IMG/VR virus record: IMGVR_UViG_3300047548_001236
Span: 62,001-126,000 of that record
Length of the DNA: 64,000 bases
Strand: one strand, 5' to 3'
Of the stretch, positions 1 through 64,000 are shown piece by piece. Both the position numbers and the translations under genes were made by a program. How positions within the stretch are numbered: position 1 is the first letter of the stretch; each line of letters opens with the position of its first letter. The notes beneath the pieces are model-generated. The model was not told where the DNA came from. It saw only the letters and a list, made by a program, of their open reading frames with translations, and ran no database searches.

Positions 1-482
1 AATTGCTCTTGGCTGTCAACAGGTACATCCCACACAGGCCAAGGAGATTGGCGAATGAAATTGGTGATTGCATCTCCAGCTTCTTGTGCATACTGTTGAT
101 CCGGTGTTCTGCCTCGAGGGTCATAGTTGTCACGACCTGGTAGAACGAAAAAGATGGATTCGAACTTAGTGTCTGCAATGTGCTTGAATAGATCGACGCC
201 GTGATTGTCAAACTGGTTTTGTCCATAAAACAGAGAGCAGTATAGAGGACTATCAGTTACAACAACATCGACATTCTCAAATTGCTTGATCCGCCGATAT
301 TTCTCTGAGAATACAAGAAGCTCATCAGACAGTGTCCAGTAATCCTGGCGACGATGGAGCTCTTTTGTATACTCGATAACCAATTCAACATCCATCGACA
401 GCGCTTTGAGCTCTCTGAACACTCCTGCTGCGAGTGTTGATTTACCTGCACTAGGCGGTCCTGTAAAGTTAACGAGAAGCAT
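1..482 (-). CDS. P-loop kinase/ATPase, NadR/AAA_28-like (3' end runs off window)
   Basis: Manually translated, absent from ORF track: MLLVNFTGPPSAGKSTLAAGVF... Walker A GPPSAGKS, later VVVTDSPL; open to position 1. Confidence 0.7.
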   Translation of the reverse strand, partial: MLLVNFTGPPSAGKSTLAAGVFRELKALSMDVELVIEYTKELHRRQDYWTLSDELLVFSEKYRRIKQFENVDVVVTDSPLYCSLFYGQNQFDNHGVDLFKHIADTKFESIFFVLPGRDNYDPRGRTPDQQYAQEAGDAITNFIRQSPWPVWDVPVDSQEQ

Positions 483-494
483 GATATATACTCT

Positions 495-1004
495 TTATGG
501 AGTTGTCTTGTTGGAAAATTGCTCAACGATAGTGTAATCGTTGCGTGTGATCGTTATTTGATTGGAAATGAGCACGCTTTTGTGTTCGATGATCTTCTTG
601 AGTCCGTTACTATCAAACCCAAGCATTGCAAGCTGTGGCAGCCCCATAAACCGTACAAACTCGTCGATGTCGATGATCTGGTCGCGGATTGGAACGGTCT
701 TAGTTATGAGTATTTTGTATTGCCCTTCTTGTAACTTCTGACCTCGTGAAGTCATACGAGCGATGTTCAGATCTTTTGTCCACGTTGTATAGTCACTGAG
801 TTGTGCACGGGAACGGTAAGCATTATCAATGAATGTATCATCTACGACGATAGCAAGGTGCAACAGCTTTGTATAATTGCGCAATTGGTTTGGAATTTGC
901 GTTTTGTTTGACTCGAGCTGTCCTGCAGCTCGAGAGGTTTGACTGCTGAGCCAAGTGTTCAGCGATTGTTTGAAGTTTTCAGAGCCGACGTAGCTTATTG
1001 GCAC
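495..1004 (-). CDS. hypothetical protein
   Basis: 169-aa ORF in a run of co-oriented minus-strand genes. Confidence 0.55.
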   Translation of the reverse strand: MPISYVGSENFKQSLNTWLSSQTSRAAGQLESNKTQIPNQLRNYTKLLHLAIVVDDTFIDNAYRSRAQLSDYTTWTKDLNIARMTSRGQKLQEGQYKILITKTVPIRDQIIDIDEFVRFMGLPQLAMLGFDSNGLKKIIEHKSVLISNQITITRNDYTIVEQFSNKTTP

Positions 1005-1155
1005 CTAATGCGTTCCTCTCTAGTAAGTGAATTCAAGGTCCGTGTTGCCCAGCCTTTGGTTTTAAACCTTTGTGGATAGGCTACAGTGCAGTCAGGCCAA
1101 CGGATACTCCACGATCCATCGACACATTCGATATGACACTGATACCACATATTTA

Positions 1156-1629
1156 TCACTCCAAGATGTATACATACGGTTTGACGTTCTTCAACTCTGA
1201 TTCGATGATAGCAGCAATCACGTTCCAATCACCGCCTCCAAGACCTGCGCCAATTTGGGGCATTGCAACTGCTGAAATACCGTAGATTTCAAAGAAGCTG
1301 TTGATTTTACTCATCGACTCAGCAACTGCATCATAGCTAACATAGCGCTGTCCATCACGACCATAAAGGTTTTGCGTGATTGCGTTAACAATAACTTTGT
1401 AGTTGTCGGGGTCGTTCACACGATCGCCACAAGGAACCGTAATGACGTCTCCCAGCTTTAAGTGATGGTGCTGTTCGTAAGCAGAACGATAGCGGTCATA
1501 CGCCTTCGGATACTTCTCGCGAATAATCTTCGCAACGCCAGATCCCATAACACCTTGAGCATTGCACCCATGTACAATCACTTTGATTGGGGTCTGGAAC
1601 AGATCGCCTTTGACATATTCAATTTGCAT
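1156..1629 (-). CDS. macrodomain protein (ADP-ribose binding/hydrolase, T4 Tk.4/DarG-like)
   Basis: GDLF..VIVHGCNAQGVMGSGVAK and AMPQIGAGLGGGDW motifs; start set at MQIEY. Confidence 0.88.
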   Translation of the reverse strand: MQIEYVKGDLFQTPIKVIVHGCNAQGVMGSGVAKIIREKYPKAYDRYRSAYEQHHHLKLGDVITVPCGDRVNDPDNYKVIVNAITQNLYGRDGQRYVSYDAVAESMSKINSFFEIYGISAVAMPQIGAGLGGGDWNVIAAIIESELKNVKPYVYILE

Positions 1630-1852
1630 TTTCGAGGTCCTCCGGCATATCAATTTGGATTACTGTGTTGGCGTCCACGCAGAGGCGGTATCTTCCATCA
1701 TCTGTAACAGCTATCCCTCCAGCTTGTTCGCACAATGCTACTTTTCGATTGTGTTCGGGCACAGCAACAAAAAAAGCATAACTCACCATTGTACCAATGA
1801 TGCTGACCATAACTCCTGCAAAGATCGCCCATAGAGTTGTTTCTGTATCCAT
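1619..1852 (-). CDS. small membrane protein
   Basis: N-terminal hydrophobic helix TLWAIFAGVMVSIIGTMVSYAFFVAV. Confidence 0.55.
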   Translation of the reverse strand: MDTETTLWAIFAGVMVSIIGTMVSYAFFVAVPEHNRKVALCEQAGGIAVTDDGRYRLCVDANTVIQIDMPEDLENAN

Positions 1853-2074
1853 TTACTTCGCTCCTTCTAACATCTCCAAATGCTTGCGAACGTAACGCAT
1901 AAACAGAGGAGCGTAATCTTCGGCCTTGAACGTAGCGTTCCCAATATCAGAGATCGGAACAGGAAATGCAAAGTGATCTTGCGTTTCATACCAGAGGTTG
2001 CCGTCGAAGTAGTGAGAGAATCTCACAGTCTTCTTGCTTCCATCGTCGTTATACAGCATTTCCTTGAGTGTCAT
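1853..2074 (-). CDS. hypothetical phage protein
   Basis: GNLWYETQDHFAFPVPISDIGNATFKAED segment; RBS before MTLKEM. Confidence 0.6.
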   Translation of the reverse strand: MTLKEMLYNDDGSKKTVRFSHYFDGNLWYETQDHFAFPVPISDIGNATFKAEDYAPLFMRYVRKHLEMLEGAK

Positions 2075-2864
2075 ATTTCTTCTCCACATAATGATTAATG
2101 GCATCTACAGTCTCATACACGTTGCACGCATAGAGACCTGAGCAGTTGAACGTATTGTACTCGATTACTTTGTATTCTCTACCAATTTTACAGACATCCA
2201 TCACAAAAACATCAGAGGGACTTGCGAAGCTAGCAATATATTCAGCAAAATCGACAGCAAATTTTTCTGTCTGGTTTCTGATATCGAGTCTACGATTCAC
2301 TCGATACTGTGAGAATGCTACCACCTTACCTTCGACAATCACAAACCGCCACTCAACTTCTGGATGCTTGATTGAGCTGACACAAACTTTAGTATCTGGG
2401 TGGTAGTTGGCATATTGTTTTACCCTTTCCATAAAAAATGGAAACTTCTCTGCATCAAAGACGGTTCCGTCGAAGCTCTTGAGGTCGCGGTCAGGTTTGG
2501 CAAAGAAGAACTCCATCCCTTGTGATTGAACGTAAGAGACTACTTCTTCTACATCAAGAACCTTCATATCGTGGTTGAGATAATGGTCGCCGATTGCAGC
2601 GAGCGTATCCGACTCTTTGTAGATGCGAAACACGCCAGGGTTCCAGTTGTTCCGTTCAACCACGTCAAAAATTGCAGTCGATCCGTGAACAACGATAGGT
2701 CCGTCAATGATGGGATCTCCACCAACGACGGACCTCTCAAACGGGACGATATCGATTTCAATATAGTTATGATGTTTGGAGAGGCATGCCGTGCGAATCT
2801 TTTGATTCCACTGCTCGCGGCGATCTTCCGTTTGTCTTTGCACTACCCACGTTACCATAATCAA
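2049..2864 (-). CDS. ATP-grasp domain protein (DUF4343/R2K-like)
   Basis: FFAKPDRDLKSFDG, EWRFVIVEGKVV, FVMDVC...KVIEYNTFNCSGLY motifs. Confidence 0.75.
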   Translation of the reverse strand: MIMVTWVVQRQTEDRREQWNQKIRTACLSKHHNYIEIDIVPFERSVVGGDPIIDGPIVVHGSTAIFDVVERNNWNPGVFRIYKESDTLAAIGDHYLNHDMKVLDVEEVVSYVQSQGMEFFFAKPDRDLKSFDGTVFDAEKFPFFMERVKQYANYHPDTKVCVSSIKHPEVEWRFVIVEGKVVAFSQYRVNRRLDIRNQTEKFAVDFAEYIASFASPSDVFVMDVCKIGREYKVIEYNTFNCSGLYACNVYETVDAINHYVEKKYDTQGNAV

Positions 2865-2875
2865 GATCCATGTTA

Positions 2876-3844
2876 TTAGATTTCGTATATAATGATGACT
2901 ACGCCATCACCACCATCTCTCGACCCATTTGCGCTTTCATGGCCTGAACCGCCCGAGCCTGCACCATATTTGGGTTTAGGTGGGACGTCTCCCCCTCTTG
3001 AACCGTTTGAGGCATCAAAATCTTCATTCGATCCACTGAGAACAGCGGTTTGCCCTCTACTTCTTATATACGATGAAAGAATGATTGGCCACGATTGGTA
3101 GTTGGATACTTTCATACCTGCTGTCGTTTGATTGGTAGACGCGTTATCTGAACTTGTGGGGTCGTTACCACTGAATCTCGGAGCACCGCCACCTGTAGCT
3201 GCAGAAGCAGAACCTCTTGCACTCACGTAGAACGAGCCGCTATCTCCACCTCTATAGTTCCCCATATTACCGCCACTTGCTGTCCCTCCAGAAGCTCCTG
3301 GACCGCTAGTTGTTGTAGTCTGTCCATCTGATCTGGCGCTTGCAGGACCTCCTTCGCCGCCTCTGCCAATCATATCGAGTCCACTACCCTCAAATCTGGT
3401 ATTTCCACCAGGATTTCCGCTAGTGGCCCCGTCGCCACCTCTGACAACACCAGCGCCGCCACTTCCTATAATGATATCAGACGATCGTGCACTTGAAGCA
3501 GCAATTCGACTGTAAGCCACTCCGCCACCGCCACCACCGGCAGCGCCTGCTACACCTTCTGTCCAACCACTTCCGTCAGGAAATCCGTGTCCGCCAGACC
3601 CACCCGCTCCTACGACGAAGATATGGATGAAACTAGCGTTGTTCTTTCTTGGTGTCCAAGTCCTCGTAGACGTGATAATATCAACAACATCAAATTGCTT
3701 ACCTGCAAAATCACCAAATGATATTGGTTGTCCTTTTGCGGGAGCCCCAGCTATTGAATGATACTCGCTTAAAGAAATCGGTCTCGATCCACCCATTTCC
3801 TTTTGAATATCAGACATTGATATTCCTGTTGTAGGTATTGCCAT
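2876..3844 (-). CDS. glycine-rich tail-fibre adhesin-like protein
   Basis: N-term ISMSDIQKEMGGSRPISLSEY, multiple poly-Gly motifs, C-term GGDGVVIIIYEI; late-type CATAAATA upstream. Confidence 0.6.
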   Translation of the reverse strand: MAIPTTGISMSDIQKEMGGSRPISLSEYHSIAGAPAKGQPISFGDFAGKQFDVVDIITSTRTWTPRKNNASFIHIFVVGAGGSGGHGFPDGSGWTEGVAGAAGGGGGGVAYSRIAASSARSSDIIIGSGGAGVVRGGDGATSGNPGGNTRFEGSGLDMIGRGGEGGPASARSDGQTTTTSGPGASGGTASGGNMGNYRGGDSGSFYVSARGSASAATGGGAPRFSGNDPTSSDNASTNQTTAGMKVSNYQSWPIILSSYIRSRGQTAVLSGSNEDFDASNGSRGGDVPPKPKYGAGSGGSGHESANGSRDGGDGVVIIIYEI

Positions 3845-3900
3845 TGTTAGAGCCTCGTGTTGATTAGCTTGCTGCTCTATTTATGACACGATGGATCTTT

Positions 3901-4092
3901 TCACTGCACTATGAAGTTACAGTCTTCAAGATCTTCTCGAAGAACAAAATCGTTTGGTAATTTGCGTGAATTACCAGCAAGCACATCTTCGATCAACCGC
4001 TTACTTTCAACTAACGACAAGCCTGTGTGTTTTTGTACAGCCGTTATTGCTTGGATTGTTTTTGCACCAGCGCGCCACCCAATGACATACAT
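3901..4092 (-). CDS. ribosomal protein bL12 C-terminal-domain-like protein
   Basis: KTIQAITAVQKHTGLSLVESKRLIE resembles bL12 CTD K..vIK.vR..tgLgLkEaK.lve. Confidence 0.55.
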   Translation of the reverse strand: MYVIGWRAGAKTIQAITAVQKHTGLSLVESKRLIEDVLAGNSRKLPNDFVLREDLEDCNFIVQ

Positions 4093-4391
4093 TAGTCGAT
4101 CTCCGCTGATTTCCCTGCAACAGGAGGGTTACCAAAACGACTGGAATCATCGAAAACAGTCGGCTCTACACCAACCTTCATTGTCATTGCTTCCCAAATT
4201 AGATCGTCACTGACTTCTGTGCCTTTATCGACAGTGACAGCAAACTGCGTCATTTGCATTCCAGACTCCTTGCCGATTGTGTCATTGTATTTCTCGATTA
4301 GGTGAGATGGAGCAACTACTCTTTTGTACGGCCAGATTTGATCCAACTGTTCGGAGATATGCTTCCATGCATCGACTGTTTTTTGATCCAT
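4092..4391 (-). CDS. hypothetical protein
   Basis: 99-aa ORF abutting neighbours. Confidence 0.55.
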   Translation of the reverse strand: MDQKTVDAWKHISEQLDQIWPYKRVVAPSHLIEKYNDTIGKESGMQMTQFAVTVDKGTEVSDDLIWEAMTMKVGVEPTVFDDSSRFGNPPVAGKSAEID

Positions 4392-4406
4392 AATAAAATC
4401 GCTCCA

Positions 4407-4784
4407 TTATACTTCGAAAATGTGTACGAGCGTCCTATCATGTTTATGTTCAAAAGCTCGTGATATACGGTGGTGGCCGTCAATGATGTGATGAATACCT
4501 TTTTCATCCTTGAATAAAACAGGGTGTTTTAAGTCTTCAAATACAGGATCACCTCCACCAAATTTGTGTAGGTAGTATTGAGTTGCTTTTAACGTCCCCT
4601 TCTTAACCATTTCAGGGACGTTGATTCCCACAGCTCTTGATTTTTTACCAGCTTCGAGCTGTTTCTCTATTTTATAGACAGGCCCGCTAATACGGTCTTG
4701 GTCGTAATCGCCTACAGGAATAGGGTTGTCACGATATCCTTTTGAATCCCACGCTTCGAATATAAACTCACGAAACCTCAGCAT
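4407..4784 (-). CDS. ParB/Srx-fold protein with T4-type capsid-targeting N-terminus
   Basis: HIIDGHHRISRA motif; N-term MLRFREFIFEA. Confidence 0.65.
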   Translation of the reverse strand: MLRFREFIFEAWDSKGYRDNPIPVGDYDQDRISGPVYKIEKQLEAGKKSRAVGINVPEMVKKGTLKATQYYLHKFGGGDPVFEDLKHPVLFKDEKGIHHIIDGHHRISRAFEHKHDRTLVHIFEV

Positions 4785-4787
4785 GGT

Positions 4788-4958
4788 TTAACCCATTTGA
4801 TACCAATAACCCATCATATTCCATGTCTGAGCGGTATTGGCAGACATGTCTACATGAACGATGTCATTCTTCCACTCGAGAATTGCTGGTTCGTATCCCT
4901 CTTTAGTGCAAAGATATGTGTACGTATGAAGATCAGATTTACGTATCCATGCTCTCAT
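4788..4958 (-). CDS. small hypothetical protein (56 aa)
   Basis: Manually found MRAWIRKSDL...YWYQMG*; GAGG RBS; CATAAATA just upstream. Confidence 0.45.
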   Translation of the reverse strand: MRAWIRKSDLHTYTYLCTKEGYEPAILEWKNDIVHVDMSANTAQTWNMMGYWYQMG

Positions 4959-5020
4959 TTGGAAACCCTCTTTAAATGAGAGTATTTATGATCCACGATA
5001 TGTTGACAGGATGATGTGTC

Positions 5021-5074
5021 ACAAGAGGCGGGAGTCGAACCCATCAACACTGCTCCCTACTGAGCTGCCTCGCA
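5021..5074 (-). ncRNA. anticodon-less tRNA-like element
   Basis: D arm GCTC-AGTAGG-GAGC and T arm TGGG-TTCGACT-CCCG joined by about 8 nt; imperfect acceptor TGCGAGG/CCTCTTG; no CCA. Confidence 0.5.
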
Positions 5075-5258
5075 AAATGCTGCGATTGTCGTTTTGCAGA
5101 ACTGATCCTTTTATCAAACTACTCGATGTCCATTCTGGCAAAGGGCCGGCCCCGTCCTTTTAGAGGCGATGTCTTATCCTTCCTCCGTAGCCGTTTGATA
5201 CCCACTCCTTAGATGATGCGTAGTCCCATGACGGCAGGTTTAGCAACATTTCGAGTTG
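5075..5258 (-). ncRNA. putative structured ncRNA of unknown class
   Basis: Non-coding; closing stem CTCGA-ATGT/ACAT-CGAG, internal stems GCCGT/ACGGC and GAGG/CCTC, palindrome GGGCCGGCCC. Confidence 0.35.
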
Positions 5259-5261
5259 TAT

Positions 5262-5337
5262 TGGTGCTTCTGTGAGGAATCGAACCTCATTGTAGACGGT
5301 TATCGGCCGCCGGCCTTTCCATTAGACAGTCAGAAGC
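5262..5337 (-). tRNA. tRNA-Ile(GAT), atypical (C33, extra nt before D arm)
   Basis: Acceptor GCTTCTG/CAGAAGC+ACCA, loop CCGATAA, T loop TTCGATT. Confidence 0.8.
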
Positions 5338-5344
5338 GTGACTT

Positions 5345-5423
5345 TGGCAGCCCCAGTGGGAATTGAACCCACTTCTCCAGCTTGAGAGGCCGGGATCCTA
5401 ATACCAGTGTAGACGATGGGGCC
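5345..5423 (-). tRNA. tRNA-Glu(CTC)
   Basis: GGCCCCA/TGGGGCT+GCCA, loop CTCTCAA. Confidence 0.93.
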
Positions 5424-5429
5424 GTAATT

Positions 5430-5606
5430 TTATGCAAACCTAAACGATGTATATTGTTCTTTGTTTTCTGTTGACAACCACCAGTAGTCACATGAGCACA
5501 GCTCTCTGGTGCTACCTTGGTCATCTCTTACAACCACTTCGTTACAACCGTCAGGCATGAAAGCAATAGGTTGCCATTCCCAAGGTGCGTAGTAGTCTTT
5601 TTCCAA
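5430..5606 (-). CDS. small hypothetical protein inside tRNA array (58 aa, TTG start)
   Basis: GAGG RBS, then (M)EKDYYAPWEWQPIAFMPDGCNEVVVRDDQG...SFRFA*; fills the spacer between tRNA-Tyr and tRNA-Glu. Confidence 0.5.
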   Translation of the reverse strand: MEKDYYAPWEWQPIAFMPDGCNEVVVRDDQGSTRELCSCDYWWLSTENKEQYTSFRFA

Positions 5607-5623
5607 ATAAAAATTCCTCGTTT

Positions 5624-5710
5624 TGGTGGGAGTGGATGGATTTGAACCAACTCACCTTTGCAGGAACAGGGTTACAACCTGCCGCGACTCTCCTACTTCG
5701 CCGCACTCCC
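5624..5710 (-). tRNA. tRNA-Tyr(GTA)
   Basis: GGGAGTG/CACTCCC+ACCA, loop TTGTAAC, long variable arm. Confidence 0.93.
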
Positions 5711-5718
5711 GTATTGTT

Positions 5719-5794
5719 TGGTGGTGCTGGGTGGAATCGAACCACCGACAACCTAGTTATGAGCCAGGCACTCTACCGACTGAGTTACAGCACC
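5719..5794 (-). tRNA. tRNA-Met(CAT) (elongator Met or Ile2)
   Basis: GGTGCTG/CAGCACC+ACCA, loop CTCATAA. Confidence 0.92.
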
Positions 5795-5895
5795 ATTGTT
5801 TAGATGATACGCTGGGTTGCAACTACTTGCGTCAGCTTTGTATCCTTTCGAACGTGCTTCCATCTGACAGAAGCCAGCGTATCATCTAAACAATG
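5794..5895. repeat. 22-bp perfect inverted repeat enclosing a 58-nt structured loop
   Basis: CATTGTTTAGATGATACGCTGG ... CCAGCGTATCATCTAAACAATG. Confidence 0.85.
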
Positions 5896-5898
5896 TTT

Positions 5899-5974
5899 TG
5901 GTGCAGCCCCGCGGGATCGAACCGCGTCCTCTAGCTTTTCAGACTAGCGTACACACCAGTTATACCAGAGCTGC
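5899..5974 (-). tRNA. tRNA-Phe(GAA)
   Basis: GCAGCTC/GGGCTGC+ACCA, loop CTGAAAA. Confidence 0.93.
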
Positions 5975-5979
5975 ATTTT

Positions 5980-6055
5980 TGGTAGATCCGGTGGGACTCG
6001 AACCCACGTACTCCGATTAAAAGTCGGGTGCTAAAACCACCTCAGCTACGGATCT
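5980..6055 (-). tRNA. tRNA-Lys(TTT)
   Basis: AGATCCG/CGGATCT+ACCA, loop CTTTTAA. Confidence 0.92.
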
Positions 6056-6064
6056 ATGTTATTT

Positions 6065-6142
6065 TGGCAGCCCCAACGGGAATCGAACCCGTTTCTCCAG
6101 ATTGAAAGTCTAGTATCCTAACCTACCGTAGACGATGGGGCC
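6065..6142 (-). tRNA. tRNA-Glu(TTC)
   Basis: GGCCCCA/TGGGGCT+GCCA, loop CTTTCAA. Confidence 0.93.
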
Positions 6143-6151
6143 ATTGTGTTT

Positions 6152-6226
6152 TGGTGTGCCGGGAGAATTTCGAAATCTCGACCTTGGGATTAAGAGTCCC
6201 CTACTCTGCCTCTGAGCTACCGGCGC
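6152..6226 (-). tRNA. tRNA-Lys(CTT)
   Basis: GCGCCGG/CCGGCAC+ACCA, loop CTCTTAA. Confidence 0.9.
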
Positions 6227-6241
6227 ATTCTGTTCCTTGGG

Positions 6242-6313
6242 AGACCTATACGGGAGTCAAACCCGTCTAACTAGTTTTGCAGACTAGCACCTAAATCGCT
6301 CGGTCAATAGGTC
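6242..6313 (-). tRNA. tRNA-Cys(GCA), no in-register CCA, extended acceptor stem
   Basis: GACCTAT/ATAGGTC+U73, loop CTGCAAA, T loop TTTGACT. Confidence 0.8.
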
Positions 6314-6334
6314 TCCGAAAGAACAGATATTTTA

Positions 6335-6410
6335 TGGCCCCCAGGGACGGGATCGAACCGCCGACACCATGCTCTTCAGGCACGTGCTCTACCAACTGAG
6401 CTACCTGGGG
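6335..6410 (-). tRNA. tRNA-Phe(GAA)
   Basis: CCCCAGG/CCTGGGG+GCCA, loop CTGAAGA. Confidence 0.92.
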
Positions 6411-6418
6411 ATGTTATA

Positions 6419-6503
6419 TGGTGGGAGGTGCAGGGTTCGAACCTGCCGTAGTTTTCACTGCCGGTTTTACAGACCGGTGCTCGTCCACTCGAGCACACCT
6501 CCC
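6419..6503 (-). tRNA. tRNA-Tyr(GTA)
   Basis: GGGAGGT/ACCTCCC+ACCA, loop CTGTAAA, long variable arm. Confidence 0.92.
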
Positions 6504-6509
6504 AATTTT

Positions 6510-6587
6510 TGGTTGTCCCTCCCAGGATCGAACTGGGGACCTTAGTCTTATCAGGACTACGCTCTAAACCAACTGAGCTAAGGGACA
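6510..6587 (-). tRNA. tRNA-Ile(GAT)
   Basis: TGTCCCT/AGGGACA+ACCA, loop CTGATAA. Confidence 0.93.
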
Positions 6588-6594
6588 GAAATTT

Positions 6595-6676
6595 TGGAGG
6601 CGTCTGTGAGATTCGAACTCACGCCTTTTGGACCTCGGATTTGCAATCCGGTGCGTTACCACTCCGCCTAGACGCC
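6595..6676 (-). tRNA. tRNA-Cys(GCA) with enlarged variable region
   Basis: GGCGTCT/AGACGCC+TCCA, loop TTGCAAA, 12-nt variable region. Confidence 0.88.
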
Positions 6677-6695
6677 ATTTAGATTATCAAAGAGC

Positions 6696-6731
6696 AAAAG
6701 AAAAACCCTCTAAGATTTCTCCTAGAGGGTT
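6696..6731 (-). terminator. Rho-independent terminator (attenuator) immediately upstream of tRNA array
   Basis: 12-bp stem AACCCTCTAGGA-GAAA-TCTTAGAGGGTT followed by TTTCTTTT. Confidence 0.9.
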
Positions 6732-6780
6732 CTGAGATGAACTGCTATATTTGCATATAGAGTCAGCCTCGGGAACCCTC
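6725..6780 (-). promoter_or_regulatory. antiterminator hairpin mutually exclusive with the terminator
   Basis: GAGGGTTC (6780-6773) pairs with GAACCCTC (6732-6725, terminator 5' arm); inner hairpin CTATAT-GCAA-ATATAG. Confidence 0.8.
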
Positions 6781-6822
6781 CCAAGTCATATATTCCTTAA
6801 ATTTGCAAATAAAGTAGGTCAT
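6763..6822 (-). CDS. attenuator leader peptide MTYFICKFKEYMTWEGSRG
   Basis: AGAGGA SD 5 nt before ATG; codons match array anticodons; 3' end overlaps antiterminator strand. Confidence 0.8.
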   Translation of the reverse strand: MTYFICKFKEYMTWEGSRG

Positions 6823-6846
6823 CTCGTTCCTCTGTTTGTTTTAGTC

Positions 6847-6910
6847 TGGATGGGCTTTTTGCGGTTTTGATTTACAAGTCAAATGCATAAAGGTTTGCTG
6901 GAACCATCCA
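6847..6910 (-). promoter_or_regulatory. structured RNA module in tRNA-operon leader
   Basis: TGGATGG/CCATCCA stem enclosing TCCAGCAA opposite GCAAAAAG. Confidence 0.6.
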
Positions 6911-6916
6911 TGTATT

Positions 6917-15817: not shown

Positions 15818-16149
15818 TTCATCTGCTCCTCAGTGAAGTTGGCTTCCACCCACTCTTTGGATTCACGGAGACCTTCTCCGGACAGAGAGCGATAGGCCTT
15901 GATCAAATCGATCTTCATCGACGACTTATACGCGCCGGATTCACGAGCCATTTTGATCACCTCGTTCTTGAGGTTTTCAATATTGCCCGTGGTGGAGTGA
16001 CGGATGCTTTCAAGAATAGCCTTGATCATATCCATCGAGACGTTTTCGACGGTGACGGTCACCGTTCCGACGTCCTTGATCACATTGTAGTTGATTTGCG
16101 TATCGATCATCATCTTTGTATCTTTCCTGTCTGTTGAGGATTGTTTCAC
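15814..16149 (-). CDS. protein with C-terminal bL12-CTD-like motif
   Basis: KIDLIKAYRSLSGEGLRESKEWVE. Confidence 0.55.
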   Translation of the reverse strand: MKQSSTDRKDTKMMIDTQINYNVIKDVGTVTVTVENVSMDMIKAILESIRHSTTGNIENLKNEVIKMARESGAYKSSMKIDLIKAYRSLSGEGLRESKEWVEANFTEEQMK

Positions 16150-16409
16150 ACACGAGCGAAGGAACGGCCGGAAAACGCTTCCAGAATACCGTAGAACCAG
16201 TCAGGGTTGGCGTCACGCAGAATCGCCAACGGAGCCTTGTTATTTGCCATCTCTGCAAAATAGCCTTCGACGGTGTGGTTGGCGATCAACTCCTTGAGGA
16301 ACTTGGCTTTAGTGATCGGACCCTTGTGCTTGAACCGAGCGACGAACTTGCCTTCATAGTGAACATAGTCGCCCGAGGTCGTGAACTTGGATTTGTCGAA
16401 CTTGGTCAT
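16146..16409 (-). CDS. hypothetical early protein
   Basis: Preceded by TTGACG-N17-TATGAA and GGAG RBS. Confidence 0.6.
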   Translation of the reverse strand: MTKFDKSKFTTSGDYVHYEGKFVARFKHKGPITKAKFLKELIANHTVEGYFAEMANNKAPLAILRDANPDWFYGILEAFSGRSFARV

Positions 16410-16475
16410 GTCGTGTTCTCCGTTTCTATACGTACTTCATAACGTTTTTGTGCGAGCACGTCAACACAAAAATTC

Positions 16476-16763
16476 TCAATCGTTATAAATTCTCACACTG
16501 AGACCGAGATCTTGGTTGTGGTACACCCAGAATAGAGTTTCGTTCTCAATATTCCGAATCGTGTCTCTCAGAACGAACTGCTTGACATCGCCCGTCCGTT
16601 GCGACCGAATAGCAATTTGCTTGGGCATAATGGAACCGAGTTGTTCATGAAGATCAGAAACATCTGCACCGAGAAACCGAGACGCTGCACTGTACGAGAA
16701 CAAATCGCTGGAGAGGGTCTGCATTTCCGACATCCTGTCATTTATGATAAATATGGGATACAC
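16476..16763 (-). CDS. hypothetical protein
   Basis: 95-aa ORF. Confidence 0.5.
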   Translation of the reverse strand: MYPIFIINDRMSEMQTLSSDLFSYSAASRFLGADVSDLHEQLGSIMPKQIAIRSQRTGDVKQFVLRDTIRNIENETLFWVYHNQDLGLSVRIYND

Positions 16764-16795
16764 GAATATGATACATCATGCAACAGGAGTATCAA

Positions 16796-17287
16796 ATGAT
16801 CACAAATTATTTTTCACCGTTAGAGTTTCAGGTAAATATCAAGCGTTTACCGAACGTCGAGTTCTTTGTTCAGAGAACCTCTATCCCGTCCGTGTCTGGC
16901 AACCCTGCCATCATGCCGACACCATTCAACAAACTGAATATGACTCCTGACAAGCTGCAGTATTCGTACCTCGAACTCTCGTTCATTGTCGACGAGTCGA
17001 TGAGCAACTACATAGAAGTGCTCAACTGGATCAAAGGAACGACATTCCCCGAACGATACTCACAATACCGTAACCTCGCGAGATCAGAAGATGGTATCGA
17101 GTCTGATATCACCATCGTCGTTCTTAACAGCCATAAGAATCCCTCGATCAAGATAAACTTCATCAACTGTGCTCCAATTTCTCTTTCTGAGGTTGTTCTC
17201 GACACAACTGCGTCTGATGTGAACTATCCTATGGCAACTGTGGTGTTTTCATACGATTATTTCGACGTAACCCCATATAATAATTGA
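16796..17287 (+). CDS. tail completion and sheath stabilizer gp3
   Basis: NYFSPLEF...VEFFVQRTSIP...LSFIVDESMSNYIEVLNWI. Confidence 0.85.
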   Translation: MITNYFSPLEFQVNIKRLPNVEFFVQRTSIPSVSGNPAIMPTPFNKLNMTPDKLQYSYLELSFIVDESMSNYIEVLNWIKGTTFPERYSQYRNLARSEDGIESDITIVVLNSHKNPSIKINFINCAPISLSEVVLDTTASDVNYPMATVVFSYDYFDVTPYNN

Positions 17288-17340
17288 TCTTTTGACACAA
17301 TTGTGCTATGGTGGAAGTCGAATTGTACATGATGGAGTTT

Positions 17341-17781
17341 ATGATGGATCTCGAAGAAATCAACAAGATGTGGTCGAAAGATTGTAAGATCGACGAAGCA
17401 AACGTCACAGGCGAGGCTCGTCGAATACCTGAGTTACACAACAAGTATTACATGATGTATGTTAAAGCTGCTCTCAAGGTCAAGAAGTTGAAATCTGACC
17501 TTGCTATGCTTCAAAAGGCTAAAGCAGAATACTACTCTGGTTCGATGGATCAAGCCGAACTACAGCAGAGAGGATGGAAGCCGAATGCTCTAAAGATTCT
17601 TCGTCAAGATATTGACAAGTACATCGAAAGCGATAAAGACATCATCGATCTGAGTCTGAACATCGATTATCACCTTTCGATGGCAAACTACCTTGAAGAT
17701 ATCGTAAGACAAATCAACAACCGAAACTTCTTGTTAACAAACATAGTGAATTGGGAAAGATTTAGAGCTGGTGGAAATTGA
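17341..17781 (+). CDS. uvsY: recombination mediator UvsY
   Basis: MWSKDCKID...IPELHNKY...INNRNF; synteny with uvsW. Confidence 0.88.
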   Translation: MMDLEEINKMWSKDCKIDEANVTGEARRIPELHNKYYMMYVKAALKVKKLKSDLAMLQKAKAEYYSGSMDQAELQQRGWKPNALKILRQDIDKYIESDKDIIDLSLNIDYHLSMANYLEDIVRQINNRNFLLTNIVNWERFRAGGN

Positions 17782-19160
17782 TGAGTGAACTGATTGTAGT
17801 CGATAAAGTTAATGAGGTGCACCTTAAGGTAACTACTGATCCCGGTGTTCGACAGGAGATCATGCAGTACTTCTCATTCCGCCCCAATGGATACCAGTTT
17901 GTTCCATCCTACAAGAATAAAGTGTGGGATGGGTACATTCGTCTATACAATCCTATGAAGCCTGTATTGTATATCGGGTTGTTGGATTATTTGGTCAAGT
18001 TTTGTGAAGATAGAGGATATCAGATAAAGCTCGCAGAGCAGTTTGATCTAGGCGAACAAGTAGACGGTGATTACGTCGTGCAACTAGCAAAGACTCTGAA
18101 CACCCCCTTCGAGCCACGTGACTACCAAATTGAGTATGTTGTAAACGCCCTGAACTCTGGCCGTTCATTGTCCCTCTCTCCAACTTCATCTGGCAAGTCT
18201 TTCATCATATACCTGATTCAACAACACTATATGAGACAGCACCAGCTTCGTACGCTAATCATTGTTCCAACAGTATCACTTGTGTACCAACTTGCGTCTG
18301 ATTTTGTATCGTACGGATGTGATCCTGCATTTATACATAAAATCCTTAGCGGGGCAGAGAAAAATTCAAAGCGTCCAATCGTGATATCAACGTGGCAATC
18401 AATTGTTAAGATGCCTGCTGACTGGTTCAGTCAGTTTGGCGTCGTGCTTGGGGATGAGGCTCACAACTTCCAAGCTAAGTCATTGACGTCAATTATGGAA
18501 AAGATGGTCGATACACCCTATCGTCATGGATTCACAGGCACTATATCATCAGAATCCAAAGTACATAGAATGGTACTTGAAGGTCTGTTTGGTTCAATCA
18601 AGAGATTCGTCACTACTAAGGAGCTGATGGAAGAAGGATCAGTCGCCGACTTCAAGATAAAAGGTATCGTGCTTAACCATTCTCTGGAAGTCACCAAGAC
18701 CTTCAACGATGCGATGAAGGAAGTCAGGAACAAGAATAAAAATCGTGCCAAGAAGATCAACCCCTTCAATCTCGAGAAGGAGTTCTTGATTAACCTCGAA
18801 AAGCGAAACCTATTCATTCGCAATCTTGTGTGGTCACTAAAGGACCAAAACAACCTTATTTTGTTTGATAGAGTCGAAAAGCATGGTAAAGTACTAGAGC
18901 CCTTGCTTCGCAAGGAAGGACGTGTCCTTCACTTTATACATGGTGGTGTAGCTGGTATTGAACGTGATCGTGTTCGCGATGTGATTGAAAACGACAACAC
19001 GTACACCATCACCCTTCACTTCAACGGCAGACAGATTACTGCTGATGGTGAAGAAGAAATTCCACTGACAAATGGATCAATTATAAAAGGCAAGAACGTG
19101 ACGCAAGATCACGATATAGCTGAATTCTGGATACAAGAAAAACTGAGAGCCAAAACATGA
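17781..19160 (+). CDS. uvsW: UvsW helicase, N-terminal part (split gene)
   Basis: PRDYQ, SPTSSGKS, GDEAH, GFTGT; ends before the ASYGTFSTG motif. Confidence 0.9.
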   Translation: MSELIVVDKVNEVHLKVTTDPGVRQEIMQYFSFRPNGYQFVPSYKNKVWDGYIRLYNPMKPVLYIGLLDYLVKFCEDRGYQIKLAEQFDLGEQVDGDYVVQLAKTLNTPFEPRDYQIEYVVNALNSGRSLSLSPTSSGKSFIIYLIQQHYMRQHQLRTLIIVPTVSLVYQLASDFVSYGCDPAFIHKILSGAEKNSKRPIVISTWQSIVKMPADWFSQFGVVLGDEAHNFQAKSLTSIMEKMVDTPYRHGFTGTISSESKVHRMVLEGLFGSIKRFVTTKELMEEGSVADFKIKGIVLNHSLEVTKTFNDAMKEVRNKNKNRAKKINPFNLEKEFLINLEKRNLFIRNLVWSLKDQNNLILFDRVEKHGKVLEPLLRKEGRVLHFIHGGVAGIERDRVRDVIENDNTYTITLHFNGRQITADGEEEIPLTNGSIIKGKNVTQDHDIAEFWIQEKLRAKT

Positions 19161-19492
19161 AACCAGACAAAGTTGAGATAACAAAGACAGAGAATAAGAG
19201 GCATGACATCCTTGCCTCTTATGGCACATTCTCGACTGGTATCAGTATCAAACGAATCGACAATGCAATATTTGCATCTGGCTATAAATCAGAGATCAAA
19301 GTTCTACAGTCGATTGGTAGAACTCTCCGTAAAGGCAATGGTTCAGACAAAGCATGTCTGTTCGACATTGCAGACGACCTTCGCAAAACACCAAGTAGCG
19401 AAGACAACTACACACTAGATCATTTCAAAAAGAGGATTCGTGTGTACGCATCCGAACAATTTGATTACAAAATATTCAATATTGAACTCTAG
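19157..19492 (+). CDS. uvsW: UvsW helicase, C-terminal part (split gene)
   Basis: ILASYGTFSTGISIK, LQSIGRTLRK, LFDIADD. Confidence 0.88.
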   Translation: MKPDKVEITKTENKRHDILASYGTFSTGISIKRIDNAIFASGYKSEIKVLQSIGRTLRKGNGSDKACLFDIADDLRKTPSSEDNYTLDHFKKRIRVYASEQFDYKIFNIEL

Positions 19493-19624
19493 TGAACCTT
19501 TAATTTTCGGAAGAGGCATCTCTTAGTATCGCCCGGTTTGAGTGAAAGTCAACACCTGTTTTCCTGTTGAAATTCGCGCGGTTAGCGAGTATCCTCGTAT
19601 ATTATCCAAGGAGCAATCTATCAC

Positions 19625-20140
19625 ATGAAAACAAAAGAACCCAAGAAGAATTATGTTGACAAGGCTGAGTTCCTTGAAGCGTTGAAGGCGTATGCTCGTC
19701 AATGTCGCGAAGCTGAGGAGGCTGGCGACGAGCGCCCAGCTGTCCCAAGATATATAGGTGAATGTTTGTGGGCAATAGCGAAGGGTATTGCAACAAGAGG
19801 AAACTTCTCCAATTACCCGTTCCGTGACGATATGATCATGGATGGCGTTGAGAACTGCTTGATGTACATGCACAACTTTGACCCAACAAAATCCAACAAC
19901 CCCAATCCTTTTGGTTACTTCACAAAGATCATATGGTACGCTTTTCTTCGTAGGATCGCAAAAGAGAAGAAGCAGATGTACATAAGGTATAAATCGTCCA
20001 GCGAGCTGTTGTCGATGGGGCTGACATACGAAAGCGATGAAGTGCTTGACATGTCAGGGATGCCGAATCTCGAATACATTAATGATTTTATTAGCGACTA
20101 TGAAGAGAAAATGAAAAAGACGTCAAAGAAGGACGACTGA
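19625..20140 (+). CDS. late-transcription sigma factor gp55
   Basis: NYVDKAEFL, YIGECL, NFSNY, FDPTKSNNPNPFGYFT..IWYAFLRRIAKEKKQ. Confidence 0.93.
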   Translation: MKTKEPKKNYVDKAEFLEALKAYARQCREAEEAGDERPAVPRYIGECLWAIAKGIATRGNFSNYPFRDDMIMDGVENCLMYMHNFDPTKSNNPNPFGYFTKIIWYAFLRRIAKEKKQMYIRYKSSSELLSMGLTYESDEVLDMSGMPNLEYINDFISDYEEKMKKTSKKDD

Positions 20141-21204
20141 TGAAAATAGCCTTGATTAATGATACGCACTTCGGTGTGCGTGGTGACAGTTCTGTATTTT
20201 TAGACAACCAGGAACGGTTCTTCTCCGAAGTGTTTTTCCCTACAATCGACCAGATGGGGATCGATACCATTATCGATCTTGGTGATACGTTTGACCGTCG
20301 AAAGTATGTCAACTTTCTAACTCTCGATCGTGTGACTAAGTTCTTCTTCAAACCGTTGATTGAAAGAGGGATCGCATATCATGGTATTGTAGGCAACCAT
20401 TCGTGCTACTTTACCAACACCAACGAAGTCAACAGTCTCACGCTGTTGCTCAAAGGGTATGACAACTACCACATATATCCACACAACCCTCACGAGATAA
20501 AGTTTGGATCAACAAAGGTACTGTTGGTACCATGGGTCGCTAAAGACAATCGAGATGTCTGTATCGAAGCCATCCGGAATTCATCTGCCCACGTGCTTAT
20601 GGGTCATCTAGAGATCCAAGGATTCGAAATGCAGAAAGGGATGTTGTGTGAGCATGGCATGAGTAAAGACATGTTCTCGCACTACGAGTCTGTGTTTTCA
20701 GGTCACTTTCACCACCCGTCGAAGATAGGTAACATCACGTATCTCGGTGCACAGTATGAGATGACGTGGTCTGATCACGGTGGACGTCGTGGATTCCATG
20801 TATTTGATACTGAAACGAGAGAGCTAACTTTCATCGAGAATCCAAATCGTATGTTCTTCAAGATCAATTACGATGACGTTGACATGACCGCAGACGATGT
20901 CGCTGAGCTAGATGTGACGGCATTGAAGGGTACATACGTCAAGGTGATCGTTCAGAACAGAACCAACCCATTTCTGTTTGACATGTTTATGTCTAAGCTC
21001 GCAGATGCAGGTGCTGCAGATGTCAAATCTGTTGAGGATTCACTTAACCTTGAGGCTGCTGGTATCAACGATATCCTTGACGAGACAAAGAACACCCAAG
21101 AGATCCTGCACGAATACGTTGACTCAATCGTCACCGAGATCGACAAGAATAGAATAAAAAATGTTGTCAACATGTTGTATAGTGAGGCTTTGAACGTCCA
21201 ATGA
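20140..21204 (+). CDS. recombination endonuclease subunit gp47 (Mre11-like)
   Basis: NDTHFG, DLGDTFD, VGNH, MGHLE, FSGHFH. Confidence 0.94.
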   Translation: MKIALINDTHFGVRGDSSVFLDNQERFFSEVFFPTIDQMGIDTIIDLGDTFDRRKYVNFLTLDRVTKFFFKPLIERGIAYHGIVGNHSCYFTNTNEVNSLTLLLKGYDNYHIYPHNPHEIKFGSTKVLLVPWVAKDNRDVCIEAIRNSSAHVLMGHLEIQGFEMQKGMLCEHGMSKDMFSHYESVFSGHFHHPSKIGNITYLGAQYEMTWSDHGGRRGFHVFDTETRELTFIENPNRMFFKINYDDVDMTADDVAELDVTALKGTYVKVIVQNRTNPFLFDMFMSKLADAGAADVKSVEDSLNLEAAGINDILDETKNTQEILHEYVDSIVTEIDKNRIKNVVNMLYSEALNVQ

Positions 21205-22904
21205 ACATTATTTTCAAGAAAATACGTTGGAAGAACCTTCTGTCGACTGGCAACGTGTTTACAGAAGTTGTGTTGAACAGCAACAAGACTACACTAATAA
21301 GCGGAACGAACGGTGCTGGTAAAAGCACCATTCTCGATGCTGTGATATTTGCTTTGTACAACAAGCCTTTCAGAAAAATCAACAAACCTCAACTGCTGAA
21401 CACTATCAATCAGAAAGATATGCTTGTTGAGATCGAGTTCTCGATTGGCAAGCACGAATACAAGATACGTCGTGGTATCAAGCCGACGGTGTTTGAAGTA
21501 TATTGTGATGGTCAATTGAAAGATAAAGCGAACGATCTTCAAGACGAGCTGGAAAAGAACATCCTCAAGATGAACTACAAGTCGTTCACGCAGATCGTGA
21601 TTCTCGGAAGTGCTACGTACGTACCGTTCATGGAACTGCAAGCAAAGGATCGAAGGGAAATTATCGAAGATCTACTCGATATCCAAATTTTCAGTACGAT
21701 GAACCTGCTGTTGAAAGACAAGCTGACAGTCAGCAAAGAGAAGATCGATGAAAACAAATACAAGATCGATCTGATCGCTGCAAAGATTGAGTCGGCCGAA
21801 GAAAGTAGCAAATCAATCCGCAAGATTCGTGAAGATGAAGTTGACAAGATTAAAGAGAAGATGCGTGGTTATCTTGAACAGATTCAAGCCGAGACGGATG
21901 CGGTAGAGCAAGTTGAAAATGCAATCTCTCAACTGATGGAAACGATTGCTGACAAGCCATCTGTTCGGAAGAAAATTGATAAATTGAAAGGTCTGAAAGC
22001 GGAACTTGAGGTTAAGAAACGCAGCATCACCACGGAGCTGAGCTTCTATCACGATCACGACAACTGCCCTACGTGTAAACAAGGGATTGACGGATCGTTT
22101 AAGCAACAAGTGATTGAACAGCACCAAGGACATCGTGTTGAGATTGACGAAGCATTCGAAAAAATTGGAACGAGAATTGCGGAAGTGGAGCAACGTCTAA
22201 CAGAGATATCAGACGTTGAAGATCAGATACAAAAACAGCACCTACAAGCTGGCGAGCACAGAGCCCAAATCAAAATATGTAAAGGTGCCCTCGTATCGTG
22301 TAAGACTGAATTGGAAGAAGCACAGAAAGAAGTCCGTCAGATCGACACATCTAAGATCGAAGAATATAAGAAAGAGCTGAAAGGCGTCCAGGAGGAACAG
22401 ACAGAGTTGTTCCTAGAACGTGAAACTCTTGGTGTTGTCGGTGCTATGTTGAAGGACGGCGGAATCAAAACGAGGATCATCCGTCAGTACATTCCTGTGA
22501 TGAACAAGCTGATCAACAAATATCTGTCTGCGTTCGATCTTTTTGTTGACTTTCAGCTTGACGAGAACTTCAATGAGGTGATCAAGTCTCGGTTCAGAGA
22601 CACGTTCTCCTACGCTTCTTTCTCGGAAGGTGAAAAGCTAAGGATCAATCTAGCAATCATGCTGACGTGGCGAGCTGTTGCTAAGCTACGCAACTCTGTG
22701 TCAACCAACTTACTGATCATGGACGAGACGCTTGATGGCGCTCTTGACGGTTTTGGAATTGAGAACCTGATCGAGACACTTCACAGTATGAACTCAAACG
22801 ATAACATCTTCGTGATCTCACACAGAGGCGATCTGTTCGGTGATAAGTTTGAAGCTCATCTTCGTTTTGAGAAAGTAAAGAATTTCAGTCAGCTAGCCAG
22901 CTAA
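21201..22904 (+). CDS. recombination ATPase subunit gp46 (Rad50-like)
   Basis: GTNGAGKST, zinc hook CPTC, FSEGEK, LIMDE. Confidence 0.95.
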   Translation: MNIIFKKIRWKNLLSTGNVFTEVVLNSNKTTLISGTNGAGKSTILDAVIFALYNKPFRKINKPQLLNTINQKDMLVEIEFSIGKHEYKIRRGIKPTVFEVYCDGQLKDKANDLQDELEKNILKMNYKSFTQIVILGSATYVPFMELQAKDRREIIEDLLDIQIFSTMNLLLKDKLTVSKEKIDENKYKIDLIAAKIESAEESSKSIRKIREDEVDKIKEKMRGYLEQIQAETDAVEQVENAISQLMETIADKPSVRKKIDKLKGLKAELEVKKRSITTELSFYHDHDNCPTCKQGIDGSFKQQVIEQHQGHRVEIDEAFEKIGTRIAEVEQRLTEISDVEDQIQKQHLQAGEHRAQIKICKGALVSCKTELEEAQKEVRQIDTSKIEEYKKELKGVQEEQTELFLERETLGVVGAMLKDGGIKTRIIRQYIPVMNKLINKYLSAFDLFVDFQLDENFNEVIKSRFRDTFSYASFSEGEKLRINLAIMLTWRAVAKLRNSVSTNLLIMDETLDGALDGFGIENLIETLHSMNSNDNIFVISHRGDLFGDKFEAHLRFEKVKNFSQLAS

Positions 22905-22981
22905 ACTGCTTGAACGGGATGTGGGTCCGATCGTATGATCGACCTCATCACGCACATAATTTAACGCAAAGAGGTTTACAT

Positions 22982-25519
22982 TTGAGCAAGTCATTTTATA
23001 CGTCTATCGACCGCCTAGGTAATAGTATCCTATGGCGTGGATACGAAAACGGTAAGAAGTTCAACCGTAAGATAAAGTTCGCACCTACACTTTATCTACA
23101 AACCAAGCAACCGACGAAGTACGTAAGTCTAGTTGGAGATATTCCGCTCGAACCGCGGAAGTTCGATACAATGTCGGAAGCAAAAGACTTCATCGAACGA
23201 TACAAGGATGTTGCTGGGTTCGATGTCTACGGGAACATCAACTTTGCAGCGCAATTTATCCAAGAACAATATCCCAACGTTATCAACTTCGATCCATCTC
23301 TAATCGCGATCTTCTCGTACGACATCGAGGTCGATATCAGCACAGGTTACGCAAACGTTGATGAGGCTGACAAGCCTATCACTTCCATTGCATGTAAGTG
23401 CTCCAAGAGCGACACATATCACCTGCTCGGCCTCAAGGATTATGATAAGAGCAAGACGATTACGGGAATTGATCCTGATGATATTCAATTCATGAAGTTT
23501 GACACAGAAGAAGCTCTGTTGAAGCGTTTTATCCAGATATGGAAGAACGCTGATCCTGATGTTGTCACTGGGTGGAACGTCGAGTTCTTCGATATTGCCT
23601 ATACCATCAACCGGATCATTCGACTGTTCGGTGAGGAGACTGCAAAGGAGCTGTCTCCTTGGAAGAGTTTCCGCAAAAAGACAATCGAAGTGTATGGCAA
23701 GCCGCAATCGACGTATGTGATTGCTGGGGTTGCGGTAATCGACTACATGGATGCGTTCAAGAAGTTTGGGTACAAGTATGGCACTCAGCAGTCGTATAAG
23801 CTAGATCACATTGCTCACACCGTTCTTGGTGAAAAGAAGCTGTCTTACGCTGAGTATGGTAACCTTTCGACCCTGTATGAGAAGAATCCGCAGCTGTACT
23901 TGGACTATAACCTAAAAGACACCCACCTGATCCAACGTCTTGAGGATCAGACAGGATTGCTGTCTCTGGTGTTCACTGTCGCGTATAAGGGCGGCGTCAA
24001 CTACAACGAGGCATTCGGTACGGTTGGTATCTGGGATACTACTATCTACAGAGCTCTGATGAAGAAGAACATTGTTCCAAAAGTCAAGGGTTCTCCGCCT
24101 ACGGAACGAATTGGTCTGCAGGGTGGATTCGTCAAAGATCCTCAAGTTGGTATGCGTAAGTGGATCGTATCATTTGACTTGAACTCACTGTATCCTCACT
24201 TGATGCTACAGTATAACATGTCTCCAGAGACGTATGTTCCTGATTATCGTGAAAGTGTATCACAGGATATGATTCTCGAGGGTCGTTATCGCAACGACAC
24301 GAAGTATTCCGTCTGTGCAAACGGCGTCTGCTTCCGTAAGGATAAAAAGGGAATCATCTCTGAGATCATTGAAGGTTACTACGCAGAACGTGCAGAGATC
24401 AAGAAGCAGATGCTTCACGCTGAGGATCTTTTGCAACGGGCGACGTCAGAGCAAGAGAAGAACAAGCTGAAACGTGACATCGTTCAGTTCCACAACGCTC
24501 AGATGGCTTTGAAGATTGCTATGAACAGTTTGTACGGTGCAACAGCAAACCTGCACTTTATCTACTACATTAACGAAATGGCAGAAGCAATTACGACATC
24601 TGGTCAGCTGTCGATCAAGTGGGCTGGCAAGACGATCAACAACTACATGAACAAGCTGTTGAAAACCACTGACGTTGATTACGTTGCATACACTGACACC
24701 GACTCGATGTATGTGGATATGAGCGGAATCATTCTCAAGACGTTCGGAACGGTAGATATCGATCGTGCGACTGGCGAGAAGTTCCTCGACGATGTCTGCA
24801 AATCGAAGATCGAAAAGGTAATCGCTGCTGGTTACGATGAGCTGGCAGAAGTAATGGGTGCTTACCGTAATGCGATGACGATGAAGCGCGAGAAGATCTC
24901 AGATAAGACGATCTTCATTGCGAAGAAGCGCTACATCATGAACACGCTGAACAGCGAAGGCGTCCACTACGAAAAGCCGAAGGTTTCGGTTACTGGGATC
25001 GAAGCAGTTCGCTCTTCAACTCCAGAAGTGTGCCGCACGAAATTCGTCGAAGCGTTCAGTGTTATTGTTAACCAGGGTGAGGCTGAGGTTCAGCAGTTCA
25101 TCAAACAGTTCAGAGAGCAGTTTGATACCCTTCCACCCGAAGAGATTGGTAAAGTCTCGGGGACAGACGACATCGAGCGTTACACTGATCCTACTACAAT
25201 CTATAAGAAGGGCTGTCCTATTCATGTCAGGGGATGTCTGTTATTCAACCACAGATTGAAGAAGATGAAGCTCGAGCATAAGTACAAGCCAATTCAATCT
25301 GGCGACAAGATCAAGTTTGTCTACTTGATGACACCTAACCCCTTGATGGAGAATATTGTGTCGTTTGTCGACGTTCTTCCGGAAGAGATGGGGCTTGCAC
25401 CATACATTGATCGTGATAAGCAGTTCGATAAGGTGTTCTTGGATCCTCTGCAACACATCCTTGATGCAGTCGGCTGGAAGGCTACAAAAATCGACACACT
25501 GGAACAGTTCTTCTGTTGA
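22982..25519 (+). CDS. family B DNA polymerase gp43
   Basis: YDIEV, SFDLNSLYP, KIAMNSLYG, YTDTDS; TTG start after GAGG. Confidence 0.96.
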   Translation: MSKSFYTSIDRLGNSILWRGYENGKKFNRKIKFAPTLYLQTKQPTKYVSLVGDIPLEPRKFDTMSEAKDFIERYKDVAGFDVYGNINFAAQFIQEQYPNVINFDPSLIAIFSYDIEVDISTGYANVDEADKPITSIACKCSKSDTYHLLGLKDYDKSKTITGIDPDDIQFMKFDTEEALLKRFIQIWKNADPDVVTGWNVEFFDIAYTINRIIRLFGEETAKELSPWKSFRKKTIEVYGKPQSTYVIAGVAVIDYMDAFKKFGYKYGTQQSYKLDHIAHTVLGEKKLSYAEYGNLSTLYEKNPQLYLDYNLKDTHLIQRLEDQTGLLSLVFTVAYKGGVNYNEAFGTVGIWDTTIYRALMKKNIVPKVKGSPPTERIGLQGGFVKDPQVGMRKWIVSFDLNSLYPHLMLQYNMSPETYVPDYRESVSQDMILEGRYRNDTKYSVCANGVCFRKDKKGIISEIIEGYYAERAEIKKQMLHAEDLLQRATSEQEKNKLKRDIVQFHNAQMALKIAMNSLYGATANLHFIYYINEMAEAITTSGQLSIKWAGKTINNYMNKLLKTTDVDYVAYTDTDSMYVDMSGIILKTFGTVDIDRATGEKFLDDVCKSKIEKVIAAGYDELAEVMGAYRNAMTMKREKISDKTIFIAKKRYIMNTLNSEGVHYEKPKVSVTGIEAVRSSTPEVCRTKFVEAFSVIVNQGEAEVQQFIKQFREQFDTLPPEEIGKVSGTDDIERYTDPTTIYKKGCPIHVRGCLLFNHRLKKMKLEHKYKPIQSGDKIKFVYLMTPNPLMENIVSFVDVLPEEMGLAPYIDRDKQFDKVFLDPLQHILDAVGWKATKIDTLEQFFC

Positions 25520-25571
25520 TAATCATATAATTCCATGTTATATGATGACTATCAGAAACAGGAGAACACTG

Positions 25572-25775
25572 ATGGCCACCTACACGATCGAAATCAACGA
25601 ACAGCAGATGGCTCTGATCGAACGAGCGATGAAAGCTCTGCGCGATCTGAACAGCATCGATCAACGCCTCGAAGAAGAGGATGCCGAAGAGCTTGATATC
25701 CTGATCGGTCTGGTCGATTTCACTCGTGAAGAAGAATCGAAAGACCCTGGTGTAGTTCACGGGTGGTGCTACTAA
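25572..25775 (+). CDS. small hypothetical protein
   Basis: GGAG RBS before MATYTIEINE. Confidence 0.6.
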   Translation: MATYTIEINEQQMALIERAMKALRDLNSIDQRLEEEDAEELDILIGLVDFTREEESKDPGVVHGWCY

Positions 25776-26248
25776 TGACAAGGATCAACACGATCCCTCC
25801 ATCACTGCTGACTGACCAGCATCTGATGGCTGAATACCGCGAAATGCCGATGGTTAACGCTTCCCTCGCTCGGACTCTCAGGTCTAAGCGAGGGTTGCAG
25901 ATTAATCGGATTCCTCCACACTATACGTTGAATAGTGGGCATGTGATGTTCCACTACAACAAAGGTCTGTATCTGTTCAAACGATTCACCGCAATCGTTG
26001 AAGAGCTAAATAGCAGACACTACAACATCGATCCCAGCAGTCGTGTGATCGACTGGGATGTTTTCAAGGCCGCTCCCAACCTGTGGAACGACTGGAATCC
26101 GTCTTTTGTCAATCATAGAACTAACGTCGAGCGTATTGTCGAGCGTATTCGACAGAAGCCGTCGTGGTATCGGTATCAAGGAACACCTATCGATAATTCA
26201 TTTGTCGATACGATGTATAGCAGGTATCTTGTCCTGCAAGAGGTCTAG
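25775..26248 (+). CDS. denV: pyrimidine-dimer DNA glycosylase / endonuclease V
   Basis: MTRIN...LTDQHLMAEYRE, GHVMF, RIRQKPSWY. Confidence 0.9.
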   Translation: MTRINTIPPSLLTDQHLMAEYREMPMVNASLARTLRSKRGLQINRIPPHYTLNSGHVMFHYNKGLYLFKRFTAIVEELNSRHYNIDPSSRVIDWDVFKAAPNLWNDWNPSFVNHRTNVERIVERIRQKPSWYRYQGTPIDNSFVDTMYSRYLVLQEV

Positions 26249-26306
26249 TAGATCGTCCCTCTATAAACATTCCGCTCTCTTTTACGTGTCAGATAAAGGA
26301 GAAACT

Positions 26307-26813
26307 ATGACAACCCAACCGATAACTTACAAGTACGTTTCAACGAAAGAATACCACGACGCATTTCCTTGCGCATACCGTCAGTGGAAAGCCAACAGCC
26401 ACTGCAATTTGATTCATGGCTATTCGTTTAGCATGAAGTTTTACTTTGGAACCAACGACCTCGACGCTCGCAACTGGGCTGCCGACTATGGCGGGCTGAA
26501 AGAGCTGAAAAAGATACTCGAGGATCAATTTGATCACACGCTGCTGGTTGCAGAAGATGATCCTGAGCTTGCCTTCTATAAAGAGATGGAAAAGCGCAAG
26601 CTAGCACGACTGACTATCCTGCCGAAGCTCGGCTGTGAAAGTCTTGCAGATCAACTTTACAGATTTGTTAATGGTGTCTACATCCCCGACTACTGGGGAC
26701 CTGGTGAAGCCGAACGTCTGTGGTGCTTCCGTGTGGAAGTGAGAGAAACCTTAGCAAATATGGCGTTCCGTGAAGGACACCGCGAATGGAATGAGGACCT
26801 TTTGAATGGCTGA
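26307..26813 (+). CDS. queD: 6-carboxy-tetrahydropterin synthase
   Basis: CNLIHGY, DYGGLK, FDHTLL, VEVRET. Confidence 0.88.
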   Translation: MTTQPITYKYVSTKEYHDAFPCAYRQWKANSHCNLIHGYSFSMKFYFGTNDLDARNWAADYGGLKELKKILEDQFDHTLLVAEDDPELAFYKEMEKRKLARLTILPKLGCESLADQLYRFVNGVYIPDYWGPGEAERLWCFRVEVRETLANMAFREGHREWNEDLLNG

Positions 26814-27747
26814 TAAAGAATACGTCTACAGCGAAATATTTTACTCTATTCAGGGTGAAGCCCACTACACGGGCGTACCAACAGCGTGGGTTCGCTTCTA
26901 TCTGTGCAATTTGCAATGTGATGGTTTTGGACAGAAATTCCCTACCAAGCCCGAGACGTATGAACTGCCGTACACTGACTTCGATGCTCACAGTGTGACT
27001 CGTGTCGAAGATCTTCCTGTGTGGTCAAAGGGCTGTGACAGCTCCTATACTTGGTCTAAGAAGTTCAGACATCTAATGCATAAAGAGACGGGTGCAGTGA
27101 TTGCACAACGAATCGTTGATAGTATGAAGAATGACACCAATCCAGAAGGTTGGTTTAGACATCCGAAGAGCATGCAGCATCAGCATTTCTGTATCACTGG
27201 CGGCGAACCGTTGATGCCACATGCTCAACAGGCATTCATAGACATCTACAAGGCTTTTAAAGAAATGCCTGGTGGTCCGATTCCTGAAACCAACTTCAAC
27301 GCATCTTCCAATCTTCCTGCATCGATCACGTGGGAAACAAACGGGACACAGAAGTTGACAAACGACTTCAAACAACTTGTTGGATCTGAGTTGTTCCAAC
27401 CCGAAGCGTTTTTTTCCGTTTCGCCTAAGTTGTGGACTGTTGCTGGTGAAAAGCGTGAAAAGGCTATTCGTCCTGAGATCGTCGCGGAATACTACCAGCT
27501 TTCCAACAAAGGTCAGTTGAAGTTTGTCGTCGGTCAAACGGACGAAGAGTGGGACGAGCTGGATGAAGTTATCGAGCTGTTCCGCAAAGCAGGTGTCAAG
27601 TATCCCGTGTGGATTATGCCCGTCGGTGCACGTGAAGAAGAGCAGTTTGCAACTGCTGGGGATGTCGCTAAGAAAGCATTCCAGCGTGGCTATAACGTCT
27701 CAGGACGTATGCACGTTTATCTGTTTGGTAATGCTATTGGTACTTGA
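26806..27747 (+). CDS. queE: 7-carboxy-7-deazaguanine synthase (radical SAM)
   Basis: EIFYSIQGE, CNLQC..CDS, ITGGEPL, ETNGT, SVSPK. Confidence 0.92.
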   Translation: MADKEYVYSEIFYSIQGEAHYTGVPTAWVRFYLCNLQCDGFGQKFPTKPETYELPYTDFDAHSVTRVEDLPVWSKGCDSSYTWSKKFRHLMHKETGAVIAQRIVDSMKNDTNPEGWFRHPKSMQHQHFCITGGEPLMPHAQQAFIDIYKAFKEMPGGPIPETNFNASSNLPASITWETNGTQKLTNDFKQLVGSELFQPEAFFSVSPKLWTVAGEKREKAIRPEIVAEYYQLSNKGQLKFVVGQTDEEWDELDEVIELFRKAGVKYPVWIMPVGAREEEQFATAGDVAKKAFQRGYNVSGRMHVYLFGNAIGT

Positions 27748-27749
27748 TA

Positions 27750-28187
27750 ATGAAGTTTGATAGCAAGATTCACCTGACTTATGACGACGTTCAGTCGATG
27801 TGCCGTTATCTCGAAGACGAAATAGCACGTTTCAAGCCAGATGTGATAGTTGGAATCGTTCGTGGAGGGCTGTTACCAGCCCTCCACTTCTCCCACGCTC
27901 TTGATCGACCTCTTGTCACGATTCAGTGGCAGACTCGTGATGGTTCGAAGAGGGTTGTCGATCCACAAGTAGTTGAGATGATCCAATCCGGAAGAAATGT
28001 TGTCTTTGTTGATGATATCAACGATAGTGGAACTACATTTACACAACTCAATGAGGCATATGGTCAGCACAGCAACGTGTTCTTCGTTAGTCTCGTTGAG
28101 AAGGTGTCAAGCAGCTACAAATCAAACGTCAGTGCACTGAGAATAGATGATGCTCGGTGGATCACTTATCCTTGGGAAAAAGACTGA
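27750..28187 (+). CDS. type I phosphoribosyltransferase
   Basis: GIVRGGLLPA, VFVDDINDSGTT, WITYPWE. Confidence 0.9.
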   Translation: MKFDSKIHLTYDDVQSMCRYLEDEIARFKPDVIVGIVRGGLLPALHFSHALDRPLVTIQWQTRDGSKRVVDPQVVEMIQSGRNVVFVDDINDSGTTFTQLNEAYGQHSNVFFVSLVEKVSSSYKSNVSALRIDDARWITYPWEKD

Positions 28188-28498
28188 TGGACAAATATCA
28201 CCGCGATATGGTTCATAAAGCTGTGCAACGAGCAGCAGAGGAAATAGATGGCCGTCTACCTGAACTCGACTCTCATCCAAAAGGTCGGATTCCAATGGCT
28301 CATATCTACCAGGTGATTCAAACTGTGATGAAATGCCCTGCGCGTGAATGCGACAATGATAGACTAGATGATATACTTTCAATCATCAAGGATTGCGTTG
28401 ATCTCGTTGAGGTGATTGACGTTTCATCTAAGATCAAGCATAAATACAAGCCTCAAGCGAAGTCGTCGCCAGCTTCGCTTGAGGCGTTCTTCGAATAA
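28187..28498 (+). CDS. hypothetical protein
   Basis: SHPKGRIPMAH segment; coupled start. Confidence 0.6.
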   Translation: MDKYHRDMVHKAVQRAAEEIDGRLPELDSHPKGRIPMAHIYQVIQTVMKCPARECDNDRLDDILSIIKDCVDLVEVIDVSSKIKHKYKPQAKSSPASLEAFFE

Positions 28499-28604
28499 AC
28501 AACGAGTGTTCTGCCAGTTGTCCGTAAGGTTTTTGGCAGCCGAGAGAATGTCGGTCCTCGCTCTCCCTCCACCGACGTAAAGCTAAAATCTGAAGGAGAA
28601 ACAA

Positions 28605-29309
28605 ATGGCTAACCAACAATCAGCATCAGCACGTATCCGTTCGCGTTTGAAGAGCGAAGGAGTCCGCTTTTGGGCAAACGACAATATTGCAGACTATATC
28701 ACCGATCAGGATCGTGATGATCTGATCAAGGAGTTGACTGTCAAATTTGAAGACGTGCTCGATTCGCTGATCATCGACCGTGAGACGGATCCCAATTCCA
28801 AGGGCACCCCGAAACGCCTCGCAAAAATGTACATTAACGAGATTATGAGTGGACGTTACGAACCGTCGCCGGAAGTAACTGCATTCCCGAACGATGATGC
28901 AGAAACACGATATGGTGGCATGATTACCGTTCGCGCAGAGATCCTATCGATGTGCTCACACCATCACCAGCCTGTCAAAGGTGTATGCTATATCGGCTTG
29001 CTGCCGTCCGTCAAGGTGATCGGTCTTAGCAAGTATGCTCGTATTGCTCAGCACTGTGCTCGTCGTGGTACTTTGCAAGAGGAGCTGACTCAAACGATCG
29101 CCAATGAGATCGCTAAAGCCACGGCAACGAAAGATCTCGCCGTGTATATCCAAGCAACGCACGGCTGCTGTGAAAATCGTGGCATCATGGCTCACAGCTC
29201 TCTGACGCAGACTTGCGAGCTGCGTGGACAGTTCTTCAACCCTTCGGTTAAGAATGAGTTCCTCGACTACATCAAGATGCAACAGCAGTTTGCTGGCAAC
29301 CGCACTTAA
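28605..29309 (+). CDS. folE: GTP cyclohydrolase I
   Basis: TPKRLAKMY, SMCSHHHQP, GLSKYARI, LQEELT, HGCCENRG. Confidence 0.95.
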   Translation: MANQQSASARIRSRLKSEGVRFWANDNIADYITDQDRDDLIKELTVKFEDVLDSLIIDRETDPNSKGTPKRLAKMYINEIMSGRYEPSPEVTAFPNDDAETRYGGMITVRAEILSMCSHHHQPVKGVCYIGLLPSVKVIGLSKYARIAQHCARRGTLQEELTQTIANEIAKATATKDLAVYIQATHGCCENRGIMAHSSLTQTCELRGQFFNPSVKNEFLDYIKMQQQFAGNRT

Positions 29310-29318
29310 TTGTTGACA

Positions 29319-29364
29319 AAAATGTAAGCCTGGTGTAGTGTAAAGCTCACCAGGCTTACATTTT
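29319..29364 (+). terminator. hairpin terminator after folE overlapping a TTGACA-N17-TAGTGT promoter
   Basis: AATGTAAGCCTGGTG/CACCAGGCTTACATT 15-bp stem. Confidence 0.7.
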
Positions 29365-29372
29365 AGGAGTAT

Positions 29373-29606
29373 ATGATGAAACTACGTGACATGAGCGAAG
29401 AAGCTAAGCAAGTGTGGACTGCTCAAACCGCCGAAGAAAAGCGCCAACTGCTGTTGCAGATGGTTGCTGGTTTTGCCTCGAAAGGCAAGAACGATAAGAA
29501 CCTGAAAAATTTCCGCACTGCAATCAATGAAGCTCGGTCAACTCGTGACCTTGATAAAATTGCTGCGCAGCTTGCACTTTTTCCGACAGACCGCGTTGTC
29601 AAATAA
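29373..29606 (+). CDS. hypothetical protein
   Basis: 77-aa ORF with AGGAG RBS. Confidence 0.6.
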   Translation: MMKLRDMSEEAKQVWTAQTAEEKRQLLLQMVAGFASKGKNDKNLKNFRTAINEARSTRDLDKIAAQLALFPTDRVVK

Positions 29607-29651
29607 CGCGGTCTGAACGAAGATACTATCGACACCACAAGGAATACATAC

Positions 29652-29906
29652 ATGACTGGTTATATCGGAAACGCTGCTGACGCCGCTCAACAGATTGTAG
29701 ATGATTATGTAGGTAATGGAGTGTATGCTGCTCGCTATGCAATGGCGCATAGCTATGGGGTTGTCAGTTGTACTCACTGCAAAGATTGTGGTGAGGAGAT
29801 TCCTGAGGCACGTCGTCGTGTCGTTCCAGGAGTCAAATTCTGCGTCGAGTGCCAAGATGAACATATGGTATCTCGACGTGTAAAAATGTTAACAAAAATG
29901 TTGTGA
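29652..29906 (+). CDS. TraR/DksA C4 zinc-finger protein
   Basis: CKDCGEEIPEARRRVVPGVKFCVECQ. Confidence 0.9.
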   Translation: MTGYIGNAADAAQQIVDDYVGNGVYAARYAMAHSYGVVSCTHCKDCGEEIPEARRRVVPGVKFCVECQDEHMVSRRVKMLTKML

Positions 29907-29919
29907 AAGGAGTCACACA

Positions 29920-30747
29920 ATGAGCAATGCTATTACCACCCAAGAATATATCGTCAAATCCATATGCGCATGGAAAGGCTGGGCGGCCGAACCTTTGCGC
30001 GATTATATCAGATTCACCAAACAAGGTTGGAATAAAACATATTCCGGCATTGCTCATGCTGTTGCTGACAATGGTATGATCTATATTGATTCTGAACGTT
30101 TGTATCGAGCAAAAACAGATCGCGTCTTCTTCGCTGACATCAAGCGTAGCAAGTTGTTCTGGTGCAATCGAAGTGACCTGCAAAAATTCCTGGCGAAGGG
30201 AAAAAGTGTTATCGACACCTTGGGGAACTTGCCCAAGTTCATGTCGAAGGGTGATGGGTGGAGACAAACGGTCCACAATAACGATAGTAAGCCGGCTGTC
30301 GTCGAAACGATTATCGTTAACGACACAAATGAACGTGACAAGGAAGCTGTGATTGCTCCCAAGTTTAAAAAGGTCGTCAACCGCATCTTTGTTCAATTCG
30401 AGAAAGAAGGTGTACACAAGTACCCTGCTGCACTTACCGATCCCAAGCTGGCAACTGGTGGTTGGGATGATGTTAGCTTCCTCGGCTATCCTCACCGTCA
30501 TGTGTTCAAGTTCCGTGTAGAGATTGAAGTGTTTCACGAAGACCGTGACATTGAGTTCATTCAGTTCAAGCGTTGGCTGGAGAATCTTTACAACGATGGC
30601 ACTTTACAGCTCGACTACCGCAGCTGTGAAATGATCTCGGATGAACTCGCTGAAAAGATCAACGATAGGTACCCAGGACGGAAAATTCACATCCAAGTTT
30701 CCGAAGATGGTGAAAACGGATCTGTAGCAGTGTACATTCCTGCTTAA
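29920..30747 (+). CDS. T-fold (QueD-like) domain protein with unknown N-terminal domain
   Basis: C-terminal PHRHVFKFRVEIEV..DRDIEFI..SCEMI..VSEDGENG. Confidence 0.6.
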   Translation: MSNAITTQEYIVKSICAWKGWAAEPLRDYIRFTKQGWNKTYSGIAHAVADNGMIYIDSERLYRAKTDRVFFADIKRSKLFWCNRSDLQKFLAKGKSVIDTLGNLPKFMSKGDGWRQTVHNNDSKPAVVETIIVNDTNERDKEAVIAPKFKKVVNRIFVQFEKEGVHKYPAALTDPKLATGGWDDVSFLGYPHRHVFKFRVEIEVFHEDRDIEFIQFKRWLENLYNDGTLQLDYRSCEMISDELAEKINDRYPGRKIHIQVSEDGENGSVAVYIPA

Positions 30748-30756
30748 TCGATGGAC

Positions 30757-30796
30757 AAGGGCGTTGCAAAAGCAGCGCCCTTATTCTATATAAATA
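30757..30796 (+). terminator. terminator followed by late promoter TATAAATA
   Basis: GGGCGTTGC-AAAA-GCAGCGCCC-TTATT; TATAAATA at 30789-30796. Confidence 0.7.
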
Positions 30797-30832
30797 GCAT
30801 TACAGCAATTAACACACCATAGGGAGTCTGTA

Positions 30833-31681
30833 ATGAAAACCTTCGCACAACTTCGTGAAGAAACATCCTCGTACGATCAGCATAAGAAGCGCGTGCAAAA
30901 GATCCAGAAGGGGTCGGAAGTTTCTTTTACAAGCGCCAAGACTGGCAAGAAAGTAACTGGAACCTACAAAGGTCTCAAGCAGATGGGCGGTCGTTCATAT
31001 GCTCACGTTGAGCATGGTGACGGAGCAACTTATGTTCCCGTACACCAGATTCACGAATCGACACAGCTGATCGGCGAAGCAACAGCCGATGTTCATAAGA
31101 AACGTGTACAAAAGATCGCAAAAGGTTCAAAAGTATCTTTCACACACGCGACTTCCGGCAAGAAGATTTCTGGTACGTACCAAGGAATCAAGCGCATGGG
31201 TGGTCGTTCCTACGCTCATGTTGAGCACAAGGGCGGAGCTACATACGTTCCGTTCCGTGACATCCACGAGTCTGCTAATATGATTGTCGAGAATGTAGAA
31301 GACGACCATTCTCAAGCACGTAGCGATTTTACCCACTTGATTTCTCATATTGGTCCTTCCAGTCGTGCAAAGTTCATTAATCACCTGCACAGCGCTCAGG
31401 AGGCATTTGACGATGGTTATCAACAGGATGACGATGATCAAATGTACGGTGCTCTTGGTGACATGGAAGAACTGAACAACACAATGAAACAGCGCACTGG
31501 TATCGATCGAATTGAAGATACTCATCTTGGGAAACTGACGCAACATACAGACCTGGCACATAACCGCGCTGGCGAAGATTTTCACGAAGATATGTTGGAT
31601 GCTATTGACATGAAAGACCATGCCGCTCTTGACAATCACGTCAATAATCTACACGCATATATCAAGCAACACAATCTGTAA
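30833..31681 (+). CDS. putative internal head protein with capsid-targeting sequence and tandem repeat
   Basis: MKTFAQLREE; two ~58-aa repeats HKKRVQKI.KGS.VSFT...MGGRSYAHVEH. Confidence 0.75.
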   Translation: MKTFAQLREETSSYDQHKKRVQKIQKGSEVSFTSAKTGKKVTGTYKGLKQMGGRSYAHVEHGDGATYVPVHQIHESTQLIGEATADVHKKRVQKIAKGSKVSFTHATSGKKISGTYQGIKRMGGRSYAHVEHKGGATYVPFRDIHESANMIVENVEDDHSQARSDFTHLISHIGPSSRAKFINHLHSAQEAFDDGYQQDDDDQMYGALGDMEELNNTMKQRTGIDRIEDTHLGKLTQHTDLAHNRAGEDFHEDMLDAIDMKDHAALDNHVNNLHAYIKQHNL

Positions 31682-31711
31682 AAGCTTGACTTTTCAATAA
31701 GTTAGTATACA

Positions 31712-31746
31712 GTGGTTGGTAGGGTAGTTCCTACCAACCACTTTTT
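31712..31746 (+). terminator. Rho-independent terminator
   Basis: GTGGTTGGTAGGG-TAGT-TCCTACCAACCAC-TTTTT. Confidence 0.8.
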
Positions 31747-31763
31747 TAATCATGGAGTATTTG

Positions 31764-32621
31764 ATGACTGAATTTTGTCATATCAGCCCAACCCCTCACC
31801 TCAACGACTTTGCCTCCCAACGTAAATCTCATCTTGTTCTCGCTCACCTGATCGAAGAGGATGATAACTACACGCAGTGGTATCAACACGAAAAGTTGAC
31901 CAACCCTTTGACCACGTTGATCATGGATAACTCAGCGTTTGAAATGTACAAGCAAGGCCGTCCGATGTATCCATCGGAAAACCTGATCGAGATGGGCACT
32001 CGAGTCAAAGCAGACTACATCGTCATGTCTGACTATCCAGCAGAACCTGGGCAAAAAACAATCGACAAAGCAATCGAAATGGCTCCTGAACTGCGCGCAG
32101 CAGGATTCGGGACGTTCTTCGTTCCTCAATCCGTTATCGGTGATTTGGATGATCTGATTGAGGGATTTCGTTGGGCAAGCACTGCCAAAGAGGTTGATTA
32201 CATTGGTGTGTCTATCCTCGCGATTCCAAATGCATATGGAGTCGAGAAGGGTAACAAGCTGCAGAGATTCCTGTCGCGTTGGGCTTTTATGCACCGACTG
32301 CAGCATGAGGGAATCCTTGAGACGATCAAACACAACGGCAAGAAGATCCACTTTCTCGGTATGGTTGATGGCCCCAATGAAGTGATTCTCGTTAAGGATT
32401 TCCTCCCATATATCAACACCTGGGATAGCTCTGCAGCTGTGTGGGCTGGGTTGAATGGGATTGCGTTCGATAACTCGCCTTCGGGTCTGATCAACGGCAA
32501 GTTCGAGAAAGAAGTTGAGTTTGACCTGCACGTCGAGGACAATAACCTGATCAAGCTGGCACATAAAAACTGCCGGTATATTGATATGTGTATTCGCGAA
32601 AGTATGAAAGGTAACAATTGA
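31764..32621 (+). CDS. TGT-like TIM-barrel, putative DpdA-family 7-deazaguanine DNA transglycosylase
   Basis: LIMDNSAFE, IHFLG, TWDSS motifs echo TGT DSGGF/H.LG/DS; context of queD/queE/folE. Confidence 0.65.
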   Translation: MTEFCHISPTPHLNDFASQRKSHLVLAHLIEEDDNYTQWYQHEKLTNPLTTLIMDNSAFEMYKQGRPMYPSENLIEMGTRVKADYIVMSDYPAEPGQKTIDKAIEMAPELRAAGFGTFFVPQSVIGDLDDLIEGFRWASTAKEVDYIGVSILAIPNAYGVEKGNKLQRFLSRWAFMHRLQHEGILETIKHNGKKIHFLGMVDGPNEVILVKDFLPYINTWDSSAAVWAGLNGIAFDNSPSGLINGKFEKEVEFDLHVEDNNLIKLAHKNCRYIDMCIRESMKGNN

Positions 32622-32911
32622 TGCGTGACGACATTAAGTACAAATACCGTGAGGATAAGATACTTGACGAGTTGTCCAAGTATATCGAGTCCACTTACAA
32701 GGCTCATTACGCTTCTGAGGAAGAAGATATTCAGACTGTTGATGTGTGGAAGTCTCTAGGGATTGAGAAAGAAAGCTGCCAATCAAACGTCATCAAGTAT
32801 GCAATGAGATATGGCAAGAAAGACGGGATGAACAAGAAGGATCTTCTCAAGATCATGCACTATACGATTCTGTGGTGGCACTTCACGCAAAAGGGAGATG
32901 ATAAGCAATGA
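32621..32911 (+). CDS. DUF3310-like protein (putative nucleotide kinase family)
   Basis: HY...NVIKYAMRYGKKDG..KDLLKIMHY. Confidence 0.7.
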   Translation: MRDDIKYKYREDKILDELSKYIESTYKAHYASEEEDIQTVDVWKSLGIEKESCQSNVIKYAMRYGKKDGMNKKDLLKIMHYTILWWHFTQKGDDKQ

Positions 32912-33408
32912 GCATGATACACATAGCATCCAGCCACACAAACAGCACCGCGACAGCTATTCAGTCGCAAGATGTTCAACCAAACGCAATCGATCTTCGT
33001 TTGAAGAAAGTATTTCAAATTAGCTCGGACGATGTTTTTTCGATCGACGAGAAACACAAGAAGCACCGCGCAACAATTGAACTCCAGCCCGACGAAAATG
33101 GTTACTTCAATCTCTCACCTGGGCACTATGAAGTGGTGATGGAGAATGAAGTCAATATCGGCGCTGGCGAAGCAGGATGGGTAATCACTCGATCCACTCT
33201 CAATCGCAACGGTGTGTTCATTACTTCTGGCCTCTACGACAGTGGTTACAACGGTGTTGTGGCTGGTGTGATGCACGTCAACGTTGGTCAGATGAGAGTT
33301 CAAGTTGGGACTCGCGTTGCTCAATTCCTTCTGTTCAAGGCAGAAGCTCTTTATTCGTACGATGGTGATTACGGTAAAGGCAAAGCCCACGACGAGAAGT
33401 ATAAATAA
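32908..33408 (+). CDS. dCTP deaminase / trimeric dUTPase-family protein
   Basis: PNAIDLR, TRSTLNRNG, GLYDSGY, RVAQ. Confidence 0.8.
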   Translation: MSMIHIASSHTNSTATAIQSQDVQPNAIDLRLKKVFQISSDDVFSIDEKHKKHRATIELQPDENGYFNLSPGHYEVVMENEVNIGAGEAGWVITRSTLNRNGVFITSGLYDSGYNGVVAGVMHVNVGQMRVQVGTRVAQFLLFKAEALYSYDGDYGKGKAHDEKYK

Positions 33409-34061
33409 TGGCAGACAAGAGACAGAACAACGACCTTATCATCGATTTTGAGACGATGGGTCAGAATGAAAGTAACTGCGCGGTCGTTGATTGCGCAGCC
33501 CTGTTCTTCGATTGGAAGAAATTCACCAGTAACAAACCTTACTCGTTTGAGCAGCTACTGTCGATGACTCGTCGGTTCAAACTCAACGTCAAACATCAGG
33601 TCGTTGATCACGGCTCGGTTGTTGAACCCGAAACTGTTCAGTTTTGGCAAACCACTGATCCTGAAACAAGAGCAAGGATTGTGCCACAGAAGGATGATTT
33701 GACAGTCGATCAGTTTACCTCGCAGTTTATTGAAATGCTGGCCAACAACAAAAAGGTTGACTACTGGTGGTCTCGATCAAACAACTTTGACCCGCCGATC
33801 ATCTGGCGTCTGATGAGACAGTCTAAGCGTTATCACGATTTCAATCAGTACGTGATGTTCCACAGACTTCGAGATGTAAGAACATACATCGACGCAAAGT
33901 TTGACTTCGAGACCGTGAATGGGTTCATTCCAATTGCTGATGAGCAGTATTGGAACAACACTTTCAAACCCCACAACAGTCAACATGATGTTGTTGCTGA
34001 TGTCTTACGTCTTCAAGCAATAACTCGAGCAGAAAATGAAATGGAGCAAGTTACAAGATGA
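33408..34061 (+). CDS. dexA: DexA-like 3'-5' exonuclease (DEDD)
   Basis: IIDFET, WSRSNNFD, RDVRT, HNSQHDV. Confidence 0.8.
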   Translation: MADKRQNNDLIIDFETMGQNESNCAVVDCAALFFDWKKFTSNKPYSFEQLLSMTRRFKLNVKHQVVDHGSVVEPETVQFWQTTDPETRARIVPQKDDLTVDQFTSQFIEMLANNKKVDYWWSRSNNFDPPIIWRLMRQSKRYHDFNQYVMFHRLRDVRTYIDAKFDFETVNGFIPIADEQYWNNTFKPHNSQHDVVADVLRLQAITRAENEMEQVTR

Positions 34062-34969
34062 AACTAGAAGTGACAACCGAAGAGCTTCGAAAGTACTCGA
34101 TATTTGTCGGCACCCCAATGTATGGCGGATCGTGCGATGGTCTGTTCTGCAAATCAACCAACGAGCTGGCGACTCTTTGCACACAACACGGAATCTCGCT
34201 GAGATTCTACTATCTTTTCAATGAGAGCTTGATCCAACGAGCTCGGAACTACGTCGTTGATGAATTTCTCAGATCAGATGCAACACATTTGATGTTCATC
34301 GACGCAGACATTGGTTTTCGCGCTTCTGACGTGTTGTCGTTGCTCGCAATCCAAACGTCATATCCTGACAAGTATGACATTCTGACGGCTCCATATCCGA
34401 AAAAGACTATTGCGTGGGAAAAGATCAAGCAAGCTGTCGAAAGAGGGTTTGGCGAGAATCCATTCGATCTTGCAGAATTTGCTGCCGACTATGTGTTCAA
34501 TCCGCTTCCCGGAATTCTCGAATTTAGACTTGACGAACCGGTTGGGGTATCGGAAGCTGGAACAGGATTCATGCTGATTCCTCGATCTGCTTTTGAGAAG
34601 TACGAGCAAGCATATCCTCAATATAAGTACAAGCCTGATCATGTTAGAACTGCAAACTTTGACGGCTCACGTGAAATCATGGCTTACTTCGATTGCCAGA
34701 TAGATCCAGAATCTAAGCGATACCTGTCCGAAGACTACTTCTTCTGCAGAAACGCGGGTAAGATTGGGATCAAAACACATATGTGTCCTTGGATGAATCT
34801 CGTTCACGTTGGATCATATGTGTACCGTGGGTCGATGCCTGCGATGGCATCGCTGGGTGTTACACCAACAGCTGATGTCAAGTCTAACGCAAAGGCGTAC
34901 AAGAGCATTCCCGTTCCTGTGAAGAATGATCTTCCAAAGAAAAAGACAATCCGCGGCTTCCGACCCTGA
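34058..34969 (+). CDS. GT-A-fold glycosyltransferase-like protein
   Basis: GTPMYGG, ESLIQRARN, FIDAD (DxD), SEDYFFC, HVG. Confidence 0.65.
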   Translation: MKLEVTTEELRKYSIFVGTPMYGGSCDGLFCKSTNELATLCTQHGISLRFYYLFNESLIQRARNYVVDEFLRSDATHLMFIDADIGFRASDVLSLLAIQTSYPDKYDILTAPYPKKTIAWEKIKQAVERGFGENPFDLAEFAADYVFNPLPGILEFRLDEPVGVSEAGTGFMLIPRSAFEKYEQAYPQYKYKPDHVRTANFDGSREIMAYFDCQIDPESKRYLSEDYFFCRNAGKIGIKTHMCPWMNLVHVGSYVYRGSMPAMASLGVTPTADVKSNAKAYKSIPVPVKNDLPKKKTIRGFRP

Positions 34970-34991
34970 GAACAACCCATAAGGAGTTATT

Positions 34992-35657
34992 ATGAAATTT
35001 TCTGACAAGACGTTGACTGTTCTCAAGAACTTTGCTTCGATTAACCCCTCGCTGCTGTTCAAACCTGGACAACAGCTAAGGACCATCAGTCCTCAAAAGA
35101 CAGTCGTTGCGATAGCAACTATCGATGATGTCATTCCTGCTCAAGCGTGTGTATACGACATATCTCGTTTCTTGTCTGTATACGGTCTGTATTCCGATCC
35201 AGATATTGCATTCGAAGACAAGAACTTCATCATTGCGCAAGGCAAGCAACGTACTAAATACGTATTTGCAGATCCGTCGATGGTGATTGCACCGCCTGAC
35301 AAAGACATCAAGCTCGCATCCGAAGATGTTAGAGTGAAGGTGCAGTGGAACGATCTGCAAACTGTCATCAAGGCGTCTGGTGTTCTTCAACTGCCTGAGA
35401 TTGCATTTCAAGGTGCAAATGGTGTCTGCACTCTTCGTGCTGTTGACAGCAGCAACCCTACTGCTGATACTTTTGGGATTGAATTGGGCGCAACGTCCGA
35501 CACATTCCAAATGATCATCAAGACGGAATACTTCAAGTTGATTCCGAACGATTATCAAGTAACCTTGAGTTCCAAGGGAATTTCACTATTCGAAGCTCCC
35601 GACATTCGCTACTACTTAGCAATTGAATCTAAGTCTACCTACAGAAAAGGAGAATAA
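34992..35657 (+). CDS. sliding clamp gp45
   Basis: MKFSDKTLTVLKNFASINPSL, IYDISRFL, YVFADPS. Confidence 0.93.
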   Translation: MKFSDKTLTVLKNFASINPSLLFKPGQQLRTISPQKTVVAIATIDDVIPAQACVYDISRFLSVYGLYSDPDIAFEDKNFIIAQGKQRTKYVFADPSMVIAPPDKDIKLASEDVRVKVQWNDLQTVIKASGVLQLPEIAFQGANGVCTLRAVDSSNPTADTFGIELGATSDTFQMIIKTEYFKLIPNDYQVTLSSKGISLFEAPDIRYYLAIESKSTYRKGE

Positions 35658-35660
35658 ACT

Positions 35661-35861
35661 ATGAACCAACTGACCATTCAGGACCTCGCCATTGTTGTCA
35701 ACCTGATCGATGCGTGTGTCGAGCGCGGGTCTTTCAAGGGCAATGAGATCTACAACGTTGGCCAACTGCGTGAGAAACTGGCATCGATCGTAATCGCTGC
35801 TCAAAAGGCTGCAGAGCAAGAAGGCGGCGTTGAAACGTTCGAACCTACGGCTGGAGAGTAA
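35661..35861 (+). CDS. small hypothetical protein
   Basis: IDACVERGSFKGNE; between gp45 and gp44. Confidence 0.65.
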   Translation: MNQLTIQDLAIVVNLIDACVERGSFKGNEIYNVGQLREKLASIVIAAQKAAEQEGGVETFEPTAGE

Positions 35862-35874
35862 TCTCCAGCCTTTT
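35849..35874 (+). terminator. Rho-independent terminator
   Basis: GGCTGGAGA-GTAA-TCTCCAGCC-TTTT. Confidence 0.8.
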
Positions 35875-35918
35875 CCACCTACCACTGAAACAGATCTATA
35901 AAGAGGATCAACTATATT

Positions 35919-36872
35919 ATGGCAATTGACGTCAAAGAAGACGAATTTCTGTGGGTTCAGAAGTACCGTCCTATGAAGGTGGCTGATACGATTCTTCCTG
36001 ATCGTATGAAAAAGATCTTCGCAAAATTTGTCGAAGATGGAAACGTTCCAAACCTGATTCTCGCTGGTCCCCCTGGAACAGGGAAAACGACTGTTGCGAA
36101 AGCAATGCTCAACGAGATCGGTGCCGATTACATCGTGATCAACGGTTCGCTGAAAGGTGGAATCGACACGCTGCGCTATGAAATTCAGAACTTTGCTTCT
36201 GCTGTTTCGTTCGCTGGTGGTCGCAAGTATGTGATCATTGATGAGGCTGATTACCTCACGATTAACACACAGACTGCATTCCGCGGATTCATTGAGGAGT
36301 TCTCGAAGAACTGTGGATTCATCTTCACATGCAACTACAAAAACCGCATTATTCCAGCCCTTGTTGAGTCTCGCTTCTCGGAGATCGACTTCGTATTCGA
36401 GAATAGCGAAAAACCTCGTCTGGCCGCTGAGTTCTTCAAACGCGTTCGTGCGATCCTAGACCTGGAGCAGGTCCCCTATGAGCCGAAAGCAGTTGCGAAA
36501 GTAGTTGAGAAGTTCTTTCCTGACTTCCGTCGTGTGCTGGGCAACCTGCAGAAGTACGCAGCTTCTGGTAAGATTGATGAAGGAATCTTCGTCGACCTGT
36601 CTAAAGAGTCTCTTGAAGCTGTGTTCACCATGCTGAAAAACAAGCAATTCAGCGAGATGCGCAAGTGGGTGGCAGAGAACAGCGATCAGGATGCTAATGC
36701 TTTGTTTAGACAGATCTATGACATGGCAACGGACAAGATCGAGATGAAGAGCCTTCCAGGGTTTGTAGTCACACTGGCTGACTACATGTATAAGCATTCA
36801 TTTGTTGCGGATCCTGAGGTTAATATGGTTGCTTTCCTGACCGAGATTATGCTTGAATGCACCTTTAAGTGA
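35919..36872 (+). CDS. clamp loader large subunit gp44
   Basis: LWVQKYRP, GPPGTGKT, IIDEAD, FPDFRR. Confidence 0.95.
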   Translation: MAIDVKEDEFLWVQKYRPMKVADTILPDRMKKIFAKFVEDGNVPNLILAGPPGTGKTTVAKAMLNEIGADYIVINGSLKGGIDTLRYEIQNFASAVSFAGGRKYVIIDEADYLTINTQTAFRGFIEEFSKNCGFIFTCNYKNRIIPALVESRFSEIDFVFENSEKPRLAAEFFKRVRAILDLEQVPYEPKAVAKVVEKFFPDFRRVLGNLQKYAASGKIDEGIFVDLSKESLEAVFTMLKNKQFSEMRKWVAENSDQDANALFRQIYDMATDKIEMKSLPGFVVTLADYMYKHSFVADPEVNMVAFLTEIMLECTFK

Positions 36873-36879
36873 TGATGGA

Positions 36880-37674
36880 TCACAGCTCGATGGATGATTG
36901 TTTTATTATAAACCTAGACTTGCCGGTTTTTTCCATGCATTCTTTTGTCGAGCTGTATACCCTTCCCTCATATTGTATAGGTTTTGCTGTGTGTGGAACG
37001 CCGTTTTTATATTTGAGGGGAGCGATCCCCTCAACCCATCCATCTTCGATGAAGGATTGTAATTGGGATTCTTCAACGCACTTTCTAACGCCCATTTTTA
37101 CGATCATACGTCTTTTTTTACCATAATTTGGGTTCTTAGAAGGATCGATGTATCTTTGGGAGGCGTTTTCGGATATTTTTTTGCGGTGTGCCTGTGTAAA
37201 AACTCTACCCAATATCCAACCCCGTTCCATATATTCGCTAAGCGCATCAGCTCTAACAATCTTGGACTCGATCCCGTTATTGATCCACATCGTGTTTGAA
37301 TTCATGGTGCTTATATTTTGGATCATCTCGGTCCTAAGCTTTTCGTATAGTTTTGAGTTGATCGTCATTCCATTTTTATGTTTCATCGCCCATAGCGCAC
37401 TTCTCTGTGACCGCGAGGTCGGAAAAGTCCTCCATATCAACGTATGTGCAATGAAATGTTGTCTCGGCGTAAGATATACGCAATTCCACGGATTGTCTTT
37501 AAGAGAAGAAAATTGTGGGAACATGTCCCGTGCTTTTGGGCATATATGATGACGCTCCCAAGCTTTATTGGGGGAGGATGCGTTCTTCTCTTGACATTTT
37601 TGGATAAAGCTGACATACTTTATGAGGTAGTGTCTATTATGGTCTTTTAACGATAGTATAGCATAAATATCCAT
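36880..37674 (-). mobile_element. free-standing HNH homing endonuclease (MobE-like)
   Basis: ERHHICPK...NCVYLTPRQHFIAH; WINNG and GRV repeats; antisense insertion between gp44 and gp62. Confidence 0.88.
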
Positions 37675-37752
37675 GCTGGAAAGCTCCTTGTTAGTGGTTT
37701 CTAGAGTAGGTGGATTTCTCGGCAGTCATCGTGACCTACAACTTTATTTATA
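37675..37752 (-). promoter_or_regulatory. late promoter plus hairpin leader of HNH gene
   Basis: TATAAATA, GTAGG/CCTAC stem, CTACTCTAGAAAC, AGGAG. Confidence 0.7.
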
Positions 37753-37768
37753 AATTTTTGATGATGGA

Positions 37769-38182
37769 GTGCTCTTTCAAATGAGGAAAATCGAGCAGGT
37801 AACAGTCAGCGGTCGAGTGTTCCCGATCACGCAAATCGAACGAGATGTTGGGAAAGGTGTGAAAGAGATATCGTATCAAGTCGATCTAGGCGACGGACAG
37901 CAAAAGACTCTTAGAGTCAAATACGAAACAGACATGGTGGATGCCCTTATGCGTTCGCATGGGATCGACGCAGAAGACGAGCTGGTCGAAGTGGCCATTC
38001 AGGAAATTAGAATGGAGCTATTCGAGTATATGCACAAGGTCAAGATGGTGGATATCATTGAAGGTCGGCATCCTGAATTGCTTGCCGAATTTGCATCGCA
38101 TTTTGACGTGAACCTTCTCAATCCAGAAGTGCAGGAAAAACACATTGACCTGATCGCAGAGGCGTTAAAGAGGAGTGAATGA
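37769..38182 (+). CDS. hypothetical protein with gp23-like motif
   Basis: SHGIDAEDELVEVAIQEI. Confidence 0.55.
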   Translation: MLFQMRKIEQVTVSGRVFPITQIERDVGKGVKEISYQVDLGDGQQKTLRVKYETDMVDALMRSHGIDAEDELVEVAIQEIRMELFEYMHKVKMVDIIEGRHPELLAEFASHFDVNLLNPEVQEKHIDLIAEALKRSE

Positions 38183-38370
38183 TGTGGTTCCTTCGTAAGC
38201 CCCCAGTGAAAGTGTTTTGCTTCTTCTGCAAAGTGGAAGTAGCAAAAGACGATGCCTTTGAGCTAGAATACAAAGCAAGGGACGGCAGTGGCAAGGTCAA
38301 CATGTGTCCTATGTGCGCCGGACTAATGAACGATATGCCTAATGCTTTGAGGAAAATGCATAATGACTGA
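38179..38370 (+). CDS. small CxxC...CxxC protein
   Basis: CFFC...CPMC. Confidence 0.6.
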   Translation: MMWFLRKPPVKVFCFFCKVEVAKDDAFELEYKARDGSGKVNMCPMCAGLMNDMPNALRKMHND

Positions 38371-38758
38371 ATATACTCCTTTCGACTTCATCAATTCTGC
38401 ATCACATACAAAGGTAGATCTGGTGAAAACGGCCGATCGACCAGAAGACATTGAGAAGCAGTACAACCCGTTTCTTGCGAACAAAGGGTTCTCATACTTT
38501 GAGGACACTGTGCTTCATGCCAATGAAATGAACCGTATGCATCATCTGTTCAAGGATGCTCAGTATAGATACTACCTGAATGCTCTTAGAACTCGCAAGC
38601 GATTCTCCAAATGGCACAAGGTAGATAAGAACACAGATCTTGATGTAATTCAGCAGTATTACCAATGCAATCGCACTGTAGCAAAGGGATATCTCAAGAT
38701 TCTCACCCCCGAAAATCTCAAGGAAATAAATATGAAGATGAACAAAGGTGGTTCATGA
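38363..38758 (+). CDS. clamp loader small subunit gp62
   Basis: PFDFINS, YNPFLANKGFS, NEMN, RKRFSKW. Confidence 0.92.
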   Translation: MTEYTPFDFINSASHTKVDLVKTADRPEDIEKQYNPFLANKGFSYFEDTVLHANEMNRMHHLFKDAQYRYYLNALRTRKRFSKWHKVDKNTDLDVIQQYYQCNRTVAKGYLKILTPENLKEINMKMNKGGS

Positions 38759-38788
38759 TCCATAACTATAACAATAAAGGTGATCATT

Positions 38789-39193
38789 ATGACAGACATA
38801 TTTCGAGGGGTGGGTGTTGAGATCTCGTTACCAAACCCCGATGATTTTCTGAAAATTAAAGAGACTCTGACACGCGTAGGCATCGCATCTCGTAGAGACA
38901 AAAAGCTGTATCAATCGTGTCATATTCTACACAAGCAAGGTAGATACGCGATTCTTCACTTCAAAGAACTATTTATCCTTGATGGCAAGGAAGACACATT
39001 TACAGAAGAAGATAAGGCACGTAGAAACACGATCGTTAATTTGCTCGAAGAATGGGGTTTGCTAACCGTTCTTCAACCCTCGAAGACCGAAGAGCCTGTT
39101 GCGCCTCTTAGTCAAATAAAAATCTTGTCCCACAAAGAAAAGGGTCAGTGGGAGCTTGAAAGCAAGTACAACATAGGTAAAAAGAAAGGTTGA
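38789..39193 (+). CDS. regA: translational repressor RegA
   Basis: DDFLKIKETLTRVGIASR..KLYQSCHILHKQGRYAILHFKELF. Confidence 0.96.
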   Translation: MTDIFRGVGVEISLPNPDDFLKIKETLTRVGIASRRDKKLYQSCHILHKQGRYAILHFKELFILDGKEDTFTEEDKARRNTIVNLLEEWGLLTVLQPSKTEEPVAPLSQIKILSHKEKGQWELESKYNIGKKKG

Positions 39194-39200
39194 CTATATC

Positions 39201-39710
39201 ATGAAGGTATTTAAGTTCAGTCCGAATGCTGAGATTCCTGCATTCGCTACGGAAGGATCTGCCGCGTTTGATCTTAAAGCATGTCTTGATGCTGGGACAA
39301 AGCTGCGTGCATTCAATCCTCACAACAGAGAGATGGAAATTCCCGTAAAACCAGCTGCTGATGGTCGTCTGGCTGTCACGCTCCACCCACAATTTCGTAC
39401 GCTCGTTCCTACGGGATTGATCTTTGACATTCCCGAAAAGCACGTGCTCAAGCTATTCATCCGTTCGAGCATGGCTCTCAAGTATAGTCTTGCTCTCGCA
39501 AACGGAACAGGGATCATTGACAGCGACTACGTTGATCCCACTTACATGATGGTGATCAACACTGGCGATACTCCCATCCTCATTTACCACGGGGACCGTA
39601 TCGCACAAGGTCTACTCGAAAAGACCTACAAGTATACTCTGGAGGAAACAACAGAGAAGCCCAGCAAGAAGACCGATAGAGACGGTGGGCTAGGGTCCAC
39701 TGGGACCTGA
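39201..39710 (+). CDS. dut: dUTPase
   Basis: GSAAFDL, VPTGL, RSS, GIIDSDY, RIAQG, RDGGLGSTG. Confidence 0.95.
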   Translation: MKVFKFSPNAEIPAFATEGSAAFDLKACLDAGTKLRAFNPHNREMEIPVKPAADGRLAVTLHPQFRTLVPTGLIFDIPEKHVLKLFIRSSMALKYSLALANGTGIIDSDYVDPTYMMVINTGDTPILIYHGDRIAQGLLEKTYKYTLEETTEKPSKKTDRDGGLGSTGT

Positions 39711-39746
39711 TCTTCACTCAGACACAGACAGAGAAAGGAAACTACC

Positions 39747-39995
39747 ATGACTAACAAAAACGGATTCGAAATCAGACTCGAAGTGCTCAAGATGGCCAAA
39801 GAGATGATGGATCGTCAGTATGACGAGGCATCCAATGCATATTGGACATCGATACACACGATGGCTGAAAAGTGGAATAAATCCATTGAAAGCCTTGTCG
39901 AACAAACCCAAAGCATGAAGCCAGAAATGTACACACCAGCAGAGATGATGGCCAAGGCTCAGGAACTCTACGGGTTTGTCTCCAAGAAAGATTGA
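39747..39995 (+). CDS. hypothetical phage protein
   Basis: NGFEIRLEVLKMAKEM...AQELYGFVS. Confidence 0.7.
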   Translation: MTNKNGFEIRLEVLKMAKEMMDRQYDEASNAYWTSIHTMAEKWNKSIESLVEQTQSMKPEMYTPAEMMAKAQELYGFVSKKD

Positions 39996-39998
39996 TTA

Positions 39999-40598
39999 AT
40001 GGAAACACATCGCATTCCATCAGATTTTTCAGATCGCGTAGCGCTTGGTTTTACCAAAGCGCTACGCTTTGTTGCTGACACTTTTTTCAGAAAACGATAC
40101 GGTCATAGAGCCGTTGTACTCGAGACTGTAGCAGCCGTACCAGGCATGGTTGCAGGGGCTGGTCTACATCTCAAATCGCTGCGTAAAATGCAAGACGATA
40201 AAGGATGGATCAAAGAGCTTCTCGATGAAGCGGACAACGAACGAATGCATCTGATGACATTCGTAGAACTATCCAAGCCTACGTTTCTTGAAAGACTGAT
40301 CATACTATTTGCTCAAGCGATATTTGTCGTGTTTTATGCGCTTGTGTATTTCTTCTTCCCTAAAACAGCTCACCGTATCATAGGATACTTTGAAGAGGAA
40401 GCTGTCAGATCATACACTGAGTTTCTCGCGGAAATCGACAACGGAAAGATTCCAAACGTCCCAGCACCAAAGATTGCCATCGACTATTGGAAACTCCCCT
40501 CAGATGCTACGCTCAGAGACGTTGTGATTGTCGTCAGAGACGATGAAGCTGGTCACAGAGACAGAAATCATCAAATGGCTGATGAGTTGGCTGTATAA
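39999..40598 (+). CDS. aox: alternative oxidase (diiron ubiquinol oxidase)
   Basis: LETVAAVPGM, EADNERMHL, GYFEEEAVRSY, RDDEAGH. Confidence 0.92.
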   Translation: METHRIPSDFSDRVALGFTKALRFVADTFFRKRYGHRAVVLETVAAVPGMVAGAGLHLKSLRKMQDDKGWIKELLDEADNERMHLMTFVELSKPTFLERLIILFAQAIFVVFYALVYFFFPKTAHRIIGYFEEEAVRSYTEFLAEIDNGKIPNVPAPKIAIDYWKLPSDATLRDVVIVVRDDEAGHRDRNHQMADELAV

Positions 40599-40601
40599 AT
40601 A

Positions 40602-40686
40602 GTTTCAGGAGATGCTTCACGGGTCTCCTCAAACAGCGTGTCGTGAGAACGCTGACTTTAATCTCGCTTAACAAAAGGAGAATGAC
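40602..40686 (+). promoter_or_regulatory. ROSE-like RNA thermometer in hsp20 leader (after TATAAATA at 40594)
   Basis: Three hairpins; the last pairs TCTC(G)CTT with AAGGAGA with a bulged G. Confidence 0.65.
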
Positions 40687-41118
40687 ATGACTACACTAGA
40701 AAAAGAACTGGACAGCATTGTCCACAGCCTACTGTTCCCTGCCCGCTACGCAAAGTCGTTTGTCAACAGCGGCGCCTCTTATCCTCCATACAACATCATC
40801 CGTCTTAACGAACAACACGTAGTGTTGGAGATTGCCGTTGCTGGCTTCAAAGAAGCTGAGCTGAACGTCGTTGTTGAAGATGGTGAGTTGAAGATTGTAG
40901 GACGTAAACAAGACGTCGATAATGTAGAGTATATCTACAAAGGGATCGGCGCTCGTGCATTTGAACGTAAGTTCACTCTATCGCCAGACGCTCGTGTCGT
41001 TAAAGCAGAATATGCCGACGGCATTCTTTCGATCTTCGTGGAGTACCTTGTACCAGAAGAAAAGAAGCCCAACACGATTCCAATCAACAAGGGTGAGCGG
41101 TTGTATCTGACCGAGTAA
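40687..41118 (+). CDS. small heat-shock protein Hsp20 (IbpA-like)
   Basis: YPPYNI, LEIAVAGF, YKGIGARAF, DGILSI, PEEKKP. Confidence 0.93.
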   Translation: MTTLEKELDSIVHSLLFPARYAKSFVNSGASYPPYNIIRLNEQHVVLEIAVAGFKEAELNVVVEDGELKIVGRKQDVDNVEYIYKGIGARAFERKFTLSPDARVVKAEYADGILSIFVEYLVPEEKKPNTIPINKGERLYLTE

Positions 41119-41120
41119 AG

Positions 41121-41147
41121 GAAAGGGGCTCGAAAGAGCCCCTTTTT
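41121..41147. terminator. bidirectional terminator
   Basis: AAAGGGGCTC-GAAA-GAGCCCCTTTT between convergent genes. Confidence 0.88.
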
Positions 41148-42894
41148 AATTCATCACTGACGGAAGGTTGAAAGCTAGCTGCGGTAACGTAAGGGACGAA
41201 CCACCTGTTATGATGTTCGTGATGTTGCCACCGTTGTTGACGCTCGTTGGTCCACCTTGATTGTTGACAATCACAGGTGCAGATCCACCGCCCATTGGGC
41301 CATATGAAAGAGGAACGGATGGCCTACTAATCACGTTGACGTTACTCTGAGTTCTTGCTACAGCTGGACTAGTCATAATTCTTTCGGCGTCCATCGACAG
41401 TTTATTTCTCACCGTGTCGGGGCTGAGAGCAAACCCTTCGGCGTCTGTTGTGTACTCTTTGATCATTCTATTGATCAAAGCATTTGTATCGCCATACCTT
41501 ACGGTAGTTGGCTCCATTTGACTTTCTCTGCGTTCCTGTTCTCTTTCTTCCCAGTACTCTGGTTCCATAGGAGACGCGATCAAACCACCAGGACCAAACG
41601 ATCCTGGATACTTCTCTTCAAACCCCTTTACTAAATCAGCCGCCCCTTGATAGTCACCTTCCTGAGCTTTTTTCTCTGCTTCGGCCATCATAGCATTGCG
41701 ATCTTCCATATACTGGTCTCTATCATCAGAACCAGGTATTTCTGCGCCACCACCGAGAATCTGACTTGCTGCCCATGCAGTTGCAATACCATTTGCAAAC
41801 GCGATGAATCTACCCGCCCACGGGAATAGTTTTGTCATCCACGATTCTGGTGCTGCTGCACCAGCACCTGGAGCGCCAGGTCTGGCTGGAGGAGTCTCTA
41901 CAGGCGGTGCGCCAGGAGGAGGTGCCCCGCGAGGAGGTGCACCGACCCGCGGAGAATTGCCTCGTGGTGTTTCAGGTGTTGAAGGGGCTGTCGGAGGAGT
42001 CGAAGGACGAGGAGATGGCGCTGGACGTCCAGAAGGTCTCCCACCCGGTGCTCTACCTCTCGACATAATTCCTTTTCCAAGATTCTTAATTACGCTCCAT
42101 ATACCTGAAAAGGTTCGTCCAACCCAATTTTTAATAGCAATCTTTGCTTTATTCTTCTTCAAAAAGTCGAAGATCTCATCAAATATTTCGCCGATCCAAC
42201 TATCTTCTTCATCTTCTTCTTGATTTTGTTGTTGGGGAGTTGGTCCAAGCCCTTCCGTGATTGAAGGCGGCATTGTCATAGGTGTTCGAATCTGTGTCAG
42301 AGCATCTGGCTCTCTACTAACAGCTCCGAGATCAGATATAGAGCGCTGTCTTTCACGGTCTTCCATATCAATTTGTAGCGAGCGGGTCAGCAGTGCTCTC
42401 TGTTCAGCAAGCAACTCGACAATTCGTTCGAGATGTTTATTGCTACTCTCCATCATCAGATAGTATGGATTTTCTTTATTGTCCAGGTACTCGGTTATTG
42501 AAGGACCACCACTTACCTCTGTGGTTCCTTTTTTAACGCCGTCGCCTTCTTCCTTCTTGGCTTCGTCCTTTTCCTTCTTCTGTTCCTGATTTTCCTTCTG
42601 CTCATCCTCGCGGAAGGTGTCGAAGTTATCCATAAACATTTCAAACTTGCGAAGCAAGGTCGAATTCTGAACAGCCGATTGTCTGATAAGACTTAGAGCA
42701 TTACCAAGACGGCTGGGTTGCTTGCCGTCTTCACCAGCTTCCGGTCGTCTGAACATTTGAGTCATTTCAAACGCTTGACCAAGTATTGGGGAACGTAGAT
42801 ATATGCTTTCACCTGCCACTTGAGCAAGTTTTGTGGCAATTCTACGAGCCTTCCCTGGCTGCTTTTTATTGGCTGGTGCTGCTTGATCGGCCAT
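41146..42894 (-). CDS. putative baseplate hub / tail length determinant (gp29-like)
   Basis: 582 aa, helical with a Pro-rich linker; next to gp51/gp26; assigned by synteny and size. Confidence 0.45.
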   Translation of the reverse strand: MADQAAPANKKQPGKARRIATKLAQVAGESIYLRSPILGQAFEMTQMFRRPEAGEDGKQPSRLGNALSLIRQSAVQNSTLLRKFEMFMDNFDTFREDEQKENQEQKKEKDEAKKEEGDGVKKGTTEVSGGPSITEYLDNKENPYYLMMESSNKHLERIVELLAEQRALLTRSLQIDMEDRERQRSISDLGAVSREPDALTQIRTPMTMPPSITEGLGPTPQQQNQEEDEEDSWIGEIFDEIFDFLKKNKAKIAIKNWVGRTFSGIWSVIKNLGKGIMSRGRAPGGRPSGRPAPSPRPSTPPTAPSTPETPRGNSPRVGAPPRGAPPPGAPPVETPPARPGAPGAGAAAPESWMTKLFPWAGRFIAFANGIATAWAASQILGGGAEIPGSDDRDQYMEDRNAMMAEAEKKAQEGDYQGAADLVKGFEEKYPGSFGPGGLIASPMEPEYWEEREQERRESQMEPTTVRYGDTNALINRMIKEYTTDAEGFALSPDTVRNKLSMDAERIMTSPAVARTQSNVNVISRPSVPLSYGPMGGGSAPVIVNNQGGPTSVNNGGNITNIITGGSSLTLPQLAFNLPSVMN

Positions 42895-42899
42895 TTGTG

Positions 42900-43067
42900 T
42901 TACCTACTTTGCTGTTCTAGTTTCTTCATATGCTCGACCAACATGGTCAGATAGATGTCACGTTCATAAGGCATTAAAGACTCGATTTCCGATATCTGAT
43001 ACTTATGGTGCTGTGCCAACGCAAATACTGTCTGATAATATATAACGAGGTTGGTGTGACACAGCAT
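42900..43067 (-). CDS. baseplate hub assembly catalyst gp51-like (55 aa)
   Basis: Manually found: YYQTVFALAQHHKYQISEIESLMPYERDIY. Confidence 0.85.
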   Translation of the reverse strand: MLCHTNLVIYYQTVFALAQHHKYQISEIESLMPYERDIYLTMLVEHMKKLEQQSR

Positions 43068-43771
43068 CACATAAAAAAACTTTCCGTTCCCTCAATTACA
43101 AATGTCTTCTTGTTACCGTTTTTATTGACGTATGTTATCTCATGTCTCAGTTTAGGCATTGTCGAGAAAAACGTCTCGATTCGTTCAATCACGTCTGCAC
43201 TGAGACTCTCGATGAAATTGTCAACCTCTTCTCGAGAGAAATTTGAAAACTCGTATACGGTTTGTTCAGATACAAGTTTATCAAAGCATCTGATCATAGC
43301 ATCGTAATACGTTAGTGGATCTGTCGCAGCGTTTGGCTTGAGGGCTGATGTATACACGTCGTAACTTGGGTACTTCAAGAACAACACGTATTCATCATTC
43401 ACACGTATTTTATTGGTGTGCTTTTCATTCCGTGCAATCTTTATATCGTCTACTTTCAACGTTAGCTTGACTTCTTCTTGTGTCTCTGGATCGGTGATCA
43501 CAAAATCAACGACGTTGTTGACTGACTTGCCTCTAATCATAGCTAGAACATATTCAATGTCAAATATTGCAAGATCATCAACGTTTTTACCAATGATACA
43601 GTTATTGAGGATCTGCTTGATTGATGTAATGATTTGCTCAGGATCCCTCGATTCCTTTGCAATCAACATTATTTTTTCTTCCTTGACTGTGAAAGCTCTA
43701 TATTTGATCTTCTCACCTGTCGATGGGAGAACCACTTCATATACAGGCAGGTCAATTACGGGTAGTTTCAT
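43067..43771 (-). CDS. baseplate hub subunit gp26
   Basis: LPVIDLPVY..LPSTG..YRAFTVKEEKI, DIEY, MPKLRH. Confidence 0.9.
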   Translation of the reverse strand: MKLPVIDLPVYEVVLPSTGEKIKYRAFTVKEEKIMLIAKESRDPEQIITSIKQILNNCIIGKNVDDLAIFDIEYVLAMIRGKSVNNVVDFVITDPETQEEVKLTLKVDDIKIARNEKHTNKIRVNDEYVLFLKYPSYDVYTSALKPNAATDPLTYYDAMIRCFDKLVSEQTVYEFSNFSREEVDNFIESLSADVIERIETFFSTMPKLRHEITYVNKNGNKKTFVIEGTESFFM

Positions 43772-43788
43772 GTTATTTCATCTCCATG

Positions 43789-44487
43789 TTAAATTGGAAT
43801 ACCAGGTCCTATTACTTCGACCCCAGCTGATAATGACGTCATGTCATAAGCGCTGTACGAAAAGGCGACTGGCAAAGTCGTGTAACTATCATTCGCAGCC
43901 CATTCAAGATTAATTGATCCAACTTGAACAGGATACACATCATACAAGCGACATACATATTTGTTATCGTATGTGATCGTGCCCGGTGATGTTTCAAAGT
44001 TCACAGAACTAGGACTACGCGAATACATTGTTATCTGCATCATTTGCGAGTATTCTTTTTTGTATCCGAGTTCGTAGGAAAACTGTTGACTCGTGGACGT
44101 TGCAGTTCCTGGTAAAGCTATAGGAGCGCCAGCCGATCCGTTTGTCGTGAAGTTGACAACTTGTCTAAACCACGCATGAAAGTAGTTCATTATTTTGAAC
44201 GAATCGTCTACCATAAACACACATTCAAGTTGCTGTTTATCGATTGCAATTGGAATCGACTGGGGAACGTCGATGTTGTTGGGTCGATATTCGAACACGT
44301 TGACGTTCAGTCCTGGAAACGTGACGTTCTGACAGAAGAACTTGATGTCCTGATTGCCAAAATCAGAATTGTTCCATATCAAGTTGTCTGCACGAGGACT
44401 GAAAAATTCCACGGTGAATAGGTTGGGGCGAGCGAGCCCACCCCTCTTTTCAATAGCCGTCTTAAAATCGTTGATATTGAAGGCCAT
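43789..44487 (-). CDS. baseplate tail-tube initiator (gp54/gp19-like)
   Basis: GGLARPNLF, CQNVTFPG, YPVQVGSINL. Confidence 0.75.
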   Translation of the reverse strand: MAFNINDFKTAIEKRGGLARPNLFTVEFFSPRADNLIWNNSDFGNQDIKFFCQNVTFPGLNVNVFEYRPNNIDVPQSIPIAIDKQQLECVFMVDDSFKIMNYFHAWFRQVVNFTTNGSAGAPIALPGTATSTSQQFSYELGYKKEYSQMMQITMYSRSPSSVNFETSPGTITYDNKYVCRLYDVYPVQVGSINLEWAANDSYTTLPVAFSYSAYDMTSLSAGVEVIGPGIPI

Positions 44488-44488
44488 G

Positions 44489-45091
44489 TTATCTCCTGCT
44501 GAGCATTTGTCTCGAGTCCGCCCACACCTCGGTCTTCGAAGCCTTTTCGAAGCTCTCCACAGGTAGAAATACTGCAGCGGTCCAGTTCTGATGAGGAATC
44601 ATCACGAATCGTGATCTAAAGTGTCTGCCTAGGTAACGCTTGACACAAGGCTGGAAGTACCGGTGTTTTGAGGCTGAGTTGAGAATATTGTAACTAATGA
44701 CGAATCGCTTACGCTCATCTATTTTTGTATTGTTCAACAGATCGTAAAGAGAATCCAATAATTGTGCTCTCAGCGTTGGCGGTAAGTAGTGTAGGTTGAG
44801 ACCTAAGAAACCGTCTGGATATCTCTTTATAGGTATGATCAATGGAAAGGTATCATAGTACGGAAGCGTCTCTTTGTGCTTGGGATCATAGTACGCGAGA
44901 TACATTTTACCAATAGCAACGTTTGACCACGAGCTGACGTAGTTGTCTTTTTCTTCACGTATCACCCGAAGAGGGCTAACAGCTGTTTTTCGTATGTTAA
45001 CACGAAACCACTTGATCGAATCTTGGGTATACTGGTTGGTAATACCCTTCCGAGCCGCATTAGCCATTATGTTTTGAAAAACTGTAGCCAT
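44489..45091 (-). CDS. DNA end protector gp2
   Basis: YDPKHKETLPYYDTFPL, GLNLHYLPP, CVKRYL. Confidence 0.92.
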   Translation of the reverse strand: MATVFQNIMANAARKGITNQYTQDSIKWFRVNIRKTAVSPLRVIREEKDNYVSSWSNVAIGKMYLAYYDPKHKETLPYYDTFPLIIPIKRYPDGFLGLNLHYLPPTLRAQLLDSLYDLLNNTKIDERKRFVISYNILNSASKHRYFQPCVKRYLGRHFRSRFVMIPHQNWTAAVFLPVESFEKASKTEVWADSRQMLSRR

Positions 45092-45097
45092 AAGGCT

Positions 45098-45553
45098 CTA
45101 AACTCCTAATTCGTCTTCTGTGATAACTGTGAACTTCCACCCACGATCATCGCAATACTTTTTTGCTGCGTTCCATTTAGCTTCGTTAATACCATACGTC
45201 TTAACCTCTCTCAGATATCGGGTTGAGATGCGTCCGGTTGGTGTGTTGTTCTTCTTGTTAATGTCGGGCGGCCTGGTTTGCTTCTTAGGCTTTATCTCGA
45301 TCATTATTGTCTCATATTTATCGAGGGCGACTCTCTTTTTCATAATCACGTCAGGAAAATAACGATGGATCTTGTTGTCTATTGGCGATAAGTACGGAAT
45401 AGCAATCTCTTCCGATTGCCACCAGACAACGTCTGGATGTGAATCAATGAATCTAAAGAACCTGAATTCCCATGACGATCTGTATACGATGTTTGTAGGA
45501 TCGCCTTTGTATTTTTCGGGATTCGCGGGCTTGAACCTACCCTTATATGCCAA
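45098..45553 (-). CDS. head completion nuclease gp4
   Basis: KYKGDPTNIVYRSSWE, HRYFPD, NEAKW. Confidence 0.94.
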   Translation of the reverse strand: MAYKGRFKPANPEKYKGDPTNIVYRSSWEFRFFRFIDSHPDVVWWQSEEIAIPYLSPIDNKIHRYFPDVIMKKRVALDKYETIMIEIKPKKQTRPPDINKKNNTPTGRISTRYLREVKTYGINEAKWNAAKKYCDDRGWKFTVITEDELGV

Positions 45554-45608
45554 TGTGTTCCTCTCTCGGTATAAATACGAATAACACTTCTATTTATACG
45601 AGGAAACG

Positions 45609-46541
45609 ATGACCGTACCTGTAGGCAGAGCAATGCTAGCATCCCAGCTTGCTGCTACAAATAGCACAAAAATAGATCAGTTCCCTGCAAACATCGGCAC
45701 GCATGGCATGTTGATGATTTTCAATGAATATGCGTTTGAGCGTCCTGGCTCTCGACCTCTATTGAGACTACCACGCGAAACTGTATCTACCATCAACCAA
45801 TCGAGAGGAGCAGTATTGCTCCCCATACCAAATACACTGATCGATAAGTATCGTGTCCGTTTGACACAGTCAGATCTGATGAACATTTTTGGTGGTGAAA
45901 CAGCCGCTGCTGCTGCCGCAGCTGTAAAAGCACAAGGGGTAAGTGGCGCTGGTGCTGCGCTATTTATGGACGCCCAAAATGGAGTTAACACAATTGCTAA
46001 TGCTATACAGACGGGCAACCTCTCGTCGCTTGTAAGCGCTGACGATGCTCTTTTCTTGGCAAGAAGACTGTTTGGGGACAACTTCTTGCTTGGCCCTATC
46101 TCTCAAGGCGTGGGTGCTACTTTGAACCCTAAAGCGTCGCTGTTGTTTAGCGGTGTCGATCTTAAAGACTACTCATTCCAATGGACCCTTGCTCCGACAG
46201 AACAAGCCGAGTCTGAACTTCTGCGTCGAATAGTACGTCGTCTGAGAGAAAATGCCCTGCCATCATATAGCTCAGAAACAATCGCTACAAGAGTGCTGTT
46301 CAAATATCCATCAACTGTTGACATCTTTTTGCTTGGTGTTGATCCAAACCACTTTGTTAGATTCAAGACCGCCATGATTGAAAGCGTTTCAGTCAACTAC
46401 ACGCCAAACGGTCTTTCGGTGCTTAAAGGTGGGAAGCCTGCAGCAGTAGAACTGTCAATCAACTTGCAGGAAATGGATGTCCATACTGCGGATGACCAGA
46501 TTGGTGTCGACGTTCTCGATACAATCGAAAGTATAGGTTAA
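45609..46541 (+). CDS. baseplate tail-tube cap gp48
   Basis: LNPKASLLFSGVDLKDYSFQW, FKYPS, SVNYTPNG. Confidence 0.8.
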   Translation: MTVPVGRAMLASQLAATNSTKIDQFPANIGTHGMLMIFNEYAFERPGSRPLLRLPRETVSTINQSRGAVLLPIPNTLIDKYRVRLTQSDLMNIFGGETAAAAAAAVKAQGVSGAGAALFMDAQNGVNTIANAIQTGNLSSLVSADDALFLARRLFGDNFLLGPISQGVGATLNPKASLLFSGVDLKDYSFQWTLAPTEQAESELLRRIVRRLRENALPSYSSETIATRVLFKYPSTVDIFLLGVDPNHFVRFKTAMIESVSVNYTPNGLSVLKGGKPAAVELSINLQEMDVHTADDQIGVDVLDTIESIG

Positions 46542-46552
46542 GGTTATAACAG

Positions 46553-47146
46553 ATGTCATCGTATTTCAGCAACTTTCCAATCATTAGCTACAACGGCACG
46601 TCTGTCCGTGATATTGCACGACGAACGAAGTTTATCGAAACGGTGCTTTCAAACCCTTATGTGTTTCTTCCTTATACTGTTAAAGAGGGTGAGAAGCCAG
46701 AGGACATTGCATTTAATTATTATGGAACAGTTGACGCTACGTGGCTAATACTAATCGCTAATAATATGATTGACCCATACACTGATTGGCCTATGAGCTA
46801 TGATAGATTTGTCGAATTTCTGATTGAAAAGTATAGTGCTCAATCAAATAAAACGGGGTATGATGTAATAGCGTGGCTTCAAGATACTACCTCCATCGAC
46901 AACATCCTTTACTATTACAAGGTTTCCGATTCAGGTATCGAGCTAAAAGTATCGCCAGATACGTTTCCCATTTTATACAACGAGCAGAATCAGGCTGTAG
47001 GACGTGATGTATCAACGGAATGGATACCAATGAGAATATACGATTACGAAAACAATCGCAATGAGAATAGAAGAGAAATCCTGGTGGTGGAAAAACGTTA
47101 TTACGAACAGATCAATGAAGAATTCAAGGAGTTGATCGTTAAATGA
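46553..47146 (+). CDS. baseplate wedge gp53
   Basis: YFSNFP, GEKPEDIAFNYYG, WLILIANN..DPYTDWP. Confidence 0.9.
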   Translation: MSSYFSNFPIISYNGTSVRDIARRTKFIETVLSNPYVFLPYTVKEGEKPEDIAFNYYGTVDATWLILIANNMIDPYTDWPMSYDRFVEFLIEKYSAQSNKTGYDVIAWLQDTTSIDNILYYYKVSDSGIELKVSPDTFPILYNEQNQAVGRDVSTEWIPMRIYDYENNRNENRREILVVEKRYYEQINEEFKELIVK

Positions 47147-48519
47147 CGGAAAATAGCGTTACTTATGCTGGGTCATATAAACTCAAGACTGTGAAGATTT
47201 TTCCATCCGTCGCTGGCGATACCAGAGTTGCGGTCGAAATGCGTAACCTCATCCCATCGTTCACTATAATCGAATCAATGGGTGCTGACAGCATTCGTGG
47301 CAGTCTCAGTGTATCTGATGCGAGCGGTTTGCTTGAGAAGTATCCGATCCGCGGTGAAGAAAACCTCTACCTCGAAATAGAAGATTCGCTCGGTAATGTG
47401 CGAAGATACAACATGTTTGTGTACCGTGTTGATAATGTCAGGATGTCGGACAATAACGACTTGCTAACGTACACTCTACATTTCGTTTCACGTCAACGAT
47501 TTATTTCCGACTTGAGACGTGTCACCGCATCATACAACAAACCTGTCAGCGACATCGTGCAGGAGATATTTGACGCATACTGTCGAGATGTGTCAAATTC
47601 CGGTCCTCGAAGCAGAACAAATGCGACGGATGGCAATAAGCTGCTTACGGTTGAAGATACAGAGGGTAATATTAAGCTGATTATTCCACGCTTGACGCCT
47701 ATGCAAGCGTTCAAGTTTCTTGAAAGCCGTGCTTACAGTTCTACAAGCCCGACAAGCTCATTTCGTTTCTTTGAAAGCGCCGATTCTTTCTACTTCGTCA
47801 CTGATGAATATCTTGTTAACAAGGCTGCGTCTGAGGATAAGATATTTGAGTTCTCGTACGCTGCAAACCTTAACCAGAGCGCTGAATATATACTGCAGAG
47901 AATGGCAAACTTCACGTCGATGACCAACGTTTCGAGAGTCGATACGTTCGAAGATATGCACAGCGGAGCTTACAAAAACAAAGTAGTCGTTCTCGATATC
48001 GTAAATAGAGTTGCTAATGTCGTCGAACCAGCTTTCGATTACAGAACTAGCGAAGGAGCATACTTCCAACGTGGCGGTGGCGTACTCGATACTGTTGATA
48101 AGCACACCGATGAATTCGTCAATTCAGCTTTTAACGAGGAGAATGCTCGAAGGTTTCTGATGGTCAGAGACTATGTGGAAGAGGATGCAGGACAGCTCAG
48201 AGGAGAACAGTTCCTTCCTCAGATTACTTCAAACAGGCTTTCTTACTTCAACAATTTAAATGCTATAAAAGTAGCCTCGGCCAGTGCTGGTCGTCTTGAT
48301 ATTACTTGCGGTGATTTCGTTCGAATAGTGGTTCCTGAGGTGATGAACGTCAGTCAGAGTCCACAACTGAACCCGCAGTTGTCTGGTGTGTATATGGTCG
48401 AGTCGTTGACCAGAATTTTCGACAAGGATGTGTATTCAAACCAATACACTTTGGTTAAACGTAAGTGGGCTCGTCGACCCACAGGAGAAGAGACATTTTT
48501 GCTTGGAGTAGCTGAATAA
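47143..48519 (+). CDS. baseplate hub protein (gp27-like)
   Basis: PIRGEE, FFES, SGVYMV; between gp53 and gp5. Confidence 0.55.
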   Translation: MTENSVTYAGSYKLKTVKIFPSVAGDTRVAVEMRNLIPSFTIIESMGADSIRGSLSVSDASGLLEKYPIRGEENLYLEIEDSLGNVRRYNMFVYRVDNVRMSDNNDLLTYTLHFVSRQRFISDLRRVTASYNKPVSDIVQEIFDAYCRDVSNSGPRSRTNATDGNKLLTVEDTEGNIKLIIPRLTPMQAFKFLESRAYSSTSPTSSFRFFESADSFYFVTDEYLVNKAASEDKIFEFSYAANLNQSAEYILQRMANFTSMTNVSRVDTFEDMHSGAYKNKVVVLDIVNRVANVVEPAFDYRTSEGAYFQRGGGVLDTVDKHTDEFVNSAFNEENARRFLMVRDYVEEDAGQLRGEQFLPQITSNRLSYFNNLNAIKVASASAGRLDITCGDFVRIVVPEVMNVSQSPQLNPQLSGVYMVESLTRIFDKDVYSNQYTLVKRKWARRPTGEETFLLGVAE

Positions 48520-50475
48520 ATGATTGAGACAGGTGTAGGATTTCCAAACCCTTTGTTCTTCATAGGGGTGGTAGAGAACAATATTGATGAACGACTCGAA
48601 GGTCGTGTGCAGGTCCGTGCATTTGGTATCCACGGAACCAATCAAGACATTCCAACCGCTGATCTACCATGGGCTACGCTGATTATTGGTAGTCATGATG
48701 TGAACTTTACTGTTCCTCCTCTGAACGCGTGGGTGTTTGGGTTCTTTCTTGACGGTCGAGCTGCACAACAACCGTTTATACTCGGTCTAATACCTACACA
48801 ATTTACACAGATCAACGACCCAACTGTTTCTGGATGGGGCGTTTCAATAGGTAATACTGTCGACGTCAATGCACAAGGCAGCCGAGCACAAGATTTTGGA
48901 CAACCTACTCTTTCACGTCTCGCAAGGGGCGAAGATCTCGAAGAGACGTACTTGCTTCCTCTTGAGTCAACTCGCGTGCGCAACATACCAATTGCGGGTG
49001 GAGGAACTTATGCAGCGTCTGTCGACAATATGGGTGTTGCGCAAGGCGATACCGCAGTAAACGATAGTGTTGTTCCCGTTGCTTACTCGCCTGCGAACGA
49101 AGCAGAAGGTATCAGCGCTTACGGTCAACAGGCGTTGAGTGCTGCTGCTACATACGGTGTTCCACCAGACCTGTTCTTCCGCATGATTAGCCAGGAGAGC
49201 ACATGGAACCCCTCAGCCGTATCGCCGGTAGGAGCACAAGGTCTCACGCAAGTCATGCCAAACACAGCTCTCGACCCTGGCTATGGCATTGCACCAATGC
49301 CAAGTGGATGGGAAAGCGACCCACAGGCACAATTGAATTTTGGTGCACAGTACCTGAGTGTGATGTATGACAAATACGGAAGCTGGGACCTTGCGCTAGC
49401 AGCCTACAATGCTGGTCCTGGAAGCGTCGATAATGCTGGCGGTGTTCCAAACAACGCCGAAACGCAAAACTACGTTGCAACCATTCACGGAGGGTGGTTA
49501 GAAGCGGGTGCTCCAACTGATGGTCTCTCATCAAGGTATGCTGGAGTTGTTGGATCGACGGTCGATCCTGGCGCAGGTGCTCCTGTAACACCGACAGCAA
49601 CGCCAGTATCGGCAGGTGCGCCAGGCACTGCGGGATCACGTCCTTATGCAACTTGGGATGAACCGTCTGTAGCATATAACGCTGAGTATCCTTACAACCG
49701 TGTGATTGAAACGGGTAGCGGTCACGTAATTGAGCTCGACGATACGCCAGGCGTTGAACGGATTATGATCTACCACAAAAACGGATCGTATATTCAAATG
49801 TCACCGACGACGACAACAATCAAGTCGCCTCATGACATGTATAATGTCAACGAGAAAAATTATCACATGTATGTCGGTGGAACTAATATCGTGACTATCG
49901 AAAAAGATTGTCATGTGTTGGTCAAGGGTAACAAGATCGAAGAAATCATGGGTGACTATGTTCAGATTGTTCACGGAAACCACTACGTTGGTGTTGCAGG
50001 TCAAATGAATATGAACGGCGGTGAGCAAGGTCAGATACGAGCTGCAAACCTTGTGCTTGAGTCTAATGTCGAAAATCTCAACATAAAGACTGGTAAAACC
50101 ATCAGGTTTGAATCGGGTGAAGCGATCCACTTTAAATCAAAGAACCTGTTCATGCAAGGCGCAGAAGGTGTCAATATCAAAGGCGAGAATCTGATTTTCT
50201 CATCCTCAGCGACAACAAGCGTGAAAGCAGAAACGGGAATATTTGAGGCTTCTGGGAATTTCAGTATCAAGGCTGACCACGCTCTTGTTGGTGGCGGACA
50301 GCTTGTTAGTATCAACGCGTCCACCGTTGCCATCGACCAAGAAGTGAAGCTGTCGCAAGGAATGGCTGGTGATCCAGAAGGATCAGAAGAGGCAGCAGAT
50401 GCAGAAGCAGCACGTCCTGTCGAAGCGCCACCACCACCACCAAGATCAATATCCACTACAACCACGTTAGTGTGA
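48520..50475 (+). CDS. baseplate hub/cell-puncturing protein gp5 with SLT transglycosylase domain
   Basis: OB-fold GRVQVR..G.H..LPWA; SLT QES..GAQGLTQVM..AAYNAG; EYPYNRV.ETGSGHVIELDDTPG. Confidence 0.9.
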   Translation: MIETGVGFPNPLFFIGVVENNIDERLEGRVQVRAFGIHGTNQDIPTADLPWATLIIGSHDVNFTVPPLNAWVFGFFLDGRAAQQPFILGLIPTQFTQINDPTVSGWGVSIGNTVDVNAQGSRAQDFGQPTLSRLARGEDLEETYLLPLESTRVRNIPIAGGGTYAASVDNMGVAQGDTAVNDSVVPVAYSPANEAEGISAYGQQALSAAATYGVPPDLFFRMISQESTWNPSAVSPVGAQGLTQVMPNTALDPGYGIAPMPSGWESDPQAQLNFGAQYLSVMYDKYGSWDLALAAYNAGPGSVDNAGGVPNNAETQNYVATIHGGWLEAGAPTDGLSSRYAGVVGSTVDPGAGAPVTPTATPVSAGAPGTAGSRPYATWDEPSVAYNAEYPYNRVIETGSGHVIELDDTPGVERIMIYHKNGSYIQMSPTTTTIKSPHDMYNVNEKNYHMYVGGTNIVTIEKDCHVLVKGNKIEEIMGDYVQIVHGNHYVGVAGQMNMNGGEQGQIRAANLVLESNVENLNIKTGKTIRFESGEAIHFKSKNLFMQGAEGVNIKGENLIFSSSATTSVKAETGIFEASGNFSIKADHALVGGGQLVSINASTVAIDQEVKLSQGMAGDPEGSEEAADAEAARPVEAPPPPPRSISTTTTLV

Positions 50476-50484
50476 GGAATATAG

Positions 50485-52056
50485 ATGACAACAAGTTGCG
50501 AAATCAAACAGCAAAACGCATTCGATGACTTCTTGGGACAGAACGTCACTGGCGATCCATATATTAACTCACCCTTCTACGATAAGATCGAGCCTCTGTT
50601 CAAGAAGTATCAACAATCGGTGTCTGGCGATTCGAACAGAGAATTGGACAACCAGTTGCTTGTGTCGAATACAGCGAAGATAAACGAATTCTTTGCTAAT
50701 GAAATTACAAGTAACACGAACTTTGGTACACTATACCCAAACCTTGTTGAGCGGATCAACACGACAACCTTTATCACACCGGCAGAGGTGCAAACTGTAA
50801 TTGACACATCGTTTCTGACTCTCGATACAGCAGGCGATTATGTGATACCATACAACCCAACATTACCTACCCTGTTTAACGACTATTACAGTCCTGGCCA
50901 ATTCAGTGGTTCAGGAATGAAATCGTTTTGCGACCTCGTTCCAAACATATTTGCAGCTTATACCGATCTGATGAATGCGTTTAACGACATCAAGGCGTTT
51001 GCTGGGAAAATAACAAGCATTCTTTCAGCCATTCAAGATTTTTCACTCGCGGGGCTGATTGAATCGCTTAAGCAGCAGGCTCTGCAGGTGGTTGATCAAA
51101 TTGTTGGAAAAATCAAAGCCAAAATTGCACAGATCACAGGACTGTTTACGAGAATCTCCAATTTTAGATTCAACACAGATAACGTATACTCCAAGATGAA
51201 CGCTGAGAAGCAAAAAATAGATGAGCTCGTTTCCGATCCTTCGATCGATAATCTCAAGGGTGCTATTGAAGGTGCAATTGCTTTTGCGTCATCTCTGTTC
51301 GAAGCTCTTAATATCGAGGAGATTCAGTTCATTATTTTGAGATTCTGCGAACTTATCAGCGGTATTGAGAATTTCTTCGACGACCTAATCCGTCCTATAC
51401 AAGAGCTGCCTGACAGCTTTAGAAGCTCGTTCAATTTCCTGCAGGCTGCAAACTATTCAGCAGCAGCTCGTGCATCACACGCTGGCGCTTTCAGACTACC
51501 GTCAGAGCAGCGAGCGGCGGCTGCTCAACAGTTACAAACGATGCCCGCTACGATTGTCGGTGGCGATGGTGCTTTGTTTGGTGATGAAGGGTTTGTGGTT
51601 CCTGGTGGTATTGCTGTCAGAAGAAGAACGTATAAGATCAATCCAATAACGCCAGAAGAAATGGATATACTATTGAACCAGTTGACGTTCGAGCAAGTCA
51701 AAGCAGGAACTACGTATATCAAACTTCGAACAGACACAAATTCATTCAACGGATTCCCCGAACCGAAGTCCAGAATTTGGACGTACGTGCGCGACGTTGA
51801 GAAGATTATGTTGTATCGACTAGGTAAGAAAATCAATAGTCAAATAGCAATCAATAGCGCTTTTAGAACGACTGGCGCTGATGCCAGCTGGCACAAATCA
51901 GGACAGGCGTTTGACATCACAATATCATCTGTTGGAATGGACATGAATGCTTTTACACAGTATGCAAGATCTGAAGGTTTTGGTGCTGTGCAACCTTATT
52001 ACAGTGAAGGGTTTGTTCATATAGATACTGGTCCAATTCGTAGCTGGAAAACATAA
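50485..52056 (+). CDS. virion protein with C-terminal peptidase M15 domain
   Basis: INSAFR, SWHKSGQAFDI, FVHID. Confidence 0.75.
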   Translation: MTTSCEIKQQNAFDDFLGQNVTGDPYINSPFYDKIEPLFKKYQQSVSGDSNRELDNQLLVSNTAKINEFFANEITSNTNFGTLYPNLVERINTTTFITPAEVQTVIDTSFLTLDTAGDYVIPYNPTLPTLFNDYYSPGQFSGSGMKSFCDLVPNIFAAYTDLMNAFNDIKAFAGKITSILSAIQDFSLAGLIESLKQQALQVVDQIVGKIKAKIAQITGLFTRISNFRFNTDNVYSKMNAEKQKIDELVSDPSIDNLKGAIEGAIAFASSLFEALNIEEIQFIILRFCELISGIENFFDDLIRPIQELPDSFRSSFNFLQAANYSAAARASHAGAFRLPSEQRAAAAQQLQTMPATIVGGDGALFGDEGFVVPGGIAVRRRTYKINPITPEEMDILLNQLTFEQVKAGTTYIKLRTDTNSFNGFPEPKSRIWTYVRDVEKIMLYRLGKKINSQIAINSAFRTTGADASWHKSGQAFDITISSVGMDMNAFTQYARSEGFGAVQPYYSEGFVHIDTGPIRSWKT

Positions 52057-52071
52057 ATAGGAATAAAACAA

Positions 52072-52488
52072 ATGGCGATAGACCTTCTCACCCCCAACAC
52101 CAAGAAGCTGACGGTATACTCGGATTTCCGCAAGGATCTGATGATGAATCCGTTGACGAAAGACGTTGTGGCACGTCTCAACGAAGATGCCGTCAAAGAA
52201 GCTCTAAAGAATTTGATTCTAACAAATAAAGGGGAAAGGCTGTTTCAACCATACCTGGGCAGTGATGTGCAAAAGTCGCTGTTTGATAATATGACCCCTG
52301 CTACAGTCAAGATGATTGAGCAGAATGTTAGATCGACTATAAATAACTTTGAACCAAGGGTCACACTGATTGATGTGCAGGTGATTGCAGACCCAGACAA
52401 CTACAAAGTGCAAATCAACATATCATTCTACGTTCGCAACGTTCAGGAGCCTGTCACAGTCTCCATATTCCTGGAACGCGTAAGGTGA
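52072..52488 (+). CDS. baseplate wedge gp25
   Basis: YSDF, LKNLILTNKGERLFQP, FEPRV. Confidence 0.93.
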   Translation: MAIDLLTPNTKKLTVYSDFRKDLMMNPLTKDVVARLNEDAVKEALKNLILTNKGERLFQPYLGSDVQKSLFDNMTPATVKMIEQNVRSTINNFEPRVTLIDVQVIADPDNYKVQINISFYVRNVQEPVTVSIFLERVR

Positions 52489-52519
52489 ATCGTTAAACAC
52501 GGGATTTCGAGGATAATAC

Positions 52520-54289
52520 ATGGCACAGACCCCTATCGTTGAGTTAGATTTCTTTCGAATCAAGGATCAGTTGAAGGCTTATCTGAAAGGACAGAGCCAG
52601 TTCAAAGACTATGATTTTGAAGGATCCAACATGTCCGTATTGCTGGACGTGTTGGCGTATAACACATATCAAAACAACTTCTACACTAACATGGCTATCA
52701 GCGAGATGTTCCTCGACTCGGCTCAGCTGACCAGCTCTGTAATGTCTCACGCCAAGGAGTTGAACTACCTTCCTAAATCTGCGACGTCCGCGAGAGCAGA
52801 AGTCAATCTTAGAATTACTGCCAATCTAAACAACGTAGCCAACATTTCAATTCCTGCAGGACAGAAGTTCACAACAACGTACAATGGCAGCGTTTACAAC
52901 TTCTACACAAGTCAAACACACATTGCAAACCTTAAAGCTGGGTCTTCTGAGTTGTACGAGGCTTTGTGTATTCCTGTGTACGAAGGTGAATTGGTTGAGG
53001 AGGTGTTTTACTTGACAGACACTAATTCGACGCTGGCTATATCAAACGAAAACGTTGACATTAGCAGCATACGCGTATTTGTCAATAACCGATCTGAGGA
53101 ATACCAGTTCAGGTCAAATATATTCGGTGTTCAACCAGATGAAAATGTATTCTACATTGAGCCGACACTGACAGGTGGTTATGGTATAACGTTTGGACGC
53201 AATGCGTTTGGAAAGCAACCTTCGTTTAATGAAGACATCAGAGTAACATACCGTGTTTGCTCTGGCGATGCTCCTAACGGTGCATCGAAGTTTACAACAT
53301 TGTTCACATACCCAACCTACGTCACGACGTTTAGTTCCGCGTCTGGTGGCGGTGATAAAGAAACAATCAGCAGCGTTAAGTATTTTGCTCCTAAGTCTAT
53401 ACAAACGCAAGAGCGTGCTGTTACTGCACGTGATTACGAAACTCTTCTCCGCAAGGAGTTTGGTAGCAGCGTGATCAAGTCTGTAAGTGTATATGGTGGA
53501 GACGAAATGGATCCTCCTCGATATGGTAAAGTTGCAATATCGATTAACCCATTTGAAGGAACGACGATTTCCGATGGATTCAAAACATCTGTCGTTTCTT
53601 TCCTCGCTGACAAAACCCCGTTACCAATTCAGCCTGTGTTTGTCGACCCTGGATTCCTTTACGCAAAAGTCGACGTCAACGTATATTATACGAGAAAGCT
53701 AACTGCAAAGTCTCCAGCTGAAATTGAAAGTCTTGTACGTGAAGCTGTACAGACGTATAGCTCGACATACCTGGAAGATTTCGGGTCGGTTCTCCAACTA
53801 TCCCGTCTATCCAAAATGATCGACGATGTTGATACCGGCATCATGAGCAACACAATTGAAGCCAATCCAATTATCGATTACTCGCCTCCCACAATTTTGA
53901 AACAAAACCCACAGTTCAAGTTTGAGACGCCGTTGATCGTTCCATATCCTTTTGATGCTAATGAGGATATTACAACGTATATCCCTGCAATCAAGAGTTC
54001 ACCGTATGTGTTCAATGGAATTGACGTGTTCTTCCAGGACGATGGTCGCGGTAACATCATCACTCTCAGCAACAACCTACAAGCCCTACAAGTACTGAAC
54101 CCTGTTATCGGCACGGTCGATTACAATACCGGTCTTCTGAAACTTGTAAACTTTACAACTGAGGGTTATACGGGACCAGCAATCAAGATTTATGCAAATA
54201 CACAAGATAAAAACATCACGTCACCCAAGAGCCGCGTTTTTGCGATACGCGATTCAGACGTCACCATCAACATGATTGAGAAGTTGTAA
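52520..54289 (+). CDS. baseplate wedge gp6
   Basis: ELDFFRIK, DYDFEGS, LDVLAYNT, LDSAQL, QERAVTARDY. Confidence 0.93.
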   Translation: MAQTPIVELDFFRIKDQLKAYLKGQSQFKDYDFEGSNMSVLLDVLAYNTYQNNFYTNMAISEMFLDSAQLTSSVMSHAKELNYLPKSATSARAEVNLRITANLNNVANISIPAGQKFTTTYNGSVYNFYTSQTHIANLKAGSSELYEALCIPVYEGELVEEVFYLTDTNSTLAISNENVDISSIRVFVNNRSEEYQFRSNIFGVQPDENVFYIEPTLTGGYGITFGRNAFGKQPSFNEDIRVTYRVCSGDAPNGASKFTTLFTYPTYVTTFSSASGGGDKETISSVKYFAPKSIQTQERAVTARDYETLLRKEFGSSVIKSVSVYGGDEMDPPRYGKVAISINPFEGTTISDGFKTSVVSFLADKTPLPIQPVFVDPGFLYAKVDVNVYYTRKLTAKSPAEIESLVREAVQTYSSTYLEDFGSVLQLSRLSKMIDDVDTGIMSNTIEANPIIDYSPPTILKQNPQFKFETPLIVPYPFDANEDITTYIPAIKSSPYVFNGIDVFFQDDGRGNIITLSNNLQALQVLNPVIGTVDYNTGLLKLVNFTTEGYTGPAIKIYANTQDKNITSPKSRVFAIRDSDVTINMIEKL

Positions 54290-56715
54290 TGGACGTAACA
54301 AAGTACATCTCACACCAGATTCAAAGTCAATTTCCTGCAATCTATCAGCAGGACGGTCCCGAACTGGTTGATTTTGTCAGAAGGTATTACGAGTTCCTTG
54401 AAAAGGATGTGACAGGATATTATCTGACAGGATACGTATACGACTCCAATTCAGAGAAATCGTATTTTTCTACGCGATACAATACTTACAGTGAAGCTCT
54501 ACAGGCCCTGCAAACACTGCAGCTCAACACCGATTACAAAGACCTAAAAATCACAAATGTAGCTCCGCAGACAACGTATCACAATCGTAGGTTGTTTGAC
54601 TATGGTGATATTGATAACACGCTCGAAAGTATGTTGAGGTTTTACAAAAATAAGTACCTCGATAGTCTGCCTTTCAAAGATACAGACATTCGTTTCATTG
54701 TCAAGCATATCCTAGACTTCTACCGCAGAAAAGGTTCGCGTGAAGGGCTTGAGCTATTCTTTCGTTTGTTCTACAACGAGAACAGCTCTGTATACTATCC
54801 CAGTCAGAATATAATAAAACCATCGTCGTCAATATGGAAGTCTTCGCAATACCTTGAGCTACAACCTCAGAACGTTGAGATTCTCAGAGACGTCAAAAGA
54901 CTATCGATATACGGTTCTGTATCCGGTGCGACCGCCGTGATCGATAGAGTGTCATACGCTATCGTAGGCAATACGTTCGTCCCTGTGATATATCTTTCAA
55001 ACGTCAAAGGCAACTTTGTTGCATACGACGATATTGTAAGCAATGGCCAGTCGTTGGGGATTGTGAGAGGATCACTTGGAGGTGTTACGATATCTAACAC
55101 CGACGTGCAGGTAGGAACATCGAACAATTTTATTGGCGATGTCGTTAATATATCTAGTGCGACAGGGTATTCTGCCAAAGGCCGAGTTGTGGATGTAAGC
55201 TCGGAAATTTCCGGCGAGATTTCTTTTGTGATTAACGACGGCGGTTTTGGTTACACAACCACAAACACTGCCATCATTTTGTCAGATCAGTCTTTGTTTA
55301 TTAACGACTCCAGTGTGGAGTTTGTGATTCAAGAAAGAGTTCGACAAAACAGTAACGGTGCTTTGGGGACAATCGTTGGTCAAAAATCTGTTTCATCGGA
55401 TACAGTTGCTGTTGGAGTGCTGCTTTCAAGCTCAAACACGTTCACGACTGGAGGTACTATTACCACAGTTGATCGACCTGTAAATATATCAAGAACACTA
55501 CAATTTGCTAGTCCCCGTAACACGTCAGCCAACGCTCAAATCGGGGATGACCTCGTTAACGTTCAAACCATTTCAGTAATCGTTGATATCATCGGCGACT
55601 TCCTAGACGTTCCGCTAAACTCTAGCAACTACTCAAACATGCCACCTGCGAAAACGAGAATGAGCGGTAACGCTCCATTTGGAAATCCACCAATTACGAT
55701 CAACACTGCTCTTAAAGACGCGTTTGTTCCTCAGGTACTGCAGATTGGAACAATAACAGGTCTGAAAAACGTCGATCCGGGGGTTGACTATGTTAACGAC
55801 GTTTTTGTACTCGCAAAAGACAATATTATATCAAGATTTAATCTTTCAAACCAAGTGATCAACTTCAACCCGTTGAGTACAACCGGAATTGAAGTTGGAG
55901 ATATAATTGTTCAGAACGATCCAACGATCAACGGAACGAATAGAGATATTCGAGGGATAGTAAGGGCACGTACTGGTGACTTTATTGAGGTGATGCAGCT
56001 GTCATTCAAAGGGTTTACTATCAACGACATTTACATTGAAGGTCAAGATGCTCCAATTGAGGTGTACAATGTTCAAAGAGACTACACCACTCTTCCTCTC
56101 GGATTAAACGCCTCTATTGACGGGTTTGTTGTTTCGGCGATCGGTAAGATCCAAACCGTTGATGTATTCGATAGTGGGTTTGGTTTTGTTGATGGTACAC
56201 GTGTGACTATGACTAACGACACAAAAATTCAAGCTGCGCGAGCAAATCTCGAATCAGCCCTTCGCAACCCTGCATCCACACAACAACAAATCCAACAGCT
56301 GGAAAACGTGCTTAGTATTCTGGAGAATACCATCGTGGCTCAGGGAACTGCGAACGCCTTAGTACAAGGACGTTCAGCAGGCGTGTGGGAAAGCAAGACT
56401 TCGCATCTAAACTCTAAACAAGTGCTACAAGACAGCGACTTCTACCAAGATTTCTCGTATCAAATTGCTACCAAGCTAAATCCTACGTCATATGCTACCA
56501 CTCTGCGAGACCTCGCACACGTCGCAGGAACGAAGGCGTTTTACAAATTTGGTTTGGAAGAAGAAATAAATACAGGGATAAGTGTTGACACAGAACTTGT
56601 ATTGTATGTTTCGACCGCAGTGGAAATCACCAGTGAGGATCAAAACACTATCATAACCGAAGACGAACGTATGATCAGCGGCATACAATATCGAAAAACC
56701 ATATTGAAGGTGTAA
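54289..56715 (+). CDS. baseplate wedge initiator gp7
   Basis: SQFPAIY, FYRRKGS, LQDSDFYQDFSY, HVAGTK. Confidence 0.8.
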   Translation: MDVTKYISHQIQSQFPAIYQQDGPELVDFVRRYYEFLEKDVTGYYLTGYVYDSNSEKSYFSTRYNTYSEALQALQTLQLNTDYKDLKITNVAPQTTYHNRRLFDYGDIDNTLESMLRFYKNKYLDSLPFKDTDIRFIVKHILDFYRRKGSREGLELFFRLFYNENSSVYYPSQNIIKPSSSIWKSSQYLELQPQNVEILRDVKRLSIYGSVSGATAVIDRVSYAIVGNTFVPVIYLSNVKGNFVAYDDIVSNGQSLGIVRGSLGGVTISNTDVQVGTSNNFIGDVVNISSATGYSAKGRVVDVSSEISGEISFVINDGGFGYTTTNTAIILSDQSLFINDSSVEFVIQERVRQNSNGALGTIVGQKSVSSDTVAVGVLLSSSNTFTTGGTITTVDRPVNISRTLQFASPRNTSANAQIGDDLVNVQTISVIVDIIGDFLDVPLNSSNYSNMPPAKTRMSGNAPFGNPPITINTALKDAFVPQVLQIGTITGLKNVDPGVDYVNDVFVLAKDNIISRFNLSNQVINFNPLSTTGIEVGDIIVQNDPTINGTNRDIRGIVRARTGDFIEVMQLSFKGFTINDIYIEGQDAPIEVYNVQRDYTTLPLGLNASIDGFVVSAIGKIQTVDVFDSGFGFVDGTRVTMTNDTKIQAARANLESALRNPASTQQQIQQLENVLSILENTIVAQGTANALVQGRSAGVWESKTSHLNSKQVLQDSDFYQDFSYQIATKLNPTSYATTLRDLAHVAGTKAFYKFGLEEEINTGISVDTELVLYVSTAVEITSEDQNTIITEDERMISGIQYRKTILKV

Positions 56716-56716
56716 G

Positions 56717-58357
56717 ATGGGGATAATACTAGATAGCCTGCGCTACAGCGTGATCAAGGATTTTGCAGACAGTTTCACGACAAGAAACTACTATCTGTTT
56801 GCATCTTCGCTGACGGACATTGACGTATCTGGAAACAATGAGAACTCCACGAAATTGTTCTTCGAGAAGACCATATTTGGTAAGAAGATCGACCCTAGTG
56901 AAGTAATACTAATGGTCCGTAAATTGATATGGACGCCTGGGACAGTATATGTGCCTTATGACGACACTGTTGATTTGTCACAGAGTAACTTTTACGCAAT
57001 ATCTGAGCCTGATTCTGAATCAGGAGATTTTGTAATATTCAAGTGTCTGTCAAATAATAACGGCGCAGCATCTACAGACAAACCTATCTACTCTGAATCC
57101 CTCGCATCGCAAAACTACATTCTACGTACAGCGGACGGTTATGTGTGGAAGTATTTGTGCAGCGTGACAAACAGTCAAGCATTGACGTACAGCACAAGAA
57201 CACTGTTCCCCGTCGTTTCAAATCCCAACGTGGTCGCAAGCGCAAAGCTCGGGATTGACAGTATTGTTATAGTCAACCCTACGACAAACTTCGGATACGA
57301 GACGCAAACGGGATTCATTTCGTCAGTCCGTACAACAAACACTGCGGAAGGTTATCGCATTATTTTCCTCAGCGGCAACAACTTCAATCCGATCAGAGGC
57401 TATTACAATGGATACACATTCTATACGACATCATCAGACGGTGTTTCTTCGAGAAAGTATATAATACGCGACTCGGGAATCAACACTTCAACACAGAGAC
57501 CATATGTCGCTGTTGAAGGATATGTCGCTGATGATATAACCGTCGGTTTGAATCCCGACACCCAATTAGCAGTTGTTTGGAACTACTCAATAACACCTTC
57601 CGTTGAAATCGTAGGAGATGGAACGGGGGCATCCGCTATCGCCACGGTCGTCGGATCGAGGATAACGGCAATCACGGTGCTAAATGGTGGACAAGGATAT
57701 ACAAGAGCAATTGCGAGAATAACACCGCCGTCAATTGGCTTTGACCCAGGTGCTGCAGCATCAGGAGATGTGGTTTGTAGTCTGAGAGCCATCCTAGGCC
57801 CAGCAGGTGTGTACAACTCTACAGCAGGGCATGGAGGAAATCCAGCATTCGAGCTAAGAGCTCGACATGTAGCTATTGTTTCACAGCTTGACCGTGAAGA
57901 CGATCAGATCATCCCTACGACAAACACATACTCCAAAGCTGGTATCGTGAGAGATCCATCATTCAACGTCACTGCACCGAGCGTATTTGATAATCGTCTT
58001 AAGGTTTTGCTATCTTCGGTTGATCAATTGAAAGTTGGGGATGTTGTTACGCAATCATCTTCCAATTTTAGAGGAGTCATACACTCGATTGATGACATAA
58101 ATAACATCATCTATGTGACCGAATTCTATGGACCTTACACTCAAACAACTGCCCAATTCTACTTGAGTAATATTGTACCGCTAGATGATAGTCAACCGCT
58201 CACTACTCCAGCTGGTCGTATTGAGATACTGACAAACGGTGTAATCTACCCATCCTATCAAATGGGGACAGGAGAGCTACTGTATGTATCAGAGTTTGAG
58301 CCGATTGAAAGAAGTGAAAATCTAGCTGAGCAATTCAAATTCATCATATCATTCTAA
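56717..58357 (+). CDS. baseplate wedge gp8
   Basis: WTPGTVY, FKCLSNN, TADGYVWKYL, GHGGNP. Confidence 0.82.
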   Translation: MGIILDSLRYSVIKDFADSFTTRNYYLFASSLTDIDVSGNNENSTKLFFEKTIFGKKIDPSEVILMVRKLIWTPGTVYVPYDDTVDLSQSNFYAISEPDSESGDFVIFKCLSNNNGAASTDKPIYSESLASQNYILRTADGYVWKYLCSVTNSQALTYSTRTLFPVVSNPNVVASAKLGIDSIVIVNPTTNFGYETQTGFISSVRTTNTAEGYRIIFLSGNNFNPIRGYYNGYTFYTTSSDGVSSRKYIIRDSGINTSTQRPYVAVEGYVADDITVGLNPDTQLAVVWNYSITPSVEIVGDGTGASAIATVVGSRITAITVLNGGQGYTRAIARITPPSIGFDPGAAASGDVVCSLRAILGPAGVYNSTAGHGGNPAFELRARHVAIVSQLDREDDQIIPTTNTYSKAGIVRDPSFNVTAPSVFDNRLKVLLSSVDQLKVGDVVTQSSSNFRGVIHSIDDINNIIYVTEFYGPYTQTTAQFYLSNIVPLDDSQPLTTPAGRIEILTNGVIYPSYQMGTGELLYVSEFEPIERSENLAEQFKFIISF

Positions 58358-58366
58358 GGAACCGAA

Positions 58367-61300
58367 ATGCCTATCAATAAAGATCTTAACGTAGCACCGT
58401 ATTATGATGATTTCGATATTTCGAAGAAGTATTATCGTGTTCTGTTTAAGCCAGGATACAGTCTTCAAGCTCGTGAACTGACTCAACTGCAGACAACTCT
58501 GCAGAATCAGATTGAACAGTTTGGTGACAACATCTTCAAAGAAGGTTCTATCGTCAAAGGCTGCGTTTTCACTGAGCTGCGAAACCTATCGTATGTCAAG
58601 GTGGCCGATGGTATCACCCCTTCACTATACGTCGATAAAACTGGTCTTGCAGAAGACGGATCGATTATTGAGTACTACTACGAAATTGAAAACACGGCTG
58701 GTCTTAAGGCATACATTGTTGCTGCAGCTGATGGTTATCAGTCCAAGGCTCCTGATCTGAACACGTTCTTTATCAACTACCTTAACACTGTCAGCAGCAC
58801 TCAACAGAAAACGTTTGCTGAGGGTCAGACGCTGAACATCAAAGAATATCGCATCATCAAGCAGGTGACGATCAATCCTCTCACTCAAGAAGAAACAGTT
58901 ACCGAATCTCTTCAAGGCGGTGAAATAGTCAAGACTACGACAGTCGCAACTTTCTCCAACCCTGTTGGCCTGTCTTTTGGTTTGAACGTATCGGAAGGTA
59001 TCATTTTCCAGAAGGGTCACTTCCTGTATGCTGACGATCAGACAATCGTTCTAACCAAGTACATGCCTACTGTCGTTGGTCAGGGTGATTTCGCTCAGCC
59101 TCACAATATTTCTGTTGGCTTCCGCGTCAACGAGGACATCATCACATCACAACAGGACACTTCTCTGTTGGATAATGCTAACGGTTCTGAGAACGAGAAC
59201 GCTCCCGGTGCAGATAGACTGAAACTTTCTCCTATTCTGGTGTCGATCCCTACCCCAACTGCTTCTAACGACCCGTCGTTCTTTACTCTAAGACGTTACG
59301 AAAACGGTTTTGCTACTCAGATCCGTGACGTGTCACAATATAATGTCATCAACACAGAGATGGCTCGTAGAACATACGAGGAGTCTGGCGACTATATAAC
59401 CAGACCGTTCAAGTTCAACACATCTCGTAAAAACGATGTGGTTAACGTCACTGTCGGTCCTGGAACAGCATACATTAAGGGCTATCGCGTTAGCAACGAA
59501 TCAACTATATTCCTTCCAATCGACGATATTACTTCAACGACGACTCAACAAGATCAACCAATTTCGTTTAGTTACGGTGGTTATGTCAACGTCGCCAATT
59601 CTCACAACTCAACGGGTGTTGTCGATCTTGAAGGATTCCAGACCATCAACTTGCTAGCTGGCGATGGTACAACTATCATCGGTTCAGCAATCGCTAAAAA
59701 CTACACCTTTGACACGTCAAGAATTACATCTACAAACAATGATGATATTGATAGCAGGTTGTATCTGTTTGGTATCCGTATGGATAGTGACACCAGAGCA
59801 TTCTCTGATGTGAGATACGTTAAACTCGGAACCGGAGTCGGTACGGGTAAGTTGGAGATCGATCCTGTTGTCAGGCAGCCTAACAAAAGTCGTCTCGTGT
59901 TCCAGATTGGACAAGATTATGTGAAAGGTATTACTGACCTCAAGCTACACACACGTAAAAAAGCTGTTGTGTCTTTGGCAGGCGGTAGCGATCAAGTAAC
60001 AATCACACCACTTGCTGGAGAAACGTTCACAAGTGATACTCTGGACCATATTCTTGTAATCGGTTTGAACAACCAAAGGTTGTTTGTCAATAACCCAACC
60101 ATCAACGGTCTCGGTCAGCTCCAGTTTGTTACTGATCAAACTGGCGGAACTGTCACAGTTTATTACGACGTTCGTATTTCGCCAACTCTACCAAGAGCAA
60201 AACAGTCCTTGGACGTATTTGTTAAAACGACATTCAACTCAACAGGTCCAAACGCGAAAACGAAATATACGCTCGGACTTCCTGATGCGTATAAGCTGTT
60301 GTCTGTGACAGCAGGTGGTGTGGATTACACAAACAGCTTCCGTTTGGTTCCTAACCAGAAAGACGACTTCTACGACCACTCGTATATTGAACTGTTGAGC
60401 GGTAGACCGGCTCCTGCAAACGGTACCGTTATGACTGTGAAGTTTTCAGTGTTTAGACCAGATTCGTCAGGTATCTACAACCTGTTCACTGTTAACAGCT
60501 ATGCAGGAATAGATCCTACTGACATTCCTTATTTCAACGGAAAGTCCGGCAATTATAACCTCCGCGACTGTATCGACTTGAGACCTCATAGACTACCTCT
60601 GACAGGTATTACATATTCTACCAACGAGGCTGGTGCAAGTACTGTGTCGTCAGCTGTTTTTGTAGGATTGCCCACCTACACAACGGAAATGTTCTCCACC
60701 TCCGACACATACATTTATCCATCGTTTGAAACGGTCAGCTCTGCAGATGTTGAGTTTTATCTTAACAGAACTGATGCCGTTGCAGTCGACTCTTACGGTG
60801 ATTTCTTCCTTGTCAAGGGTGAAGAATCAACGATCTCGAGAGCACCAGTCGATAAAGATAAGACAACAATCGCAGAAGTGTATATTCCTGGCTTCCCCAC
60901 ATACACACAAGAAGAAGCTCGTAAAAGAGGTAAGCAAGGATATGGCGTGAGAATCACACCTATCGGCGTGCAGAACTACACAATGAGAGATATTAAGCGT
61001 ATCGATGATCAAATCGAACGTCTATCTTATTATGTCACTTTGTCCGCTCTTGAAGCAGAGACAAAGAATCTGTTGATTCGGGATGAAAACGGTCTCGATC
61101 GTTTCAAGAATGGAATCGTTGTCGACCCATTCAATGACCTTTCAATCGCAGACGTTAACAATCCAAAGTTCAACGCTTCTGTCGATTTTACAGAAAGATC
61201 GCTTGCACCTGCTGTTCAGACGTTCCCAATCAACCTGAAGGTCGCGTCTGCGTCGGGGACCCAGATTCATAAATCAACGCTTGCAACAATGGCAGCGTCA

Positions 61301-63859
61301 AGTAGCTCTGTTCCGGTTATTTCGCAGCCATATGCAACGACATATAGAACTGCAACAAGCAACTTCTATCTGTACAGCGGCGAAGGATTCCTATCTCCTC
61401 AATACGACGGTTCTTACGACACCACAACAAACCCTCAAACGGTCAATCTGGATTTAACGGGTATTGCTGAAAGTGTAATTGACGTTGTGCAAGAGTTCTA
61501 CCCACTGACGTCGTCGTCCTCAAGAGTTATATCCACAGATACAGACGTTTCGACGGATGCACAGGGTGCAACTATAATTGAAACGTCTCAAGTAATTCGG
61601 GATACTGTGAGAAACATCCAGAGCTCTGTTATTACTAACGAGATTCCTGTAGGCGATTTTGTCACGGATATACGTCTCAATCCATATATCAGATCGCGTG
61701 AAGTGACAATCTTCATGTCGGGTCTAAGACCAAACACGAGACATTACTTCTTCTTTGGTGGGGTCGATGTCAACGAGCACGTTGCCCCTGGTACACTTCC
61801 TAATGGAGTGGATCTTGCAGTTCCAGGAGCAATTAAGCGTTCCGGTAACTACGGAAGTGCCGTTTCAACAAACTCGTCTGGCGAACTGTTTGCTGTGTTT
61901 TTCATACCAGAAGCGACGTTCTTCGTTGGCGACACAAACCTCGACATTGTTGACGTAGATAGTCTCGACAACGTTGCGTCCGCATCGATATCCAGAGGTT
62001 CTCTGACATACAGAGCTTACAACTTCTCGATTCAATCCACAGACCTAACGATATCAACGAGAACGCAAGAATACTCTATAGCAACCACTAGCACTGAAAG
62101 AACAGTAACAGACCGTGTAGTGATTCCTCCACGCAACGACGGTAACGATGGTGGTGGTGGCAATGACCCACTTGCTCAGACGTTCTTCATCAAGAGCAAT
62201 ATGGCACCAAAGTCAAACTGCATCTATGTATCGAAGATAGACCTATACTTTAAACGTAAGAGCACTGTCAACGGTGTTACAGTTATGATCCGTGAGGTCG
62301 TTAACGGATATCCAGCACCACAAGTGCTGCCTTTCTCTAAGGTTCATTTGAAGCCTTCTCAAGTGAATGTTTCGGAAAATGGAAGTGTTCCAACAACAGT
62401 CGTGTTCAAGAGCCCTGTACGTCTTGATGCAGAAAAGGAATACTCATTCGTTATTCAACCAGACGCATTGGATCCAGACTATCTCGTATTCACGTCTAAA
62501 GTTGGCGGAAACGATCTCGTCTCAAACATAGCTGTAACTCAAGACGCGTTCGACGGTGTTCTGTTCACGTCGACGAACGATAGAGCGTGGACATCGTACC
62601 AGGATGAAGATGTTAAGTTTACCCTGTACCGCTATGCGTTCAACACAGGACAAGGGACGATCACTCTACAAACAGATGCTCCTGAATTCCTGACGTTGAA
62701 TGACTGGTCAGGAAATTTCAGAAAAGGTGAACTGATTTACGCACTGAAATCTAACACGATCAGTGTAACTATTACCCGAGGTTCCAATATCGTGTCTGCA
62801 ACTGACATCGGAACTGTGTTCCAAGTGGGTGACTACATCTACGTCCAAAATAATGCAGGTGTGAAAGACCTGCTAAGAGTAGCTTCGGTTGCTGGTAACA
62901 ACGATTCTCTGACCACAGAAGACGTTGCTAAGTTTAGTGGAACGTTTAATGCAAGATCTGCTGTTGCTGGTAAGGTCGTATACTACAACAGATCTCGCCC
63001 TCAAACCATCTACCTCGAAAACTCGTCCGCACGTTCTGGAAGAGTATTTGCTGCGAATGATAATATATTTGGCCTGCGTTCTAACGCAACTGGTACGATT
63101 GGAACAATTGATAATGTTGAGTTGAGTTTCATACGTCCATCGATTGAACGAATCACTGGCAGAGGCAATGACATTAAAATGGCTGTCAAGGCTGTCAATC
63201 CTGACGCTCCAGAGGATACGCCATACACTAGAAATATACCGTTCAACGATAAAACAGTGTTCAACCAGAAGGGCAGCATTGTTTACAGTAAGTCGAATGA
63301 TGTCGGTGAAGCTAAGGGTCTTCAACTGGTGCTAACGCTCAATAACGATGCTGATACCGCTACACCAGTTGTTGACGTTGAAAACGCTCTTGTTCATATC
63401 AATAGATACCGTATCAACAATACGAGTGGTGATAACGCATCAGCTGTTTATATATCAAAGGTTGTTACTCTTGCAGAAGGATTTGATGCCGAGGATTTCA
63501 GACTATATGTGACTGGCTACCGTCCAAATGATACGAACATTAAAACATACATCCGTATTCAGAACTCGTCTGACCCTCAATCCATTGAAGATAACCCCTG
63601 GATTCCAATGTCGATGGTTGAAGGCAATGGTGTATTTTGCTCGACGACCAACATCAACGATTTCCGTGAATATGTGTATGAAATCACGAAGACGAACGGT
63701 TCGAACTACGGAAGAACCGCCGATGGTGTTGTGTACTACACGAACGCAACAGGTAAATATGTCGGATACAAAACCTTCCAAATCAAGATTGAAATGACAT
63801 CGTCTAACATAGGAGTCGTTCCAAGACTTCTTGATTATAGAGGAGTTGCTCTTGAATGA
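58367..63859 (+). CDS. large virion structural protein (DUF4815/VrlC-like)
   Basis: LNVAPYYDDFD, LFKPG..QARELTQLQ, APGADR, RFKNG..VDPF, DPLAQTF. Confidence 0.85.
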   Translation: MPINKDLNVAPYYDDFDISKKYYRVLFKPGYSLQARELTQLQTTLQNQIEQFGDNIFKEGSIVKGCVFTELRNLSYVKVADGITPSLYVDKTGLAEDGSIIEYYYEIENTAGLKAYIVAAADGYQSKAPDLNTFFINYLNTVSSTQQKTFAEGQTLNIKEYRIIKQVTINPLTQEETVTESLQGGEIVKTTTVATFSNPVGLSFGLNVSEGIIFQKGHFLYADDQTIVLTKYMPTVVGQGDFAQPHNISVGFRVNEDIITSQQDTSLLDNANGSENENAPGADRLKLSPILVSIPTPTASNDPSFFTLRRYENGFATQIRDVSQYNVINTEMARRTYEESGDYITRPFKFNTSRKNDVVNVTVGPGTAYIKGYRVSNESTIFLPIDDITSTTTQQDQPISFSYGGYVNVANSHNSTGVVDLEGFQTINLLAGDGTTIIGSAIAKNYTFDTSRITSTNNDDIDSRLYLFGIRMDSDTRAFSDVRYVKLGTGVGTGKLEIDPVVRQPNKSRLVFQIGQDYVKGITDLKLHTRKKAVVSLAGGSDQVTITPLAGETFTSDTLDHILVIGLNNQRLFVNNPTINGLGQLQFVTDQTGGTVTVYYDVRISPTLPRAKQSLDVFVKTTFNSTGPNAKTKYTLGLPDAYKLLSVTAGGVDYTNSFRLVPNQKDDFYDHSYIELLSGRPAPANGTVMTVKFSVFRPDSSGIYNLFTVNSYAGIDPTDIPYFNGKSGNYNLRDCIDLRPHRLPLTGITYSTNEAGASTVSSAVFVGLPTYTTEMFSTSDTYIYPSFETVSSADVEFYLNRTDAVAVDSYGDFFLVKGEESTISRAPVDKDKTTIAEVYIPGFPTYTQEEARKRGKQGYGVRITPIGVQNYTMRDIKRIDDQIERLSYYVTLSALEAETKNLLIRDENGLDRFKNGIVVDPFNDLSIADVNNPKFNASVDFTERSLAPAVQTFPINLKVASASGTQIHKSTLATMAASSSSVPVISQPYATTYRTATSNFYLYSGEGFLSPQYDGSYDTTTNPQTVNLDLTGIAESVIDVVQEFYPLTSSSSRVISTDTDVSTDAQGATIIETSQVIRDTVRNIQSSVITNEIPVGDFVTDIRLNPYIRSREVTIFMSGLRPNTRHYFFFGGVDVNEHVAPGTLPNGVDLAVPGAIKRSGNYGSAVSTNSSGELFAVFFIPEATFFVGDTNLDIVDVDSLDNVASASISRGSLTYRAYNFSIQSTDLTISTRTQEYSIATTSTERTVTDRVVIPPRNDGNDGGGGNDPLAQTFFIKSNMAPKSNCIYVSKIDLYFKRKSTVNGVTVMIREVVNGYPAPQVLPFSKVHLKPSQVNVSENGSVPTTVVFKSPVRLDAEKEYSFVIQPDALDPDYLVFTSKVGGNDLVSNIAVTQDAFDGVLFTSTNDRAWTSYQDEDVKFTLYRYAFNTGQGTITLQTDAPEFLTLNDWSGNFRKGELIYALKSNTISVTITRGSNIVSATDIGTVFQVGDYIYVQNNAGVKDLLRVASVAGNNDSLTTEDVAKFSGTFNARSAVAGKVVYYNRSRPQTIYLENSSARSGRVFAANDNIFGLRSNATGTIGTIDNVELSFIRPSIERITGRGNDIKMAVKAVNPDAPEDTPYTRNIPFNDKTVFNQKGSIVYSKSNDVGEAKGLQLVLTLNNDADTATPVVDVENALVHINRYRINNTSGDNASAVYISKVVTLAEGFDAEDFRLYVTGYRPNDTNIKTYIRIQNSSDPQSIEDNPWIPMSMVEGNGVFCSTTNINDFREYVYEITKTNGSNYGRTADGVVYYTNATGKYVGYKTFQIKIEMTSSNIGVVPRLLDYRGVALE

Positions 63860-64000
63860 TAAGAGATACGAATTCAAAAGCTGTCCTATCCACGGATAGG
63901 GCAGCCCTTGATAAATACCGCATGGAGAAGCAGCGTGTTCGTCAGATCGAACAACTGCGGAAAGATGTGGCAGATCTGCAGCAAACAGTCCTGAACATCT
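63856..64000 (+). CDS. small hypothetical protein (partial)
   Basis: ATGA-coupled MIRDTNSKAVLSTDRAALDKYR...; runs off window. Confidence 0.6.
   Translation, partial: MIRDTNSKAVLSTDRAALDKYRMEKQRVRQIEQLRKDVADLQQTVLNI

Follow-up and report, generated by a model that had tools for sequence, protein, structure and literature searches.

We found that a 283-kb T4-like jumbo phage from freshwater/wastewater carries 13 co-oriented tRNA genes for seven amino acids behind a conserved leader ORF, the core of which, YFICKFKEYM, uses all seven of these amino acids and no others. Several of the tRNAs come as same-anticodon "twins" that are unrelated in sequence, one with a canonical anticodon loop and one with an unusual but conserved loop. 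Our data fit a back-up supply that switches on when these tRNAs run short, although the switch itself is inferred from sequence. The region was examined within a 64,000-nt window (positions 62,001 to 126,000 of the 282,855-bp IMG/VR record IMGVR_UViG_3300047548_001236, estimated complete), and all coordinates below refer to this window unless stated otherwise. The phages with which it was compared are labelled L006, L045, L047, L048, L049, L051, L062 and L063.

Anatomy of the tRNA array and its leader

ARAGORN identified 13 tRNA genes on the - strand within 1,415 bp (5262-6676), at the exact coordinates given in a preliminary description of the sequence, and the loops at positions 32-38 read as stated there, with their register confirmed by Infernal (Table 1). 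The observation made in that description is therefore correct. All 13 tRNAs reach the Rfam tRNA gathering score of 29 bits, 12 in a common scan and Ile 5262-5337 when scanned alone. Twelve encode a 3' CCA directly after the discriminator, while one Cys tRNA (#47) does so only if its acceptor stem is read as 8 bp. That the array holds 13 tRNAs for only seven amino acids is, however, an effect of the window. The whole genome has 51 tRNAs, and the other 38 (genome 12-42 kb) cover the other 13 amino acids plus Met, such that the array supplies the amino acids that the other 38 lack, except Met, which both sets carry. The genome also encodes a T4-type DNA polymerase, baseplate wedge and hub, and an Rnl1-type ligase, with UvsW/UvsY-type neighbours in relatives.

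Table 1. Features of the tRNA array and its upstream region. All features on the - strand unless the strand cell is empty; # numbers are tRNA numbers within the genome.
Positions	Strand	Feature	Observations
6917..6945	-	Promoter-like region: TTGACG (6945-6940), 15-nt spacer, TATAAATA (6924-6917), matching the T4 late-promoter consensus	Read from the sequence; function inferred. TTGTTGAC motif invariant and TATAAAT(A) present in all five aligned phages. Not listed by a promoter scan because the spacer is 15 nt
6763..6833	-	Leader: Shine-Dalgarno AGAGGA (6833-6828), 5 nt before the ATG, and 19-codon ORF (6822-6763) encoding MTYFICKFKEYMTWEGSRG	Residues 3-12 use all seven array amino acids and no other
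6734..6825	-	Leader RNA helices: P1, long-range (6825-6801 with 6758-6734), encloses the ORF; P2, hairpin (6785-6779 with 6773-6767), inside the 3' half of the ORF	Inverted repeat and minimum-energy folds
6719..6785	-	Predicted antiterminator: 6785-6773 (GGGAGGGUUCC, in the ORF) with 6732-6719, the 5' arm of the terminator	Co-transcriptional folding model
6692..6733	-	Intrinsic terminator: 14-bp hairpin with a U-tract (6733-6702), ending 26 nt before the first tRNA	Terminator scan; fold z-score -3.4; conserved, compensatory change in L006
6595..6676	-	tRNA-Cys(GCA) #51, UU-GCA-AA	82 nt, extra-long variable region, U73. Orthologues of 82-85 nt with U73 in all related arrays (71-79% identity)
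6510..6587	-	tRNA-Ile(GAU) #50, canonical CU-GAU-AA	97% identical to L048, only 64-68% to L051 and L006
6419..6503	-	tRNA-Tyr(GUA) #49, canonical CU-GUA-AA	85% identical to L048
6335..6410	-	tRNA-Phe(GAA) #48, variant CU-GAA-GA (G37)	C1-G72, G73. Orthologues in L047 (91%) and L062 (86%), both with G37 and G73
6229..6327	-	tRNA-Cys(GCA) #47 (6238-6314), CU-GCA-AA	Acceptor stem 8 bp, or 7 bp with U73 followed by CCCA; inside a 21-bp extended helix formed by its flanks (z-score -5.2). 92% orthologue, flanks included, in L048, directly after a T5orf172 endonuclease gene
6152..6226	-	tRNA-Lys(CUU) #46, CU-CUU-AA	93% identical to L051
6065..6142	-	tRNA-Glu(UUC) #45, CU-UUC-AA	80% paralogue of #40
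5980..6055	-	tRNA-Lys(UUU) #44, CU-UUU-AA	100% identical to L051, 72% to the closer phage L048. Replaced by 79 other letters in a wastewater variant
5899..5974	-	tRNA-Phe(GAA) #43, canonical CU-GAA-AA	A73, unusual D arm. 95% orthologue in L006 with pair-preserving changes
5795..5898	-	Structured spacer: roughly 20-bp terminal helix closing a variable interior	May be a processing site or a small stable RNA. Fold z-score -6.8; same element at the equivalent place in all related arrays; compensatory changes in 8 of 17 pairs of the terminal helix
5719..5794	-	tRNA(CAU) #42, CU-CAU-AA, probably elongator Met	Leader has an internal AUG and no AUA. No close orthologue in relatives. Replaced by 66 other letters in a wastewater variant
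5624..5710	-	tRNA-Tyr(GUA) #41, variant UU-GUA-AC (C38)	No close orthologue; L051 also carries one A38 and one C38 Tyr tRNA, and L045 has a C38 Tyr
5430..5606	-	58-residue ORF with a TTG start	Conserved as a protein in L006; four homologues (68-78% identity), all inside tRNA clusters of other phages; no Pfam family
5345..5423	-	tRNA-Glu(CUC) #40, CU-CUC-AA	94% identical to L048; conserved unit with #39
5262..5337	-	tRNA-Ile(GAU) #39, variant CC-GAU-AA (C33)	33.3 bits; atypical D arm. Orthologues in L062 (95%), L048 (85%) and L051 (82%); anticodon stem-loop invariant, T and acceptor stems covary
8445-9149		NUMOD3 ORF	Nearest endonuclease gene to the array

We next questioned whether the leader could act as the attenuator invoked in the preliminary description. 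Of 565,652 ten-residue windows in six frames of the genome, two are made only of the seven array amino acids, and only the leader holds all seven. The core FICKF[K/E]EYM is conserved in L048, L049, L051, L006, L062 and L063, and no other tRNA group of the genome has a matched leader. When the leader helices and the terminator were evaluated together across five phages, 91.9% of cells were paired, compared to 30-54% in slid controls, and six pairs had compensatory changes, a number reached by 0 of 500 shuffles. In a co-transcriptional folding model, with a ribosome stalled at codons 3-6 or 9-10, 8-11 of the 14 bases of the terminator 5' arm pair upstream, while with no ribosome, or with a ribosome at Met12 or the stop codon, the arm is free. 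At equilibrium the terminator always wins, so any switch must be kinetic, and the nine core antiterminator pairs are invariant in the five phages, so covariation says nothing for or against this pairing. The leader ORF and its terminator fit a response to shortage of these tRNAs, while a response of read-through to the supply of charged tRNA is inferred from sequence alone (the one run labelled RNA is probably DNA).

Origin and conservation of the twin tRNAs

The preliminary description also stated that the members of each same-anticodon pair have different bodies and different loop flanks. Indeed, the bodies of the pairs are 54-64% identical, no closer than unrelated tRNAs of this genome, and only the two Glu tRNAs are paralogues. 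The difference in loop flank is by itself not more than chance, since random tRNA pairs of this genome share the four flank bases only 21% of the time, which gives P = 0.40 that four pairs all differ (0.08 using within-array frequencies). What does exceed chance is which positions differ and that the variants recur in other phages. Three of the eight twin members depart from the usual bacterial loop (C33 in Ile, G37 in Phe, and U32 with C38 in Tyr), while the other five have CU..AA or UU..AA. One member of every pair has the commonest phage and bacterial loop, CU..AA, and the Cys pair differs only by C/U at position 32, which is ordinary variation. The pairs differ across the whole body, including the discriminator base, rather than specifically in the loop, although the Ile and Tyr twins share the discriminator A73.

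The array is a mosaic. Each tRNA has its closest orthologue in a different relative, regardless of how close that phage is, single tRNAs are replaced in near-identical wastewater variants, and endonuclease genes lie inside the arrays of L048, L051, L062 and L047. Close relatives carry different subsets of twins (0-3), so a pair is not obligatory. L006 has none, so twins are dispensable, and in L051, L062 and L063 a variant is the only phage copy of that tRNA. These data raise the possibility that the twins are neutral passengers of mosaic evolution, in which homing-endonuclease-driven gene conversion between co-infecting relatives keeps adding and removing tRNA cassettes and the loop differences reflect the allele pool circulating among these phages. 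The location of Cys #47 next to an endonuclease gene in L048 and the chance-level difference in loop flank are in line with this explanation.

We consider this explanation unlikely, although it is the strongest of the alternatives, because the odd loops are conserved and recurrent with compensatory changes in the stems, which indicates that they are under selection. Ile with C33 occurs in four related and three distant phages. The Ile U33 + C33 twin is retained in four phages whose neighbouring protein has diverged to 75-93% identity, with C33 invariant, and across seven C33-Ile tRNAs 16 of 18 pairs show compensatory changes. The variants cluster at modification determinants rather than at any loop position. 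C33 occurs in 4 of 11 Ile-GAU tRNAs against 5 of 238 others. Phe with G37 and Tyr with C38 also recur. In the G37-Phe family 15 of 21 pairs show compensatory changes, and the Phe G37/G73 lineage co-occurs with an A37/A73 Phe in L047. Overall, 15 of 21 same-anticodon pairs are one canonical plus one variant, against 7.5 expected (P = 0.0002), although this statistic counts related phages as independent and uses a relaxed ARAGORN threshold. The single-copy tRNAs of this genome are 13 canonical and 2 variant. The Leu(GAG) and Pro(UGG) twins of this genome, and the Leu(UAG) and Pro(UGG) twins of other phages, likewise contrast G37 with A37, while the Cys twins here and the Thr and Asn twins elsewhere in the genome have the same class of loop.

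Codon usage, nucleases and tRNA modification

We asked whether codon demand explains the twins and found that it does not, judged on phage codon usage. Cys is the rarest amino acid at 0.9% of codons yet has two tRNAs, and the most used Arg codons, CGU and AGA, have no phage tRNA while the rare AGG and CGA have one. Duplicated anticodons serve only marginally busier codon families (Mann-Whitney P = 0.06). Ile, Phe and Tyr are moderately frequent, and an attenuator would also serve plain demand matching. Nevertheless, two G34 tRNAs add no decoding capacity, and dosage is gained most simply by identical copies rather than by unrelated sequences. Gene dosage or codon-usage compensation, in which extra copies would raise the supply for heavily used codons or for codons the host decodes poorly, is the least likely of the explanations considered here.

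The preliminary description interpreted the pairs as bet-hedging against different anticodon nucleases rather than compensation for codon bias, and this interpretation is partly supported. In its favour are the failure of codon usage to account for the twins, the leader and terminator, the selection on the odd loops, and the presence of tRNA-repair genes, namely an Rnl1-type RNA ligase, Rnl2-like ligases and a CCA-adding enzyme. Phage tRNAs rescue infection from PARIS, retron-Eco7 and PrrC. However, our searches identified no nuclease and no host, the only bacterial lead being a 5.9-kb contig binned in an Erysipelotrichaceae MAG that lacks Phe, Tyr and Ile tRNAs, and escape from nucleases therefore remains a plausible hypothesis.

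A more specific reading fits better than different nucleases. The variant positions (C33, G37, C38) are the ones expected to stop host enzymes from installing the bulky position-37 modification (t6A, i6A). C33 stops E. coli TsaBCDE from making t6A37 (PMC8887486), although this effect was measured on E. coli initiator tRNA only, and A36-A37-A38 is necessary for isopentenylation in E. coli (PMC5699536). The t6A37 and wobble modifications raise PrrC cleavage (PMC13191261). On the other hand, t6A37 also helps E. coli IleRS, and a t6A-less Ile tRNA could therefore be poorly charged.

We considered two further explanations and regard both as improbable, the second slightly more so. First, twins might give independence from host tRNA modification with no nuclease involved. 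Late in infection the phage would flood the cell with tRNA that host MiaA/MiaB, TsaBCDE and TrmD cannot fully modify, or host synthesis would be shut off, and variants that do not need the position-37 modification would keep decoding going. The match to modification determinants, the late-type TATAAATA motif upstream of the leader, and the TilS catalytic domain and CCA-adding enzyme of the phage, which already substitutes for host tRNA maturation, favour this view. However, it gives no clear reason why an unmodified A37 with C38 or C33 would decode better than an unmodified canonical loop, and the phage keeps an Rnl1-type ligase, whose known role in T4 is repair of nuclease-cut tRNA. Second, each twin might be the better substrate for the aminoacyl-tRNA synthetases and processing enzymes of a different host species, which would widen the host range. 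The bodies differ throughout. The Phe twins differ in the first pair and discriminator (G1-C72/A73 against C1-G72/G73), the Cys twins differ in acceptor length, 3' end and variable region, and the Glu(CUC) of L051 keeps the body but has a wholly different acceptor stem and discriminator. No phage Tyr, Phe, Cys or Ile synthetase was found, so for these four the phage depends on host enzymes. However, host hedging does not explain why the loop variants fall on modification determinants or recur in distant phages, and the Ile and Tyr twins share the discriminator A73.

Proposed model and related systems

We propose, tentatively, that the region is one transcription unit comprising promoter, leader peptide, intrinsic terminator and 13 tRNAs, with the leader peptide built from codons read by these tRNAs. 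When all seven kinds of charged tRNA are plentiful, the ribosome would run to the leader stop codon, the terminator would form and the array would stay low. When any of them runs short, the ribosome would stall in the YFICKFKEYM stretch, an upstream segment would capture the 5' arm of the terminator, and transcription would read into the array, making it a self-regulating back-up supply. In this view, the twins were gained by exchange of single tRNA cassettes between related co-infecting phages, probably helped by homing endonucleases, rather than by tandem duplication. They would be kept mostly as one canonical tRNA, an efficient decoder, plus one whose loop lacks a determinant for the host's position-37 modification, with C33 blocking t6A and G37 or C38 breaking the A36-A37-A38 motif. 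The variant would stay usable when loop-reading or modification-reading host nucleases attack, or when host modification cannot keep up. Our analysis establishes the anatomy, conservation and mosaicism of the array and the recurrence of the variants, while the attenuation switch, the modification status of each tRNA, any nuclease resistance and the benefit of keeping twins are inferred.

The array resembles, in part, several known systems. Nuclease-insensitive phage tRNAs include mycobacteriophage cluster C1 and coliphage tRNAs with anticodon-loop changes (van den Berg et al. 2023, PMC10264068), the T5 tRNA-Lys variant not cut by PARIS AriB (PMC11464382), and T5 tRNA-Tyr against retron-Eco7 and tRNA-Lys against PrrC (PMC11555353). 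They share with the array isoacceptors that defence nucleases are known to hit (Lys, Tyr), deviant loop bases, tRNA-rich regions in large lytic phages, and a poor fit to codon usage. In those cases one phage tRNA differs from the host tRNA and a named nuclease is known, while here the contrast is between two phage tRNAs with the same anticodon and the variants hit modification determinants (positions 33, 37, 38). The T4 tRNA region with the SegB homing endonuclease, and SegB-driven amplification of tRNA-Tyr in T6 against Septu (PMC2330249, PMC13096335), likewise combine in a T4-like phage a tRNA cluster with small ORFs and stable structured RNAs, GIY-YIG, T5orf172 or NUMOD3-type endonuclease genes inside or beside the arrays of relatives, and tRNA copy number changes between close relatives. 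SegB amplification gives identical tandem repeats, whereas the twins here are neither near-identical nor tandem, and no endonuclease ORF lies inside 5262-6676. Attenuators of amino-acid operons and of pheST (trp, his and pheL/pheM-type leader peptides; PMC3082878 for pheL) also have a short leader ORF with a Shine-Dalgarno sequence, rich in the codons whose supply is sensed, an intrinsic terminator just downstream, and an alternative pairing upon ribosome stalling, which is predicted here. They regulate biosynthetic enzymes or a synthetase rather than tRNAs, and the leader described here samples seven amino acids once or twice each rather than repeating one. We found no leader-peptide attenuator in front of a tRNA operon in the literature, which is not proof of absence. 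Finally, a T4-like vibriophage tRNA set, including a tRNA(CAU) carrying lysidine, sustains late translation as host RNA decays (cited in PMC13191261). It is similarly a large complement that replaces a failing host pool, and the present phage also has a TilS-type enzyme context, but that work describes no twins, variant loops or leader-peptide control.

A bolder reading, which we consider doubtful but not excluded, is that the array and leader form a closed sensing loop that has not been described before. The phage would measure, by translating a ten-codon probe, the usable supply of exactly the seven tRNA kinds it can make itself, and transcribe them on demand. For vulnerable isoacceptors it would keep two deliberately different molecules, one built to receive the host's position-37 modification and one built to refuse it through C33, G37 or C38, such that no single host attack on anticodon loops or on tRNA modification could stop phage translation, and the same rule would hold across jumbo phages.

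Why phages carry tRNAs has been argued for fifty years, with codon compensation set against escape from tRNA-directed defence, and this locus makes the question testable in a new way. The leader peptide appears to spell out the seven tRNA kinds, which points to shortage of these tRNAs as the trigger, and same-anticodon twins that differ at C33, G37 or C38 should differ in modification, with one twin modified at position 37 and the other not. If confirmed, this would add a rule for reading phage tRNA sets, give a regulatory part that reports tRNA supply, and help explain how large phages resist tRNA-cleaving defences such as PrrC, PARIS, Septu and retron effectors.

The tRNA array and its genomic context

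We found that the 13 tRNA genes of the array are recovered by ARAGORN on the minus strand at exactly 5262-6676. The tRNA model of Rfam confirmed twelve of them in a 5-kb scan. Since the thirteenth, the Ile tRNA numbered #39, was missed in that scan, we asked whether it was a decaying pseudogene. This reading was rejected because the gene scores 33.3 bits when its stretch is scanned alone and because its orthologues show compensatory changes. Twelve genes encode a 3' CCA directly after the discriminator, while Cys #47 ends in CCCA. The seven-base anticodon loops are CU-GAU-AA and CC-GAU-AA for Ile(GAU), CU-GUA-AA and UU-GUA-AC for Tyr(GUA), CU-GAA-AA and CU-GAA-GA for Phe(GAA), and CU-GCA-AA and UU-GCA-AA for Cys(GCA). 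Both Lys and both Glu isoacceptors are present, plus one CAU tRNA. The preliminary description had listed this set and these loops, and its observation is confirmed. Same-anticodon partners (i.e., twins) are 54-64% identical, like unrelated tRNAs, which rules out tandem duplication as their origin. Only Glu CUC/UUC, at 80%, look like a duplication followed by an anticodon change.

The window covers bases 62,001-126,000 of a 282,855-bp virus record with T4-like gene content, including a DNA polymerase at most 44% identical to cyanomyovirus polymerases, an SbcC-like nuclease, and baseplate hub and wedge proteins. The genome contains 51 tRNAs, all on one strand. The other 38 lie scattered at 12-42 kb and cover the thirteen amino acids missing from this array, plus Met, an amber-suppressor anticodon (CUA), and one tRNA with an eight-base loop (CU-UGCA-AG). 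The count of 13 tRNAs for 7 amino acids given in the preliminary description therefore reflects a division of labour between two regions. Same-anticodon twins also occur in the other region, for Leu GAG, Thr UGU, Pro UGG, Ala UGC, and Asn GUU. TAG ends only 20 of 262 long ORFs, against 147 for TGA and 95 for TAA; no other genetic code was assumed.

We next asked which host this phage might infect. No near match was found among cultured phages, and a genome scan gave only a 5.9-kb contig in an Erysipelotrichaceae MAG, which lacks Phe, Tyr, and Ile tRNAs and whose tRNA-His (G-1/C73) differs from that of the phage. The phage tRNA-His has no encoded G-1 (the preceding base is A), and its discriminator is A73 instead of the usual bacterial G-1:C73. 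Near-identical DNA occurs in freshwater and wastewater metagenomes, but these matches were rejected as evidence of expression since all runs are contigs and the one labelled RNA is probably DNA.

Features of the array, its surroundings, and related loci (window coordinates unless a genome position, G000:C1, or a related phage contig is named)
Feature	Location	Strand	Description
Macro-domain protein	1156-1653	-	Resembles the DarG antitoxin ADP-ribosyl glycohydrolase (75 bits, below the cut-off)
ATP-grasp protein	2049-2864	-	R2K clade
tRNA-like fragment	5017-5090	-	Acceptor 5' strand, D arm, and T arm, but no anticodon arm
Ile(GAU) #39	5262-5337	-	Loop CC-GAU-AA (C33)
Glu(CUC) #40	5345-5423	-	Discriminator G73
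Glu(CUC) of L051	L051 16346-16424		Body of #40 almost unchanged; acceptor stem entirely different but fully paired; discriminator A73
ORF inside the array	5430-5606	-	58 residues, TTG start, three Cys
Structured spacer	5795-5898	-	About 100 nt
Structured spacer in relatives	L006 12342-12448 and 12716-12824; L048 14827-14916; L051 14736-14837; L062 16028-16129; L063 18981-19093		Equivalents of the spacer
Cys #47 with flanks	6229-6327	-	21-bp helix made by its own flanks; 8-bp acceptor stem, or U73 followed by CCCA
tRNAs of 82-88 nt	6595-6676 (-); L006 12534-12715; G000:C1:35540-35623		Cys(GCA), Lys(CUU), Lys(UUU), and Thr(UGU)
Terminator	6733-6702	-	14-bp hairpin with a U-tract, ending 26 nt before the first tRNA
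Predicted antiterminator segment	6784-6773	-	Predicted to pair with the 5' arm of the terminator
Leader ORF	6822-6763	-	19 codons
AGAGGA	6833-6828	-	
Second short ORF	6879-6911	-	MDGSSKPLCI, in the leader upstream of the sensor peptide
TTGACG, 15-nt spacer, TATAAATA	6945-6917	-	
NUMOD3 ORF	8445-9149	+	Homing-endonuclease-like; just downstream of the Ro-like gene and slightly overlapping its 3' end
Ro60-like protein	9132-10592	-	RNA-binding (DUF2828 + DUF7788/vWA)
TilS catalytic domain	11983-12603	-	206 residues; only the catalytic N-domain of lysidine synthetase TilS (TIGR02432, 115 bits)
CCA-adding and repair enzyme	13771-15024	-	Full enzyme
tRNA-His	G000:C1:15934-16008		Outside the window
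Amber-suppressor tRNA and tRNA with an eight-base loop	G000:C1:21238-21313 and 18681-18757		Outside the window
Lys(CUU) of L062	L062 16215-16289		C33
Ile(GAU) of L063	L063 18599-18672		G37; the only Ile(GAU) in L063

Mosaic composition of the array and its relatives

Homologues of the neighbouring Ro60-like protein led to related phage contigs, all of which carry an array at the same place for the same seven amino acids but with different copy numbers. Identified by their locus numbers, these are L048 (93% identity in the Ro-like protein; twins for Cys and Ile), L051 (83%; Ile and Tyr), L062 (75%; Ile), L006 (77%; none), and L063 (75%; none). Each tRNA of the present array has its closest relative in a different phage. 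Ile #50 (97%), Tyr #49 (85%), Cys #47 (92%), and Glu #40 (94%) are closest to L048; Lys #44 is 100% identical in L051 but only 72% in the closer L048; Lys #46 is 93% identical in L051, Phe #43 95% in L006, and Phe #48 91% in the distant phage locus L047; Tyr #41 and CAU #42 have no close relative. Furthermore, contigs of near-identical wastewater variants replace single tRNAs by other sequence, with #42 replaced by 66 letters, #44 by 79 letters, and the core of #39 by 597 letters. The Glu(CUC) tRNA of L051 looks as if the acceptor stem alone had been swapped.

Relatives carry endonuclease genes inside their arrays, namely T5orf172/MUG113, a faint SegE GIY-YIG match, and NUMOD3-type genes. The flanked Cys #47 unit is 92% conserved in L048, where it directly follows a T5orf172 endonuclease gene, and it may be a tRNA travelling with a mobile endonuclease cassette. 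T4 SegB, a homing endonuclease inside the T4 tRNA region, drives preferential inheritance of that region, and in T6 it drives amplification of tRNA-Tyr against Septu. We infer that the twins arose by cassette exchange between co-infecting relatives and not by local duplication. Neutral mosaicism is one rival explanation for the twins.

Other parts of the array were also compared across phages. A spacer equivalent to 5795-5898 occurs in every related array; its terminal helix of about 20 bp is conserved (consensus ends UUAUUCUGAUGAUACACU ... AGUGUAUCUUCUGAAUAA) and its interior is variable. The fold z-score is -6.8, and 8 of 17 helix pairs have compensatory changes. This element may be an RNase III-type processing site or a small stable RNA like those of the T4 tRNA region. 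We considered a C/D-box RNA, but UGAUGA and CUGA motifs are present in relatives and absent in this phage, and the element folds as a plain long helix, so this reading was dropped. The 58-residue ORF is conserved as a protein, and all its homologues (68-78% identity) lie inside tRNA clusters of otherwise different phages (loci L042-L047); it has no Pfam family. Some tRNAs for amino acids that normally have short variable regions are 82-88 nt long, which is the case for Cys(GCA) in all related arrays, Lys(CUU) and Lys(UUU) in L006, L063, and L047, and Thr(UGU) in this genome and in loci L014 and L018-L020. Finally, the tRNA-like fragment was considered as a Y-RNA partner of the Ro-like protein. 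This was rejected because the fragment has no Rfam match, has a fold z-score of +1.2, and is not conserved in L048, L051, or L062; it is probably the remnant of a decayed tRNA.

Variant anticodon loops and position-37 modification

We next questioned whether the loop differences between twins exceed chance. As put forward in the preliminary description, where every same-anticodon pair was said to differ in its loop flank, they do not. Random tRNA pairs of this genome share all four flanking loop bases only 21% of the time, such that four differing pairs are expected with P = 0.40, or 0.08 using frequencies within the array. In each pair one member has the commonest loop, CU..AA.

The variant loops themselves, however, are selected. 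Ile #39 has orthologues in L062 (95%), L048 (85%), and L051 (82%), which ARAGORN misses at its default settings. The anticodon stem-loop is invariant while the T and acceptor stems change in a compensatory way. When three C33 Ile tRNAs from distant phages are included, 16 of 18 helix pairs show compensatory changes and the loop CCGAUAA never varies. Among 249 non-redundant phage tRNAs gathered here, C33 occurs in 4 of 11 Ile-GAU tRNAs and in 5 of 238 others. Phe with G37 is likewise a covarying lineage (15 of 21 pairs compensatory) that keeps C1-G72 and G73, and it co-occurs with an A37/A73 Phe in L047 as it does here. L051 holds one A38 and one C38 Tyr, as this phage does, and L048 holds one A38 and one C38 Cys.

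The variant positions are determinants of the host's position-37 modification. C33 prevents E. coli TsaBCDE from making t6A37 (PMC8887486), and the A36-A37-A38 motif, which G37 or C38 breaks, is necessary for isopentenylation in E. coli (PMC5699536). For the Leu and Pro twins elsewhere, one member has G37, the m1G37 position, and the other has A37. Further loops predicted to refuse t6A occur in relatives, in Lys(CUU) of L062 and Ile(GAU) of L063. We classed every tRNA as canonical or variant on this basis and found that 15 of 21 same-anticodon pairs (this genome plus 18 loci) are mixed, against 7.5 expected (P = 0.0002), although the four Ile pairs share ancestry, a relaxed detection threshold was used, and the Cys, Thr, and Asn twins of this genome are not mixed. 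Single-copy tRNAs of this genome are 13 canonical and 2 variant. PrrC cleaves modified tRNA-Lys better than unmodified, with t6A37 contributing (PMC13191261). A tRNA that refuses the modification could therefore be a poorer nuclease substrate, a link that is inferred here. Independence from host modification without any nuclease is a rival explanation.

A predicted leader-peptide attenuator and the tRNA supply

The 290 nt upstream of the array are conserved in five phages at 79% column identity, higher than the flanking genes, and contain in order a TTGACG element with a 15-nt spacer and TATAAATA, AGAGGA, a 19-codon ORF, and a terminator. Residues 3-12 of the peptide, YFICKFKEYM, use all seven amino acids of the array and no other. 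Among 565,652 ten-residue windows in six frames of the genome, only two are made of these seven amino acids and only this one has all seven. The core is conserved in six relatives, and in two of them the ORF stops right after it. We searched for matched leader peptides before the other tRNA groups of the genome and found none. The second short ORF of the leader has a start, ATGGATG..TTCAGCAA, that is invariant in five phages.

The leader helices and the terminator are supported by covariation, with 6 compensatory pairs, a number reached by 0 of 500 shuffles. Folding gave a mixed result. At equilibrium, with a masked ribosome footprint, the terminator persists in every state, and only a co-transcriptional model shows a switch. 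In that model, before the 3' arm of the terminator is transcribed, a ribosome stalled at codons 3-6 or 9-10 leaves 6784-6773 free to pair with 8-11 bases of the 5' arm, while a ribosome at the stop codon, or no ribosome at all, leaves that arm free; the antiterminator bases are invariant, so covariation cannot test this pairing. This is the design of a classical leader-peptide attenuator placed in front of tRNA genes, for which searches of the literature found no precedent. The internal AUG codon and the absence of AUA suggest that the CAU tRNA of the array is an elongator Met. For the same reason, we do not favour this copy as a tRNA-Ile2 served by the phage TilS domain, although this may hold for one of the three other CAU tRNAs.

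We then asked whether codon usage could explain the twins. Cys is the rarest amino acid at 0.9% of codons, yet has twins; the most used Arg codons have no phage tRNA; and duplicated anticodons serve only marginally busier codons (P = 0.06). Codon compensation is thus a poor fit, although gene dosage is retained among the rival explanations. We found no TyrRS/TrpRS, PheRS, CysRS, or class Ia (Ile-type) synthetase domain in the genome, so private pairs of a phage synthetase with one twin are excluded. RtcB is absent. The phage does have an Rnl1-type RNA ligase, two Rnl2-like proteins, and a kinase domain. Within 9 kb of the array it also has the TilS catalytic domain, the CCA-adding and repair enzyme, and the Ro60-like protein, a trio that is conserved in that order in L048, L051, L062, and L063.

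The preliminary description had proposed bet-hedging against different nucleases rather than codon-bias compensation, consistent with an attenuator, and our data support this interpretation only in part. The array with its loops, the mosaic relationships, the recurrence of the variant loops, and the conservation of the leader and terminator come directly from the analysis, whereas cassette exchange, the attenuation switch, the modification state of the twins, and nuclease evasion itself are inferred, the last without an identified host. The predicted attenuator and the selected variant loops fit a defence of the tRNA supply. Besides the rivals named here, hedging across hosts might also account for the twins. 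Our best explanation, which we hold tentatively, is that this is a self-regulated back-up array whose twins pair a modifiable tRNA with a modification-refusing one.

Follow-up and report, generated by a model that had tools for sequence, protein, structure and literature searches.

How a phage decides when to transcribe its tRNA genes is essentially unknown, and such arrays are usually treated as constitutive codon-usage supplements or, more recently, as decoys or replacements against tRNA-cleaving defences. The locus described here raises the question of whether these genes can instead be controlled by the speed at which their own codons are decoded. We analysed a stretch of phage DNA of 64,000 nucleotides (hereafter the window), in which a short ORF with a start signal lies just upstream of a tRNA gene cluster. 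An earlier note, made from the sequence alone, had proposed that this ORF is the leader peptide of a transcription attenuator which senses the tRNAs encoded downstream, and that it serves as a sensor of tRNA damage. We first verified the sequence elements, then asked if the resemblance between leader and array exceeds chance, and finally looked for the same architecture in related loci.

Results

Anatomy of the leader

Every sequence statement of the earlier note was confirmed, and all coordinates below are on the minus strand. A promoter-like site consists of TTGACG (6946-6941), a 17-nt spacer and TAAATA (6923-6918), about 90 nt upstream of the ATG, with a predicted transcript start at about 6912-6910. 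This site is only consensus-like and fell below the threshold of our promoter scan, however it is supported by better boxes (TTGACA, 17 nt, TATATT or TATAGT) at the same place in relatives. The minimum free energy (MFE) fold places a 5'-terminal stem-loop at 6910-6847 (UGGAUGG paired with CCAUCCA). Relatives of one type (represented by locus L004; L numbers denote the related loci described below) have GGATGA/TCATCC, a compensatory change, whereas the stem-loop is absent in relatives of the L040 type, so it is an accessory feature. The Shine-Dalgarno sequence AGAGGA (6833-6828), conserved in relatives of the lineage of the window (lineage A), is located 5 nt before the ATG (6822-6820) of an ORF of 19 sense codons (6822-6763), which encodes MTYFICKFKEYMTWEGSRG and ends with TGA at 6765-6763.

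The end of the ORF contains GAGGGTTC at 6780-6773 (codons 15-17, Glu-Gly-Ser), a perfect complement of GAACCCTC at 6732-6725. The latter is the base of the 5' arm of a 14-bp hairpin (6733-6702) with a GAAA loop (6719-6716), which is followed by the U-tract TTTTTCTTTT (6705-6696); this intrinsic terminator has a folding energy of -20.3 kcal/mol alone. We call the two complementary strands region 2 (GAGGGUUC in the leader RNA) and region 3 (GAACCCUC), as region 3 can pair either with region 2 to form an antiterminator or with region 4 to form the terminator. Three further helices were predicted. Helix P0 is formed by GAGAUGACC (6825-6817), which includes the start codon, and GUUCAUCUC (6742-6734), directly 5' of region 3; its duplex energy is -11.7 kcal/mol, it is part of the MFE structure of the naked leader, and its strength varies among relatives with partial covariation. 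A local hairpin at 6785-6768 (CUUGGGA, loop GGGU, UCCCGAG) is mutually exclusive with the antiterminator, and hairpin H at 6760-6745 (CUAUAU, loop GCAA, AUAUAG) is located inside the antiterminator loop. A motif of unknown function, GCTCTTTGATAATCTAAA (6695-6678), is found between the terminator and the first tRNA and is conserved across deep lineages.

The first tRNA gene (Cys-GCA) starts at 6676, 19 nt after the T-run. ARAGORN finds 13 tRNA genes at 6676-5262 (Cys, Ile, Tyr, Phe, Cys, Lys-CTT, Glu-TTC, Lys-TTT, Phe, Met/CAT, Tyr, Glu-CTC, Ile), and the array also holds a structured spacer and one small ORF. These genes have 9 anticodon types (GCA, GAT, GTA, GAA, CTT, TTT, TTC, CTC and CAT), each with a cognate codon in the ORF, although GAG, the codon for CTC, lies inside the antiterminator strand, as had been noted earlier. 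Rfam models identified nothing beyond tRNAs in 7100-5000: no family matches the leader, no T-box was found at E up to 1, and the hits to L10-leader and ctRNA have E of 0.2-0.8 and are chance.

Codon content of the leader

The match between the leader and the array is well beyond chance. Codons 3-12 (6816-6787; Y F I C K F K E Y M) are all read by tRNA types of the array and form the longest run of array-cognate codons in all six frames of the window, 10 codons, with the next longest being 9. Of 13 regulatory codons 10 are cognate, against a background of 0.28 in the phage's own genes (P = 3.6e-4), and all 7 array amino-acid types are present (simulated P = 5e-5). The ORF is conserved in 11 sequence variants of lineage A, and all 4 nonsynonymous changes seen in codons 3-12 of relatives (Y>F, Y>C, F>Y, K>E) stay within the array set. 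The earlier note had also pointed to the match with both Lys and both Glu isoacceptors. This is true in the window but is not conserved: codon 9 is AAG, AAA or GAG in relatives, without matching gain or loss of Lys-CTT or Glu-CTC tRNAs. The leader's Thr and Trp codons have no tRNA in the window, but a plausible account exists, as ACT-TGG forms the 5' arm of the conserved local hairpin and the sister lineage B (L045/L053) has Trp-CCA and Thr-GGT tRNAs in its array.

Related loci

Exact or near-exact searches for the leader found only the source contig. Searches for a degenerate-codon pattern showed the same leader upstream of the same tRNA set in relatives, and scans for the architecture returned 15, 38, 60 and 5 loci. 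In sum, about 100 related loci and 49 distinct leaders were found, nearly all 8-520 nt upstream of a phage tRNA array; the exceptions look like chance hits. A scan of bacterial genomes gave nine hits, eight of which are chance (real tRNA T-arms followed by a terminator, or GC-rich repeats), while one (L090) is a phage-like contig binned into a MAG. No DNA similarity to cultured phages was detected for the leader of the window or for two large-array leaders, and no isolate in the collection searched carries the element. The DNA polymerase is only 44% identical to T4-like cyanophage polymerases.

In 47 of 49 distinct leaders the antiterminator octamer is read as Glu-Gly (GAG GGT), and in the other two the frame is shifted by one base. 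In 44 of 49 the stop lies 11-21 nt after the first base of region 2, with a mode of 15, which is also the distance in the window; that places region 2 inside the footprint of a terminating ribosome. In two AT-rich lineages the stop lies 27-33 nt after region 2, so simple masking by a terminating ribosome is not enough there and only a steric or timing argument remains. Only 17 of 49 leaders have an SD-like motif, and many begin 6-7 nt after a TATAAT box, that is, as leaderless mRNAs. Several large-array lineages (L070, L081, L116, L163) have a second promoter-like box between the terminator and the array, which would bypass the attenuator.

The amino-acid content of the leader tracks the content of the array. 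Arrays of 7 types have leaders with 9 types, including all 7 (three loci with complete arrays, 7/7 each), an 8-type array is covered 8/8 and a 13-type array 13/13 with no extras, whereas the 14-type array L046 is covered 10/14. Small-array leaders are almost confined to the array set: 26/28 residues (P = 1.5e-8) and 23/23 (P = 2.4e-5). Full 20-type arrays have leaders with 19-20 types in 34-36 residues (P about 2e-4 to 4e-3). Shuffling leaders among the arrays of six lineages equals or exceeds the observed match in 2 of 720 permutations. It should be kept in mind that the loci are phylogenetically related, so the P values overstate independence. Codon-level matches were seen in AT-rich lineages (AGA with Arg-TCT, ACA with Thr-TGT, TTA with Leu-TAA). 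The pN/pS value of 0.70 obtained for 41-codon leaders is uninformative because homologous positions shift; only the conserved core shows mainly synonymous change.

Covariation and folding of the switch

A MAFFT alignment misaligned region 3, so the helices were analysed by sequence anchors. The last base of region 2 and the first base of region 3 are C/G in 15 loci, U/A in 60, U/G in 0 and C/A in 5; one of the C/A hits is a chance tRNA T-arm match, and the other four keep the helix by a shifted register or a one-base bulge. Compensatory changes also occur in the local hairpin, namely TGG>TAG together with CCCGAG>CCTGAG in L065/L088/L090, and U-A and U.G swapped in L045. In hairpin H the loop GCAA/GCGA is conserved while the stem sequence changes completely between relatives, and in the terminator the top of the stem covaries while the base is invariant.

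Before region 4 is made, the antiterminator is the MFE structure or within 1-5 kcal/mol of it. When the window leader was folded with a ribosome masking successive positions, the probability of the antiterminator was 0.00 without a ribosome, 0.98-0.99 with the A-site at codons 2-6, 0.37-0.65 at codons 7-9, 0.99 at codons 10-11, and 0.00 from codon 12 to the stop. All ten lineages that could be modelled show the same switch.

Discussion

Our data support the core claim of the earlier note by independent comparative evidence that could not have been available to it: the locus is best explained as a ribosome-mediated transcription attenuator that gates a phage tRNA array. According to this model, host RNA polymerase starts at an early-type promoter and transcribes a short leader ORF whose codons are those decoded by the tRNAs encoded downstream. 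If these codons are decoded quickly, the ribosome reaches the end of the ORF and covers region 2, region 3 pairs with region 4, and transcription stops 19 nt before the first tRNA. If any of the relevant aminoacyl-tRNAs is scarce, the ribosome lags within codons 2-11 and holds open helix P0 or the local hairpin, region 2 pairs with region 3, the terminator cannot form, and polymerase reads into the tRNA genes. Because the products relieve the stall, the circuit would be a negative-feedback, demand-driven supply of exactly the tRNAs the phage carries. We hold this explanation with good confidence, yet translation of the ORF, termination efficiency, the direction of regulation in vivo and the physiological trigger are inferred in the absence of transcript, ribosome-profiling or reporter data and with the host unknown; the only RNA-labelled runs that hold relatives, from wastewater, appear to be DNA and are kept as contigs, giving no 5' or 3' ends. 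The phage probably transcribes its tRNAs only when decoding of these codons is slow.

One could argue that the attenuator exists mainly to detect sudden loss of host tRNAs cut by anticodon nucleases (PrrC, PARIS AriB, PtuAB or VapC types) and to switch on replacement tRNAs, as the earlier note suggested. This is a special case of the model above and is not exclusive of it. The predicted switch responds to any shortage of the cognate aminoacyl-tRNAs, Lys, Tyr, Glu and Met tRNAs are likely targets of such nucleases, and the neighbourhood encodes tRNA-care enzymes (a CCA-adding enzyme with an HD domain, a TilS-like ATPase and a TROVE-like protein); the neighbouring ORFs 6959-7246 and 7243-7530 have no Pfam match. 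However, leaders of full arrays cover 19-20 amino acids, which fits general supply control better than sensing of particular nuclease targets, no defence or anti-defence gene was linked to the element, and the restricted tRNA set (A/U-rich codons) fits codon-usage compensation equally well. Nothing in our data distinguishes the alarm from simple demand sensing or negative feedback; we regard it as possible but doubtful as the main function.

Other readings are less likely. Translation of the leader could control RNA stability, RNase processing of the tRNA precursor or re-initiation, or the logic could be reversed, so that completed translation promotes read-through: helix P0 sequesters the start codon once its 3' strand is made, the conserved motif between terminator and first tRNA has an unknown role, and the default state of naked-RNA folds differs between lineages. 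Yet a canonical strong terminator with a U-tract is present in every locus (though partly by construction of the search pattern), the stop clusters where a terminating ribosome masks the antiterminator strand and not the terminator, and the covariation of regions 2 and 3 is neutral for the terminator and meaningful only for the antiterminator, so we find this unlikely. It is still less likely that an ordinary terminator of the upstream early genes is accompanied by an incidental or micro-protein ORF. Phage tRNA sets are indeed expected to mirror phage codon usage and the promoter is only consensus-like, but the excess of cognate codons over the phage's own genes and the length of their run speak against it; moreover, peptide sequences are unrelated between lineages except for Glu-Gly, which is imposed by the RNA, and yet composition tracks each array, while the frame and stop are conserved relative to the RNA switch. 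Finally, a T-box-like riboswitch that binds tRNA without translation is a remote possibility. An antiterminator/terminator pair does lie upstream of tRNA-related genes and regions 2 and 3 resemble a split tRNA T-arm, however no T-box or other Rfam match was found, one RNA could not specify 7-20 different tRNAs, and the conserved ORF, its frame and its codon match argue for ribosome sensing.

We found no description of attenuation of phage tRNA arrays in full-text literature searches, which do not cover subscription-only papers. It appears more likely than not that the window holds one member of a widespread, undescribed class of viral regulators, leader-peptide attenuators with codon content tailored to the array they gate, ranging from 7 amino acids to near-complete 20-amino-acid "pangram" leaders. 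This would be the first case of tRNA genes being autoregulated by the speed at which their own codons are decoded, and the same device would also act as an alarm that turns on replacement tRNAs when host defences destroy tRNAs. It would mean that phages measure decoding capacity directly and make tRNAs on demand, it would extend attenuation to tRNA genes and to sensing of many tRNA species by one leader, and it would offer natural, compact sensors of tRNA availability (about 150 nt, with up to 20 amino acids read out by one terminator) for cell-free and synthetic-biology settings.

The tRNA cluster of T4 is likewise transcribed from upstream early or middle promoters and contains small stable RNAs, but the 97 nt upstream of T4 tRNA-Gln hold no leader ORF and no U-tract terminator of this kind. 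The accessory trn operon of Anabaena PCC 7120 is a back-up tRNA array that is off by default and is switched on under translational stress; it is cellular rather than viral and is controlled by a DNA-binding repressor, TrcR, with neither a leader nor attenuation mentioned in its description (PMC10272220). T-box riboswitches couple a terminator/antiterminator decision to tRNA status upstream of translation-related genes, but they bind one uncharged tRNA directly and need no ribosome, while here an ORF is conserved. In the pheM leader of pheST, ribosome-mediated attenuation regulates an aminoacyl-tRNA synthetase operon, a component of the decoding apparatus, in response to the level of charged tRNA; it senses one tRNA species and regulates a protein gene, whereas here many species would be sensed and the tRNA genes themselves would be regulated. 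The leader-peptide attenuators of amino-acid operons (trpL, hisL, pheL, thrL, leuL and especially the multi-amino-acid ilvL/ivbL leaders) share with the present element a promoter-proximal short ORF with regulatory codons, an intrinsic terminator before the first gene, a mutually exclusive antiterminator that overlaps the ORF end, a 1:2-like helix in the anti-antiterminator role, and, as inferred here, an outcome decided by ribosome position. They regulate biosynthetic enzymes through runs of codons for one or three amino acids, whereas the present element is encoded by phages, many of its members appear to be leaderless mRNAs, the sensed molecules would be the products themselves, and the leader carries one to a few codons for each of 7 to 20 amino acids, tailored to the array.

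Architecture of the leader and the tRNA array

The window is part of a 283-kb uncultured viral contig (IMG/VR UViG 3300047548_001236), which carries T4-like replication and baseplate genes and whose DNA polymerase is at most 44% identical to that of any deposited phage; its best DNA holder is a freshwater metagenome. All elements of the site lie on the minus strand. A promoter-like TTGACG-17-TAAATA at 6946-6918 is followed by a 5' stem-loop at 6910-6847, by an AGAGGA SD at 6833-6828 and by an ORF of 19 sense codons, which runs from the ATG at 6822 to the TGA at 6765-6763 and encodes MTYFICKFKEYMTWEGSRG. A small GCAA-looped hairpin (hairpin H) lies at 6760-6745 and a 14-bp GAAA-looped terminator at 6733-6702, with a U-tract to 6696. 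After 19 nt, thirteen tRNA genes follow at 6676-5262, which carry nine anticodons and serve Cys, Ile, Tyr, Phe, Lys (two), Glu (two) and Met/CAT. The sequence GAGGGTTC within codons 15-17 (region 2, 6780-6773) is the exact complement of GAACCCTC (region 3, 6732-6725) at the base of the 5' arm of the terminator. The earlier note had claimed a leader ORF that is matched to the tRNA array and whose end can pair with the 5' arm of the terminator, and every statement it made about the sequence is correct.

The array has several further features. The Cys-GCA tRNA (6595-6676) is unusually long at 82 nt, and Lys tRNAs of 86-88 nt occur in relatives (contig L004, 12534-12715); it should be noted that ARAGORN at default thresholds misses several array members (Tyr, Cys, His) that appear at -ps85/90. 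A 104-nt spacer between tRNA-Phe and the CAT tRNA (5795-5898, minus strand) folds into a long, nearly perfect stem with three small arms (-41.8 kcal/mol, z = -6.8). It has no Rfam family, relatives have comparable structured spacers in their arrays (for example L004 12342-12448), and it may be a stable small RNA like T4 species 1 and 2. A 58-residue Cys/Trp-rich ORF (5430-5606, minus strand; L004 about 12900-13090) also sits inside the array and is conserved in relatives (shared core ...TRELCSCDYWWLS...), although it has no Pfam match. A related phage in a wastewater run has a contig that skips 796 nt of the array, from the Tyr tRNA to the Ile tRNA (window 5710-6507). Therefore, the arrays gain and lose blocks of tRNAs between close relatives.

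A cluster of tRNA-care genes lies next to the array at 9132-10592, 11983-12603 and 13771-15024, all on the minus strand: a DUF2828/DUF7788 vWA protein (PHROG 'RNA-binding protein', TROVE-like), a TilS-like PP-loop ATPase and a CCA-adding enzyme with an HD domain. Because of the TilS-like gene nearby, the CAT tRNA may be an Ile2 (lysidine) tRNA that decodes AUA as Ile, rather than Met.

We asked if the match between the leader codons and the array could be due to chance. In the long genes of the phage itself the codons read by the array make up 28% of all codons, while in the leader they are 10 of the 13 codons between the start and region 2 (P = 3.6e-4), and all seven array amino acids are represented (simulated P = 5e-5). 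Additionally, codons 3-12 are the longest run of array-cognate codons in any of the six frames of the 64-kb window (10 codons, the next longest being 9).

Related loci and the leader ORF

A neighboring protein led us to contigs with 77% identical orthologues, whose arrays hold the same amino-acid set and are preceded by the same leader with three base differences, and a degenerate-codon pattern added a third lineage. We then searched for the RNA architecture only, that is region 2, a gap, region 3, a gap and region 4 (the partner of region 3 in the terminator) plus Ts, which gave 15 viral and 38 metagenome loci. About 31 of the 38 metagenome hits, and all the viral hits, sit 8-520 nt upstream of a tRNA array; the remaining seven have no tRNA and look like chance. 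A relative missed by that pattern (L019/L116) carries GAGGGTTT paired with AAACCCTC, and scanning for this variant gave 60 more viral loci, 59 of which lie in front of tRNA arrays. No cultured phage in the collection has any of these leaders, and T4 has nothing comparable.

The ORF is tied to the RNA switch. In 47 of the 49 distinct leaders the octamer of region 2 is read as Glu-Gly within an ATG-initiated ORF of 15-55 codons, and in the other two the frame is shifted by one base, but the ORF still crosses region 2. The peptides are otherwise unrelated between lineages. The stop lies 11-21 nt after the first base of region 2 in 44 of 49 leaders, with a mode of 15, so that with the stop in the A-site a footprint reaching about 12-15 nt upstream of the P-site covers region 2; two lineages, however, have a distal stop codon. 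In one sub-lineage (L065/L088/L090) the Trp codon has become TAG, thus the stop sits directly before region 2, and a matching C-to-T change keeps the local hairpin paired. Only 17 of 49 leaders have an SD-like motif. Many leaders of large arrays (L112, L113, L116, L132 and L163 among the loci) have their ATG 6-7 nt downstream of a TATAAT box, as expected for leaderless mRNAs.

A conserved motif of about 17 nt (GCTCTTTGAYAATYTA and variants such as GTTCTTTTACAATTCAGG) lies between the terminator and the first tRNA in the window (6678-6695, minus strand) and at the same position in the deeply diverged lineages L039, L040, L070, L112, L113 and L132; it could be a processing site, a protein-binding site or a termination modulator. 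Some large-array lineages (L070, L081/L054, L116, L163) have a second promoter-like box (TTGAC-17-TATA) between the terminator of the attenuator and the array, which in L070 is followed by a further 15-codon ORF. In L045, L054 and L080, about 200 nt of conserved sequence with a repeated motif (GATTCTRTTTTCACATRC) separates the terminator from the first tRNA.

Leader composition and array composition

Leader composition follows array composition at loci whose arrays are complete on the contig. The arrays of 7 amino-acid types (the window and two relatives) have leaders with 9 types, including all 7, and the array of 8 types (L105/L130) has a leader with 10 types, including all 8, with 26 of 28 residues within the set (P = 1.5e-8). 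The leader of the 13-type array (L047/L050) contains exactly those 13 types and no other (23/23 residues, P = 2.4e-5). The 14-type array (L046) has a leader with 11 types, 10 of them shared, the 19-type array has one with 18 types, 17 of them shared, and the 20-type arrays have leaders with 19 or 20 types within 34-36 residues (P about 2e-4 to 4e-3). One further locus, L124, does not fit, as it has 19 leader types against 4 array types, but its array is cut short by the 1,500-nt gap rule and continues beyond it.

In the AT-rich lineages the match holds at codon level: AGA with Arg-TCT, ACA with Thr-TGT, TTA with Leu-TAA and GTG/GTA with Val-TAC. When leaders were shuffled among the arrays of six lineages, the observed total Jaccard similarity was equaled or exceeded in 2 of 720 permutations. 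Within the lineage of the window, the four nonsynonymous changes in codons 3-12 (Y>F, Y>C, F>Y, K>E) all stay inside the array set, the chance of which is 0.29 per change. These loci are related and the P values are therefore not independent; nevertheless, the pattern is consistent in every lineage with an informative (small) array.

Predicted RNA switch and covariation

The terminator alone is worth about -16 to -24 kcal/mol across lineages. Before region 4 is transcribed, the helix of regions 2 and 3, which encloses hairpin H, is either the MFE or within 1-5 kcal/mol of it. In the window the naked leader prefers a different fold, in which the start-codon region pairs with the segment just 5' of region 3 (helix P0, -11.7 kcal/mol) and codons 13-18 form a local hairpin; both exclude the antiterminator. 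We masked a 27-nt ribosome footprint codon by codon, and the resulting P(antiterminator) for the window was 0.00 without a ribosome, 0.98-0.99 with the A-site at codons 2-6, 0.37-0.65 at codons 7-9, 0.99 at codons 10-11 and 0.00 from codon 12 to the stop. The other nine lineages that could be modeled show the same switch. Therefore, the zone where a stall favors read-through coincides with the tRNA-matched codons.

There is covariation between regions 2 and 3. The first base of region 3 pairs with a U of the U-tract in the terminator whether it is G or A, and its identity is therefore neutral for termination. It is nonetheless correlated with the last base of region 2: counts in the viral collection are C/G 15 loci, U/A 60, U/G 0 and C/A 5. 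One of the five C/A hits is a chance tRNA T-arm match, while the other four keep a helix of at least 8 bp by a shifted register (GGAGGGUU with AACCCUCC) or a one-base bulge. The stem of hairpin H changes completely between relatives while its GCAA/GCGA loop is kept, and the top of the terminator stem also covaries. A further observation concerns window 6773-6780 with 6725-6732 and the loci L089 and L096: regions 2 and 3 together read like a tRNA T-arm (GAGGG-UUC...GAA-CCCUC) split open by an insertion, and the bacterial chance hits of the search pattern are genuine T-arms followed by a terminator. It could be that the attenuator evolved from a decayed tRNA gene at the head of the array.

Discussion

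Our data imply that the element has every sequence-level hallmark of a ribosome-mediated attenuator and that it gates tRNA genes, although this rests on sequence and folding analysis and not on direct evidence of translation, termination or regulation in the unknown host, the RNA-labelled runs having been uninformative. The most economical function is demand-driven, self-limiting expression, in which the phage tRNAs are transcribed while decoding of their codons is slow and transcription is curtailed once they are abundant. One could argue, as the earlier note proposed, that the leader may be an alarm for attack by anticodon nucleases. Such an alarm would use the same circuit, and we can neither support nor exclude it; however, the all-amino-acid leaders of complete arrays argue that general supply control is at least part of the purpose. 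The second promoter-like box downstream of the terminator in some large-array lineages and the distal stop codon in two lineages have to be kept in mind here. The earlier note was also concerned that the Thr and Trp codons of the leader have no tRNA in the window. These codons are plausibly explained in part by structure, since ACU-UGG forms the 5' arm of the local hairpin, and in part by ancestry: the sister lineage B has Trp-CCA and Thr-GGT in its array, and the leader of the window matches that array better than its own (Jaccard 0.90 against 0.78).

Ribosome-mediated attenuation is in itself a known mechanism, but our full-text literature searches found no report of attenuation control of phage tRNA arrays. 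What appears to be new here is the inferred application of this mechanism to such arrays, and it appears to be widespread in uncultured aquatic T4-like phages. The nearest functional analogue that we found is the stress-inducible trn operon of Anabaena, which is controlled by a repressor (PMC10272220).
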